A DNA stretch of 55,072 nucleotides from a virus (Duplodnaviria; Caudoviricetes): IMG/VR virus record IMGVR_UViG_3300025410_000023, positions 1-55,072 of that record; one strand, given 5' to 3'. Within the stretch, counting starts at the first letter, position 1; every line of letters begins with the position of its first letter. The position numbers and the translations under genes were made by a program. A model generated the notes under the pieces. It had not been told where the DNA came from. It worked only from the letters and a program-made list of their open reading frames with translations, and ran no database searches. Shown here in pieces: positions 1 to 55,072 of this stretch.

Positions 1-943
1 TGCTGCCAGTTGATGTATAAGTAGGTGCGCTTGTTCCTGCCGATACCAAAATTTGTCCAGCAGTACCTGGACCTGCAAATGCTGTTGTATTGGCAGCTGA
101 TTGATATACTATTTGACCAGCAGTTCCGCCGTACAATGTTTGAGCATTTACAGAACTATTAACATAGATGTTACTTGTATTTACAAAACTTGTAACACCT
201 GGAGCTGTTTGATAAAGAAATTGACCAGTTAACCCGCCTACAATATTTGTAGCACTATTAGCAATTAATGTACCGATTGTGTCATTAGTAACAATTAATG
301 ATTCATTAATAGAAATGCCGCCATTGGCTGACCCTGTAATAACAGTAGATCCAATATAAATTGATCCAGTAGTTACATACAATGAGTGAAAAGGATTAGT
401 AAGCGATCCTAAGTTAATATTATTATTACTAGGTAATACATTTTTAGATACAGTTAATGTACTATTGACAAATAATCCAGATTGTACATTATAATAAGGA
501 GCATTTGCACCTGTGTCTGCTTCTAGTGATTCATAATCTCCGTTAGCAGTAGATCCTACCAAATACAAATTATCTGAATTAAGTGGAGTATTGACAAATA
601 CATTGTTAGCATTAACACCTGACCCAGAAGTTAAACTACTTAGACTTGTCCAAGAAATATTAGTACCATCAGTGGCTAACACATAACCAGCGCTACCAAT
701 TGGAAGAAAACTGGTAGTATTGTTGGCAGATTGGTACGGTAAACTACCTGCGGCGCCACCTACCAAATTAATTGCATTGGTAACGGTGCCAATAGTACTA
801 ACCATCTCAGTTCCACCATGAGTTGACCCGTTGTGAACTCTAATTACACCTCTGTCAATATCGATGCTAAGTTCGCCAACCGCACCTACAAAATTATTAT
901 TCTGTGCTGTGGTTCCTCTTCTAAACTGTACTTGTGTTGGCAT
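1..943 (-). CDS. Tail fibre-like protein with Mtd_N-like N-terminus (partial, runs off left edge)
   Basis: Not in ORF track. ATG at 943-941 with AGGA upstream. Reads MPTQVQFRRGTTAQNNNFVGAVGELSIDIDRGVIRVHNGSTHGG, a typical phage fibre attachment N-terminus, followed by NL.GG..G...YQ.A...T.F repeats. Confidence 0.8.
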   Translation of the reverse strand, partial: MPTQVQFRRGTTAQNNNFVGAVGELSIDIDRGVIRVHNGSTHGGTEMVSTIGTVTNAINLVGGAAGSLPYQSANNTTSFLPIGSAGYVLATDGTNISWTSLSSLTSGSGVNANNVFVNTPLNSDNLYLVGSTANGDYESLEADTGANAPYYNVQSGLFVNSTLTVSKNVLPSNNNINLGSLTNPFHSLYVTTGSIYIGSTVITGSANGGISINESLIVTNDTIGTLIANSATNIVGGLTGQFLYQTAPGVTSFVNTSNIYVNSSVNAQTLYGGTAGQIVYQSAANTTAFAGPGTAGQILVSAGTSAPTYTSTGS

Positions 944-967
944 TTTATAATCCTATATCATTTATTT

Positions 968-1492
968 TTATACTAGTAATCCTAAATCTGTTGTAATTAA
1001 AGCTCCAGAAGGTGCCATACAATCAAAATTAACTTCTAAAGATACTCCGAACGCATCTGTTAATATTCCATCAGTTGGATAATCTTCGCCTAAACCATAA
1101 TCACCGGTAGGGAAAGGTGGGTATCCTGATCCACCTGGTCCACCTGATGCAGGTGTTGACCAATTTAAATTAGCATTTCCGTCTGTGGTTAATACCTGTC
1201 CATATCCGCCATCAACATCTGGCAGTGTATATATGGTTGATCTTGTTAATGTGGCTATAGATTTGAAACCTACATAATTAGAATTATTAGCATCATACAG
1301 GCCGAGTTTCCCGTTATTGGTTGCATAAAGATTTGATGCATGAACCGAGCCACCTGCACCAATGCCACCGCTTACAATTAACGCACCCGTGTTGGTAGAA
1401 TATGCTTCTACATTAGATAAAAATGTTGCTGTTGTAGTAACCACTAACCCGTGCTTAACTACAAAGTCCTTACTGACTGCTGATATTGCCAT
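968..1492 (-). CDS. Short tail fibre-associated virion protein
   Basis: ORF track start is 1510, but ATG 1492 (MAISAVSKDFVVKHGLVV) follows GGAAG and parallels the N-terminus of the 1408-aa neighbour (MALTSLTQDFIVKAGLVV). Contains GALIVSGGIG and GQVLTTDGNANLNW fibre motifs. Confidence 0.7.
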   Translation of the reverse strand: MAISAVSKDFVVKHGLVVTTTATFLSNVEAYSTNTGALIVSGGIGAGGSVHASNLYATNNGKLGLYDANNSNYVGFKSIATLTRSTIYTLPDVDGGYGQVLTTDGNANLNWSTPASGGPGGSGYPPFPTGDYGLGEDYPTDGILTDAFGVSLEVNFDCMAPSGALITTDLGLLV

Positions 1493-1534
1493 TAGCTTCC
1501 CTTTCCACAAAACGGCTGCGAATTATATATTAAG

Positions 1535-1542
1535 TATTTATA
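1535..1542 (-). promoter_or_regulatory. T4-type late promoter TATAAATA
   Basis: Exact TATAAATA on the - strand, between a terminator and the next gene. Confidence 0.75.
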
Positions 1543-1566
1543 CGCTTTGTTGTAAAACGATTTTGT

Positions 1567-1596
1567 AAAAAGAAAACAGGGTCCAAAGACCCTGTT
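1567..1596 (-). terminator. Rho-independent terminator
   Basis: - strand AACAGGGTC-TTTG-GACCCTGTT followed by TTCTTTTT, just after the 1408-aa gene. Confidence 0.85.
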
Positions 1597-1615
1597 AATT
1601 TGTGTTAATTATTGA

Positions 1616-4600
1616 TTAACAATAACTTTCCTCACCAGTTAAAATACTTTGACGTACTACATTTACTTTCATACTACTAGATGCATTATTTGGTTTAAAT
1701 GTTATTACAACATTGCCGCTGTTAATAGATCCATCAAATGTACCAAGTTCGCCGTTATTTGTAATAACACCGTACTGGCTGATATAAACACTTATACCGT
1801 CTTGTATAACCATCATTTCTTCAGTGTGTATATTTCCGCTATCAACAATTTGTACAATATATTTGGCACTGGTATATACTGAGGCATCCCAGGTATCAAT
1901 TGTTTTAGCAGTTGATCCGCTAAATCCGTTATATGTACCACCGGATTGCATACTATTAGTAATGAATACACCGTCAATTGTTTTGTTAATAGGTTCTTGT
2001 CCAAGGACATCGCCAGCATCATTCATACCAGTATACAGTATTTTACCAACTGCTACATTTCCTAATGCCTTGATACCTCCAGCTGTTTTAATACTTGCAC
2101 TAACTGAGCCTAGATTAGCTCCATAGCTAGATAAACTGGCGTCTAATGTACTCGATACAATAAATTTATTAGCATAAATTGTACCAGTTGATATAACATC
2201 AACAAAAGTACCAGTGTTACTGCTAATTGTATCTAGTCCAACCCCTTGCATAAAGATTGTACCATTTACATTTAAGTCACCACCAATCGTAGCCGTTGTA
2301 CCTACATATAAATCTTTAGCAATGCCAACACCACCTAGTGTTTGTATAGAACCTGCTGATGCAGATCCTAATGTTGGTGATGTACTGTTTACAAGTAATG
2401 CGTTTGTTACTGTAGCCGCGCTTAATGTTGCGCCACCATTAGCACTTAAGAATCCTGTAATTGTTTCATTACCTGTGACCGCAAGATCTCCACCGATTGT
2501 AGCTGTTGTACCTACATATAAATCTTTCTTAATGTAAGCACCGCCTTTTGTACCAATAGATGCTAGATCGTTTACACCACCTAATGTTGGCTCAGTAGAA
2601 AATACAGTAATATTTTGATTAATAGAAACCCCGCCGTCAACTGCCAAAGATCCATTACCACTGTAATCGGCACCAGTTCCGCTGGCAATCCAAACATCTC
2701 CACCAAAATAAGCACCACCAGTTATGGATACATCAGCACTTGTATTACCTTGTGAACCGCTGACTCCTGCACCACCTGAAAGCTGTGTTCCAAAATGTAA
2801 AGCTAGACCAACATTTGCACCGCCATTTGGCACATCTAAGGCTGGGCCTGCGCCAACATCACCTGATCCATTAATAATTGTACCAACAGCAACATATAAA
2901 CCACCGTTGGCTACTCTTAGAGCCGCATCAGTTCCGGATGCATTTTGTGCACCAGTAACTTCTATGTTAGTAACCTCCATTAACCCTGTACTACCGTATC
3001 CTGATGTTGGGTTGTATGTAAAGGTTGTATCGTCAACTAATTGGTTTGATCCATTGATGTATGGAACAGTATAAGTATTGCCATAATTTAATACAACAGA
3101 ACCGCTAGCTCCTAGTGTTAATGTACCGTTGTATGTTGACATATCAACATTGTATACTCCGGTTAAACTACCACCTGTCATAGTAATATCGCCAGCAACA
3201 CCGCTAATGTTTAAACTTGTTCCAACTGTTAGTGTGCCAGCACCATTATAAGTTAAACCACTACTGTCACCTAGTGTTCCAGATCCGTCTGTGTTATATA
3301 CAACACCACCCAAAGTTACTAATGCTGTATCTTTGAAACTAGTAACTGATAAAGTAGTACCATCAAATGTTAAATTACTGCTGCCTACTAGATACGATCC
3401 GTTGTAGTATGAAACTTCGTTGGTGCTTAAGTTCGTTGGATCTACATAAGGTGCAGTAAATACAGCACTTGAATTAGATACTCCGCCTAGTGTTAAATTA
3501 CCGCTGTTATCTAATGTTAGGGTAGAATCGCCACCTTGAGTTGACAATATAGCACCAGTGCTATTAACAACAACTAGTGTGTTACCAGCATAATCTAACT
3601 GCGAATATCCACCAGTACTATTACTATATAGTTCAATTCCTAATCCAGGAGTTGCTACAATTTGAGTATCAGCATTGCCAGGAGCATTGGTGTTAACACC
3701 ATATAATTGTAAATTACCATTAAGTTGTAGGTAATAGTTGTCATAATGCCATTCAAAGTTACTATCAAAAGATGTAGAGCTTGTGGCAATTTGATAAGGA
3801 ACTTCGTACTGTGCTCCTCCTGATAGATTGGCAGCTTCACTAGAATTACCTACTGTTGTACCACTGGCACTTTGCCAAGTAGCAGTTGTAGCACCTGCAA
3901 CCCAGGTTAAAACCTGACTATCTGCTGTACCTGCAGGAATAAATGTTGTTGAACCGTCAGCATTTTGAATTGGAATCTGACCAATAGCACCACCACGTAA
4001 ATTTGTGGCTGTGGTTACATTGGCAGTCAAAATGTTAGTACCCGAGTTGTAAGTCATTCCTCCAACATTAGTCAAGTTACCTTGTGAATCAGAGAAAACA
4101 ATACCGCCAGGAATATTCAAATCAGTTGCTTGTAAATAAGTACTAGATACTTTACCGTTAACATATACGTTACCATCAATACCAACTCCACCACTTACAA
4201 TTAACGCACCGCTTTGATAATCAGTACTTACTGTAGTATCAACCAATAGCATACTGCCAGCTTTTAATGTGGCATAAGTTTCGCCTACAAACACGCCAGT
4301 AGATGTAGTTTCAGTACCGTTACTATAGAATTCAAAATACTTAGTATCGTCGGCTAGTACAAAAGCCGCATTTAAGTCCTGGCCGTTATAGTAGTGGAAA
4401 CGAATACCAATATCCTTACCGTCGTCTACAGTCCACTGACCATCAACACCAGTTGGCGGAACATGTAATTCAATTAAGTTATCTGTATAAACTGTGTTTG
4501 TGCTGGAAACATAAGTTGTAGCACCTTGGAACCACACATCATTCTTGAATACTGCCTCGCCACTAACACTTAATCCACCATCAATTCCAACACCACCGGC

Positions 4601-5842
4601 TACATAAATTGAGTTACTTGCATTTGTTCCTGTATTACTAGCTGTATCCATTACAACTAAATTTTGACCAATATAGGCACCACCGTTGCTTAATACCAGT
4701 GTACCATTTTTACCGGTACTAGCACGAGTATTTCCATCAATCCAAACATTTCGATTAACATACAAACCACCAGCCTGAATGCTAACTGCCGAGCTACTGG
4801 TTGATCCACTGCTGGTAGGAGTATTTGAGCCTGTGACAATGACATTACCAGCACCAGTTGGTTGTAGTTTGATATTGATATCAGAAGCACTACCGTGTGT
4901 ACCTAAAATTACACCAGTGCCGGCATTTGAACCAGTAACAGTCAAATAGTTACTACCGCCGCCGACTACAGCAAAACCAGTGGTATTACCTACACTAGCA
5001 CTCTGTCCCAAGTTAAATGTAATATTACCAGTACCGCCTGAACCTACTACTAATCCTACTCCAGCCTCGCCACCTGCACGAATAACACCGTTTCCGCCAG
5101 TAGCTCCACCAAATACATTAACATAGTTAGGACTATTAGCACCTAGTGTAGATGTTCCGCCAACCCATAAATCTTGTCCAATGCCTGTTCCACCTACTAC
5201 TTGCAAAGCACCAGTTTGTGTTGTAGTAGCATTTGTGGAATCATTAGCTAAAACTTTCTTTGTAAATATTGCACCACCTGCTACAGTCAATGCTGGTGCA
5301 GGATCTGTTATATCTCCTGTACCTTGAACCTGTAAATCAGCACCTGTATAAACTGTACCAGTAGTTTCGTCTATAGTAATTGCTACTTTAGTAGTTCCAC
5401 TACCATTTTGAGAAAAAACTCTCAATTGATTTGCGGCATCAACATCAATATTCCAGGTGCTGTTTGATTGACCTGTTAATCCACCAATTCCTGCATATCC
5501 TAGTACAAGTTGTCCACCTTCACTTTGTCCAGCGGCATTAATAGTAACATAATTGCTAGCAGAAATAAATCCTGTAGCTGTTGTATTACCAGTTAATGCT
5601 TCAATTGTAAAACTACCGTTGCCGACATTAACATCGCCGGCAACGTTTAAAATATTTTGTAGATTTGAAGGACCGTATATGGTAGCAGTTGACGCTAACA
5701 TTAGGTCTTTAGCAAACGCGGCTGCCCCGTTTACTTGTAAAATTCCAGTATTACCGGTAGATGTTGTAGCAGGGTTTGTGATTCCTTGAACTACTAGACC
5801 TGCCTTAACAATAAAATCTTGAGTGAGTGATGTTAGTGCCAT
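1616..5842 (-). CDS. Long tail fibre-like virion protein (1408 aa)
   Basis: G/T/S/N-rich, with many GAL.V.GG.GI...L.V repeats. C-terminal domain (IDTWDASVYTSAKYIVQI) is shared with the 266-aa neighbour. SD AAGGGA. Confidence 0.75.
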   Translation of the reverse strand: MALTSLTQDFIVKAGLVVQGITNPATTSTGNTGILQVNGAAAFAKDLMLASTATIYGPSNLQNILNVAGDVNVGNGSFTIEALTGNTTATGFISASNYVTINAAGQSEGGQLVLGYAGIGGLTGQSNSTWNIDVDAANQLRVFSQNGSGTTKVAITIDETTGTVYTGADLQVQGTGDITDPAPALTVAGGAIFTKKVLANDSTNATTTQTGALQVVGGTGIGQDLWVGGTSTLGANSPNYVNVFGGATGGNGVIRAGGEAGVGLVVGSGGTGNITFNLGQSASVGNTTGFAVVGGGSNYLTVTGSNAGTGVILGTHGSASDINIKLQPTGAGNVIVTGSNTPTSSGSTSSSAVSIQAGGLYVNRNVWIDGNTRASTGKNGTLVLSNGGAYIGQNLVVMDTASNTGTNASNSIYVAGGVGIDGGLSVSGEAVFKNDVWFQGATTYVSSTNTVYTDNLIELHVPPTGVDGQWTVDDGKDIGIRFHYYNGQDLNAAFVLADDTKYFEFYSNGTETTSTGVFVGETYATLKAGSMLLVDTTVSTDYQSGALIVSGGVGIDGNVYVNGKVSSTYLQATDLNIPGGIVFSDSQGNLTNVGGMTYNSGTNILTANVTTATNLRGGAIGQIPIQNADGSTTFIPAGTADSQVLTWVAGATTATWQSASGTTVGNSSEAANLSGGAQYEVPYQIATSSTSFDSNFEWHYDNYYLQLNGNLQLYGVNTNAPGNADTQIVATPGLGIELYSNSTGGYSQLDYAGNTLVVVNSTGAILSTQGGDSTLTLDNSGNLTLGGVSNSSAVFTAPYVDPTNLSTNEVSYYNGSYLVGSSNLTFDGTTLSVTSFKDTALVTLGGVVYNTDGSGTLGDSSGLTYNGAGTLTVGTSLNISGVAGDITMTGGSLTGVYNVDMSTYNGTLTLGASGSVVLNYGNTYTVPYINGSNQLVDDTTFTYNPTSGYGSTGLMEVTNIEVTGAQNASGTDAALRVANGGLYVAVGTIINGSGDVGAGPALDVPNGGANVGLALHFGTQLSGGAGVSGSQGNTSADVSITGGAYFGGDVWIASGTGADYSGNGSLAVDGGVSINQNITVFSTEPTLGGVNDLASIGTKGGAYIKKDLYVGTTATIGGDLAVTGNETITGFLSANGGATLSAATVTNALLVNSTSPTLGSASAGSIQTLGGVGIAKDLYVGTTATIGGDLNVNGTIFMQGVGLDTISSNTGTFVDVISTGTIYANKFIVSSTLDASLSSYGANLGSVSASIKTAGGIKALGNVAVGKILYTGMNDAGDVLGQEPINKTIDGVFITNSMQSGGTYNGFSGSTAKTIDTWDASVYTSAKYIVQIVDSGNIHTEEMMVIQDGISVYISQYGVITNNGELGTFDGSINSGNVVITFKPNNASSSMKVNVVRQSILTGEESYC
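2281..2527. repeat. Intragenic duplication, 210-nt period (KDLYVGTTATIGGDL x2)
   Basis: gttgtacctacatataaatcttt is identical at 2295-2317 and 2505-2527. Confidence 0.85.
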
Positions 5843-5856
5843 TTATATTTCCCTTG

Positions 5857-6657
5857 TTATACAACCATTCCGGTTCGTAGTACACTTATTAATTTTGTTG
5901 TTGCAGTAGACGGAGTGAAATACAATCTTACATTATTATCATTCTGTACATCTGCCGCAAAATTTCCTAATTCTCCATTAGTTGTTAATAATCCATACTC
6001 TGTAGCAAACACAGTTTGATTATTATCAACCAACAACAATAATTCTATAACTTGAAAATGTGCTGTAGGACCGGATCCAGAATCAATCTGTATCAAGTAT
6101 TTTGCGGCCCTATACTCAGCGATGCTGTAGGTGTCTATTATTATTGTCGCTGTGGTATTTACCGAAACTAGCGTAGAATCAAACACTGAGTCCGCAATTC
6201 TTAGGCTTTCTGCTGTGACTCTTCCACCAATTCCTACTCCGCCGTTTACAACCAAAGCTCCTGTGGTAGTTGAAGTAGAGTTAGTGAGGTTACTTATATA
6301 TACAGCATTCGTTGTTGAATTGCCTCTGTTAGTAACACTTTGTAATGTAGATGTATCGCTGATAACAGCATATCCAGTTGATGTATTAACGTTAATATCT
6401 GTTCCGGATTTGATTGTTGCTAGTACTGTAGAAGATGTTAATACAGAAATCCCGCCAACATAGATACTGTTACTATTAATGGCAACTGTAGTTGTTCCTG
6501 TACCTATAACAATAGTATTAGTTGCTGTTACAGTATTAAATGTTTGATTTCCACTATTGTATCTTAACCAAGCGTTTCCGCTCCATATATAGGTCATACT
6601 GCCTAATTTGTAAGTTTGACCTACTGAAGGATTTGATGGAAAATTTAATGAAGACAT
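5857..6657 (-). CDS. Tail fibre-associated virion protein (266 aa)
   Basis: N-terminal LNFPSNPSVGQTY...YIWSGNAW module, TTGALVVNGGVGIG repeat, and C-terminal IDTY...YRAAKYLIQI domain paralogous to the 1408-aa protein. Confidence 0.7.
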   Translation of the reverse strand: MSSLNFPSNPSVGQTYKLGSMTYIWSGNAWLRYNSGNQTFNTVTATNTIVIGTGTTTVAINSNSIYVGGISVLTSSTVLATIKSGTDINVNTSTGYAVISDTSTLQSVTNRGNSTTNAVYISNLTNSTSTTTGALVVNGGVGIGGRVTAESLRIADSVFDSTLVSVNTTATIIIDTYSIAEYRAAKYLIQIDSGSGPTAHFQVIELLLLVDNNQTVFATEYGLLTTNGELGNFAADVQNDNNVRLYFTPSTATTKLISVLRTGMVV

Positions 6658-6667
6658 ATTTTACTCT

Positions 6668-8767
6668 TTATGCTATTTGTGTTATTTGTAACCAGAACCT
6701 ATCGTTACCATCTTGTATATACTGCATTTCTGCGGCAATGGTAGGATCTATCCAAAAATCTCCTACTCTAGGATTTGCTGGAGGAATACCATTGGCAGAT
6801 ACTGTAACTCTAGGTGAATATACTAGATTTTGTTCAAATGTGTTTCCGTCATTGCTATAGATACTACCTGGAACATTTAACACATTTGTACCTGTGACAA
6901 AGTAAGTTCCAGTAGTTTGAGTCGTAGTAACATATGTCAATGCAAGGTCACTGTCCAACGGACTATAATCTCCAATACTTTCAGTGAGTCCTAAATAATA
7001 TGTAGTGTCTGGTAATACATCATTAATGAATATACTAACAGCATTAGTAGAAGTAGATGAAGAAATATTATTAAGATTAGTCCAGGTTGCTGTTGTTCCG
7101 TTGCTAACAAGAACAGTATTTGCTAAACCAATTGGAATAAATTTAGTTATTCCAGTTGCTTGTTGATAAGGAATTCCGCCTACATTACCTCCGGCCAAAT
7201 TAGTTGAAGTTGTAATAGTTCCTGTGATAATTGCTTTAACTCTCATACCAGAGTAAACATCAACTTCACCAGTAATCATCATTCCGCCAGTGATACCAAC
7301 ACCACCTAATACCGTTAACGCCCCTGATGGTTCTAAAGAATTAACTGAACCTCCACTAACATATGCACTAAATCCTGTACCATTTACTGGTTGTAATAAA
7401 TTTTGGTCGTAATATAAACTAAAAGAAGTTGCTGTATTATAACTTGCATAATAAATTTGATCATTTAGTTCAGTTGTACCGACTATCCCTGTAATAACAA
7501 TTTCTGTACCTGTGCCAATTTCAAATACATCGCTTGTATATATAACTACAGGATTAGTTCGATTGACATTAATAACATTTGTTAGATAATAAGTAGCGGT
7601 AACTGCTGTCTCTAATCCAATACCTACATCACTGTTTAATTGAGTATATCCGTCACCATTATAATAATATGCACTGCCGATACTAATTTGATTATCTAAC
7701 CCGTCAACAAGTTGATCGCCACCAATAGCAATATTAGCATTACCGGATATCATATTATTGGCCACTTCGTGTCCAATTAATAAATTATAAGATCCTGTTG
7801 TAAGATTAACAGCGAGGTGATCACCTAAGAAAAAGTTTTGACGACCATTGATTAAACTTGATCCTGCACCATTACCAACTGCTATATTTGAATCATACAC
7901 TGCACTAACAGAAATTTCTCCACCACTAGCATAGGGAGTAAAACTAGATCCGTCTAGTGGAACGTTGGTGTTTATATCGTGATATAATCCAAGATTATTG
8001 CCTGTTAATGGTTTAACATAATAAACATTGTTGTTTAATTCTGTTGTCCCAACAATACCTGTTATTGTTACCTGTGTTCCAGTTATTAGATTATTTCCTG
8101 GAGCAACTACTGCGGTAGAAGTACTTAATATAACTCCAGTGATTGTGGCTGCTAGAAAACTATGATAAAAACCAATTTGACTTAATGCGCTATCGCCAAT
8201 AGCAATTGAATTTGATAAATCTGTACCAGAACTCAATGCATAGCGGCCAATAGCTATGTTTTTATAAGAAGTTTCAATTCCGGTTAATGCATCGTAACCA
8301 ATGACAATACTTTCTTGTCCATTATGTGTTTCATTAATTTGTGGAGAAGCAGTACCTTGAATAACAATGTTATTAAGTCCTTGCCATCCTTGTCCAATCG
8401 TCAACCCATTAACGTGAATATCTTCGCCTGTCCATAAACTGTTAGCAATTCCAACTCCGCCGTTGACAACTAATACTCCAGTATTTGTACTGGTATTTGC
8501 AATATTTCCTGATACAATAACTGTTCCTGTACCTGTACCAATGATTTGAATATTTTGATCTGACAAATTGCTGAACATTGTACCGTGATCAAATTGTATG
8601 TTACCTAAACTTGATCTATAAGTTGTTTGTAACAAAGAATCCGTAACAACGGTATATCCAGTACTGGTTGTATCAGTAGGAGGCAACTGAGGTTGTGCAC
8701 CTTTTAAATTAATATAGGTGTTACTTCCTCCTGATCTTAGTGTTGATCCACTTAGTAATTTTGGCAT
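6668..8767 (-). CDS. Fibre/adhesin-like virion protein (699 aa)
   Basis: NIAIG..AL repeats (YadA-head-like), two ITGIVGTTELN..YY modules, C-terminal PPANPRVGDFWID. Confidence 0.65.
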   Translation of the reverse strand: MPKLLSGSTLRSGGSNTYINLKGAQPQLPPTDTTSTGYTVVTDSLLQTTYRSSLGNIQFDHGTMFSNLSDQNIQIIGTGTGTVIVSGNIANTSTNTGVLVVNGGVGIANSLWTGEDIHVNGLTIGQGWQGLNNIVIQGTASPQINETHNGQESIVIGYDALTGIETSYKNIAIGRYALSSGTDLSNSIAIGDSALSQIGFYHSFLAATITGVILSTSTAVVAPGNNLITGTQVTITGIVGTTELNNNVYYVKPLTGNNLGLYHDINTNVPLDGSSFTPYASGGEISVSAVYDSNIAVGNGAGSSLINGRQNFFLGDHLAVNLTTGSYNLLIGHEVANNMISGNANIAIGGDQLVDGLDNQISIGSAYYYNGDGYTQLNSDVGIGLETAVTATYYLTNVINVNRTNPVVIYTSDVFEIGTGTEIVITGIVGTTELNDQIYYASYNTATSFSLYYDQNLLQPVNGTGFSAYVSGGSVNSLEPSGALTVLGGVGITGGMMITGEVDVYSGMRVKAIITGTITTSTNLAGGNVGGIPYQQATGITKFIPIGLANTVLVSNGTTATWTNLNNISSSTSTNAVSIFINDVLPDTTYYLGLTESIGDYSPLDSDLALTYVTTTQTTGTYFVTGTNVLNVPGSIYSNDGNTFEQNLVYSPRVTVSANGIPPANPRVGDFWIDPTIAAEMQYIQDGNDRFWLQITQIA

Positions 8768-8779
8768 TCTGTTTCTCTA

Positions 8780-9163
8780 TTATGAGTTAGCTGTCTCTAG
8801 TACACTTAGTACTAGTTGTAGTGTTCCTTCACGATCTGCAAAGGCACGTATACTATCTAAACTTTCAACAATCATTTTACCTGACAATGGAGTTCCTGCA
8901 TCATTGTTAGGAATTCCAAAATCTTTGACCAAATAACTATCTGTATTAGGCGCTTGGTACCCATTACCTTGAGCATCTGCTAGTACAGGTCTATTTCTAT
9001 GATGTATGAAACTAACATTTTGTGTTTGTGTTCCGATATTAGATACTTGCGCCATTAGTATAATAGCAGTAACACCAATAGGTGCTGTATATACAGTAGC
9101 GGTTGTAGATGTAGACAGTATAGATGTCTTAGTTTTAAACGTGTTTAATGGAAGCTGAGCCAT
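8780..9163 (-). CDS. Small hypothetical virion protein (127 aa)
   Basis: SD AAGGA, in the same operon, beta-rich composition. Confidence 0.6.
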   Translation of the reverse strand: MAQLPLNTFKTKTSILSTSTTATVYTAPIGVTAIILMAQVSNIGTQTQNVSFIHHRNRPVLADAQGNGYQAPNTDSYLVKDFGIPNNDAGTPLSGKMIVESLDSIRAFADREGTLQLVLSVLETANS

Positions 9164-9175
9164 ATTCTTTCCTTA

Positions 9176-12100
9176 TTATGATGTGCCTTCAATAGCTAAT
9201 ATGAATGGAGTCATATTAGCAAATAATGATTGTGTAAATGTACGTCCGCTTAGTACTCCAGTTGCTTGACTAATTACCAGTCCGCGACCAATACGGAAGT
9301 CTCCGTTTTGATCAGTTGAAGTGAAAAATACTTTACCACTATTTAACTGAACAGTTTCTTTTGATTGTACAGGATCTGCACGACCTACTTGAGGCAAAGA
9401 CCCATAGTTAGTACCAGCACCAACATATTCAAACAAGTATCCAGAAGCACTGATATAACTTCTTTGATAAAAATTCACATTAGCTCCGTCTGGGAATAAA
9501 TCTGTTCTTGTTATTGCTTCGCCTAATTCTACAATATGATAAGTACCTGGTCGTGACCAATAACTTAATCCAGAGTAAACACTATTATAAGTACCACCTG
9601 TTTCTAAATCATAGATCAGTCTTTGTAATATAAGTTTTACATCTCTATTACATTTATTTTGTATATAATCAATTTGAGTTTGTGTTAATCCGTTGAATAC
9701 CTGACTTTGATTTGCTTGTACATATGCAAATACTTCGGCAGCTAAGAAATCAAAGTTTGCTGTAATTAGTGTAACTGCACTGCCTGCACCTGAAACAATT
9801 GTACCTGTTTTTGTTACAGCACTAGGAGGAACAACCGATTCTGCTGAATCAATATCAGTAGCTGTTAAAATATTTCTAATAATAGTAAATCTTAGATCAA
9901 TAAATGGCTGTGCACCTGAACCACCTGTTACTAACGGTAATTTTACCTGCGGAATATCTGTCTGCAATGTAGATACTGTTTGATTATCAATAATTTGATC
10001 TACAAGTGTATTTAGATATCCAATTGATGCATCGTGTGCGGCAATTTGTCCTGGTGTAGTAGGTCCTTGATAATTAGGATCTGTGTTAAGATCTAAAATA
10101 TTAGTTCCAACTTTGTAAGGATTATTTGCTATAGTGCTAGATAATACTGTATAATAACTATTTCCACAGAAATACAATGTGAAATAATTTGGATTTGTAG
10201 GATCACCACCACCGCCGGTCAATGCCTGATTCAATGTAATACTATTATAATTAACATCTGTGACAACTGTTCCTGTTGCCGCATACCACACTCCATTATC
10301 ATCATATTGGCGACCATATTGATCTCTAATAAAAACACTATTGCCTATAGCAACATCGGTTGTATCAATGTCAACTAATACAATAGTAGATGTTGTTAAT
10401 GTACCAGTGCTAGGTTGTGCATTTAAGAAACCAGGAAGCGTTTGTTCATTTAAATGATCCTCAGGAGGAATTACTTCCATAACCAAAGCAATATGTGGAC
10501 GATCAGCAGTATCGGGAACAAATATTTCTACAGTTCCTCTATTTGGCCAGAATCCTGAAGGATAATATTGATCTAATCCATCTTGCCCTGGACTAAATGG
10601 ATATGCTCTGTTTACTGGATTAACCACAGTACCACTAAATGATCTTGCTCCATATCCTTTGGCAACTAAACATAAATCACCAAAATTACTGTTAGAGTTA
10701 GTAATAGAAGCAATACCGCCATTATCTACCTGTACCGCAGTGGAACAAAAAATTGTAAACACAGAAACTAACTGTGCATAACCACTGTTGGTAATATGTA
10801 TTCCTCTTCCGCCTTGTGATAATTGAGTAAACGCATCGTAAACAAATGATTGAATTGGACTACGATCTGAAACTACTGCTCCGTCAACCAAAGATCCGCC
10901 CATAGCACCAATTGGATCTAATTTACGAATTGCCCAGGTTGATGTATTGCCAGTATATTGAAAACTTGCCGCATCTACATCATCATCTAACATAGGATAA
11001 ACACCTACGTTTCCAAAATATAATGTAGCATTTGTTCCAAATCCAACAGTAGGCTGATCTAATCCAATAACAAATGTATTTTGATCAAACCCAGGTTGGA
11101 CTGAAGTAACTTTTGGTGCTAATTTAACATCAGCTCCATTGATTCCGGTTAATGCAAATAATCCTCCACCAGCATAAACAGCAGGAGCCGCGTTTGGACC
11201 ATTTGCTACAATATTTTTAATTGTTTCAAAATTTCTATTAACTGCTTCTGTGGGCATATACGCGTTGTTAGGCGGTATGCTAAAGAAAGGATTAATAATT
11301 TGTGTAGCATAAGTACCTGTAACTGTGGCTGTTGTTTGATTATTAATAATATACTGAGCCATTTCTTTGATATAGCTAATGGCTGCTGTAGTAGTTGTTG
11401 CTTGATTAGCAACATAATTATAACCTTTATTCCAATATGAAAGTGCGGCTTCGATTGACTTTTGATTACCGCCTAATAATATATCTTGACTTACTGCATC
11501 AACTAACAATCCAGTATCTCTATAATATAAATTTTGATCATATATAAATGAGCCACTGTTGTAAGTTTCATCAATCCAAGCAATTACTTCTGCTGTTAAG
11601 AAATCTCTGTTAGCCTGAATAATATTGTAAGCATTAGAAACATTGGCATTTGCCGAAGCAGATAAACTAATAGGTGTTAAACTGATTCCTGTAGGACCAT
11701 TTGCAATTATATTAGTGATTGTACTAATTGCTGTTGCAATTATAGTTTGCTCTGCAGAAGTAGCAGATGGTAGACCTAATACTGGCGGTACTTTGTTCTG
11801 TATAGTTGTAGGAGTTCCACCTGTGATCAATGTTCCTATTAAATCTCTTAAATGATTGAAAGAATTTACAGTAGGTGATTCTTCTCCAGGAATAACAATG
11901 CTAGATCCGTTAAGAGTATAATAAGATAATCCACTCTGTATTGCTTGTCTATTACCACCATACAATAAATCAAATGCTACGCTGTCAACCATATAACCAA
12001 CATCTCGTTCACAGGTTGCAGTATTATAAGTAAATCCAGGAGCTGTTGCTGAAATATAAGCAATAACTTCAGCCTGCATATATGATTTATTTGCTTCTAA

Positions 12101-14623
12101 CAATGCATAAGCATTTTTAACACTAACTAAATTACTAGCTGTTCCGTTAGGAATAATTTTATCAGTCCACCCTTCGGTGTCTCCACCTAATATATTCAAT
12201 ATAATAGCAAATTCACTGTTAACAATACCTACTTCATTGCTGGTAGCGGCTTCTAAATTAGTAACCTGTGGTACCACACTTTGATATCTAGGAACTAAAT
12301 CATTAGCAGGTGTAATATTTTGAATAACTTTGACTGTAAGTTCTTTTAAGTAATTTACAGCATTAGTAGTTGTTGTAATTTCTGAACCAATTTGTCTTGT
12401 ATAATTTCCTTGATTATAATATTGTGAACCAGCAAATGTACTTTGACTGTATCCCGCAGTTGGGAACAATAAGTCTGATGAAACGCTATCAATGATTACA
12501 CCCAAGTCTCTACGACACTTAATTTGATTATAAGGTAATTGCTTAGGTGGATAACATAAATTCCAATTAATATAATTTAATGTATTTTCTTGTATAAATG
12601 TTCTGTTGGCCTGCAACAATATTTCTGCACTTACAAATGCCGCATCTGGTCCAGTACTCTTATAAACATCAGGAGCATTTGCAGGATTAGTAATTGTTGC
12701 AGTAATAATACCATACAAATTTATAATTGATGCTGTACTTACATCACCGCCTACAAGCGCAGTATTAATAACCTGAGCTACTCCGCCTGTGTAAGTATTT
12801 GTAGCCATGGTATTTTGAATAATTTCTAAACTACGATCACGAATATATTCAATTGCCGCTGTAGTTTGTGCTTCTTGTCCGGCAATAACACTAACTACTC
12901 CATTGTAATATGCTAATCCGCTTTCTACAGATTTTTCATTGCCACCGAAGGCAGCATCATAGGCTGTGTTTTCAATTAAAATTCCTACATCTCTGTAGCA
13001 TTTTTCGGTGCTATAATTGAAATTATACCATATGCTTGTTGGATCATTGCCATAAGTATTAATTTGATCAGTGATCCAATCAATTGTTTGTTCTTGTAAA
13101 AATTGTTTATTGGCCAGTAACAATGTACGGGCATTAAAGAATCCCGGATTTTGTTGCCCAGCATTTACACTCATACCTTGAACAATAGTTCCTGTGCTTA
13201 CAACAACAGTTAACGTTGTTACATTTGCGGGCCAAGAACCCATACCAACTGCGACAGGAACCTGTACAGTTTGATCAGGAACAAACATTGTTCCATCTTT
13301 TAACCAAGGTCCACTTAGATTTGTACAGTTTTGAATATATGGACTGTGAAATAAATCAATACGTTGTCCTTCTGGTAGTGGAGGAAATGCAGTAGCATAT
13401 GCACCACGATTAAATCCAGGAGCATAAGGTCCATCTAATAACCCACTACGACCATTTAAGAATTGCATAAATGCCAAATAACATCCAGAATTCATATGCC
13501 ACAAATCTTGAGTCTTATTAATTGGCTCAACACTTGTTGTACGTAGATCACTGCCCATAACACTAGTGTATGGTTTTAATGGAATAGGATTATCTTCTAA
13601 ATAATGTCCAGGAGCAACACGGATTTGTGTGCCAGGTTGATAGTATGGAGACTTAACTGCACCACTAATTGTACGGCAAGCACGACCTGCATCTTGAGCG
13701 CGACCATCGTTGGTATCGTTTCCATCCATTGTTACATATAAAACATTGGTAACAACAGGTGCAGTACCAATTGGATTTTTACCTCTTGCTCGAATATCAC
13801 CAAATATATCAGTTAATCCTGCACCAAGTGTTATAGTTCCTGTACTTGCTGGTAATCCTAAAAAGTTTGTGTAAACATCATCTAAGTAAGAATCAGCAAA
13901 ATTATTTGCAGGATAAATTGTTCCACCAATTGTAACATCTTTTACAATGCTGGCTCCACCTTTGACCTGTAATGCACCTGTATCTGTTGACGTAGAAGTT
14001 TCATCAGCAACAATAGATATGCGGTCAACACTTAATTCTCCACCCCTATTTTCACCTGTATTTGGATAATATACTAATCCTCTGCTTCCTGAATCATATT
14101 GTCCACCAATAAAACTTTGGAAAGGACTACTAATATCTTCGTATACGATTCCATTTGTAGGAGCTTCTTGTGCAAATAATAAGTAATAAGGTTGATTATT
14201 ATCCGAAGTATTAATTGATAGCTGAGTCGAAGTTGTTGCTGTATTGGCGTTTGAAACACGCCCGTAAATAATTCCACCAACAGACAGATCTTTTTCAATA
14301 CCAACACCTCCAGAAAAATAAGCACCTGCTTCTTTTCTTTCTGCTTGTGTATTAAAATATGTACCATCATCTGGCCAATGAGGATCTCCGGTAGGATTAT
14401 CATCTCCACGTTGTCCAGCAGGACCGGATACGTTGTTACCTGCATTATGAGTACTTACTACAACAAAACTACCTGTATTATTACCTTGTAATACCTCAAC
14501 ATTACCACCAGGAGCACTAATCGTAACGTTGCCGCCCGTTGATATAACGGTAACACCACCTGCTCCTTGTATAGTTTGGCTACCGCCTGATTGTACGTGT
14601 TTTGTTCCTGAAGTACGAGACAT
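9176..14623 (-). CDS. Large virion structural protein with beta-helix-like parts and KC.RD helical repeats (1815 aa)
   Basis: VLYVTMDGNDTNDGR..ACRTI, SPYIQNCT and FTQLSQGGRG motifs, plus repeated Y...KC.RD.G..ID....DL..GGN..S units. Confidence 0.65.
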   Translation of the reverse strand: MSRTSGTKHVQSGGSQTIQGAGGVTVISTGGNVTISAPGGNVEVLQGNNTGSFVVVSTHNAGNNVSGPAGQRGDDNPTGDPHWPDDGTYFNTQAERKEAGAYFSGGVGIEKDLSVGGIIYGRVSNANTATTSTQLSINTSDNNQPYYLLFAQEAPTNGIVYEDISSPFQSFIGGQYDSGSRGLVYYPNTGENRGGELSVDRISIVADETSTSTDTGALQVKGGASIVKDVTIGGTIYPANNFADSYLDDVYTNFLGLPASTGTITLGAGLTDIFGDIRARGKNPIGTAPVVTNVLYVTMDGNDTNDGRAQDAGRACRTISGAVKSPYYQPGTQIRVAPGHYLEDNPIPLKPYTSVMGSDLRTTSVEPINKTQDLWHMNSGCYLAFMQFLNGRSGLLDGPYAPGFNRGAYATAFPPLPEGQRIDLFHSPYIQNCTNLSGPWLKDGTMFVPDQTVQVPVAVGMGSWPANVTTLTVVVSTGTIVQGMSVNAGQQNPGFFNARTLLLANKQFLQEQTIDWITDQINTYGNDPTSIWYNFNYSTEKCYRDVGILIENTAYDAAFGGNEKSVESGLAYYNGVVSVIAGQEAQTTAAIEYIRDRSLEIIQNTMATNTYTGGVAQVINTALVGGDVSTASIINLYGIITATITNPANAPDVYKSTGPDAAFVSAEILLQANRTFIQENTLNYINWNLCYPPKQLPYNQIKCRRDLGVIIDSVSSDLLFPTAGYSQSTFAGSQYYNQGNYTRQIGSEITTTTNAVNYLKELTVKVIQNITPANDLVPRYQSVVPQVTNLEAATSNEVGIVNSEFAIILNILGGDTEGWTDKIIPNGTASNLVSVKNAYALLEANKSYMQAEVIAYISATAPGFTYNTATCERDVGYMVDSVAFDLLYGGNRQAIQSGLSYYTLNGSSIVIPGEESPTVNSFNHLRDLIGTLITGGTPTTIQNKVPPVLGLPSATSAEQTIIATAISTITNIIANGPTGISLTPISLSASANANVSNAYNIIQANRDFLTAEVIAWIDETYNSGSFIYDQNLYYRDTGLLVDAVSQDILLGGNQKSIEAALSYWNKGYNYVANQATTTTAAISYIKEMAQYIINNQTTATVTGTYATQIINPFFSIPPNNAYMPTEAVNRNFETIKNIVANGPNAAPAVYAGGGLFALTGINGADVKLAPKVTSVQPGFDQNTFVIGLDQPTVGFGTNATLYFGNVGVYPMLDDDVDAASFQYTGNTSTWAIRKLDPIGAMGGSLVDGAVVSDRSPIQSFVYDAFTQLSQGGRGIHITNSGYAQLVSVFTIFCSTAVQVDNGGIASITNSNSNFGDLCLVAKGYGARSFSGTVVNPVNRAYPFSPGQDGLDQYYPSGFWPNRGTVEIFVPDTADRPHIALVMEVIPPEDHLNEQTLPGFLNAQPSTGTLTTSTIVLVDIDTTDVAIGNSVFIRDQYGRQYDDNGVWYAATGTVVTDVNYNSITLNQALTGGGGDPTNPNYFTLYFCGNSYYTVLSSTIANNPYKVGTNILDLNTDPNYQGPTTPGQIAAHDASIGYLNTLVDQIIDNQTVSTLQTDIPQVKLPLVTGGSGAQPFIDLRFTIIRNILTATDIDSAESVVPPSAVTKTGTIVSGAGSAVTLITANFDFLAAEVFAYVQANQSQVFNGLTQTQIDYIQNKCNRDVKLILQRLIYDLETGGTYNSVYSGLSYWSRPGTYHIVELGEAITRTDLFPDGANVNFYQRSYISASGYLFEYVGAGTNYGSLPQVGRADPVQSKETVQLNSGKVFFTSTDQNGDFRIGRGLVISQATGVLSGRTFTQSLFANMTPFILAIEGTS

Positions 14624-14639
14624 ATCTGTTCCTTTAGAG

Positions 14640-14647
14640 TATTTATT
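14640..14647 (-). promoter_or_regulatory. Late promoter (AATAAATA)
   Basis: TAAATA core upstream of SD AAGGA and ATG 14623. Confidence 0.6.
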
Positions 14648-14650
14648 AGT

Positions 14651-15178
14651 TTAATGGATTCGTAACTCTACTGAGTCCACCAACACCGGATCTTTGTGAG
14701 GCCAATCTGGATGAGCCTGAAATCTAAAGATTACTCCAAAAGTTGAATCCTGGACTGTTGTTAAATTTAAATTTTCTATGCCCCACGTATCAGTAGGACC
14801 GCCATATATTTTTTGAGGATTAATCTCTAATGTAGCAAGATTATCACTTATTGATTGCTCATTCAAACATAGTTCAATAGTATCATCTGTTGCACGACCA
14901 TATCTTCTTGATGTTAATCTAAGTTCAATACCCGATACAACTGTTGGAAGATTAACAAAATTAAAACCTGTGGCTCTTACATAATAAGTTTTATTTTTAA
15001 TGTCAATCTTTGGACTTCTAGCAGTATGAATTAAATTACCCATTGATTGCAATGATCTATTATCCAAATTTCTTAGTTCATTGAAATTATTTGATGCGTT
15101 CCAAGATATGTGAAAAGTTTCACCCCCTTCTTCGACATATTGAGTAAATTGTGTAGGCAAGGTCCAAAGTGTGGTCAT
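14651..15178 (-). CDS. Hypothetical virion protein
   Basis: ORF track start is 15208. ATG 15178 (MTTLWTLP) is preferred because a TAAATA box lies 5 nt upstream (15184-15189). Confidence 0.6.
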   Translation of the reverse strand: MTTLWTLPTQFTQYVEEGGETFHISWNASNNFNELRNLDNRSLQSMGNLIHTARSPKIDIKNKTYYVRATGFNFVNLPTVVSGIELRLTSRRYGRATDDTIELCLNEQSISDNLATLEINPQKIYGGPTDTWGIENLNLTTVQDSTFGVIFRFQAHPDWPHKDPVLVDSVELRIH

Positions 15179-15215
15179 ACCAGTATTTAGCGGATTTATA
15201 TTATACATACAAAAT

Positions 15216-15240
15216 GAAAAAGGCCCCGAAGGGCCTTTTT
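15216..15240 (-). terminator. Rho-independent terminator with UUCG loop
   Basis: - strand AAAAAGGCCC-TTCG-GGGCCTTTTT; symmetric, so possibly bidirectional. Confidence 0.9.
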
Positions 15241-15255
15241 GTTAATCTAATTAAA

Positions 15256-16215
15256 TTAGATTGTATGAGATATACTTACTGTACCAGTTGTTGCTGTAGC
15301 AACATTCCATCCCGCCACTTGATTATTATCATAGGCAAAACTAGTGCCTTGCTGATATTGAACCAAATATGCTTTGTGTGCTGTTAGTTTTTCAACAAAG
15401 TATGTACTTCCGTTTACATCTGTAGCAATAATATTCATGTATCCTGCTGTTAATGTACTAGTTGTTGCTAGCTTACATTGTCCAACACCTTGTGATGTTT
15501 TTACAAGATAACGACGACTTGCTTCTTGTTTAACAATATCGTACTCAACTGCGCTAGAACCGCCATCTTTTACTTGTAAAAATGCGTTACCTTTAATTGC
15601 AGAACCATATTTTTCTAAAGTTTGCATTGTTGGAGTTGGTGCACCAGGACCTGTACCAACAACATTAGTATTGTTAAAACTTAGTGCTGGAATTGTGCCG
15701 TATCCGCTACCGTTAGCTGTTACATTAATTTGTTTTACACGATACTTAACGTGTGCTTGATTGTTACCGTCACCACCTTGAATTTCATATGTATCGGCCG
15801 CTACTGGAATTGTTGAGAAGCTACCACGATTAAATGGTACAATATTTTGTACTTCTTGCTGGCCTGAACCAACGTGTGTAATGTTAAATGTTGCGCCGCC
15901 GCCTAGACCTGTTAACAATGTTCCACCGTTAGTTGTTGTTGAATAGCTGTGACCTGATAGACCATTTGTAACATAAACACTTTCAACCTCCCAAATTACC
16001 TGAGCGGTTGCTTGTATGCCTGTTGGCTCATCTGGTGCCGGAATTACTAATACAGGTACGTGAGTTGCTGTTGAGCAAACTAAAATACTACCTAATTGAG
16101 TTGGATTAGCAATGCTTTCGATACCTTCTCCACCGATACCACTTGTATTACCTACGTGTTTAAATTGTTCATTATTTAGATTACCAAAAAATTTGGCTTT
16201 AATTGGACGTCCCAT
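15256..16215 (-). CDS. Virion protein immediately downstream of MCP (possible head decoration/accessory, 319 aa)
   Basis: Strong SD AAAGGAG, own TAAATA promoter (16296-16301) and own terminator; contains an I.V...GSGY...P repeat. Confidence 0.65.
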   Translation of the reverse strand: MGRPIKAKFFGNLNNEQFKHVGNTSGIGGEGIESIANPTQLGSILVCSTATHVPVLVIPAPDEPTGIQATAQVIWEVESVYVTNGLSGHSYSTTTNGGTLLTGLGGGATFNITHVGSGQQEVQNIVPFNRGSFSTIPVAADTYEIQGGDGNNQAHVKYRVKQINVTANGSGYGTIPALSFNNTNVVGTGPGAPTPTMQTLEKYGSAIKGNAFLQVKDGGSSAVEYDIVKQEASRRYLVKTSQGVGQCKLATTSTLTAGYMNIIATDVNGSTYFVEKLTAHKAYLVQYQQGTSFAYDNNQVAGWNVATATTGTVSISHTI

Positions 16216-16240
16216 TTTATTTTCTCCTTTAAGAATATGA

Positions 16241-16293
16241 CAGTTCTATTGCCTACGCGGTAGGGACCGCATAAACCCCTTTCGGGCGAACAG
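16241..16293 (-). ncRNA. Structured 5' leader (three-way junction), candidate cis-regulatory RNA
   Basis: GUUC/GAAC closing stem encloses CCC-GAAA-GGG and GUUUAUGCGG-UCCCUA-CCGCGUAGGC; three G-U pairs are valid only on the - strand. Confidence 0.55.
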
Positions 16294-16300
16294 TGTATTT

Positions 16301-16330
16301 AATAAAAAACGCCTCAAAGGGCGTTTTTAT
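16301..16330 (-). terminator. Rho-independent terminator after MCP
   Basis: - strand AAAAACGCC-CTTTGA-GGCGTTTTT-TATT; the T-tract runs into the next TAAATA box. Confidence 0.85.
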
Positions 16331-16356
16331 TTTTAGGTAAAACCTTAAGTATTTGA

Positions 16357-17532
16357 TTACTTGAAGCTTACGTTTGCTGTTGTGATAGCAACTTTACCTA
16401 GGTAATCACCTGCGTTACCTAGTGAAGAAGCAGTATTTGTCAACTGGACATAGCCGTAGCGTGTCAAGAAGCCAACTACTGGTTCGAATGTTGCTGGATC
16501 AAGAACAACACCAGAACTCATCAATGGAATATATGGGCAATAGAATGCGGCAGCATCTGCCTCGCTAGCACCTTTATAACCAATCAATACTTGGTTGTTA
16601 TCTTGAGCAGATGTGTCAGACATATAAGCGTCAACATAAACACGCATTGCACCGTTCAATGTACCAACAAACTTAGTGTTTGTTGGAGCTTCGAATGTAC
16701 CTTCTGTTGTACGAGCAAAAGCTGAAGTAGTAGCAGATTGTAGAATTGTCAATGCTTGGTTAGAAACAACAGCCCAGTTACCAGCACCACGACGTGTACG
16801 TTGAGCAATCAAGTTGCTAACACGGTTGATTTGGATAGCTAGAGCGGCGTGCTCATCACCAACGAATGTAGCTGTACCAGAAACCAATGATTGGTCATAG
16901 ATTTCTTCTACATTTGCTAAAGAACGTAGGCTGTTAAGGATCTCTTGATCGATTTCAGCTGTGATCTCTTGTGCCAATGCGGCCATGATTTCAGCTTCGA
17001 TATCGATACCTTGTTGTGCTTGTGCATCTTGAGCAGCCTCGAATGTCCAACGAGCTGATAGCTTGCGGCTCTTAGCTTCAACTGGTGTTTTCAAGATTTG
17101 GATGCTCATACGCTTGCCTGGTTGACCTTCTAAGCTAGCTGTTGAGCTTGCTACTGGGTTTGTACCATCACCAGAGTATGCACGAGCAATGTTGAATGGG
17201 CTCAATGCCTCTTCACCAGCGCTAACTTCGCTTGTGGGGTCAGCATAACGAACACGTAATGTGTGGATCTGAGCAACAGGTCCAGTCATTGGTTGAACAC
17301 CAATGATTTCGTTAGCAATAACTGTTGGCATTACACGACGGATAACTGGTAGAATAACACGATTAAGTGTAGCTACGTTACCTGCGCTTGTTGCACCTGC
17401 TGTTGCAGACTCACCCAAGTACTTACGTGTATTCTCTAAGCATACGCTCATAGAAGCACGACGGTTACCAGATAGGCCTTCAAGCAGAGCTTCTTTGGTC
17501 TCTGACCATCTTTCATTTAATAGTTGTGACAT
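16357..17532 (-). CDS. gp23: Major capsid protein, T4 gp23-like
   Basis: Motifs IIGVQPMTGPVAQI, AKSRKLSARWTFEAAQD, EITAEIDQEI, FYCPYIPL, FEPVVGFLTRYG; SD AAGGAG. Confidence 0.95.
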   Translation of the reverse strand: MSQLLNERWSETKEALLEGLSGNRRASMSVCLENTRKYLGESATAGATSAGNVATLNRVILPVIRRVMPTVIANEIIGVQPMTGPVAQIHTLRVRYADPTSEVSAGEEALSPFNIARAYSGDGTNPVASSTASLEGQPGKRMSIQILKTPVEAKSRKLSARWTFEAAQDAQAQQGIDIEAEIMAALAQEITAEIDQEILNSLRSLANVEEIYDQSLVSGTATFVGDEHAALAIQINRVSNLIAQRTRRGAGNWAVVSNQALTILQSATTSAFARTTEGTFEAPTNTKFVGTLNGAMRVYVDAYMSDTSAQDNNQVLIGYKGASEADAAAFYCPYIPLMSSGVVLDPATFEPVVGFLTRYGYVQLTNTASSLGNAGDYLGKVAITTANVSFK

Positions 17533-17555
17533 TTTTTGTCTCCTTGAATTATAAA

Positions 17556-18641
17556 TTACTTTAGACCCGCTAACTTGCGGATATCTAAAATGTTATCTAA
17601 GCCTACCTCAGGCTTTGTTTCACGATTACCAGTTACTTCTGTGCTTTCGATTAGAGTAGTTTTTGCTACACGTCTCTTATCGCCTTCCATTACTGTGGGT
17701 AGGTACTTGTCAAAAGCATCTGCAAGTTTCTTAGTCTGTGTAGACTCTAGAAGTTGTTGCATCAACTCTCTCTTATCAGCACTTAGAGGTGCCAGTAATT
17801 CAGCCATAACAGCTTTGCGCTCCATTAAATCTTTGGTAACACGAATTTCGCGTTGTGTAGATTCAACTAATTGAGCTTTTTCTGAAATAGCTTGTTTTGC
17901 TTCAGCAAGTTCTTGTTCTTTCTTAGAAATAATCTTTAACAATTTACTTGTTTCAGATTTTTCATTTAGATAAGAACTTGAAAATTCTTGAGCAAACGCT
18001 TCATAAATTTTACGTCCAAAATCATTGCTACGAGCACTATCAATATCTTCTTTCAACTGTGTGATTTCAGATGTTAACTTTTTAGTAACTACATTTTCAA
18101 CAACTTTAGCCGAACGCTTAATGAAGTTTTGTTTGATCTCATCAAATTTGCTTTTAGCTTCACGAACTAACTTAACTTTTGTTTCAGCTAGATCTTTCTT
18201 ATCTGCGGCAAATTCGCTGATTTCTTTTGATAGAGCGTGTACTACGAACTGCTCTAATTTAGTAAAATTCTCAGCAACTTTTTTACGATCGCTTTGGAAT
18301 TCAACCAATTCTTTTCCTAATTGCTTGATAACAAAACTTTCTAATTTCTTAGAATCTGTTGTCATCTTTTGTTGATAAGCAACTTTAGCTTCTGCTAGAG
18401 CTTTTTTATCTTCATGCAACTCGGACATTTCTACGCCTAGTCTATCACTTAACATCTTGTCGATTGCTTCAACCATAACTGTTTTGTCATGATTGTATTT
18501 TTGTGCAAATTCTTCACGAAGTTCTGCGGTAACTTGGTCGCGTGTTTCTTGAAGTTTAGTAGCAAGAGCGGCTTCGACAACTTGTTGTGTCTCTGCTGTC
18601 ATTACACCTGACTCCACTAACTGTTTGAATGCGTCCAACAT
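17556..18641 (-). CDS. gp22: Prohead core scaffold protein, gp22-like
   Basis: Coiled-coil, E/K-rich, located between protease and MCP. Confidence 0.8.
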   Translation of the reverse strand: MLDAFKQLVESGVMTAETQQVVEAALATKLQETRDQVTAELREEFAQKYNHDKTVMVEAIDKMLSDRLGVEMSELHEDKKALAEAKVAYQQKMTTDSKKLESFVIKQLGKELVEFQSDRKKVAENFTKLEQFVVHALSKEISEFAADKKDLAETKVKLVREAKSKFDEIKQNFIKRSAKVVENVVTKKLTSEITQLKEDIDSARSNDFGRKIYEAFAQEFSSSYLNEKSETSKLLKIISKKEQELAEAKQAISEKAQLVESTQREIRVTKDLMERKAVMAELLAPLSADKRELMQQLLESTQTKKLADAFDKYLPTVMEGDKRRVAKTTLIESTEVTGNRETKPEVGLDNILDIRKLAGLK

Positions 18642-18657
18642 TTATTTCTCCTCGGGC

Positions 18658-19290
18658 TTATTTTAGACCTTTAATAATTTGCAAGAGACTTTCTTGCAAG
18701 TATTTCTGGGCCTTTGGATCTTCTTTTACTTCTTGCGCAACACGGAATGCTCTTGCACCGCCACGAGCATTCATTAAATGTTCGTAAACAGGTGTAGGAT
18801 AAGCTCCGGGCGCACTGGGTTGAGCAACTACGTCTACAGTAATAATTTCGAAGTCAGATACATGGCCGTTCATGTCATTAACATTGCCGCTACCACGAGA
18901 ACTTACGCCAAGTTTTACACCGCTTTCGAGCATAGTACGTACTAAGTTACCCATCGGAGTAGGAAGGATTTTCATCTTTCCATATCCATTAGGACCTTCC
19001 ATCCACATTTGAGTGATCATATGGGATACACGGTCCAAATTTACTTTTAAATCATCAGGATGATCAACTTCACCAAGAACGCTATAGCCGTTTTGAATTT
19101 GATCGTTTAGTGTTTTAACTGCACGTTCAATTTCATCAACCGGATATACACGTTGATTAGCATTACGGATACCACCTTGAATAGCAATTCCTTTTAGGTA
19201 AAGACTTTTGCCATCTTTGTCATCAGACTCGAGTATAACTCCAGCCTGATCAAAACTTAGGTGTTCGCGTAGATAACTTATTTGATGCAT
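18658..19290 (-). CDS. gp21: Prohead protease, gp21-like
   Basis: NANQRVYP, LGEVDHP, VSHMIT, LGVSSRGSG, DVVAQPSAPGAY. Confidence 0.95.
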   Translation of the reverse strand: MHQISYLREHLSFDQAGVILESDDKDGKSLYLKGIAIQGGIRNANQRVYPVDEIERAVKTLNDQIQNGYSVLGEVDHPDDLKVNLDRVSHMITQMWMEGPNGYGKMKILPTPMGNLVRTMLESGVKLGVSSRGSGNVNDMNGHVSDFEIITVDVVAQPSAPGAYPTPVYEHLMNARGGARAFRVAQEVKEDPKAQKYLQESLLQIIKGLK

Positions 19291-19303
19291 CCTGCTTCTC
19301 TAA

Positions 19304-20308
19304 TTATAGTTTTTTCAAGAAAGGCTTGCTAGAACTAACAGATGTTTGTCCTGCTTTGTCGCCTGTACCAGAACCTACTGGACCTGGAGTCTTATTGTTA
19401 CCAGGATAACCTGCACCAACTTTCTTTAGGTTTTTAACACCAGCAGTACCGCCTGGTTTGCTATTGGCTTCCCAATCTTTGCCAGTGTATTGCTCTGATT
19501 TCTCAGGAGTAATACCGTTGTTTACTTTGTTTGGTGTTGTACCAACATTGTGTTGACCGTCTTCACCGTCACCTTGTGCTACGTTATTAGCATTAGCACC
19601 AGTTGTTGGCTTACCTTTTCCAGAACTTACTGGACTTTTACCTTCTGTAGGTGATGGTAATGATTCGCCAGTGTTAGCACCTGCGTATTGACCTTGTGTC
19701 TTTTGAGCATTTTTGTCCCAGTCGTTTCCAACTTTTTCAACATACTCACGTGTCATACGACGGCTTTCCATTGTGCCCATCATTTCGTCTGTTTCTTCTT
19801 CGTCATCAAAATCGTGATCGTGTTCGATGCCCATATCGGCTTCTTCACTACCCTGAGCTTGTTCTAATTCTGCAAAGGCAGCTTCTAGATCAGCAATAGC
19901 ATTCTTGATATCATAGATTGCGCTATCTTCTTCTGACTCATGTCCTTCTTCGTCGTCGCCGGACATAACATCAGCACCAAAATCGTCTGTTGCATCACCT
20001 GCGGCAAAATCGTGTTCTTCACTTTCGTCGTCCATTTTGTAGCTGTCTTCTAGCTCTTCATGGCTTTCGTCCATTTCTTCGTCGTCTTCCATAGACTCGT
20101 CCATTTTTTCATCGTCTTCCATAGACTCGTCCATTTCTTCGTCGTCTTCTTCACGACTTTCATCGGCTTCTTCATCTTCCTCTTCTGAGATAAGATTTTC
20201 ATAGATATTTCTTGACTTCTCAACAACGATTTCATGGAAAAGCTCGTTGGCTTTTTCCATCTCTTCGTTTACGAGATAGTCTAACAATTGTTCAAATTTG
20301 GTAGACAT
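19304..20308 (-). CDS. Highly acidic prohead core protein (position of T4 gp67/gp68)
   Basis: D/E-rich N-half and G/K/N-rich C-half, between portal and protease; SD AAGGAG; TAAATA at 20350-20355. Confidence 0.65.
   Translation of the reverse strand: MSTKFEQLLDYLVNEEMEKANELFHEIVVEKSRNIYENLISEEEDEEADESREEDDEEMDESMEDDEKMDESMEDDEEMDESHEELEDSYKMDDESEEHDFAAGDATDDFGADVMSGDDEEGHESEEDSAIYDIKNAIADLEAAFAELEQAQGSEEADMGIEHDHDFDDEEETDEMMGTMESRRMTREYVEKVGNDWDKNAQKTQGQYAGANTGESLPSPTEGKSPVSSGKGKPTTGANANNVAQGDGEDGQHNVGTTPNKVNNGITPEKSEQYTGKDWEANSKPGGTAGVKNLKKVGAGYPGNNKTPGPVGSGTGDKAGQTSVSSSKPFLKKL
20067..20149. repeat. 30-nt tandem repeat, ~2.8 copies (EDDEEMDESM)
   Basis: tcgtccatttcttcgtcgtcttccatagac-like units start at 20067, 20097 and 20127. 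Confidence 0.9.
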
Positions 20309-20493
20309 TGCTTTATTCTCCTTAATATGGTTGCGGCAAGGCTGTGTTGTATTTACTAGGTTGGAGAAATATATGCACGAAATAGGCCTAAAACGAGCCG
20401 TTTTGACCGTAATGACGCAGATTTTAATCTGGTTTTTTAACTTTTCTGTCTAAAATATTTAGTTTTTAGCAAAAAAAGTTAAACTATCAGTTA

Positions 20494-20736
20494 TCATACG
20501 GCTACTCCTGGTGGAGGAGCGGCGTACATTTTACGTACTAAACCTAATTCTTCGTTGTGTTCTTTATCGTGTGCTTCACTTGCAAGACGTATATCATTTA
20601 ACATACGTAGTGTTAAACGCATCTTTCTTAGATCACCATTCTTTAAAACACCAGTATCATTTTGACTAAGATAACGATTGTTTTCTTGCGGATCTGCGTG
20701 ATTCCGATTAAAGTACATAAATTCTTTTAGTATCAT
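20494..20736 (-). CDS. Small head-module protein (80 aa)
   Basis: Follows portal; TATAAATA at 20745-20752; ends TGA TAA. Confidence 0.7.
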   Translation of the reverse strand: MILKEFMYFNRNHADPQENNRYLSQNDTGVLKNGDLRKMRLTLRMLNDIRLASEAHDKEHNEELGLVRKMYAAPPPGVAV

Positions 20737-20744
20737 AATACAAC

Positions 20745-20752
20745 TATTTATA
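20745..20752 (-). promoter_or_regulatory. Late promoter TATAAATA
   Basis: Exact match, 8 nt before ATG 20736. Confidence 0.7.
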
Positions 20753-20757
20753 GATTA

Positions 20758-22488
20758 TCAAGCAGTTGGAGGCGTTTGATCACCGCCTGGAATTTCTCCA
20801 GCTATTGGTTCTTCTTCACCTTCTAAAGGAGCAGGTGGTGCATTAGAATCTAATGCTCCTAAATCACCGTTAATGTTATTTGCAGTAATGCCAGCACCAC
20901 GTAATTCAGCACTTGCAGATGTATGTGCTTCGCTGTCAATGTTTTCATCTCTCCACATTTTTTCATTTTCTGCAATCTCTTCTGCACTAAGACCTAAGAA
21001 TCGTTTCAATGCAAAACGTTTGCTTACAAATGGAATAGCTACCATGGCAGCAAATGTGTTTACACGAGCAGTATCCATTTCTGCCTGACGATAACTTGCA
21101 AAGTTTTGTGGAGGATTAAATCTAATATCAAAAATATTACCATCAATATTAATGCCTTTAGTATGTAGATACACTTTAAATTCTGTATCAAACTCATCGT
21201 GCATTAAACTTTGAAGTCGTTCGCAGTATTTGTTGAATCGGAGTTCTTGTATATAGGCTGTCCCGACTCGTCCGTCATTAAAGTTGCTTCCTCCATCATC
21301 TGACCCAGTAGGAAGATAACTGCTAGGGATCCTAAGAGCTCTAAAGAGTTTATTAGTAAAGTACTTAAGGTCATCGATTTCTCCTAAATTTGTTCCGCCT
21401 GGTAAAATTTCAACTTTACTTCCCCTACCTTCTGCGGTTTGTGGGAAAAAGTAATCTTCGTTAATAGATAATGGATTATAACTTGTATCTACAACACTTT
21501 GACTTCCGCCCGTTGAACTAGGAATTCTACGTTGATTAACTTCGTTTTTAACACGTTCTACAAAACTCATAGCCAAGTGACTTGGCATATTACCTACATC
21601 AATATAGAACACTCTGCGCTCTGGTGCACGTTGTACACGATAGATAATAATAGCGTCTTCTAGTAATTCTTTTTGTTTAAAAACTTTAAAAATACTTTCC
21701 ATCAAGCTATTTCCAAATGGAAAATTATTATCTAGTCCCTCGCTCATACTAATATGAATAACGTGTCTAGCATCAATTGTATATTGATTTTGAGCTTGAC
21801 TGAATCTGCTTGAATTAGCATTGGTAGGAAATGATCCAACCATACCTCGTGATCCACCTGCGCCACCTTGACCAGTTCCGTATCCACCGCCGAATGTGCT
21901 ACCACCGCCTTGTTGATTGCTGGGATTAATAGCTGTTGTAGAAAGTGTTTCTAAATTAGGATTAAAATCACGGATAACATACTGTTCAGGCTTTTTACCT
22001 TCACTTTCGTTAACAATAATCTTGTCTACTTTTTGTGGATCTACATACATCCAGGCCTGTGTTTCTGGATCACGGACAAAAAATACATCACCATACTTAA
22101 ATGCATTACGTACAATTTTAAATATACGTTTATCAAACTTGTTTAATTTTGTCCACTGTTGTAGATATTTTTTAATAATTTTAATTTCAGTAGAAGTTGC
22201 TTGTTCTTTAAAGAATACATTAAATGGAGTTCCGTTTTCATCGTTAGATTGTGTGCAAAATTCAGCTAAAATATCTAATGCCGCATTAACTTCGCTGTCC
22301 CAATCCATGGTGTCGTACTGACCATATCTCTCTAAACGGTTAGGGTGACCTGAATAAACATCTGGCAAATAGCTAGAATAGTTGGTTCTACTTAATTGCC
22401 CACCACCGCCACCTCCGACCATTGCTCCGCTAACAGGACTTAGTTTGCCTGATGTATTCACTGGGGTAAAATAACGTTTCCAACTCAT
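20758..22488 (-). CDS. gp20: Portal protein, T4 gp20-like
   Basis: LLEDAIIIYRVQRAPERRVFYIDVGNMP, EDYFFP..GRGSKVEILPGG.NLGEIDD..YF..KL.RALRIPSS. Start taken at ATG 22488 (MSWKRYF). Confidence 0.95.
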   Translation of the reverse strand: MSWKRYFTPVNTSGKLSPVSGAMVGGGGGGQLSRTNYSSYLPDVYSGHPNRLERYGQYDTMDWDSEVNAALDILAEFCTQSNDENGTPFNVFFKEQATSTEIKIIKKYLQQWTKLNKFDKRIFKIVRNAFKYGDVFFVRDPETQAWMYVDPQKVDKIIVNESEGKKPEQYVIRDFNPNLETLSTTAINPSNQQGGGSTFGGGYGTGQGGAGGSRGMVGSFPTNANSSRFSQAQNQYTIDARHVIHISMSEGLDNNFPFGNSLMESIFKVFKQKELLEDAIIIYRVQRAPERRVFYIDVGNMPSHLAMSFVERVKNEVNQRRIPSSTGGSQSVVDTSYNPLSINEDYFFPQTAEGRGSKVEILPGGTNLGEIDDLKYFTNKLFRALRIPSSYLPTGSDDGGSNFNDGRVGTAYIQELRFNKYCERLQSLMHDEFDTEFKVYLHTKGINIDGNIFDIRFNPPQNFASYRQAEMDTARVNTFAAMVAIPFVSKRFALKRFLGLSAEEIAENEKMWRDENIDSEAHTSASAELRGAGITANNINGDLGALDSNAPPAPLEGEEEPIAGEIPGGDQTPPTA

Positions 22489-22492
22489 ATTA

Positions 22493-24769
22493 TTATGCCA
22501 TTTCAAATAAATTACCACCTAGTGCTCTAGTAGCATCATAGGTTCTTTTGGTATTTTCTGCAGTCTGTTTTAGTTGTGCTAATATCTGCAAGTTAATAGT
22601 ATTTAACTGTTGTAATGATTGTGAAAGGCCAGACTGACTTGCAGTATCTATAATTTGTGCCATTTGGCTAGGAGTAATTACAGATTCACCTTCGGCAACA
22701 TTTAATGTTGCATCTGATTTTTCCCACCAACTTCCTGTCATTCCGATTGTACCGCTGTGTCTTCTGCCGCGACCATATTTTAGGGCATCTTCTGGATTTA
22801 CAGTTCTATCAGATTGATATTGTTCAAATAACGATGTTTTGCTCCTATCTACCCAACCTGCTATTCCCAACTCTTGTAATCCGTGGCCTCCTAATCGTTG
22901 CTTTTGTTGATCAAGCCAATTTTGATATTGTTGTGTCTGTTCTGTAGCTTGTCTTAACATTCTTTGTTGTTGACTTTCTCCAACTCCAGTTTTTTCATAG
23001 ATCCAATCACTGATAGAATCAATAGCAACCTCAAGGGCTTTCTTTAGATATGGAGTTATAAAATCAACAATTTTTTCAAATGTACTAATTAAAGTAGGTT
23101 TTACTTCTTCCCACATTTGAGTAAATGCAGGTTTTACTAACTTCCAAACTTCGGATAATCCTGAACCGATTCGATCAATTGTAGCAAAAATAGCAGCCTT
23201 CCAATCTTGATTTGGACCAAAGGCCGCTTTGATAATATCCACAGATTTACTAAGCCAATCTACCACATTAGTAACTGCAACATACAACGGAGATCCTTCT
23301 CTTAAATTTGTACTAATAAATTCTACCATTGCTAAACCGATATTTAAAATAGTTGGCATTAATGGTTGAATAGCTTTGTAAACTAAATTCATCATGCTCA
23401 TGCCTAATATTTTGATTCCTTGTTCAGTAACTCCTAAATTTGCCGCATAACTATTTGCAGATTTTAACTGATCTAATGCTGTTTCTTCTAGTGATTTTTC
23501 AACAGTCTTACTACCGTGAATTATATTTCTTCCAGATTGTATTAGTGCCTGAGGTAGCATTTCACCTTGTATTGTTTGTCCTGCTAGACCTAATTGATCG
23601 GCAAATTTTACAGATGCTACTGCTGTGTTACCTAATATAGAAGTAATTTGTTTACTCTTATCAGCAGATGACGCAGTAGATGCAAGTATTGATCTAATCT
23701 GAGCACCTATTTCTATACTCATTCCGCCGGTAGCAATTGCAATTTTAGTCGAAGCTTCATTTAATGGAGTATCAATTCCTCTGACTTGATTTTTTACTAC
23801 ATCAACTAAGTCTTTTCCTCCAACTGCTGCCGCAGAGGCTAACGCTTCTCTAACTTCTCCAGCTTTTTCTGGACTTAAACTATCGAGATATAATTGCCAA
23901 ACCTGATCATCTTCGGCCTTACGAACTTCAGCATCAATTTGGTCTCTACGTTTACCTGTAATTTTACTGAGTTCATCTAAGTTAGTCATATAATCAACAG
24001 TTAACTTAACCAGTTGATCTGTGGTGGCCGCATTTTGTTTACCTAATACGCCTTGGGCTTTCATCATTCCTGCTAGCATTTCAGATGCTTGTTGAGCAGT
24101 ATAACCCATTCCAAAAATTATGTTTTGATATCGACTATCCGGGCCTATTAATTTTGCATTAGCATCGACAAATTTGTTAATACCTGCCTGTACATTTAAT
24201 CCTGCTGATGCAAATACTTCAGAATTTTTACTAACAACAGATTGAAATTCATCCAATGACAAATATGACCTTGCGGCCATTGCTCGAATATCGTCCAAAC
24301 TTCCGGCAAAGCTAGCACCAGATTCAGTTAAGTTATGGTATACATCTAATAATAGTTCTTGATATTTAATCATGTCAGCAAATAACTGTGCTAGTGTTCC
24401 TACTCCTAGAGGAAGTTGATTGAATACTTCAAAGAAATCACTGAATTTAGCTTTGCCCTCTGCGGCCATCTTTGAAAAATCATATAGTTTAGACCCAAGA
24501 TTTACAAACTGGCCAATTGTACTTCCGATTATATTTCCCAATGTTGAAAAAAGTTCAGAAAGTAAATTACCTGCGCCCTGGAGTGCTTTAAACATTATAC
24601 CTACAGGCCCTGGTAATCCACTAGATGAGCCTCCAGTTGATCCACTAGATCCTCCTCCCGTTCCAGGAGTAAACTTACTCATTAGACGTTGTAAAGTCAG
24701 TAAATTAGCATTCATAGCCTGAGCTACTGCTAATAATTCTGCTAGTGTTGCTTCGGTTGCACCGTTCAT
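22493..24769 (-). CDS. Tape-measure-like protein (758 aa)
   Basis: Helical, A/L/Q-rich, with an amphipathic W-periodic segment; divergent from gp26/gp51-like genes. Confidence 0.65.
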   Translation of the reverse strand: MNGATEATLAELLAVAQAMNANLLTLQRLMSKFTPGTGGGSSGSTGGSSSGLPGPVGIMFKALQGAGNLLSELFSTLGNIIGSTIGQFVNLGSKLYDFSKMAAEGKAKFSDFFEVFNQLPLGVGTLAQLFADMIKYQELLLDVYHNLTESGASFAGSLDDIRAMAARSYLSLDEFQSVVSKNSEVFASAGLNVQAGINKFVDANAKLIGPDSRYQNIIFGMGYTAQQASEMLAGMMKAQGVLGKQNAATTDQLVKLTVDYMTNLDELSKITGKRRDQIDAEVRKAEDDQVWQLYLDSLSPEKAGEVREALASAAAVGGKDLVDVVKNQVRGIDTPLNEASTKIAIATGGMSIEIGAQIRSILASTASSADKSKQITSILGNTAVASVKFADQLGLAGQTIQGEMLPQALIQSGRNIIHGSKTVEKSLEETALDQLKSANSYAANLGVTEQGIKILGMSMMNLVYKAIQPLMPTILNIGLAMVEFISTNLREGSPLYVAVTNVVDWLSKSVDIIKAAFGPNQDWKAAIFATIDRIGSGLSEVWKLVKPAFTQMWEEVKPTLISTFEKIVDFITPYLKKALEVAIDSISDWIYEKTGVGESQQQRMLRQATEQTQQYQNWLDQQKQRLGGHGLQELGIAGWVDRSKTSLFEQYQSDRTVNPEDALKYGRGRRHSGTIGMTGSWWEKSDATLNVAEGESVITPSQMAQIIDTASQSGLSQSLQQLNTINLQILAQLKQTAENTKRTYDATRALGGNLFEMA

Positions 24770-24786
24770 AGATTAAAAACCACCAT

Positions 24787-24832
24787 TAAATACATAGATA
24801 AATAGTACGTCTATTCATTTATAGTTTATTTA
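24787..24832. promoter_or_regulatory. Divergent late promoter region
   Basis: TAAATA on + at 24787 and 24799; TAAATA on - at 24827-24832. Confidence 0.55.
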
Positions 24833-24845
24833 TCGGAGAAAAAAT

Positions 24846-25715
24846 ATGCAGACCGTTTCAGGAATTCCTCGTAATAACCCATTGGCCAATTATATGCGCC
24901 AACCAAAAATTTATATCACATTACCTAGTCAAGGTCAATACTGGACTACGGGTAGTATTGTAATGCCTGAATCAGGAGAATTACCTGTGTTTTCAATGAC
25001 TGCAAGAGATGAGTTGTTGTTTAAAACACCTGATGCACTAATGAACGGGCAGGCTGTTGTAGATGTTATACAAAGTTGTATTCCTGCTATTAAGAATGCC
25101 TGGGACTGTCCTACTATAGATTTAGATACAATTTTAATAGCGATTAGACTAGCAACATATGGTACTAAAATGCCATTCACACATAAAATTCCTGTTATAA
25201 ATGAAGAAGTAGAATATGACTTAGATCTAGGAATGTTATTAGAACAACAACGAAATAACTATTGGATTGACCAAGTTGTTATTAATCCTGAATTTATTAT
25301 TTGTGTACGTCCGTTAACATATAAGCATATGACTCAAACTAGTATAAAGAGTTTTGAAACAACTAGAATACTTAATATGGTCAACGACAATAATATACCT
25401 GATGATAAAAAATTAGAAATGTTTAATACCAGCTTTAATAATTTAACCAAAGTAACTATTGATTTATTATCTGAAAGTGTGTATAAAGTTATAACTGCTG
25501 ATTCCGAAGTCACCGATAAAAAATATATCAAAGAATTTGTTGCCAATGCTGACAAGGATATTTTTGAACAGGTACAAAAACATCTCAACGAAATGAAAAA
25601 TCACAATGATCTTAAACCTTTAGAATTTTCAACTTCTCCAGAACAACAAGAGCAAGGCGCACCTGCTACCTACAGCATTCCTATTAATTTCAACGATTCT
25701 GATTTTTTCGGATGA
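24846..25715 (+). CDS. gp26: Baseplate hub assembly protein, gp26-like
   Basis: YITLPSQG..., MTARDELL, IDLDTILIAIRLATYG, VRPLTYK pattern. Confidence 0.7.
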   Translation: MQTVSGIPRNNPLANYMRQPKIYITLPSQGQYWTTGSIVMPESGELPVFSMTARDELLFKTPDALMNGQAVVDVIQSCIPAIKNAWDCPTIDLDTILIAIRLATYGTKMPFTHKIPVINEEVEYDLDLGMLLEQQRNNYWIDQVVINPEFIICVRPLTYKHMTQTSIKSFETTRILNMVNDNNIPDDKKLEMFNTSFNNLTKVTIDLLSESVYKVITADSEVTDKKYIKEFVANADKDIFEQVQKHLNEMKNHNDLKPLEFSTSPEQQEQGAPATYSIPINFNDSDFFG

Positions 25716-25939
25716 GGCTTTTGACATTATCTTTGTCAGAAATTGAAGAAGAAATTAAAAAAATTGACAATGAGTCAAAAGCCTTAAGAAAAGATATCTA
25801 TAAGTTAGCTTGGTTTATGCGCGGTTCTGTTAGTATAGAACAAGCATTTGGAATGGATATAGGAGACAGGAATATAGTCTCCGATTTAATAAAAGAAAAT
25901 TTAGAAACAACCAAAGAATCGGGCTTACCGTTCTTTTAA
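25712..25939 (+). CDS. Baseplate hub assembly chaperone, gp51-like (75 aa)
   Basis: ATGA overlap with the gp26-like gene; L.W.MRG.VS...A..M...DR pattern. Confidence 0.55.
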   Translation: MRLLTLSLSEIEEEIKKIDNESKALRKDIYKLAWFMRGSVSIEQAFGMDIGDRNIVSDLIKENLETTKESGLPFF

Positions 25940-26505
25940 ATACCTTTGTTTCTTAAACGTTGATCCATTGCCTGGATTGCTGCTTTTAATTGATCAACTT
26001 CTTGATCGTTTGAAGATCCTGCGTGAGAAACAGCAGGAGCACCTGCACCGCCTCCTGCTGTTGAGAATGATTGACCTGCTCTAGCTGTATCGTACCCACG
26101 TTTAAGTCCGCCTGCTAATGCACCCAATGGACTTGTAACTGCACCTACTGCTGAGGAAGCAACATCACCTACTCCACGTAACCCTGCACCTATACCTTGA
26201 CCAACACTGCCTATACCCTGTCCTACACCTTTAAGTCCAGTACCTACATTTTTGGCTAAATCACCAGTAGCTGTGGCAACATTACTTAATCCTGGTTGAA
26301 CTTTCTTTGCTAATTGTCCTGCATAGTTAGTAATAGCGGGAATATTCTGAGCCGCATTAGCCGCCCCTTTTTGTACAACATTGCTAACACTTTGAGCGCC
26401 TCGTCCTAAAGCACTTGCTCCAGCTTTCAAGGCATTACCTACGCCTGCTAGATTTAGCTCATTTACTTGATTTTGTTCGATAATAATTAATTCATTGATT
26501 TTCAT
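25936..26505 (-). CDS. Gly/Ala-rich late protein, possible internal head protein (189 aa)
   Basis: TATAAATA at 26533-26540; MKINEL..E N-terminus; heptad-like GVGQGIG repeats; its stop overlaps the convergent gene's stop (TTAA). Confidence 0.6.
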   Translation of the reverse strand: MKINELIIIEQNQVNELNLAGVGNALKAGASALGRGAQSVSNVVQKGAANAAQNIPAITNYAGQLAKKVQPGLSNVATATGDLAKNVGTGLKGVGQGIGSVGQGIGAGLRGVGDVASSAVGAVTSPLGALAGGLKRGYDTARAGQSFSTAGGGAGAPAVSHAGSSNDQEVDQLKAAIQAMDQRLRNKGI

Positions 26506-26532
26506 ACAGGAAGTCCCAAAGTGATATATTTT

Positions 26533-26540
26533 TATTTATA
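26533..26540 (-). promoter_or_regulatory. Late promoter TATAAATA
   Basis: Exact match upstream of ATG 26505. Confidence 0.7.
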
Positions 26541-26628
26541 TACTTAAAGTGAACTACGTTCACTTGCTTTATCGCTATCGCTCAAAGCAACTTATTTAAT
26601 GTTGATTACTACGAAGTAGTTTAAGTAT
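26540..26628. repeat. Multibranch inverted-repeat cluster with GNA-type mini-hairpins
   Basis: atacttaaa/tttaagtat closes aagtgaac-tac-gttcactt, ttgcttt...aaagcaa and actac-gaa-gtagt. Confidence 0.7.
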
Positions 26629-26983
26629 TATCCAGATTCCTTGGTCACACTTCGCCCGCTCAAGGGCAAAAATGACATTATCCGAGTTCGAACAGTCACT
26701 TAGTGTTAGAGCAGTTACAGTGGCGGTTGACCGGTACCACGAGCTCCGTCTTCATTCAACGGCAGTTTAACTATATACACTAACATATAGGTAAACCCAG
26801 GGTTTTTCTCCCTTCCTTTTTTGCCTTTTTCTATTATTCAAACAACTAAACCACGGCGAATTTGTGATCTTGGTCCTGTCAAGGATACTAGTTGAGTACT
26901 CTTAGCGGCGAGAGGTTTCCGTCCCTGTGATCCAAGATCCAGGTCTAGGGCATCCGAAATTAGCTGATGCTTGCTGATACCGC
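26627..26983 (-). ncRNA. Candidate large structured ncRNA, family not recognised
   Basis: No ORF >=60 aa, GC-enriched, about 10 stems, two loop-distal complementarities, and G-U pairs consistent only with the - strand. Confidence 0.65.
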
Positions 26984-27421
26984 TTATGAGCCTAATGTTT
27001 TCTTGATTATGTGCGAGCCATGTACACGGACTGATATTTGTCCATTATAGTAGTCTGTAGATTCTAATACTTTGCGGTCGAATTGTTCACGGGCCTCAAT
27101 GTAACTACATTCTGCTTTACTTTTACAGTAATATAATATCTCTCTACTAAAATTGTCTTTGCCTATTAGTGTAACATCTTTAGTTAGTTCGGGACTACTA
27201 CCGAAGTAGTCTTTCCAGTCACTATCTATTTTGCTACGAATTTTCTTCTTTTTCTTTGTACCGTTTTTTAATTTTATAGTTTTATAAGTGGTTTTAGAGA
27301 ATTTTGCTAATTTTTTGCCTATGTATTTTCTGTCATTGGTTAAGTTAGTAATAATGTAAACAAATCCTACACAATCTTCTGGTAATTCTTCAACTATTTG
27401 TCCTTGGTAAGTCCATTCCAT
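26984..27421 (-). CDS. Single-domain GIY-YIG endonuclease (145 aa)
   Basis: GFVYIITNLTNDRKYIGKK, Y.GSS, F.REIL, conserved E (YIEARE) and YYN. Confidence 0.85.
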   Translation of the reverse strand: MEWTYQGQIVEELPEDCVGFVYIITNLTNDRKYIGKKLAKFSKTTYKTIKLKNGTKKKKKIRSKIDSDWKDYFGSSPELTKDVTLIGKDNFSREILYYCKSKAECSYIEAREQFDRKVLESTDYYNGQISVRVHGSHIIKKTLGS

Positions 27422-27436
27422 TGATTACTAAATGCC

Positions 27437-27742
27437 TTAAATATTTTTTGTACCTTTCGGTTTAGGCCCTCTTTTTTGAGGGTTGGCTTTTTTATAAGCC
27501 TTTTCTTCTCGTCTTTGTTCTCGAACTAGTCTCAATCGTTCTTGATATGCAAGTCGAGAAATTTTTAACATTTCTTTTTCAAGAGACACCATTGCTCTTA
27601 ATTGCTTACGTACCTGTAGACCTATATCATAACTGGCCACAGATATAAAACTTTTATGGTAGTTATGCAAATTAACTGCACGTTCTATATATTCTGAATA
27701 TAGTTCTTTATAACGATCTAAGTACTTATTCGACATAATCAA
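27437..27742 (-). CDS. Small basic helical hypothetical protein (101 aa)
   Basis: Overlaps the gp46 end; K/R-rich C-terminal tail (KRGPKPK). True start may be MSNK at 27736. Confidence 0.6.
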   Translation of the reverse strand: MIMSNKYLDRYKELYSEYIERAVNLHNYHKSFISVASYDIGLQVRKQLRAMVSLEKEMLKISRLAYQERLRLVREQRREEKAYKKANPQKRGPKPKGTKNI

Positions 27743-29507
27743 TATCGTTGCTATAATTGGTAAATCCGTTTTCTTTTACAACTCTAAGTACATTATTAAC
27801 TCGACTTACTAGCTCGTCTTTATGACTAATAAGATATATATTTTTATTTCGTTCTCTGGCCATTTTCTTTAAAACAGCTAATGCACTTTCAACACCCGCA
27901 CTATCCATACCAGAGTCTACTAATTCATCGATGAATAGTAAGTTTATATTTTGATACAATCCTTCCCAAACATCTCGGAAAGCAAAACTTAGACTTAAGA
28001 TTAATCGATTGCGCTCGCCGCGTGATAAATTATCAAAATCTAAGTCTTGCCCTAACTGGGTAATTTCTACACTAAGATCATTTTGGAATAACACCTTATG
28101 TGGTAATCCTAATGCATCAATATAATGACTTAATCGTTTATTCAAATAGGTTAAATTTTGATCAATAATCTTTTTCCTTATAAAACTATCTTTGTTTGTT
28201 AGTAGTTTATATAAAAATTCTTGATGGTCTTTCAATCTAGTTGTTGTATTAATATGATCCCAAGTAATTTCTTGAATAGCAGTATTCTTTAATTCTTCTA
28301 TTTGCTCTTGATATGGATTGGCTTCGTCAATTTTTGTAATAAGTTCTTTTTCTAAACTAGCAACATTATTTTTATGACCCAATGCTTCAGCTTCGGTATC
28401 ATAAAATGTCTGCGGTTTATGTGGCTGATCACCTATTTTTTCAAGTTCGTCGCTGATTTTTTGTAGGTCATTGCCTACTTTAGTAGCATAAATTTGTGCT
28501 TCGTCTAAATGTTGTTGAGCAATTGACGACATTTCTTCGTGTTTGTGATCGTGAAGTGCTTGCTCGCAAGCTGGACAAGTTTTATCAACAAGTTTTCCTA
28601 GCTCATTGGTATACTTGGTCACTGATTTATTGGCCTGAGATAATGCACTTTCTAATGTTGCCTTTTGTTTATTAAGGTTTCTTAGTTCATTATCATTATC
28701 TTCCCAAACTTTTAGTGCTTGGTGAGCCAGCAATTCAGCTTCGATATCAACACTTTCAAGTTTCATTATTGCTTTACCCAAAGATTCAATGTCTTGATCT
28801 TTCTTAGAATCCCAAACAGAACTTTTAATTCCTAGGCTATCGATACTTTTTTGCACATTTTCATTGGCTTTTTTAATTGCTTCAATTCTTAATGTTTCTG
28901 CCTGTATTTGATCTTTCGATTCTTTAATAGCCAACTTTAAATTTTCAGCTTTTTCGCTTAATTGAGTTATACCTAATAATTGTTCAATGATTTCTCGTTG
29001 ATCTGCGGCCTTCATTGACAAGAAAGGTTCTGTATATGTATTAAGAGCTACTAAATGTTTAAACATTGTATGGCTTAATTCTAGCATTTGATCAATTGCT
29101 TTTTGTGTTTCTCTACTATCGCCCTGAGCATCATCTTCAATTTCGTCAGATTTTAACTCTTGATCATTTACATATAACTTAAGAATATTCGGCTTACGAC
29201 CTCTTTCAATACGATAATTATAGCCATTTTTTTCAAATTCGACTGTAACCAACATACCTTTTCCGTTGGTCTTATTGATTAAATTTTCTTTACGTATATT
29301 AGTAAGTGCTTGCCCATATACTGCATAACTCAACGCATTGATAATAGTTGTTTTTCCTGTGCCATTACGAGACCCGGTATCGTCACCACCTAAATCTACA
29401 TTCTCACCTAGTACAAGAGTAAGATGTTCTTTGGCAAAATCTACAGCCTGGGTTTGATTACCTACGCTCATAAAATTTTTAACAGTGATATTTTTAATTT
29501 TAAACAT
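27726..29507 (-). CDS. gp46: Rad50/SbcC-like recombination ATPase, gp46
   Basis: KNFMSVGN, Walker A NGTGKTT, zinc hook CPAC, signature LSRGE, Walker B LLFIDE, ISHK. Confidence 0.95.
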   Translation of the reverse strand: MFKIKNITVKNFMSVGNQTQAVDFAKEHLTLVLGENVDLGGDDTGSRNGTGKTTIINALSYAVYGQALTNIRKENLINKTNGKGMLVTVEFEKNGYNYRIERGRKPNILKLYVNDQELKSDEIEDDAQGDSRETQKAIDQMLELSHTMFKHLVALNTYTEPFLSMKAADQREIIEQLLGITQLSEKAENLKLAIKESKDQIQAETLRIEAIKKANENVQKSIDSLGIKSSVWDSKKDQDIESLGKAIMKLESVDIEAELLAHQALKVWEDNDNELRNLNKQKATLESALSQANKSVTKYTNELGKLVDKTCPACEQALHDHKHEEMSSIAQQHLDEAQIYATKVGNDLQKISDELEKIGDQPHKPQTFYDTEAEALGHKNNVASLEKELITKIDEANPYQEQIEELKNTAIQEITWDHINTTTRLKDHQEFLYKLLTNKDSFIRKKIIDQNLTYLNKRLSHYIDALGLPHKVLFQNDLSVEITQLGQDLDFDNLSRGERNRLILSLSFAFRDVWEGLYQNINLLFIDELVDSGMDSAGVESALAVLKKMARERNKNIYLISHKDELVSRVNNVLRVVKENGFTNYSNDIDYVE

Positions 29508-30520
29508 TATAGATTATTATATATTTCTAGTAGAGTTGATTTTTCAAATTGTGTTGAATCTATATTAACCAATTGTTCTGTGACAATCTGGTCAACACTT
29601 TCAAACAAAGTATCTAGAGTATCGCTGGTAGAACCTTCTAGATTAACTTTGTCTTGTTGTAGTCCTATTTCTCTAATATCGTAATTTTTAGTAAACTCTT
29701 CTTTGATAAAATTTGCTTCTTCGAAACTAATGTCGATGTCTAAATTAACTCTAAAGTACATTTTACTTTTCATTAATTCTGCCTGACGATCGATTAGTTC
29801 GCTCAACTTAATAGTTCTATACTTAGGGCAATCTGGCCAATTAATAAACTCTGGCTTACCACCCCACTCTAATATCATCATTCCACGATCATCGTCCCAC
29901 GCATCAGCAAAATTATGTGGAAAAGCGTTTCCTATATAGATAATATGTTCTTGTTGCTGTCTTTTATGAAAGTGTCCGCTGAATACATAATCTGGGCCTT
30001 TAAAAACATCAGATGTAAGCTCACCGTGATCGGGCATTTGTACCATAGCATTCATAAAGAAGTGAGGCAATTCAAAATGTCCGAATACATATTTGCTTTT
30101 TATATCCTTCATAGTCTTCCACTCATCCCCAACTAACCACGGAACAAGGGTAACATCATCAAGAGTTGTAATACCATCTACAACAGTAACTCCTGGAATG
30201 TGACGACCAAACGCCGATGAATGAATGTCGCGCTTGTCTTTGTAAAACAAATCGTGGTTGCCAGGAAACCAAAAGAACTGTTCAAAAGAAGAACCTAATT
30301 TTTCTAAGCATCTTAAACTAGAATCTAAAGTAAAAAGATTCAAACTATTTCTATTATGTGACCAGTCTCCCATAAAGATACAGGTTTCGCAATTATTTTT
30401 TTCAGCTTCTTCGATAAACCAATCTACAAATTCTTCACAATCTCGAAGATGTACAGAACTATTAGATTTAAGTCCTACATGAAGATCTGTAAAGACAGCA
30501 ACTTTCTTAAATAATCCCAT
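29507..30520 (-). CDS. gp47: Mre11/SbcD-like nuclease, gp47
   Basis: Metallophosphoesterase motifs DLHVG, GDW, GNHD, GHF, SGHFH; TAATG coupling to gp46. Confidence 0.95.
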   Translation of the reverse strand: MGLFKKVAVFTDLHVGLKSNSSVHLRDCEEFVDWFIEEAEKNNCETCIFMGDWSHNRNSLNLFTLDSSLRCLEKLGSSFEQFFWFPGNHDLFYKDKRDIHSSAFGRHIPGVTVVDGITTLDDVTLVPWLVGDEWKTMKDIKSKYVFGHFELPHFFMNAMVQMPDHGELTSDVFKGPDYVFSGHFHKRQQQEHIIYIGNAFPHNFADAWDDDRGMMILEWGGKPEFINWPDCPKYRTIKLSELIDRQAELMKSKMYFRVNLDIDISFEEANFIKEEFTKNYDIREIGLQQDKVNLEGSTSDTLDTLFESVDQIVTEQLVNIDSTQFEKSTLLEIYNNL

Positions 30521-30620
30521 TAAACTTCCCTAGCTTTATAACCATTATAAAATTCTCCGTTTTTTGATTTTTCTAATACGGTATTAGCCCATTGACCTGT
30601 CTGCCGTTGAAAATCGCTTT

Positions 30621-30658
30621 TATTTAAAAAGTTTAACAGGCACAGTGAATAAAGTCAA
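30621..30658 (-). promoter_or_regulatory. Sigma70-like promoter plus TAAATA box upstream of gp47
   Basis: TTGACT (30658-30653), 17 nt spacer, TG-extended TAAACT (30635-30630); TAAATA at 30626-30621. Confidence 0.55.
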
Positions 30659-31572
30659 GTCTCTGTTTCGTCCTCTTCTATACCTTCTTCGTCCTCTGGT
30701 ACATCTTCACTTTTTGGCATACGCATATTTTTATAAAGTTCTGCTTGCCTTGCAGTTTCTTCTGCGTACTCGTGTGAATGTTGTCTGGTAGAACTAGGAG
30801 TTAATCCTGCCTCTTCTAACAAGTCGTCTCGAATATTTTGGCTTTTCTTTTCAAGATTTAAAATTCTTGTAAAACTGTTGGTAACAGCGGCTGTATAATA
30901 AGCAAACGGATTTTCGGATTTAGACTCATCAAACTGTAGTCCAATTTGACTTAACTGTAGGATAGCTTGACCTTTCATTTCGTCAACATAAGTGTATCCG
31001 CGCCAGTTGCTACGCTGTGCATAACGCTCTGATAATTTGATAAACATTTTACCAAGATTTTCTGTGATACGTCCGTGATCTTTACTAAAATGCCCAGTAT
31101 CTACAGGTCCTTTCCAATGGCTTTTTCCAACGCAGACTAACTCGTCCTGATCGTCGAATTTCCAATGTTGATACGGTGGAAAATTTACTTTGTCATGACT
31201 ATCTGCCGTAATTTTTAATGTTTTTTTACGACCTGGTGATAATGGAATATGATCAAATGTCATTATTCGGATTATAATATCTTTTTTATCTATGGTTTTA
31301 TAATCAGGAGTACATTCGGATAATTTAATTTTTTTATCTCCTGACAGCCGAGCCGCAGAAAATGCGTAAATTCCTAGTCTCTTTGCACGATTGCGTTTAG
31401 CTTCGGCAATTGTTCTAATGTTTACTTTGTCAAGATTGGGTAGAATAATATCGTATTGCTGATATTCGGGTTTGGTAAAACTTGAATATGAGCATTTACT
31501 TTTATGTATCTCTGCTAATAAATCTCTATTGTTTAAGTATTTTACTTTCCTTGTGGTGAATATTGGAGTCAT
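30655..31572 (-). CDS. gp55: Late-transcription sigma factor, gp55-like, with large insertion
   Basis: YLNNRDLLAEI, NWRGYTYVDEM, FDESKSENPFAYYT..NSF.RI...EKK; adjacent to gp47/46 as in T4. Start taken at ATG 31572, downstream of the promoter and AAGGA. Confidence 0.85.
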   Translation of the reverse strand: MTPIFTTRKVKYLNNRDLLAEIHKSKCSYSSFTKPEYQQYDIILPNLDKVNIRTIAEAKRNRAKRLGIYAFSAARLSGDKKIKLSECTPDYKTIDKKDIIIRIMTFDHIPLSPGRKKTLKITADSHDKVNFPPYQHWKFDDQDELVCVGKSHWKGPVDTGHFSKDHGRITENLGKMFIKLSERYAQRSNWRGYTYVDEMKGQAILQLSQIGLQFDESKSENPFAYYTAAVTNSFTRILNLEKKSQNIRDDLLEEAGLTPSSTRQHSHEYAEETARQAELYKNMRMPKSEDVPEDEEGIEEDETET

Positions 31573-31597
31573 CTTTTTATTATTTTCCTTATATTTG

Positions 31598-31625
31598 AGT
31601 ATAACACAAATCTGTTGTGTGTCAA
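31598..31625 (-). promoter_or_regulatory. Sigma70-type early promoter for the gp55 block
   Basis: TTGACA (31625-31620), 16 nt spacer, TG-extended TATACT (31603-31598). Confidence 0.7.
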
Positions 31626-31647
31626 CCACAGTATTAAATTAGCAGTT

Positions 31648-31664
31648 TATTTATTGGTTAAATA
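31648..31664. promoter_or_regulatory. Back-to-back TAAATA boxes
   Basis: TAAATA on - at 31648-31653 and on + at 31659-31664. Confidence 0.55.
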
Positions 31665-31682
31665 GCAATATAAGGAACAAAT

Positions 31683-32474
31683 ATGTCAGCACAAGATTTA
31701 CTTAATAATCCAGCCGTTCAAAATTCATTGCAGGTTGCAGGTAATAATTCAGATGTTACTGCATCCAGAATGGCAGTAAACATTCCGGGTGCCCAACCGC
31801 AAGCTAATAAACCGGCAGCATTTAACATACGAAGTGCGCAAGGTAGTGTTAGGAAACAAGATCTTCGAGTAAGAATTATAGTACCTTCGGATTATATTAC
31901 TTGGAGAACCAGGGGCGGTGCTCGAGGAGATATTGATCAGTTAGATGGAATTATATTTCCTTATACTCCTCAAATAACCTATGATGTCAGAGCTGATTAT
32001 TCGTCGTTGAATCCCACACACGGAAACTATACACAGTTTTTCTATCAACATAGTCAGGTTGGTGTGTTGAATATTTCTGGAAAGTTTACAGTACAAAATG
32101 CACAAGATGCACAAACATATTTGTCTACAGTACATCTGCTTAAAGCATTGACAAAAATGAGATTTGGCAACGACAGTGATGCTGGTGCACCTCCTCCTGT
32201 TTGCAGATTATATGGATATGGTGCATTTATGTTAGGTAATGTTCCAATTGTTATCACAAGTTACAGAATAGATTTGCCTGATAGTGTAGATTATTTCACA
32301 CTAGGAAAAAATGTTGACGATCCATTCTACGGGCAGGCATCTGTGCCGGTATCTTCGACTGTGAGTATTACCTGTGCTCCTGTTTATAGTAGAAAAGAAT
32401 TGCAAGATTTTTCAGTTACAGGATGGCTTAATGGTGATTTTAACAGTAAAGATAATCCCAAAGGATACCTATAA
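31683..32474 (+). CDS. Baseplate tail-tube initiator/cap-like protein (gp48/gp54-like)
   Basis: GIIFPYTP, GAPPPVCRL.GYG..ML.NVP.VI.SY motif; lies before gp53. Confidence 0.55.
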   Translation: MSAQDLLNNPAVQNSLQVAGNNSDVTASRMAVNIPGAQPQANKPAAFNIRSAQGSVRKQDLRVRIIVPSDYITWRTRGGARGDIDQLDGIIFPYTPQITYDVRADYSSLNPTHGNYTQFFYQHSQVGVLNISGKFTVQNAQDAQTYLSTVHLLKALTKMRFGNDSDAGAPPPVCRLYGYGAFMLGNVPIVITSYRIDLPDSVDYFTLGKNVDDPFYGQASVPVSSTVSITCAPVYSRKELQDFSVTGWLNGDFNSKDNPKGYL

Positions 32475-32776
32475 TGTCTGCTACATACCTAAGAACCAGT
32501 CCTTATTTTTCTACACCAATTACCAGCGGATATCTTGATGTAATGTCATTTTCAAATATTCCTGCACAGACTGATGATCTAACTTTTGTAATCACCAAAG
32601 ACTACGAATATCGTCCTGATTTATTAGCCTATGATCTGTATCAAGATTCTAATCTATGGTGGGTATTCGCTGTACGAAATGTTAGTATAATTAAAGATCC
32701 TGTCTATGATTTTACAGCAGGTTTAAGCATCCGCCTTCCTAAATTAAGTACTTTAAAATCATCTTTGGGAATATAA
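32474..32776 (+). CDS. gp53: Baseplate wedge protein, gp53/LysM-like
   Basis: RPDLLAYDLY.D..LWWVFA.RN...DP. Confidence 0.8.
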   Translation: MSATYLRTSPYFSTPITSGYLDVMSFSNIPAQTDDLTFVITKDYEYRPDLLAYDLYQDSNLWWVFAVRNVSIIKDPVYDFTAGLSIRLPKLSTLKSSLGI

Positions 32777-32777
32777 G

Positions 32778-35456
32778 ATGGCAACATCATCTAACATAGA
32801 AAACAAAACACCTAACAAGCAAAGTAATGCTACCACAGGCACGACTATTAATTCTACGTTAGATGTTAATAATGTTACTTCTGAAAATGTATTAAATCAA
32901 TATAGATCATACACTTACAAATTTACCTTGGCTGGTTTAGATAAAGGAAAAGCAAATGATCCATTGTCATATAGAAATGGAGAGTTGGATTTAGTTATTT
33001 TAAAATCTGGCGGTAAAGGATCTGATTATGCTATGAAAACTACACAAAGTAGTACTTCTACTCCGTATAGTTCTACAACTGTTTCTAACAGTAATGGAAC
33101 ACAGGCTCGAGCCGCACAAGGTATACAGGCAGCACTGGATAATTTTAATCAAAATAGTCCAGGTAGATTTGATATGTATATCGATAATGTAGAGCTAATT
33201 ACAACAATGGCATTTTCGGAAGCAAGTAATACTACATTTGTAACAGGAATATCATTTGATGTATTTGAGCCATACAGTATTAGTGGGTTTATAGAAGCAT
33301 TACATACTGCCGCAGTGGCCGCAGGATATCTAACATATATGGGTGCTTCATTTTTACTAAAAATTGAATTTATAGGATATAATGACAAAGATAATATTCC
33401 TAAACCAGAATTTGTAGAAAAAAGTAGTAGATATATTCCTTTCGTATTTAAAAAAGTAGAAGTTGATGTATCCGAATCTGGTACAAGATATAGATGTCAA
33501 GGAGTGCCGGTTAATCAATTTGCATTAGGAGAATATAATCAATTAAAAGCACCTGTTAAAATGGTTGGAAGAACTGTTAAGGAAGTTTTAGAAAATTTAA
33601 TGACTGTGCGTTCTAAACAACAAGAAAATGAAGACACCATATACAAAAAAGATAATAATCCAACTATTAATAGTGATACATTTGAAATAAAATTTCCCAC
33701 GGTAGATGAAGAAACAGGAGAAATTGATTATAGTAAAGATAATCCAATAGCTGGATACGAAATTACAAAATTATTTAGAAAACGTCAGGTATATTCTTTT
33801 CCAGACCCCGGAACCACTGATAAACCAACTGGTTATAAATTAGATCCTCGTAATAATGCATACACTGACCCAAGATCTACACTTTATAATCAACAGCCGA
33901 CTGTTGAACAAATGACAGCAGACCCGGTTAATTATAAGTATGAACCAAATAATTCCGCTATTACATTTGCCAACGGTGCTAATATTCACGCAATTATTTC
34001 TTCTGTGATCAGAGATAGTGAGTACTTTAGAGAAATAGTATCAAATTTAGGCGACCATATAGATCAAGAAAATATGGTCAGTTTTTGGAAAATTAATACA
34101 AAGATTAAAATAGGAGAGATGGATGCTACATTAGGACGTCCGTCTCAAACAATAACCTATGTTGTTACTCCGTACAAAGTTCATCTAACACAAATTCCTG
34201 GATATATGGGTATGACAGTTGATCCTGCTAAAACTCAACCTCTAGCACTACGAACTTACAATTATATCTATTCTGGAAAAAATACAGATGTATTAAATTT
34301 TAAACTTAATTTTGATACAATGTTCTACGAAGCGTTACCAAAATCATTGGGTAATAATGAAGGAGTTTCTGCAAGAGACAGTGCTGGAAGAACTGAAGAA
34401 AATGATCCTAAGTTGGATATGAGAAGTATACAAAATTCTTTAAATGCAGAATTAGGTATTCCTTTGATAAAATTTACAGATACTGCTAGTAATTTAAATG
34501 CTACAGATGGAAATGCTGGGCCACCTGCTATCGATCCTTGGTCAATTTTGGCTAAAAATGCATTTAGGTCTCTAATTACAAATGCTCAATATAATATGCT
34601 AAAGGGAGATCTTGAAATTATAGGAGATCCTTTTTATCTTGTTACAGGTGGAATTGGTAATTATGATCCAAAAATGTCTCGCAAAGGTGAAACTGTGGAT
34701 GGAGAAGCAGACACAAATTATGGACAAGTGTTAATAAATTTAAATTTTAAAAATCCTATAGATATTAATCCTTTAGATGAAGGAGGAAGATTAAATTTTG
34801 AATCTAAGAAACTTTCTTTTTCAGGAATTTATATGGTTAACCGTGTAAGGTCGGTGTTTAAAGATGGTGTATTTAAACAGCATCTTGAAGTTGCAAGACT
34901 TGTTGGAACTAACAATGACATCAAAGGTCCAGAAGACTCTACAGAAAGCGTATTCACTAAGAGAATAAATCCTTTGACAGTTACAACACCCGATGCTAGT
35001 AAAGCAGTTCCGTTAAACAGACGACAAACATCTTTAATGAATGCTATACAAGGAATCAACAATGCTGTTGCTAGTATTGCTTCTGTGGAAGCAAACGTAG
35101 TAAGTGCAGTTACAGGTGCAGTTGCAGGAGTAGCAAATGCAGTGGGTAGCGTATTAGCTGTTCCGGGGCAAGCATTAGCACAGGCTACACAATCGATAAC
35201 AAATGCACAAAATGGTATAGGTAGTGCGATATCTTTGGTATCTGGAAAATTAGGATTAACTCCACAACAGTTATTAACGCTGTCTCCCAAAGATATTGCA
35301 TCGTTGGCTACTTATTCTAGATTAGTTCCTTCTAATGTAGATATAACAGCAGAGGAAGATCAAGGAGTAATAATGCCGTCTGATATTAACAAGGTAAAAG
35401 ACTTACCTCCGGTATCTCCTAAAACAGTTGCTCCTAATCCGCCAACAGTACAATAA
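32778..35456 (+). CDS. Baseplate hub protein, gp27-like (892 aa)
   Basis: Lies between gp53 and gp5; LEIIGDP and FSGIYMV.RV.S.F.DG.F.Q.L motifs. Confidence 0.6.
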   Translation: MATSSNIENKTPNKQSNATTGTTINSTLDVNNVTSENVLNQYRSYTYKFTLAGLDKGKANDPLSYRNGELDLVILKSGGKGSDYAMKTTQSSTSTPYSSTTVSNSNGTQARAAQGIQAALDNFNQNSPGRFDMYIDNVELITTMAFSEASNTTFVTGISFDVFEPYSISGFIEALHTAAVAAGYLTYMGASFLLKIEFIGYNDKDNIPKPEFVEKSSRYIPFVFKKVEVDVSESGTRYRCQGVPVNQFALGEYNQLKAPVKMVGRTVKEVLENLMTVRSKQQENEDTIYKKDNNPTINSDTFEIKFPTVDEETGEIDYSKDNPIAGYEITKLFRKRQVYSFPDPGTTDKPTGYKLDPRNNAYTDPRSTLYNQQPTVEQMTADPVNYKYEPNNSAITFANGANIHAIISSVIRDSEYFREIVSNLGDHIDQENMVSFWKINTKIKIGEMDATLGRPSQTITYVVTPYKVHLTQIPGYMGMTVDPAKTQPLALRTYNYIYSGKNTDVLNFKLNFDTMFYEALPKSLGNNEGVSARDSAGRTEENDPKLDMRSIQNSLNAELGIPLIKFTDTASNLNATDGNAGPPAIDPWSILAKNAFRSLITNAQYNMLKGDLEIIGDPFYLVTGGIGNYDPKMSRKGETVDGEADTNYGQVLINLNFKNPIDINPLDEGGRLNFESKKLSFSGIYMVNRVRSVFKDGVFKQHLEVARLVGTNNDIKGPEDSTESVFTKRINPLTVTTPDASKAVPLNRRQTSLMNAIQGINNAVASIASVEANVVSAVTGAVAGVANAVGSVLAVPGQALAQATQSITNAQNGIGSAISLVSGKLGLTPQQLLTLSPKDIASLATYSRLVPSNVDITAEEDQGVIMPSDINKVKDLPPVSPKTVAPNPPTVQ

Positions 35457-35475
35457 TTTTATAATGAGGTAATAA

Positions 35476-37551
35476 GTGTTAAAAACAGAATATAGAGGCA
35501 AGGCCAAATTACCATCATCTGGGCCATATCTAGCTGAAATAACCAATCATTTAGATCCTACATATATGGGTGCCCTCGAAGTTGCGCTAACAAAAGGTAT
35601 CCCTGGATCAGTTAGTTTTCAACCAGCAACTTACACAGTACAATATCTTAGTCCATTCTATGGAGTTACATCTATAAGATTTGAAGGAAATGACAGTAGT
35701 AATTTTCAAGATGTGCAAAAATCTTATGGTATGTGGATGGTGCCACCAGATGTAGGTACACGAGTATTGGTTATTTTCTTAGACGGAGATCCTAATCAAG
35801 GATACTGGATAGGATGTGTTCCTGATGCATTTCAAAATCAAATGGTACCTGGTATTGCAGCCAGTAAGATGTCTGCAATGACACAAGAACAGTTAGACAA
35901 ATATGGAACAACCAATGTTCCTGTTGCAGAATTTTTAAAAGGTACACAAAAACTCAATAGTCCATCTATTGATAAAATTCCTAAACCTGTTCATCCTTTT
36001 GCTGATAGATTATTGGCACAGGGGTTGTTATTGGATACAGTTAGGGGTGTTACATCTAGTAGTGCTCGAAGAGAAGTACCTAGTGGTGTATTTGGTATTT
36101 CAACACCGGGTCCATTAGATCCAAACGGCAAAAAAGGAAAAATTGGCTACGAAGGTAATAGACAAGGATTAGTTTCTCGTCTAGGTGGAACTACATTTGT
36201 TATGGATGATGGAGATGTAAACGGCCAAAACGAATTGGTTAGATTAAGGACTAGAACGGGGCATCAACTATTAATGCACAATAGTCAAGATTTGATTTAT
36301 ATTGCAAATGCCGCAGGAACTGCTTGGATTGAACTAACAAGCCAAGGTAAAATAGATATCTATTCCGCTGATGCAATTTCTATTCATAGCGAAAGTGATA
36401 TCAATATGAGAGCTGATCGAGATTTTAATATCGAAGCAGGACGTAATCTTAATATGGTAGCACGTCAAGGAGTGCAATTGGAAAGTGCTTCCGAGCTACA
36501 CATAATTTCTGACGATGATGCATATATACAATCTAGTGGACAAATAAATGTATACGCAAACAATGATGTTGATATTGGATCAGAAAGTGATATTAATATT
36601 AATGGATCTACGTCTGTAAAAATTGGAAGTGCAAATGAAGTACATTTAATTTCAGATGGTATAATGTATCAACAATCTCTAGGAAACTTTAATGTCAATG
36701 CCGGGGGTAGTTATTTTGAAACAGCCGCAGAAATACATATGAATGGACCAACTGCGGCAACTGCTACGACACCTTCAGCACCTGATCAAACATCTGTGTT
36801 AGCAAGGCATACACTACCTAATAGACAATTTGGTACCTGGGGAAATGGTACAAAATTTAAAGCCACAGATCTTGTTACTATACTTCCAAGGGTACCTACA
36901 CACGAACCATACGATCAACACGAAAACATTAATCCAACTCAGTATAGTTCCAGTAATTTAGATTTACAATTATCTGGTGGTCCGTTGTCTCAAATTTCAG
37001 GAGGACTAAAGGCTAGTATATCAGGAGTATATAATAGAAATCCAGCAGTAACAGGTACTCCTCCAACACCTACTGGTAACACGGAACAAGATAACATTGC
37101 GGCATTCCTATGGATGATTAGGGCCTGTGAAGGAACCGCAGAACCTTTAGGATATCAGGCACAATTTCCAAGCACACATTTTGCTATTGATAACCCTGAT
37201 CTTCCTTGCTATCAGTTTAATGATCATCCTGGAACTGTACAAGTTGCTAATGGTCTAAGATCAAGTGCGGCAGGAGCATATCAATTCTTAATATCAACTT
37301 GGAAATCTTGTAAGAAAATTCTTGGATTATCTAATTTTAATCCTGCCAATCAAGATTCTGCTTGCATCTTATTGTTGGCTCAGAATAATTCATTAGACGA
37401 TATCAAAGCAGGTAGATTTACAATTGCTGTTGAGAAAAATAAACGAACCTGGGCAAGTTTACCTGGAGCAAATTATCCAGGGCAAGGCACTAGGAGTGTT
37501 GCATTTACTCAACAAGTTTATAAACAAGCAGGAGGAACACTCGTAGCTTGA
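35476..37551 (+). CDS. gp5: Baseplate central spike gp5/VgrG-like with C-terminal lambda-R-type muramidase
   Basis: OB-fold (DP..MG.L.V; PPDVGT.V.V.F..GD...GYWIG), RTRTGHQ, beta-helix ending IHMNG, then AFL.MI...EGT / SAAGAYQFL..TW / WASLPGA.Y.GQ. GTG start after GAGG. Confidence 0.85.
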   Translation: MLKTEYRGKAKLPSSGPYLAEITNHLDPTYMGALEVALTKGIPGSVSFQPATYTVQYLSPFYGVTSIRFEGNDSSNFQDVQKSYGMWMVPPDVGTRVLVIFLDGDPNQGYWIGCVPDAFQNQMVPGIAASKMSAMTQEQLDKYGTTNVPVAEFLKGTQKLNSPSIDKIPKPVHPFADRLLAQGLLLDTVRGVTSSSARREVPSGVFGISTPGPLDPNGKKGKIGYEGNRQGLVSRLGGTTFVMDDGDVNGQNELVRLRTRTGHQLLMHNSQDLIYIANAAGTAWIELTSQGKIDIYSADAISIHSESDINMRADRDFNIEAGRNLNMVARQGVQLESASELHIISDDDAYIQSSGQINVYANNDVDIGSESDININGSTSVKIGSANEVHLISDGIMYQQSLGNFNVNAGGSYFETAAEIHMNGPTAATATTPSAPDQTSVLARHTLPNRQFGTWGNGTKFKATDLVTILPRVPTHEPYDQHENINPTQYSSSNLDLQLSGGPLSQISGGLKASISGVYNRNPAVTGTPPTPTGNTEQDNIAAFLWMIRACEGTAEPLGYQAQFPSTHFAIDNPDLPCYQFNDHPGTVQVANGLRSSAAGAYQFLISTWKSCKKILGLSNFNPANQDSACILLLAQNNSLDDIKAGRFTIAVEKNKRTWASLPGANYPGQGTRSVAFTQQVYKQAGGTLVA

Positions 37552-37570
37552 TGCTCCGATAAATATCACT

Positions 37571-38008
37571 ATGCCTTATAAAAATTTAGAAATTACAAAT
37601 GCCGCAGTGGTATATCAGCAACCTACTCAACAAACTCATTTTTACAAAGGGTTTAGTTCAGTAGACGATACTAATACCGGATCTAGATTATACGATTTAG
37701 ATCTAATCAAACAAGATATTATAAATCAATTTAATACAAAAAAAGGTAGTAGGGTTATGAATCCTACTTTTGGAAGCAGTGTGTGGGATTTGTTAATGGA
37801 ACCGTTAACTGATCAAACACAAGATGCGTTAAGAGCTGATATTACAAAAATTTGTACCAGCGATCCTAGAGTAACTCCTATACAAATGGACCTAACAGAA
37901 TATCCAAACGGATATGTACTTGAATTGACTTTATTGCTTAATGCTACTAATCAATCAACAAGTATGAAACTAACATTTGATCAGAGTATAGGACTAATTA
38001 CACAATAA
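37571..38008 (+). CDS. gp25: Baseplate wedge protein gp25-like
   Basis: IKQDI.N.F.TKKG.R.MNPTFGS...DLL.EP; DPRV. TAAATA at 37560-37565. Confidence 0.9.
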   Translation: MPYKNLEITNAAVVYQQPTQQTHFYKGFSSVDDTNTGSRLYDLDLIKQDIINQFNTKKGSRVMNPTFGSSVWDLLMEPLTDQTQDALRADITKICTSDPRVTPIQMDLTEYPNGYVLELTLLLNATNQSTSMKLTFDQSIGLITQ

Positions 38009-38057
38009 AGTACCTGGTTTATTTTAACAATAAATATGGTATAAACTAATAAAATAT

Positions 38058-41000
38058 ATGACTATTCCAGCAACCAATTCACAACTACTTGTCGCAGAAG
38101 ATTGGCAAAAAATATACCAATCTTTTCCTAACGCCGAGTTTCAAAGTTATGATTTTGAAACATTAAGAAGAATAATGATTCAATATCTTCAAGAAAATTT
38201 TCCTGAAGATTTTAATGATTACATTGATAGTAGCGAATATATTGCATTAGTTGATCTTATTGCATTTCTTGGACAAAATTTAAGTTTTCGTGTAGATTTA
38301 AATGCACGTGAGAATTTCTTAGAAACAGCGCAACGTCGTGATAGTATTTTAAGATTAGCACAGTTGATTAGTTATATTCCTACACGTAATGTACCTGCTC
38401 AAGGTTTGCTAAAATTAACAGCAGTTTCAACAACTGATAATGTCTATGATTCTACAGGTGTTAATTTAGCTAATACAACAGTATCGTGGGATGATCCTAC
38501 TAATGCAAATTGGTATGAACAAATAGTTAGTGTATTAAATTCATCTATGGAAGGTGGATTTAGTTTTGGAAAGCCGTATAATCGTCAAACAATAAATGGA
38601 ATATTAACCGAGCAATATCGTATTAATAGTAGTAACACAGATATTCCTACATTTGGATTTCAAAAAAATATTAATGGCACATCGATGAATTTTGAAATAA
38701 TTCCATCATCGATGTCTGGTGAAACTTCTATATATGAAGAACCACCTAAGCCTAAAAATACTTTTAGTTTCATTTATCAAAACGATAATCAAGGATCTAG
38801 TAGTGTTAACACTGGATTTTTTGTACAGTTTAAACAAGGACAAACTGGAGTATCTAATTTTTCTATTACAAATCCTGTTGCCAATGAGATTGTTGGTGTT
38901 AATGTTACAAATATAAATGACAACGATGTTTGGCTTTGGCAACTAGACCCTAGCGGTAACTACTCAACCTTGTGGACAAAAGTTCCTGCTGTAACTGGAA
39001 ACAATATTATCTATAATAGTTTGAATGTTTCTGAACGAAACATTTATAGTGTGACTTCTAGAGATCAAGATCAAATTGATTTAAATTTTGCAGATGGTAG
39101 TTTTGGTAATTTGCCACAAGGACAATTTGTTTTATTTTATAGACAAAGTAATGGATTAACCTATACTGTTAAGCCTGAGCAAATGTCGGGGATTGTGATT
39201 ACAGTTCCTTATGTTAATAAATCAGGACAAGCTCATTCGTTGACAATGACATTTGGTTTACAATATACAGTAAGCAATAGTGCTGGAACAGAATCAAATG
39301 CTAGTATACAAAGTAAAGCTCCTCAGGCGTATTATACACAAAACCGTATGGTAACTGCTGAAGATTACAATATTGCTCCGTTGACTTTAGGAAGTAACAT
39401 TCTTAAAGTTAAAAGCATTGCTAGATCCAATAGCGGATTGAGTAGATATTTTGAATTAAGTGATGTGACAGGCAAATATAGTAGCACAAATATTTTTGCA
39501 ACAGATGGTATACTTTATAAAAATACCAACGAACAAAATTTTGAATTTACATTTACAAATAAAAACGAAATATTTTCAGCAATTAAAACATATTTAGAAC
39601 CAGTAGTTGCATCTCCAGCACTTCGTTCTTTTTATCTTGATGAATATATAAGACCGTCTTTGGAGAACTTAAATTTAACCTGGGTACAAGACAATAAAAA
39701 TTCTAATCAAAGTAGCGGACATTTTACAGATTCTATTAGCCCAGTGAGCGTAGGTACATATACTTCTAGTAATTTAAAATATATTAGTGCTGGTGCGCTG
39801 GTTAAGTTTGTATCGCCCGCCGGAAAATACTTTAAACCAAACGGTACAATAGTTAATAATCCAGGTAGCAATACAATAGATTATATTTGGACCAAAGTTT
39901 ATCAGGTAGTCGGTGATGGTTCTAATTCAGGCAGTGGTGCACTTGCTACAGGGGCAGGACCTATTGTTTTAACAGATGTAATTGCGTCCGGTGCAATTCC
40001 TAGTGAAGTTATTCCTACTTTTATTAATTCTTTTACATATACATTTGAAAATGAATTAGTAAGTCTTTGTCTAACACAAAGAAATTTTGGTCTTGCATTT
40101 GATCAAAATACTAGAACTTGGACCATTATTCAAGATACAAATATTGATTTGATAAATCCTTTTAGTCTTGCATTACAAGGTAACAACGATAATTCAAACA
40201 AAGATTCTAGTTGGTTAATTGCTTTTACCTGGACAGGAAATAGTTACAAAGTAAGATATAGACTTACAAATTATATTTTTGAAAGTGAACAACAAACATC
40301 ATTCTTTATTGATCCTAACTCTGTCAATTATGATTATGTCAATAACACAGTAATTAAAGATAAAATCAATGTTCTATCTATTAATTCTTTAAACACCTCT
40401 ACTAGTATAGGATTAGGAAAAGACTACCAATGGCAAATTGATAGTTCTATTGTAGAACCTGATGGATATGTTGAGCCTAAAAAAGTCCAAACAAGTTTTT
40501 ACGATTATAATAGTTCAGGACAAATTCTTGATCCAGATTCATTTAATGTTATTGTTCAACCGCTGACTACGAGCACACAAACTTCATACAGAGATAAATT
40601 TGTTTATTTTCAAACATCGAGTAGTGGAGAAAGATATTCATTGGTTGATAGCGGAGAATTTTTAGCATATCCAACTGAAACAGAAGCTCAGGCAGATGCG
40701 CAAAACTATCCTCCTGCTGACGGGCAGTTATATTATTTTTATGATCCATCAATTAATGTTGTAAAAAGTTATTCAGCATCCGGAGCACTAACTGGAACAC
40801 CTTGGACTTATCGATCTGAATATTTTGCATATCCAGGAAGAAGCGAATTAAAATTCCAATATGTTCATAATAGCGGGGAAGATCGTAGAATTGATCCAAG
40901 CAAGAGCAATATTATTGATGTTTATATGTTAACTGCGGATTATGATACTGCATTTAGAAACTGGTTAATCAATGGCGGAACACAACCACTAGCACCTACA

Positions 41001-41477
41001 AGTGCAACACTTGAACAAAATTATTCTTCTGCTCTTGAGCCAATAAAAACTATCAGCGATGAAATTGTTTTTCAACCTGTTCAATATAAAGTATTATTTG
41101 GCAGTTATGCAGATATAAATTTACAGGCAACTTTTAAAGCGGTTAGAAATTCTTCAAGAACAACTAGTGACAATGATCTTAAGAGCCGAATATTGATAGC
41201 CATTGAAGATTTCTTTGGGCTTCAAAATTGGGAGTTTGGTCAATCATTTTATTTTAGTGAACTAGCAACTTATGTTATGAATGTTATGACCCCTGATATA
41301 ACAAATTTTGTTATAGTTCCTAATTCATCAAATAATTTTGGTAGTTTATACGAGGTTGCTTGTCAAAGCAACGAACTGTTTATCAACGGAGCAACCGTTA
41401 ATGATATAACAATTATTGATGCTATTACAGCATCACAATTAAAAACAACAGCCATAGTTACAACTAGTGGAAGTTAA
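38058..41477 (+). CDS. gp6: Baseplate wedge protein gp6-like (1139 aa)
   Basis: DFE.L...YL...F.DY..SS, ENFLETA..RDS..RLA..ISY.P, LNFADG.FG..P, QNRMVTAEDY. TAAATA at 38031-38036. Confidence 0.85.
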   Translation: MTIPATNSQLLVAEDWQKIYQSFPNAEFQSYDFETLRRIMIQYLQENFPEDFNDYIDSSEYIALVDLIAFLGQNLSFRVDLNARENFLETAQRRDSILRLAQLISYIPTRNVPAQGLLKLTAVSTTDNVYDSTGVNLANTTVSWDDPTNANWYEQIVSVLNSSMEGGFSFGKPYNRQTINGILTEQYRINSSNTDIPTFGFQKNINGTSMNFEIIPSSMSGETSIYEEPPKPKNTFSFIYQNDNQGSSSVNTGFFVQFKQGQTGVSNFSITNPVANEIVGVNVTNINDNDVWLWQLDPSGNYSTLWTKVPAVTGNNIIYNSLNVSERNIYSVTSRDQDQIDLNFADGSFGNLPQGQFVLFYRQSNGLTYTVKPEQMSGIVITVPYVNKSGQAHSLTMTFGLQYTVSNSAGTESNASIQSKAPQAYYTQNRMVTAEDYNIAPLTLGSNILKVKSIARSNSGLSRYFELSDVTGKYSSTNIFATDGILYKNTNEQNFEFTFTNKNEIFSAIKTYLEPVVASPALRSFYLDEYIRPSLENLNLTWVQDNKNSNQSSGHFTDSISPVSVGTYTSSNLKYISAGALVKFVSPAGKYFKPNGTIVNNPGSNTIDYIWTKVYQVVGDGSNSGSGALATGAGPIVLTDVIASGAIPSEVIPTFINSFTYTFENELVSLCLTQRNFGLAFDQNTRTWTIIQDTNIDLINPFSLALQGNNDNSNKDSSWLIAFTWTGNSYKVRYRLTNYIFESEQQTSFFIDPNSVNYDYVNNTVIKDKINVLSINSLNTSTSIGLGKDYQWQIDSSIVEPDGYVEPKKVQTSFYDYNSSGQILDPDSFNVIVQPLTTSTQTSYRDKFVYFQTSSSGERYSLVDSGEFLAYPTETEAQADAQNYPPADGQLYYFYDPSINVVKSYSASGALTGTPWTYRSEYFAYPGRSELKFQYVHNSGEDRRIDPSKSNIIDVYMLTADYDTAFRNWLINGGTQPLAPTSATLEQNYSSALEPIKTISDEIVFQPVQYKVLFGSYADINLQATFKAVRNSSRTTSDNDLKSRILIAIEDFFGLQNWEFGQSFYFSELATYVMNVMTPDITNFVIVPNSSNNFGSLYEVACQSNELFINGATVNDITIIDAITASQLKTTAIVTTSGS

Positions 41478-41479
41478 AA

Positions 41480-44400
41480 ATGGCAGAAAAAATAATTAAA
41501 TCAGTTGAATTACTTCCAGAATTTTTACAAACAACTAAAAATTCTAAATTCTTAGCTAGTACTATTGACCAGCTTATTCAAAAACCTCAGTTAGAGCGCA
41601 TTGAAGGTTATATAGGATCTACAAATACTCCTACTTATACAGCAACAGATGTTTATATAACCGAAACGTTGCCATTACGTAGAGATTATCAATTAAATCC
41701 AGCATTAGTAGTTAAAGATATTAATGGAAATGTCAATGATGTTGTTGCATTAGATGACTTAATAAATGAAATTAATTTGAATGGTGGATCTGCAGAAAAT
41801 TTTGATAGAATATTTAGATCAGAATTTTATTCTTATGATCCTAGAATTGATTGGGATAAGTTTGTAAATTATCAAGAATATTATTGGCTAGTCAACGGAC
41901 CAGATACAATTACAATTGAAACTACTGATTCGTCAACATTATACATTGATGTTGACCTTATTGGAAAAGCAACATACACATCTCCAAATGGTGTAACATT
42001 ATCAAATGGAATGAAAATTCAGTTCGGTACAAATGTATCGCCGGAGTCATACCAAGGTCAAGAATATTTTGTTGAAGGTGTCGGAACATCTATAGTTTTA
42101 GTAGATTCTAGAAATTTAACCAGCAATGAAACATTTTCAACTGTGTTTAGTGAAACATTTGATTCAGTTCCATTCGATGAGTATCCATTTGATGGGTATA
42201 AACAATTACCTATAAATCCTGAATATATTACAATTAATAGAGCAAGTCCAGATTTAAATCCTTGGTCTAGATATAATCGTTGGGTACACAAAGACATTAT
42301 TACCACAAGTGCATTGTTAACAGGACAGCAACCAGTCTACCCTACTAATATGCGAGCCAAACGACCAATCATAGAGTTTGCGGCAGGGATGCAACTTTAT
42401 AATTTTGGATCAAAAGGAATTGGTAATGTTGATCTTATTGACAGCAAAACTACCAATGCATTTAATACTGTAGAAGGTTCTGCAGGATATTATATAGATG
42501 GTGTATTACTAGAACAAGGTCATAAAGTAATTTTTACTGCTGACACAGATAGTCTAATAAGAAACAATATATATGAAGTTGTATTTGTTGATATTGCTGG
42601 ACAACTAAGATTAACTTTACAAAAAGTTGAAACTCCTTCTGCTGGATCAGTAATTGGAGTTAATCTTGGAACAAAATATGCTGGTACAAGTTGGTGGTAT
42701 GATGGAACCAACTGGAATTATTCTCAGCAACATACTTCATTAAATCAAGCACCATTGTTTGATTTATTTGATGACTTAGGAAATAGTTATAGTGATACTA
42801 GGTATTACTCTAGTAACTTTAAAGGAAGTCAAATATTTGGATATAGTATTGGCTCTGGTACTGCTGATTTAGTGTTAGGCTTTCCTTTACAATATAGAAA
42901 TAGTGTAGGAGTTGGAACATATCTGTTTAATAATTATTTTATGACAGACACTATCACTATTTCTACTACAAATCAAACTGTAGAAACTATATCAACTGGT
43001 ATTACATATTTTAAAATAAATGATCAATATTTCAATGTATGGAAAGAAGCCGTTGAATATCCTATACCTGTATTAACTAGTTTATTAACAACTGCAACCT
43101 CTGAACAATCGTATTATGAAACACCATTGGGCCTTACAAACAATCCGTTAAATGGTCCCATACCTGCATTTACGCTCAGCGAAATTACAGATCACGTTAG
43201 CACTATGGCTAATCGAGATCCTGATTTTATTGGAGTAGTTCCTGGGGATAATAATTTAAGAGATTTGGCTGATCCTTCTAGTTACGGTACTCGATTCATA
43301 TCTAATATAAATCCAATTGCATTTGCTCATCTTTTCATAGGAAAAAAAGAGCATAGTGTCGTGGATGCTGTGACCAAAGTTGCTGACCAATATAATCAAT
43401 ACAAATTATCATTCCTAAGAAAAATTTCTAATCTTGATATTCAAACAGACCCGATAACAGCAGTTGATACAGCATTAACTGAAATTAATTTTGAAAAAGA
43501 TTTATTGTCTCCTTACTATCTATCAGATATGATAGCATATGGTACTGACAAAATTACTAAAACCTGGACTGTTACTAACACCAATAGTAAAATATTTCCT
43601 ATAACATCAGATTATGATCCTAATGCGTTAACATTAAGATCAGTATTGGTATATCTAAATGGAATTCAATTAATAAGAAACAGAGATTATCAATTTATTG
43701 TTGCAGATGCATCAGTTGAAATTCTTGTAGATATTGCAATTGGTGATACAATTGTAATAAATGATTATACAGATACAAAAGGATCTTTTGTTCCTCCTAC
43801 TCCTTCAAAACTAGGATTGTATCCAAAATTTACTCCTAGCATTTATGTTGACAATACTTATGTAACACCTACCACTGTGATACAAGGTCACGATGGTAGT
43901 ATTATGGTTGCATATAATGATTATAGAGATCTCATTATATTAGAGTTTGAAACTAGAATCTACAATAACATAAAAGCAGAATATAGATCAGAATTATTAG
44001 ATATTAATTCAGTTCTTCCTGGTGCATTTAGGAATAACGATTACACTCAAGATGAAATCAAACAAATTTTAGTAAAAGAATTTATTAAATGGACAGGTCT
44101 TTATAATGTTGATTATGTAACCAACACAGCATTTAATGAGACAAATCCTTTTACCTGGAACTACACTGAGAGTTATAACAACACGTTAAGTATTCCATTA
44201 GCAGGTAGTTGGAGAGCAATATACAAACATTTTTATGATACTGACAGACCAGATACTTGTCCTTGGGAAATGTTAGGATTTTCTGAAGAGCCAGAGTGGT
44301 GGACCAATGAATACGGTCCTGCTCCTTATACATCAGGAAATGATATCCTATGGGGCGATCTTGAACAAGGTATTATTAAACAAGGATCCAGAGCAGGAGT

Positions 44401-47400
44401 AAATTCAATCTATGCTCGTCCACAACTAAGTCAGTTATTGCCAGTTGATGATAGCGGAAAGTTAGTTGATCCTACAGTATTGTTGGCATCAGACATTACT
44501 CCTTATAGCAGAAGACAGCCTTGGGTATTTGGTGATCAGGGCGCGGCAGAAACTGCGTGGAGACGCAGTAGTTATTGGCCATTTGTTGTACAAAAATTAA
44601 TAGCATTAACTAAATCTGCTACATATGCATCATTGATGTATGATCCGATTAGAATCAATAAAAATATTGCAGGTCAATGGACATATGGCTCTAATTATGA
44701 ATTTTTAAATTTACAAAATGTTTATATTCAAGGACCAAATAATACATTAACCAGTGGTTATAGCGTTTTTGTTAGTGAAGTGGGTCGCCAGCGTACAGGA
44801 AATTATGATACAGAATTACAAAGTGATTTAAGTAACCTAACATTTAATTTATTTTATAAAGTAGGTGGATTTGTTAACAAATCTAAAATACAAATTATTA
44901 TAGATGCTATTGATCCTACAAGCACAAGTCCTGGAGCATTGTTAAATGCTGAAGATTATAATTTAATTCTTAATGTAAGCAATCCTATTAAATCATCAGC
45001 AATATCAGGAGTCATTGTACAAAAGAACAATGGAAAATTACTTGTTAGAGGTTTTGATACATCGTCTCCTTACTTTACAGTATACGGAGTAATTCGAAAT
45101 TCTAATGCCTCATCTATCACAGTTGGCGGTATATCATCATCCTATGTAAATTGGGCAGAAAGTTCAACTACAGGTCAAACAGGTTTATCAGCAGTTGATA
45201 CAACCACTGCAAATGCGGCAATAGCAGGAACATTTTATCAACAAGGACAAATTGTTAAGTATAAAAATTCTTTTTATCGTGTAACAACTAGTCACAGGAG
45301 TACTGAAAGTTTTAATCCTGCATACTTCCAAATATTGCCAGGATTACCAACAACAGGTGGAGCAACTGTAAAAACAGCAACAAAATTTGATGGAGTAGCA
45401 GTTAATATTCCATACGGGACAGAGTTTAATACGATTCAAGAAGTCTATGATGTGATACTTGGATACGGTGCTTGGTTAGAAGATCAAGGATTTATTTTTG
45501 ATGAGTATAACACCGATTTACAAACAGTATTAAATTGGGATTTTACTGGCAAAGAATTTTTGTACTGGACTACCCAAAATTGGGCAAATGGAAGTATTGT
45601 AGCATTAAGTCCATTTGCTGATCAAATTAAATTTCAATTGGCAAATTCTGTAGTTGATAATATTTTTAATAGTTTTTATGATTACAGTATATTAAAAGCC
45701 AATGCCGTTGCGTTCCCTCAAAAGGCATTGTCTGTTTCTAGAGATAATGGAATTTGTACAATTAAAACACTCAATTCAACTGACGGAATTTTCTTTGCCA
45801 AGTTGAATAGTGTACAAAAAGAACACGCTATCATATTCAATAATGCAACATTGTTTAATGATACTATATATGATATTCAATCTGGATACCACCAGCATAG
45901 AATGAAATTGGTTGGATTTAGAACAGCAAACTGGAATGGAGATTACTTCAGTCCAGGGTTTGTCTATGATTCTGCTATTATTTCTGATTGGAAAACTTAT
46001 ACAGATTACAACGCAGGTGATGTTGTTAGATTTAATGGTAATTATTACTCAGCAAATACTAATTTAGTTGGTACAACTTCTTTTGAATTCTCAAGTTGGA
46101 CAGTGTTGGGATCAAAACCAGTTGCCGCATTATTACCAAACTTTGATTATAAAATTAATCAGATTGAAGATTTTTATAGTTTAGATATTGATAACTTTGA
46201 TGCCGGTCAACAACAAATGGCACAGCATCTAACAGGATATACTCCTCGTACATACCTAAACAATATTTTTACAGATCCTATTGCACAATATAAATTCTAT
46301 CAAGGGTTTATTAGAGAAAAAGGAACTAAAAACGCAATTAGTAAATTAGCCAAAGCTACAATACATAATCTACAAGGACAAATAGATTATAGAGAAGAAT
46401 GGGCATTCCGTGTTGGATATTACGGATCATTTGAAACATTTAAAGAATTAGAAGTACCATTAGTAGAAGGAACTTTTGCAGACAATCCGCAAACAATTAA
46501 TTTTGTTGATTCTGTGCCTGTACCTCCTGCAGAGTTGATTAATTATAGTTTACCTAGTGATTTAGTTATAACTCCTTCAAATTATCAATCATCTGATACG
46601 TTTGTAACAACATCAGATATAGATGTAATGCAATTAAACACAGCAGGATATGCCAGATTTGATGATGTTAATTTAACTTCGTTTACTGAAGATGGACTGT
46701 TAACTTTTACAACCACTAATTCTATCAGCGAAGGTAGTATTATTTGGGTTGCAAATAAAAATAATAACGATTGGGATGTTTTAAGATATACTTTATCTCC
46801 CTCAAGAATTATAAGTATGACTCCTGATCCAATAGTAAATGATCAACTTAATTTTGTCACAGATGGTATTCACGGTTTATCAGCAGGTGATATTATTTCT
46901 GTCAGCGAATTTGACAGTACAATGGACGGAATATATAAAATATCTTCGATCCCGTCATTGAGTGAATTTAGTATTACTAGTACATCTACCGTTGCCATCT
47001 CTCAATTAATACCATCTAATCCTGGATTGTTGTTTACATTTCCTAGCGTTAGATACGATGGGTTTGATTTGTTGCCCGACGATAAAAACTTATTATCTTT
47101 AGAAGAAAATTCTAAAGTATGGGTTGACAATAATGGCACCGGACACTGGGCAGTGTATGAAAAAATTAAAAATTATAACGATTATGCTGTAACAGGATCT
47201 ACGTCCCCAGTTGACCAACGACTAGGTTGGAGTATTAGTAATAGAAAAAATTCTGATATTTTCTTAGTTGGTAGTCCTGGATTTGTAAGTTCTAATAATA
47301 CTGGAAGTGTATTTGTATACGGCGAAGTTCCGTACTCTGTTAACGAAAAATTTAGATACGGTATTAATTCTAATAAAACATATCATCACGGTTCGGATAC

Positions 47401-50400
47401 AGGATTTGGATGGTCTGTTGCCTACGACGAACAAGAATTTAATAATACAGGATATGGATTATTATTTGCAGGTGCTCCATTAACTGATAGAATATTATCC
47501 AATGATGCTCCTGGCGGGTTAAGGTTTGCTAGTTCTACAGGTACTACTTCTACATATGTACAAGAAGGTCTTGTAAAAATTAGTAGTATTTCTCCTATAC
47601 TTGTTGAAGAAAATACAGAAAAAGTATTACTGAGCCCTAATCCATCAAACTATGAACGTTTTGGAAGTAGTATATATCAGGCAAACACAGATCAAGGTAA
47701 ACTGCTATTAGTAGGTGCTACACAAGCATCTGGTATAGGTGTAGGTTCTGTGTATTCATACTGGATGACGACTACTGGTGGTAATATTAATATTGCTTAT
47801 AATGGAATATTATCAGCAACTGGAGTATCAGCAGGAAGTCAATGGGGATATACAATTAGTGGTTCTAATAATGCAGAGATAATTGCAGTAGGTGCTCCCG
47901 GTTATTCTAATAGAACAGGCCTAGTAAATATCTTCACAGGCACAGCTACTAATTACCTCCAAACGATTAATAGTCCTTTTGGCAAATATGCAAAGTTTGG
48001 CGAATCTATTTCTGTAAGTTCAACTGGTGACTATCTGTTTATTTCTGCACCGGAAGCAAGAGGCGACGATCAATCATATGGTAAAGTTGCTGTATATAAT
48101 ATGTCTTCTGGCACATATTCATTGATACAAATTATCAATAATCCTGTAGCAGGAGTAGGAATGAAATTTGGCCAATCTCTAGGAATAAGTCCTAACACAG
48201 ATGAATTAGTAATTTCTGCAATAGGTACAAATAGACATATTTCTGATACATTTGATAGATACTCTGTGTTGCTAGGAAACTATGTAAACGACTCAAACAG
48301 CGAATACAGTGATTCTCAAACTACATTTGATCTAGGATCAACATCTTTCTTTGATGATGTTATATATTCTGGTACGACTTATGTTTATAATAAGAAGGCA
48401 AATTTATTCAAACTTGCTGATGAATTAACTCCTGTTGATACAAATACTGGAACTAATTTTGGTTTCAGTGTTTCTGTAAATGCAAATAGCATTTATGTAG
48501 GAGCTCCAGCTTATAAAAATAATACAAATCCAGATACTGCTACAAGTGCATTCTATCAATTTTATAAAATCAATACAGGTACCCAAAGCTGGAGTTTAAT
48601 TAGATCTCAAGACGATTTAGTAGTAACAGATACAATACAAAAAGTTTCTTTAATTGATGCATTCAATGAAGAACTTGTTGATTATCTTGAAGTTATAGAT
48701 CCTGTAAAAGGAAAAATTTCAGGACTAGCAGAACAAGAATTAAAATATCGTTCTTCTTTTGACCCTGCTGTTTATTCATTGGGTACAAGTGCCACAGTTA
48801 ACGATCCTAATACAAATTGGTCCAACGAGCAAGTTGGAGAGCTATGGTGGGATTTATCAACAGCCAAATATGTATGGTACGAACAAGGTGAAGTAGAATA
48901 CCGTAAAAATAATTGGGGTAAATTATTTCCAGGTTCGAGTATTGATGTATATGAATGGGTTGAATCAACAATACTACCTAGTCAATGGGCTAGCCTAGCA
49001 GATACCGCTGTTGGGTTAAGCAATGGTATTAGTGGACAACCTAAATATCCAAATAACGATATTGTTGCAGTTAAACAAATTTATAATCCATTAAGTGATT
49101 CATTTACAAATTATTATTACTTCTGGGTAAAAAATAAAACAACTGTTCCTAATGTAAAAAATAGAAGAATATCTGCGTTTGATGTTGCAGAAATAATTAC
49201 CAATCCTAAATCATATGGATTAATGTATATTTCTGCATTATCTAGAGATGCAGTCGGAGTTGCTAATGTTGGAAACTTATTGGTTGATGATAGAATACAT
49301 TTAAACATCACATCAGATGTTATTGATAATACAATTCCTCGTCATACTGAATGGTTGCTGTTACAAGAAGGGTCAGCAGAAAGTGTACCTAACACATTAC
49401 TAGAGAAAAAACTTATAGATAGTTTAATAGGTCATGATAGCCTGGGAAATCTTGTACCTGATCCTGCACTGTCTGAAAGAGCAAAATATGGTATTGGTAT
49501 TAGACCAAGACAGACTTTGTTTAAAAATAGATATTCTGCACTAAGAAATATTATTGAATTTGTAAACAATGTGTTGGTTGATCAGAGAATTACAGGTAAT
49601 TACAGTTTTGTAAATCTTAATAAACAAGAACAAATTCCTGATGTAACAACTCACGAATATGATCAATCGGTTGAAGATAACGAAGCATTATTATTAATTG
49701 ATACACAATTATTTGCCACAGCACAATTATCTTGTACTGTAGAAAATGGTAAAATAACCAGTGTTACAATTAATAATCCAGGATATGGATATAAAATTAG
49801 TCCTACAGTTTCTATCAACAGTAGTACGGTTGCATCTATTAGTACAACAATTGATGCAAATGGGCGTGTTGTTTCTGTTAACATTGAGAATGCTGGTAGT
49901 GGTTTTACAGTTCCTCCTGAGTTAACAGTAAGACCTTATACTGTTATTGTACAGGCCGATTCTACCTATAACGGTAAATGGACTAAATTTATATTTGACA
50001 CAGATTTTAAAACTTGGGTAAGATCACATACTCAGGCTTATAATACAACTTTATATTGGAATTATATTGATTGGGTTGATTCTTCATATAATCCTTTTGT
50101 AGATATTGCATATACAATAGATGAATTATACGAGCTTAATGAAATAACTGTATCTACTAGACAATATGTTAAAGTTAAAAATGCAGGATTAGGTTATTAT
50201 GTTATATTAGAAAAAATAGATACTGGCAACGGAACATTTGATTCTGATTATAATATTGTTTATTCTCAAAATGGAACAATAGAGTTGTCATCTAATTTAT
50301 GGGACATTAGAAATACAAATCTTGCTTATGATGAAAATACCTACGATCAAACATTGTATGATCAAACTCCTGATGCTGAATTATTGTATATTTTAACAGC

Positions 50401-53400
50401 ATTGAAACAAGATTTATTTGTAAATGACTTAAAAGTTAATTGGAATTTATTATTCTTTAGAGCAGTTAAGTATGCACTATCAGAACAGAAATTATTAGAC
50501 TGGGCATTTAAAACATCATTTATCAATGTTACAAATTATGCTGGTGGGTTGGATCAACGATTGGTATACAAATTACAGAACAGTAGTTATTATGAAGATT
50601 ATGTAAATGAAGTTAAACCTTATCATACGCAGATAAGAACATTTACTACTAATTATACATTAACAGATCCTAGTGGATCATTTATAACTGATTTTGATTT
50701 ACCTGCAATATATGATAAATCTTCTGACAAGTTTATAACAGTAGATACAAGTAGTTCATATATTTCTCAATATCCTTGGAAATCCTGGGCAGATAATTAC
50801 TCTGATTTTGTGTCTGAAATATCATTAGGAAATTCAGGAGCAGGATATACCGAAGCTCCGCAGATAATTATTTCTGATCCAGATCTTGAAGGAGGTACTA
50901 CTGCTACTGCCGAAGCATATGTAAGCTCCGGCGCAATTTCTCAAATTCGAGTAATTAATTCAGGTAGCGGATACATAACCACACCCGAGGTTAGTATATT
51001 AGGTGGCGGATCAGTTATAACTACTGCAACAGCATATCCATACATTGCAAATAACAAAGTAAGATCTACTACAATTGGATTAAAATTTGACAGAACTAGC
51101 AAAGTATCACAGGCTGGAAATGTCGTAACATCTGATAGTTTTAATTGTAATGGCACAGATTCGGAGTTTTCATTAACTTGGTTAGCCGAGTTAGATAAAT
51201 CTAAGATTGTGGTTACTCTTGACAGATCATTGATATTAAATTCTGATTATACAATTAAAAATTATGTAAAAACTTATAATGGTTATGCAAAACATTATAG
51301 TAAAATTTCATTCTTAAATTATGTTCCTAAGTTAGGACAGGTATTATCAGTTACTTATAATAAGAGTCAAAGTGTGTTAAATGCTGTTGACAGAATAGAA
51401 AATTATTATACAGCTACATCTGGTATGCCAGGCCTAGATTTAGGACAACTAATGACCGGAATTGATTATCCTAAAACTAGAATAACAGGATTGATGTTTG
51501 ATTACACTACCCAATGGGATATCAATGGTTATGATACAGCATTGTGGGATGACAATTTTGGATTCTATACAGTTACAACGTCAACTAACAGATCCTATAA
51601 TACTACAGGTACTTCATCAACTATTAAATTATCGGATATATCAGGAGTTACAATTGGACAAAGTGTAGCAGTAATAAGCACCACATCTAATGTGTTTAGT
51701 GGAACTAATCCTAAAGTTGTAGGTGTAGATCCAATCACAAATGTAGTTACAATTAATACTACCACAGTTAATGTTATAAGCACAGGTTCTGTAATAGAAT
51801 TTTGGAGTTATAATACCGATTCTAGTGTATTAGACAGTTCAATAAGAGGTGGCGATTTAGGATATACAACTGCATTAGGAATTAATCCATCTGATATTAT
51901 CATCGATGGTGATGGATTCTTAACACCTAACACGAGCTATGCTCCAGAAGAAATGGTGCCTGGAGAAGTTGTTGAAAGTTTAGGCATTAATGTATACACA
52001 AAGAGTCCACAAGCGTCTCCAGTTATAGTATCATCATATATTGATGTAGTAGCAGGATCGACTACGACTAGAGTTATGAGTGTTGTTCCTCCAAATAGTG
52101 CCAGCGTTATGGTTACATATAATGGAACAATTTTTAGCTATACTGCAACAAATATAACTTCGTCGACAATGTATAACATTAATTGGGATCTAAACAAATT
52201 AATTATTCCTCCACAACCTGTGTCGGGAAAATTAGGTTATACTATAGTAACTATAGGTAGCAATAGCACTGAAAATCAAACAGGATTAACAGACTCTCAA
52301 AGCATAGTAACTGACCAAACTACAATTGAAATACAAAGTATATCTGGTGTTAATACAGTTAAGACTGCTTATGTAACAGTTAACGGTCAATCTATATCCG
52401 CTGTAACTACATCATCAAATTATGGATACGTATTGACTTCAGCAAATAATAACAATCGTAGAGCGGCTGTTATTGTTTATAATTTACCAGCTGGTGAAAA
52501 CAGAGTTAGTGTTTGGTTCTTTGGTACTGATCATAAAACATTTAATGAAATTAACGAACAGATTATTAAAATTAATACACTATCTACTGCTACTGTATAT
52601 ACAGAATTTCCAATAGCATTAACTCAACCTCCAGGCAATATTAAACCTGAAGTAGCCAATGCAATTGTTGATTTTGCTGATAGTAATGGTAGAAAATTAT
52701 TAGTTCCTCCGCACATCGATTACTATCAGGTGTATGATAGAAATACAAATACATTCCAAATAACTGATACTGTAGGATATAATGGAGATACCAATGATTT
52801 TGGATTAGAAAATGTACGTGCATACATTAACGGGCAGGAATTATTAAGAGGATTTGATTTCTCGGTAAATTCCACTGGCCTTGTTACTATAATACAACCA
52901 GTACTAAATCCGGGTGATGTTGTAGCAATTTTGTATAAATCATCTTCACCATCTTATCCTACTACAAATCTTCCTAGACAAGATTATGAATATGATATTA
53001 TTGGAAACAATCTTTTATTATGTGCGCCCCCTACATATTCTAATTATTTTGGATGGAATACCAATTGGAGTGGCGAGATTAGAGTTATAACATATACCGA
53101 TCAAGACGATATGTTAATGAGAACAGAAAAATTCTTTGGAAATTCAAATCATAGATTTAAAATTAGTCGTCCAGTGTTAGATGAAAATTATATATGGGTA
53201 AGTCTAAATGGTATACCTTTGGTTAATTTTGTTGATTTTGAAATTTTAGATGACAGTGTTACTGTCCAAATATCTGATAAATTTACAATTGGAGCTAAAG
53301 ATCAAATTGTAATTAGAACATTTAATAGTACTGATTTGTCCACCACGGTATTGGGTTATAGAATATTCAATGATTTGTTTAATAGAACACAATTTAAACG

Positions 53401-54385
53401 TTTGAGTAAACAAAACACTACCTATCTAACTAGTCCATTATTTTTTACAGATACAGAAATAAATGTTGCTGATGCAACAGTATTAACACAACCAATTGTT
53501 GATAAAAATATTCCTGGTGTTGTAATTATTGATGGAGAAAGAATTGAGTTTTTTAAAGTCAATGGTAATATATTAGGACAACTTCGTAGAAGTACATTAG
53601 GTACTGCACCTAAATTCTATAGTCAAGAAAATACAAAAGTTATTGATCAAGGAACTGATCAAACAGTTCCTTACAGTGAAACAATTCTTGTACAAAATAC
53701 ATTAACAACAACAAGTACAGTCTACACAATTTCAACAAATAGTAATATAGTTCAATATTATACAGGCTTAGCAAATACAGCAACATTTGTAAATAGTGGA
53801 ATAACATTATCTACCATAGTAAATGCTACTGATCAAATTAGTGTTTATTATGGAGGCAGATTGCTAAACAAAGAAGGAACGTATCATCAAGACATCTCAG
53901 TTTCATATGATAGTCCTGCAATAAGCTCAGTTGGATTTGTAGATAACATAACTTCTTTGCCAGTTACTGGAATATTAAATACTTCATTTGTTGTTACATC
54001 AACAAATGAAGTATGGGTATTTGAAAATTCTAAGGAAGAAAATTCATTTAGAGGATACGTATACAAAGGATTGAAGTATCAACCTCCTGAGTTTACTGTT
54101 AATACATCTACTCAGCAAATTACATTAAATATTCCTGAAGGTGTCTACCCAGACATAAAATTAACTGTGGTAAAACGTCAGGTTGAAAGATCGTCAGTTT
54201 GGAATACAGAAGTTAACAGTACTAAAACATTATCGTTAATAGATAGTGATACTTTACAGGCTGTATTTTTACAGGATAGTCCTGCTGAATTGCCAGATAA
54301 TTATTATTACGGAGGTGATCCTGCACTTGAAGATGATACAGGAATTGCTATTATAGATCAATCAGGATCTCCATTAGAAGGATAA
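41480..54385 (+). CDS. Giant baseplate wedge/structural protein in the gp7 position (4301 aa)
   Basis: Follows gp6; LLPEF N-terminus, FY.GFI.EKGT.NAI motif, VKPYHT; FG-GAP-like repeats and CBM-like modules. Confidence 0.65.
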
Positions 54386-54389
54386 AGAA

Positions 54390-55072
54390 ATGTCAAATAT
54401 TAATCAATTACCAACGCTTAGTACTGCTACCAGTGAAACATATTTTATGGTGGTCGATAATAGATTGGCCAAACGTTTACCCGCATTTTCAGTTGGACAA
54501 GGACCACAAGGACCGACTGGTCCACAGGGTGCTCCTGGTATAGGTACAAATGGAGCAACAGGTCCAACAGGGCCAGTAAGCACAGTTCCGGGACCTACTG
54601 GACCAACTGGGCAAGGAGTAACTGGTCCCACTGGATCGCCGAGTAATGTACCAGGTCCCACTGGAGCAACTGGACCAACTGGACAAGGGGCAATTGGTCC
54701 CACCGGATCACCGAGTAATGTACCAGGTCCCACTGGAGCAACTGGAGCACAGGGTGCGACTGGCCCAAGTGGCGGTCCTCCTGGTCCACAAGGACCTACA
54801 GGACCTACTGGTATTGGAGCAACAGGACCCACAGGCGCAAGTTCAGTAGGCCCAACTGGTCCACTAGGCCCAACTGGCCCTCAAAGTAATGTTGCTGGTC
54901 CGACTGGTCCACAAGGGGTGTTGGGTCCAACTGGAGCTACTGGACCGGGTGTTGCGGCAGTATATGTACCTGCTAGTAGTACCAGCACAGGTGTAGTAGG
55001 AAATGTTGCCTATGACAGTAATTTTGTCTATATATGTGTTGCTCCTAACACCTGGCGCAGAGCTTTTGTATC
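54390..55072 (+). CDS. Collagen-like fibre protein (partial, runs off right edge)
   Basis: Not in ORF track. ATG 54390, [13 protein letters not shown]..., interrupted G-P-T/G-A-T triplets, then [32 protein letters not shown]. Confidence 0.85.
54597..54746. repeat. 72-nt tandem duplication within the collagen region
   Basis: Near-identical units start at 54597 and 54669 ([22 protein letters not shown]). Confidence 0.85.

What the first reader, a model, noticed from the sequence alone, without database searches (positions are those of the whole stretch)
26627..26983. Unrecognised ~350-nt pseudoknotted RNA starting at the stop codon of a GIY-YIG nuclease gene
Seen: this is the only long non-coding stretch in a gene-dense window, and it is clearly more GC-rich than other intergenic DNA. 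On the - strand it folds by eye into GCAUC/GAUGC, CCCU/AGGG and CUCU/AGAG stems; a junction closed by CAACUAG/UUAGUUG (26888-94/26843-49) holding UCCU-UGAC-AGGA and AUCAC/GUGGU; AGGG/CCCU; GGUUUA.CUAUAUG/UAUAUAG.UAAACU; CCGUU/GACGG; nested GAGC-GUGG-CGG(UCAA)CCG-CCAC-GCUC; and GUCAUUUUUGCCC/GGGCGAAGUGUGAC. Two long-range complementarities look like pseudoknots: GAUCUUGG/CCAAGAUC (26932-39/26866-73) and loop UUAGUGU/ACACUAA (26777-83/26700-06). At least six stems use G-U pairs that would be A-C mismatches on +, which points to function as RNA on the strand of the gp55-gp47-gp46-GIY-YIG block. I see no group I/II intron, RNase P, tmRNA or tRNA core. Inference: a possibly new large phage ncRNA. 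It could be a partner, guide or scaffold for the adjacent nuclease (by analogy to HEARO/omegaRNA-IscB), a ribozyme, or a ColE1-RNAII-like replication primer.
Basis: partly seen in the sequence, partly recalled or inferred. Interest (0 to 1): 0.9.

Follow-up and report, generated by a model that had tools for sequence, protein, structure and literature searches.

The report
Large modular phage RNA, partly known
The stretch encodes a real, about 435-base folded RNA whose first third is an already catalogued motif of unknown function, and whose newly seen rest carries an odd pair of matching short sequences that always mutate together.

Summary
The non-coding stretch is real. It is the longest internal ORF-free gap (26506-26983) and is GC-richer than the other ORF-free DNA (0.454 against 0.351). 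It is not wholly unrecognised: 26840-26975 (-) is a full-length Rfam Polynucleobacter-1 RNA (RF01718, 107 bits, cut-off 37).

New here: homology and covariation continue about 300 nt beyond the Rfam model, to about 26549. On 88 relatives, 60 pairs in 13 helices are 96.3% paired against 82.7% when shuffled. GAUCUUGG/CCAAGAUC is not.

A conserved 3' module holds two 13-14-nt elements (26689-26676, 26639-26626) whose variable bases stay identical through at least 26 independent double changes.

Context:
- In 109 freshwater T4-like phage loci the RNA follows a small nuclease gene: GIY-YIG in 104, PD-(D/E)XK in 3.
- In Polynucleobacter/Limnohabitans islands it is cargo between a DUF6641 gene and a short tyrosine recombinase.
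- Nuclease and RNA are exchanged independently (distance correlation 0.35).

Best reading (confidence 0.4): an autonomous trans-acting RNA that recognises a partner through the twin elements. An RNA-guided nuclease remains possible (about 0.2).

The parts
26984..27421 (-). 145-aa GIY-YIG nuclease gene (SegE-type nuclease domain only), directly upstream of the RNA
   Evidence: Pfam PF19835, 3.1e-34, residues 3-129 of 145. The translation shows VYII..x10..KYIGK. A relative lies directly upstream of the RNA in 96 of 109 phage loci and upstream with an insertion in 8 more.
26840..26975 (-). 5' domain, the Rfam Polynucleobacter-1 RNA (RF01718). It holds P1 26970-66/26954-50, hairpin 26943-37/26931-24, P3 26914-11/26902-899, junction helix 26894-89/26848-43, small hairpin 26884-83/26876-75 and hairpin 26868-64/26854-50.
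   Evidence: cmscan 107 bits against a gathering score of 37, model positions 1-141. Helices 1-6 are 98-100% paired with compensatory changes.
26799..26813 (-). Hairpin AGGG/CCCU after an A-rich linker (26839-26814)
   Evidence: Helix 7: all 3 pairs change on both sides (GC36/UA25/CG16), 91.7% paired.
26764..26797 (-). Long hairpin GGUUUA.CUAUAUG/UAUAUAG.UAAACU. Its loop 26783-26777 is the 5' strand of the pseudoknot.
   Evidence: Helices 8 and 9 change on both sides. The MAFFT alignment is poor in the outer part.
26700..26706 (-). 3' strand (ACACUAA) of the pseudoknot with loop 26783-26777
   Evidence: Helix 10: 7 of 7 pairs change on both sides (CG54/UA34, GC56/AU29, AU73/GC10), 94% paired. 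On a tree the pair 271/418 changed 8 and 8 times, 8 jointly.
26709..26746 (-). Nested helix GAGC/GCUC plus GUGG/CCAC, closing the near-invariant loop GGUACCGG.CAACCGCC. Some relatives carry an extra inserted hairpin here.
   Evidence: Helices 11 and 12 (GC57/CG21/UA5, AU58/UA27). Invariant G248-C264 block.
26676..26689 (-). Twin element 1: GA-ACUC-GGAUAAUG (X1 = 26683-26677), preceded by GUGAC at 26699-26695
   Evidence: Identity covariation with element 2: columns 443/503 GG62 AA25 GA1, 447/507 GG49 AA39, 449/509 UU64 AA23 GG1. These amount to 15, 6 and 6 joint changes on the tree.
26650..26670 (-). Hairpin UUUGCCCU/GGGCGAAG between the twin elements
   Evidence: Helix 13: 8 pairs, 98% paired, 4 with changes on both sides.
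26626..26639 (-). Twin element 2: GA-AUCU-GGAUAAUA (X2 = 26633-26627), preceded by GUGAC at 26648-26644
   Evidence: As for element 1. This is the only such module in the window. The same module is found in type-2 RNAs and in bacterial copies.
26549..26619 (-). Conserved tail. It holds hairpin 26619-26609, the helix GCUU/AAGC (26588-85/26569-66) around GC(GAUA)GC (26581-74), and the terminal hairpin GUGAAC-GUA-GUUCAC (26563-26549).
   Evidence: Conservation profile. Covarying pairs 569/606 GC24 UA21 CG15, 567/608 and 585/600 GC65 AU7. Inner pairs GC162/AU9 and CG136/UA23 in 185 tails. The terminal hairpin varies with compensation in the alignment.
26533..26540 (-). TATAAATA (T4-late-promoter-like), 27 nt before the ATG of ORF 25936-26505. 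It marks the 3' limit of the RNA.
   Evidence: Only 3 matches in the window against 10.7 expected, all on the minus strand. The link to T4 late promoters is recalled.

Best explanation
Window 26985-26549 (minus strand) is the gene of a structured non-coding RNA of about 435 nt.

Its parts:
- A 5' domain that is the Rfam motif Polynucleobacter-1.
- A middle domain locked by a loop-to-strand pseudoknot.
- A 3' module in which two single-stranded 13-14-nt elements (n-n-A-CUC-X7 and n-n-A-UCU-X7) flank a hairpin.
- Three tail hairpins.

Shown:
- The RNA-type fold.
- The strand.
- The extent.
- The modular build: the same 3' module sits on an unrelated 5' scaffold in 'type 2' relatives.
- The carriers: freshwater T4-like phages and integrative islands of freshwater Burkholderiales.

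Inferred:
- It is an autonomous, horizontally exchanged accessory RNA that acts in trans.
- The twin elements have no covarying partner inside the RNA, yet they change together as strictly as a base pair. They are therefore its specificity determinant and bind two copies or sites of one outside partner, most simply a nucleic acid.
- The upstream GIY-YIG gene is a separate, independently exchanged homing-type nuclease gene. It is co-transcribed with the RNA gene and parked beside this very conserved gene.
For: A real RNA, and longer than the Rfam model:
- RF01718 scores 107 bits.
- Homology to at least 119 IMG/VR loci spans 26964-26621 and often runs on to about 26531.
- 60 pairs are 96.3% paired against 82.7% when shuffled (0 of 500 shuffles reach it). 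44 pairs change on both sides. Covariation is 0.423 against 0.168, and 0.037-0.079 when the partners are slid.

Twin elements:
- Identity is 99-100% at three variable positions.
- They show 15, 6 and 6 joint changes on a tree built from the rest of the RNA.
- The next-best partner column has MI of 0.28 or less.
- The constant CUC/UCU difference inside the repeat argues against gene conversion.
- The module is also present in bacterial copies with other X words and in type-2 RNAs.

Autonomy:
- In bacteria the RNA has a divergent upstream gene, so it has its own promoter region. It sits in a cargo slot that holds protein genes in other islands.
- RF01718 is found in 17 of 151 and 7 of 139 genomes of two genera, while the recombinase family is in 77 of 151.
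- L136/L212 carry the RNA with no nuclease.
- The GIY-to-RNA distance correlation is 0.35, against 0.52 and 0.57 for each with gp46. L375 and L377 have near-identical gp46 and RNA but a 21% different GIY.
- Nuclease families alternate at one site.
- It is not a 5' leader in phages: convergent genes follow the RNA at about +385 in many loci.
Against: - No partner of the twin elements was found. There was none within 5 kb of the bacterial copies, none in the 55-kb window at up to 1 mismatch, and none in four host genomes beyond the RNA genes themselves plus two lone hits.
- A nuclease gene lies directly upstream in 107 of 109 phage loci, and no empty site was seen in 41 of 41 close relatives. 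That is unusually constant for a selfish neighbour.
- GIY-YIG is more conserved than gp46 (75.4% against 65.0% identity, higher in 77 of 86 loci). This could mean purifying selection on a partner protein.
- Transcription is only hinted at: low-depth metatranscriptome contigs of relatives, in which carried-over DNA is not excluded.
Confidence: 0.4

Rival explanations
1. RNA-protein machine. The RNA is the guide or scaffold of the small single-domain nuclease encoded just upstream (GIY-YIG or PD-(D/E)XK). The twin 13-nt elements select the DNA to be cut, in the manner of omega-RNA/IscB or bridge RNA/IS110.
For: - The nuclease gene ends 12-55 nt before the RNA in most loci. A nuclease gene is upstream in 107 of 109 loci.
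- 41 of 41 close gp46 relatives carry GIY plus an X-module RNA.
- 54 of 64 close GIY relatives are followed by an X-module, against 0 of 80 on the reverse strand.
- Both nucleases are catalytic domains without a recognisable DNA-binding domain.
- The twin elements behave like programmable words, with 13 different 7-mers.
Against: - GIY and RNA are exchanged independently: correlation 0.35, and L375/L377 differ 21% in GIY with 1.7% in the RNA.
- One GIY clade (75-85% identity) goes with two unrelated 5' scaffolds.
- Two unrelated nuclease folds go with one RNA.
- 10 of 64 close GIY relatives have no such RNA within 1.5 kb. More distant relatives in Melnitz and S-SRM01 have none nearby.
- Bacterial copies have no GIY nearby; PD-(D/E)XK was not searched for there.
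- X varies within a narrow pattern (N-N-N-N-R-A-W), not freely.
- No target was found.
Confidence: 0.2
2. Cis-acting end of the operon. The structure is a long 3' UTR that stabilises, terminates or regulates the gp55-gp46-nuclease transcript. In bacteria it would be a 5' leader of the recombinase or cargo genes, as Rfam's discoverers guessed ('cis-reg: y').
For: - The RNA starts at the stop codon of the nuclease gene and ends in a hairpin just before a late-promoter-like TATAAATA.
- In bacteria it lies upstream of, and on the strand of, the recombinase.
- One metatranscriptome contig joins part of the ORF and part of the RNA.
- The table of PMC2864571 marks the motif as probably cis-regulatory (passage read).
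Against: - About 435 nt with 13 or more covarying helices, a pseudoknot and identity-coupled elements is far more than a terminator or stabiliser needs.
- No intrinsic terminator was predicted on the minus strand in 26400-27000.
- The position relative to genes is opposite in phages (3' of a gene, with convergent genes after it) and bacteria (5' of genes).
- The RNA is exchanged independently of the nuclease gene.
Confidence: 0.1
3. Self-processing RNA or ribozyme. The twin elements mark two equivalent cleavage or ligation sites, so that the hairpin of about 50 nt between them is cut out or the RNA is rearranged.
For: - The twin elements flank a conserved hairpin at a spacing of 50 nt here (26683/26633) and 50-73 nt elsewhere.
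- The core is highly conserved and pseudoknotted, as in ribozymes.
Against: - No match to any Rfam ribozyme or intron at E up to 10 in the region.
- No joint skipping the hairpin was seen in the few RNA contigs (weak, since contigs only).
- Equivalent sites would not need identical variable bases unless a guide reads them.
Confidence: 0.08
4. DNA-level element. The conserved 3' module is the recognition or cleavage site of the neighbouring homing nuclease, or a folded single-stranded DNA site. The identity of the twins would be kept at the DNA level.
For: - Alternating nuclease genes sit at one site.
- GIY is more similar between phages than gp46, and the region is mosaic. Both are expected after homing with co-conversion.
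- G-T wobbles are also possible in single-stranded DNA of the same strand.
Against: - The covariation pattern (13 helices, GNRA-type loops, a pseudoknot) and the Rfam model fit an RNA.
- The constant CUC/UCU inside the repeat speaks against conversion between the copies.
- Bacterial copies keep the twins without such nucleases.
Confidence: 0.07

Closest known systems
Polynucleobacter-1 RNA motif (Rfam RF01718; Weinberg et al. 2010, PMC2864571)
   Same: Window 26840-26975 (-) matches the whole model (1-141) at 107 bits. The helices agree and covary. The habitat is the same: Burkholderiales and fresh water.
   Different: - The Rfam model covers only the 5' third. Here the RNA continues for about 300 nt with a pseudoknot, the twin-element module and a tail.
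- Most copies found are in T4-like phage contigs.
- The function is unknown in Rfam too (typed 'Gene; sRNA'; the paper's table says cis-regulatory 'y', riboswitch '?').
HEARO / omega-RNA with IscB, and TnpB reRNA (OMEGA systems)
   Same: A large structured, pseudoknotted RNA is encoded next to a small nuclease gene on a mobile or viral genome.
   Different: - No Rfam HEARO hit at E up to 10.
- The nuclease is GIY-YIG or PD-(D/E)XK, not RuvC/HNH.
- There is no terminal guide. Two internal identical 13-nt words are found instead.
- RNA and protein do not co-evolve tightly.
IS110/IS1111 bridge (seek) RNA
   Same: Two separate loops of one RNA must carry matching bases (the shared core of target and donor), which gives identity-type coupling. 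In bacteria a recombinase gene is the neighbour.
   Different: - The neighbour here is a tyrosine recombinase catalytic domain, not a DEDD/RuvC-like IS110 enzyme.
- That recombinase family mostly occurs without the RNA (77 against 17 of 151 genomes).
- No donor or target match was found.
- A 2026 review still lists tyrosine recombinases as protein-guided only (PMC13604230, passages read).
GOLLD and ROOL large RNAs of phages and prophages (recalled)
   Same: Very large, intricately folded RNAs of unknown function, carried by phages and mobile islands with a patchy distribution.
   Different: - No sequence or model similarity (no Rfam hit).
- The size is smaller.
- The twin-element module and the constant nuclease neighbour have no counterpart that I know of.
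Free-standing homing endonuclease genes (seg, mob) of T4-like phages beside conserved genes (recalled)
   Same: A small GIY-YIG gene of the SegE family sits in an intergenic slot next to a highly conserved gene. Different nuclease families alternate at one site. The neighbourhood is mosaic.
   Different: - The nuclease is present in 107 of 109 loci, with no empty site in 41 of 41. Homing genes are usually sporadic.
- It is only 145 aa, without the usual DNA-binding part.

Membership tests
Rfam RF01718 Polynucleobacter-1 RNA | Covariance-model score at or above the curated gathering score (37 bits) over the whole model | tested here: met
   107 bits, E 2.9e-22, model positions 1-141 of 141, window 26840-26975 (-).
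Rfam RF01718 Polynucleobacter-1 RNA | The model's helices are kept by compensatory changes in relatives | tested here: met
   Helices 1-6 are 98-100% paired. Changes on both sides occur in 5/5, 3/7, 3/4, 4/6, 1/2 and 4/5 pairs.
Group I / group II intron | Match to the Rfam intron models; split exons on both sides | tested here: not met
   No intron family at E up to 10 in 26450-27100. The flanks are a complete nuclease ORF and a promoter plus a separate ORF.
tRNA / tmRNA | ARAGORN detection | tested here: not met
   The only gene in the window is tRNA-Ser at 4911-5000.
HEARO / omega-RNA (IscB) | Rfam model match; neighbouring IscB/IsrB (RuvC, HNH) gene | tested here: not met
   No hit at E up to 10. 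The neighbour is a GIY-YIG protein.
RNA-guided nuclease or recombinase systems in general | RNA and protein always encoded together and co-evolving | tested here: inconclusive
   They are together in 107 of 109 phage loci. However, the distance correlation is 0.35, the scaffolds and nucleases are swapped, and the RNA is alone in bacteria.
RNA-guided nuclease or recombinase systems in general | A guide segment complementary to a DNA target | tested here: not met
   No complement of the twin elements was found in the flanks, the window or four host genomes. Foreign targets could not be searched.
GIY-YIG nucleases, SegE family (the neighbouring gene) | Pfam PF19835 above cut-off, with the GIY..YIG motif | tested here: met
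   118.3 bits against a cut-off of 25. VYII-x10-KYIGK is present in the translation.
Homing endonuclease (functional sense) | Sporadic presence, with empty sites in close relatives | tested here: not met
   0 empty sites among 41 close gp46 relatives that have enough sequence.
Homing endonuclease (functional sense) | Cleavage of nuclease-free alleles | not testable with these tools
   This needs an enzyme assay.

The most novel reading that the evidence does not exclude
The twin 13-nt elements are programmable recognition words of a new RNA-guided system. The modular RNA would recruit small catalytic-domain-only DNA enzymes (GIY-YIG or PD-(D/E)XK in phages) and hold two identical DNA sites or two duplexes together, much as a bridge RNA does.

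An alternative reading is structurally just as unusual: the two elements pair with each other as a parallel-stranded stretch of like-with-like base pairs.
Probability: 0.2. Interest if true: 0.9.

Novelty: new variant of a known kind. Interest (0 to 1): 0.62.

Why it matters
- Large bacterial and phage RNAs with this much proven structure are few, and each has opened a field (RNase P, group I/II introns, omega-RNA, bridge RNA, ROOL/GOLLD). This work turns a 141-nt orphan motif from 2010 into a modular RNA of 430-600 nt that is abundant in freshwater T4-like phages.
- It exposes a rare signal: two distant segments that keep identical, not complementary, bases through at least 26 independent double changes. 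That gives a direct handle for experiments, namely changing one, the other or both.
- It makes the question 'guide, decoy or regulator?' testable.
- If the nuclease link is functional, this would be a new class of RNA-directed DNA enzyme.
- If the link is not functional, it is still a widespread accessory RNA shared by lytic phages and bacterial islands, which is a typical pattern for defence or counter-defence functions.

Tried and rejected
- **Single-sequence folding.** z was -0.56 and -0.92, so it was uninformative.
- **First viral scan.** The 14-base pattern was too unspecific, so a two-block pattern replaced it.
- **Cultured phages.** blastn 'distant' found no match for the type-1, type-2 or bacterial RNA. 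The closest cultured GIY relatives, Melnitz (56%) and S-SRM01 (43%), have no RF01718 nearby at E up to 0.1. Their whole genomes were not searched.
- **Clade-B pattern in viral contigs.** 0 hits.
- **Tyrosine recombinase as obligate partner.** Rejected. The family is in 77 of 151 genomes against 17 for the RNA. In 20 recombinase loci without the RNA, DUF6641 is still upstream in 14, and protein genes fill the slot. Rfam found only a tRNA there.
- **Internal partner of the twin elements.** Only the invariant U-rich UUGUUU near 26845-26838 can pair, by G-U, and it does not covary. The helix UCGGAU/AUCUGG is not kept in bacterial copies.
- **Island ends or att cores equal to X.** Not found. L288 has four copies of a 23-nt palindrome unrelated to X.
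- **Complement of the sites in host genomes.** Only the RNA genes themselves plus two lone hits.
- **Translational bypass like T4 gene 60** (50-nt gap, NNA followed by UAA/UGA in the phage copies; the gene 60 facts are recalled). Rejected. No ORF reaches the site, the frames are inconsistent and bacterial X words have no stop.
- **Promoter and terminator scan.** Nothing beyond chance on the minus strand.
- **RNA runs.** Four lake metatranscriptomes hold contigs that are 80-95% alike, at depth 3-5, over 26668-26903 and parts of the ORF. This shows neither a discrete transcript nor its ends.
- **Tail alignment by MAFFT/alifold.** It was too gappy to give a full consensus.
- **Literature.** Searches found nothing on DUF6641 (0 papers), nothing on an RNA-guided tyrosine recombinase or GIY-YIG (listings), and only the 2010 paper for Polynucleobacter-1. 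I read that paper's table row. Its supplements, which may describe the motif's gene context, are closed.
- **Not run.** Structure prediction, fold search, complex prediction, the protein-database searches and the metagenome scan.
Full report
**What is at the coordinates**

The window is a 55-kb IMG/VR virus record, with a CheckV completeness estimate of 16%.

The minus strand around the finding carries, in order:
- a late sigma factor gp55 (30655-31629)
- an SbcD-like gp47 (29507-30520)
- an SbcC-like gp46 (27726-29507)
- an unknown 101-aa ORF
- a 145-aa GIY-YIG protein of the SegE family (26984-27421; PF19835, 3.1e-34)

Then follow 478 nt without any ORF of 60 aa or more, to the ATG at 26505 of an unknown 189-aa ORF. 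This is the longest internal ORF-free stretch. Its core, 26627-26983, has GC 0.454, against 0.351 for all other ORF-free DNA. The physical observation therefore stands.

**It is partly known**

cmscan against Rfam 15 places a full-length Polynucleobacter-1 RNA (RF01718, model 1-141) at 26840-26975 on the minus strand. It scores 107 bits against a gathering score of 37. Nothing else in 26450-27100 reaches E below 0.9. ARAGORN finds no tRNA or tmRNA there.

The motif was described in 2010. The only text on it in the searched library is a table row: RNA 'y', cis-regulatory 'y', switch '?', Burkholderiales and fresh water/estuary (PMC2864571; table row read). The paper's supplements are closed.

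**It is much longer than the Rfam model**

- blastn of window 27000-26500 against these shows that similarity typically spans 26964-26621 and often runs on to about 26531.
- A column profile shows conservation from about 26985 to 26622, and again over 26590-26550.

I aligned 88 distinct sequences. Of the 120 pattern matches, the window's own included, 89 were full-length and unique. L136 was dropped as too divergent, and 15 loci were too short.

**Structure**

I wrote out a structure of 60 pairs in 13 helices, including one pseudoknot. One search gave:

| Measure | Observed | Control |
|---|---|---|
| Cells paired | 96.3% | 82.7 ± 0.3% shuffled (0 of 500 reach it) |
| Pairs changed on both sides | 44 | 30.8 shuffled |
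| Covariation score | 0.423 | 0.168 shuffled; 0.037-0.079 with partners slid 1-3 columns |

RNAalifold on its own found 58 pairs, 37 of them with double changes.

All 7 pairs change on both sides, for example CG54/UA34 and GC56/AU29.
- The first pseudoknot (26939-32 with 26873-66) behaves like shuffled columns, 56.4% against 55.7% paired. The local hairpin drawn by Rfam covaries instead.
- G-U pairs are common in covarying pairs, which fixes the folded strand as the minus strand.
- Folding energy of the single sequence is not special.

**The twin elements**

A mutual-information scan gave the expected Watson-Crick pairs. It also gave three column pairs that covary by identity, at a constant offset of 50 nt:

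| Window positions | Pair counts |
|---|---|
| 26683/26633 | GG62, AA25, GA1 |
| 26679/26629 | GG49, AA39 |
| 26677/26627 | UU64, AA23, GG1 |

These positions lie in two repeat-like words:
- GA-ACUC-GGAUAAUG (26689-26676)
- GA-AUCU-GGAUAAUA (26639-26626)

Each word sits a few bases after a GUGAC, and the two flank the hairpin 26670-26650.

On a maximum-likelihood tree built from the rest of the RNA, these positions changed 14/15, 6/6 and 6/6 times, always jointly. True base pairs behave in exactly the same way: 271/418 changed 8 and 8 times, 8 jointly.

- No other column is coupled to them (MI 0.28 or less).
- The middle of the repeat (CUC against UCU) stays different. Conversion between the copies is therefore unlikely, and selection for identity is the simplest reading.
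- Where a regular expression could find both copies (74 loci), 13 different 7-mers occur. That set is selected for identity in six positions, so the unbiased evidence is.

**Phage context**

| Upstream of the RNA (109 loci with at least 560 nt upstream) | Loci |
|---|---|
| GIY-YIG gene directly upstream | 96 |
| GIY-YIG gene upstream with an insertion between | 8 |
| 171-aa PD-(D/E)XK nuclease in its place (PF24608, 1.1e-25), ending 12 nt before the RNA | 3 |
| Neither (L136/L212, a different phage type) | 2 |

- Downstream genes are often convergent, starting about 385 nt after the core pattern. In phages the RNA therefore cannot be a 5' leader.
- Of the 80 closest gp46 relatives, 41 have enough sequence. 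All 41 carry GIY plus an RNA with the twin-element module.
- Of 64 close GIY relatives (73-93% identity) with at least 900 nt downstream, 54 are followed by such a module. Controls gave 0 of 80 on the reverse strand and 0 upstream. The other 10 lie in a different gene context.

**A second scaffold**

About a quarter of the module-bearing GIY loci have no Polynucleobacter-1 domain. They carry a different, longer 5' part with no Rfam hit. The same 3' module and tail follow it, with X = ACAUGAA or ACAUAAA. The RNA is therefore modular, and the 3' module is its constant part.

**Bacterial copies**

| Genomes searched | With RF01718 |
|---|---|
| Sample of G001's family | 1 of 151 (G001 itself) |
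| Genus of a Limnohabitans MAG | 7 of 139 |
| Genus of a Polynucleobacter MAG | 17 of 151 above cut-off |

Many of these copies are on complete chromosomes, and some genomes have two.

I fetched 30 such loci and located the RNA in 29:
- A DUF6641 gene lies divergently upstream in all 29.
- A 194-aa tyrosine recombinase lies downstream in 19 of the 21 loci that have at least 1600 nt downstream, and in one truncated locus. It consists of the catalytic domain only (PF00589, 3.6e-28) and aligns to residues about 100-290 of Xer proteins.
- These RNAs are GC-richer but keep the architecture, including twin elements with other words such as AUCGAAAG and AGCGAAAG.

This recombinase family is in 77 of 151 genomes, often in several copies. 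In 20 such loci without the RNA, DUF6641 is still upstream in 14 and the space between holds protein genes. The RNA is therefore one alternative cargo of an island slot, not the recombinase's obligate partner.

**Are nuclease and RNA a unit?**

For 105 unique loci carrying gp46, GIY and a type-1 RNA, I correlated the pairwise distances:

| Pair | Correlation |
|---|---|
| gp46 and GIY | 0.52 |
| gp46 and RNA | 0.57 |
| GIY and RNA | 0.35 |

- Some phages have 1.5% gp46 distance and 1.7% RNA distance but 21% GIY distance.
- Others have near-identical RNAs on diverged backbones.
- The region is a mosaic, and the two genes are exchanged independently.

Together with the swapped scaffolds and swapped nuclease families, this argues against a tightly co-evolved ribonucleoprotein. 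The near-universal adjacency, and a GIY that is more conserved than gp46 (75.4% against 65.0% identity), keep that rival alive.

**Search for a partner of the twin elements**

No complement was found in any of these places:
- within 5 kb of the bacterial copies
- in the 55-kb window, allowing up to 1 mismatch
- in four host genomes, apart from the RNA genes themselves and two lone hits

Foreign genomes could not be searched.

**Transcription**

Four lake metatranscriptomes hold low-depth contigs of relatives over 26668-26903 and parts of the ORF. One contig joins both. This is a hint only, because carried-over DNA is not excluded. The RNA ends before a TATAAATA at 26540-26533. That word is depleted in the window (3 found against 10.7 expected).

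**Verdict**

- This is a real, abundant, modular structured RNA.
- Its 5' third is the known orphan motif Polynucleobacter-1. Its extension, its pseudoknot, its second scaffold type, its contexts and its identity-coupled twin elements are, as far as my searches show, not in print.
- The most likely mode of action is trans recognition of an outside partner through the twin elements (confidence 0.4). An RNA-directed nuclease is the main and more exciting rival (0.2).

Noticed in passing
window 16213-16289 (-): A second Rfam motif of unknown function, freshwater-2 (RF02980), at 57.8 bits against a cut-off of 49.9. It lies in a 141-nt ORF-free gap at 16216-16356.
   Followed up: no
L314:1924-2500, L307, L361, L300, L343, L386 (IMG/VR loci): A 'type 2' RNA after the same GIY-YIG gene. 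It has an unrelated, conserved 5' scaffold of about 330-580 nt (it begins AAGGUUGGCGGGCCAG...) with no Rfam match. This scaffold is joined to the same twin-element module and tail.
   Followed up: partly
L203:4127-4639, and the same place in L160 and L211: A 171-aa PD-(D/E)XK nuclease (PF24608; phrog_244, 'RusA-like resolvase') replaces the GIY-YIG gene exactly and ends 12 nt before the RNA.
   Followed up: partly
L288 (G001:C13:33335-43469) and 49 other loci in Polynucleobacter/Limnohabitans genomes: A family of small islands: [large integrase] - [101-aa ORF] - [DUF6641] <-> variable cargo -> [short tyrosine recombinase of about 190 aa]. The recombinase family is in 77 of 151 genomes of one genus, with up to 6 copies. 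The cargo is either the RNA or diverse, often acidic, proteins.
   Followed up: partly
L288:4572-4594, 6463-6485, 7938-7960, 9020-9042: Four copies of a 23-nt palindrome (GAACGTCCAG-CAA-CTGGACGATG type) at gene borders inside one island. They may be terminators or recombination sites.
   Followed up: no
window, whole: TATAAATA occurs only 3 times against 10.7 expected, always on the minus strand (1542-1535, 20752-20745, 26540-26533). This is as if the word were reserved for late promoters.
   Followed up: no
alignment A1, columns 371-409 (between window 26713 and 26712): About a fifth of the relatives carry an extra AU-rich hairpin of 20-60 nt, inserted in the loop side of helix GAGC/GCUC.
   Followed up: no
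window 26683-26677 and 26633-26627; phage relatives: In the phage copies the twin word reads NNA followed by UAA or UGA (GGAUAA, AGAUGA, ACAUGA and so on), and here the copies are exactly 50 nt apart. This is superficially like the take-off and landing sites of T4 gene 60 bypassing (recalled). No ORF reaches the site, and the bacterial words lack the stop.
   Followed up: partly
L136:7515-8000 and L212 (IMG/VR): An intermediate RNA variant in a different phage backbone, with DNA ligase upstream and a D-Ala-D-Ala carboxypeptidase downstream. There is no adjacent nuclease gene.
   Followed up: partly
window 4911-5000 (-): A tRNA-Ser (anticodon GCU) gene.
   Followed up: no
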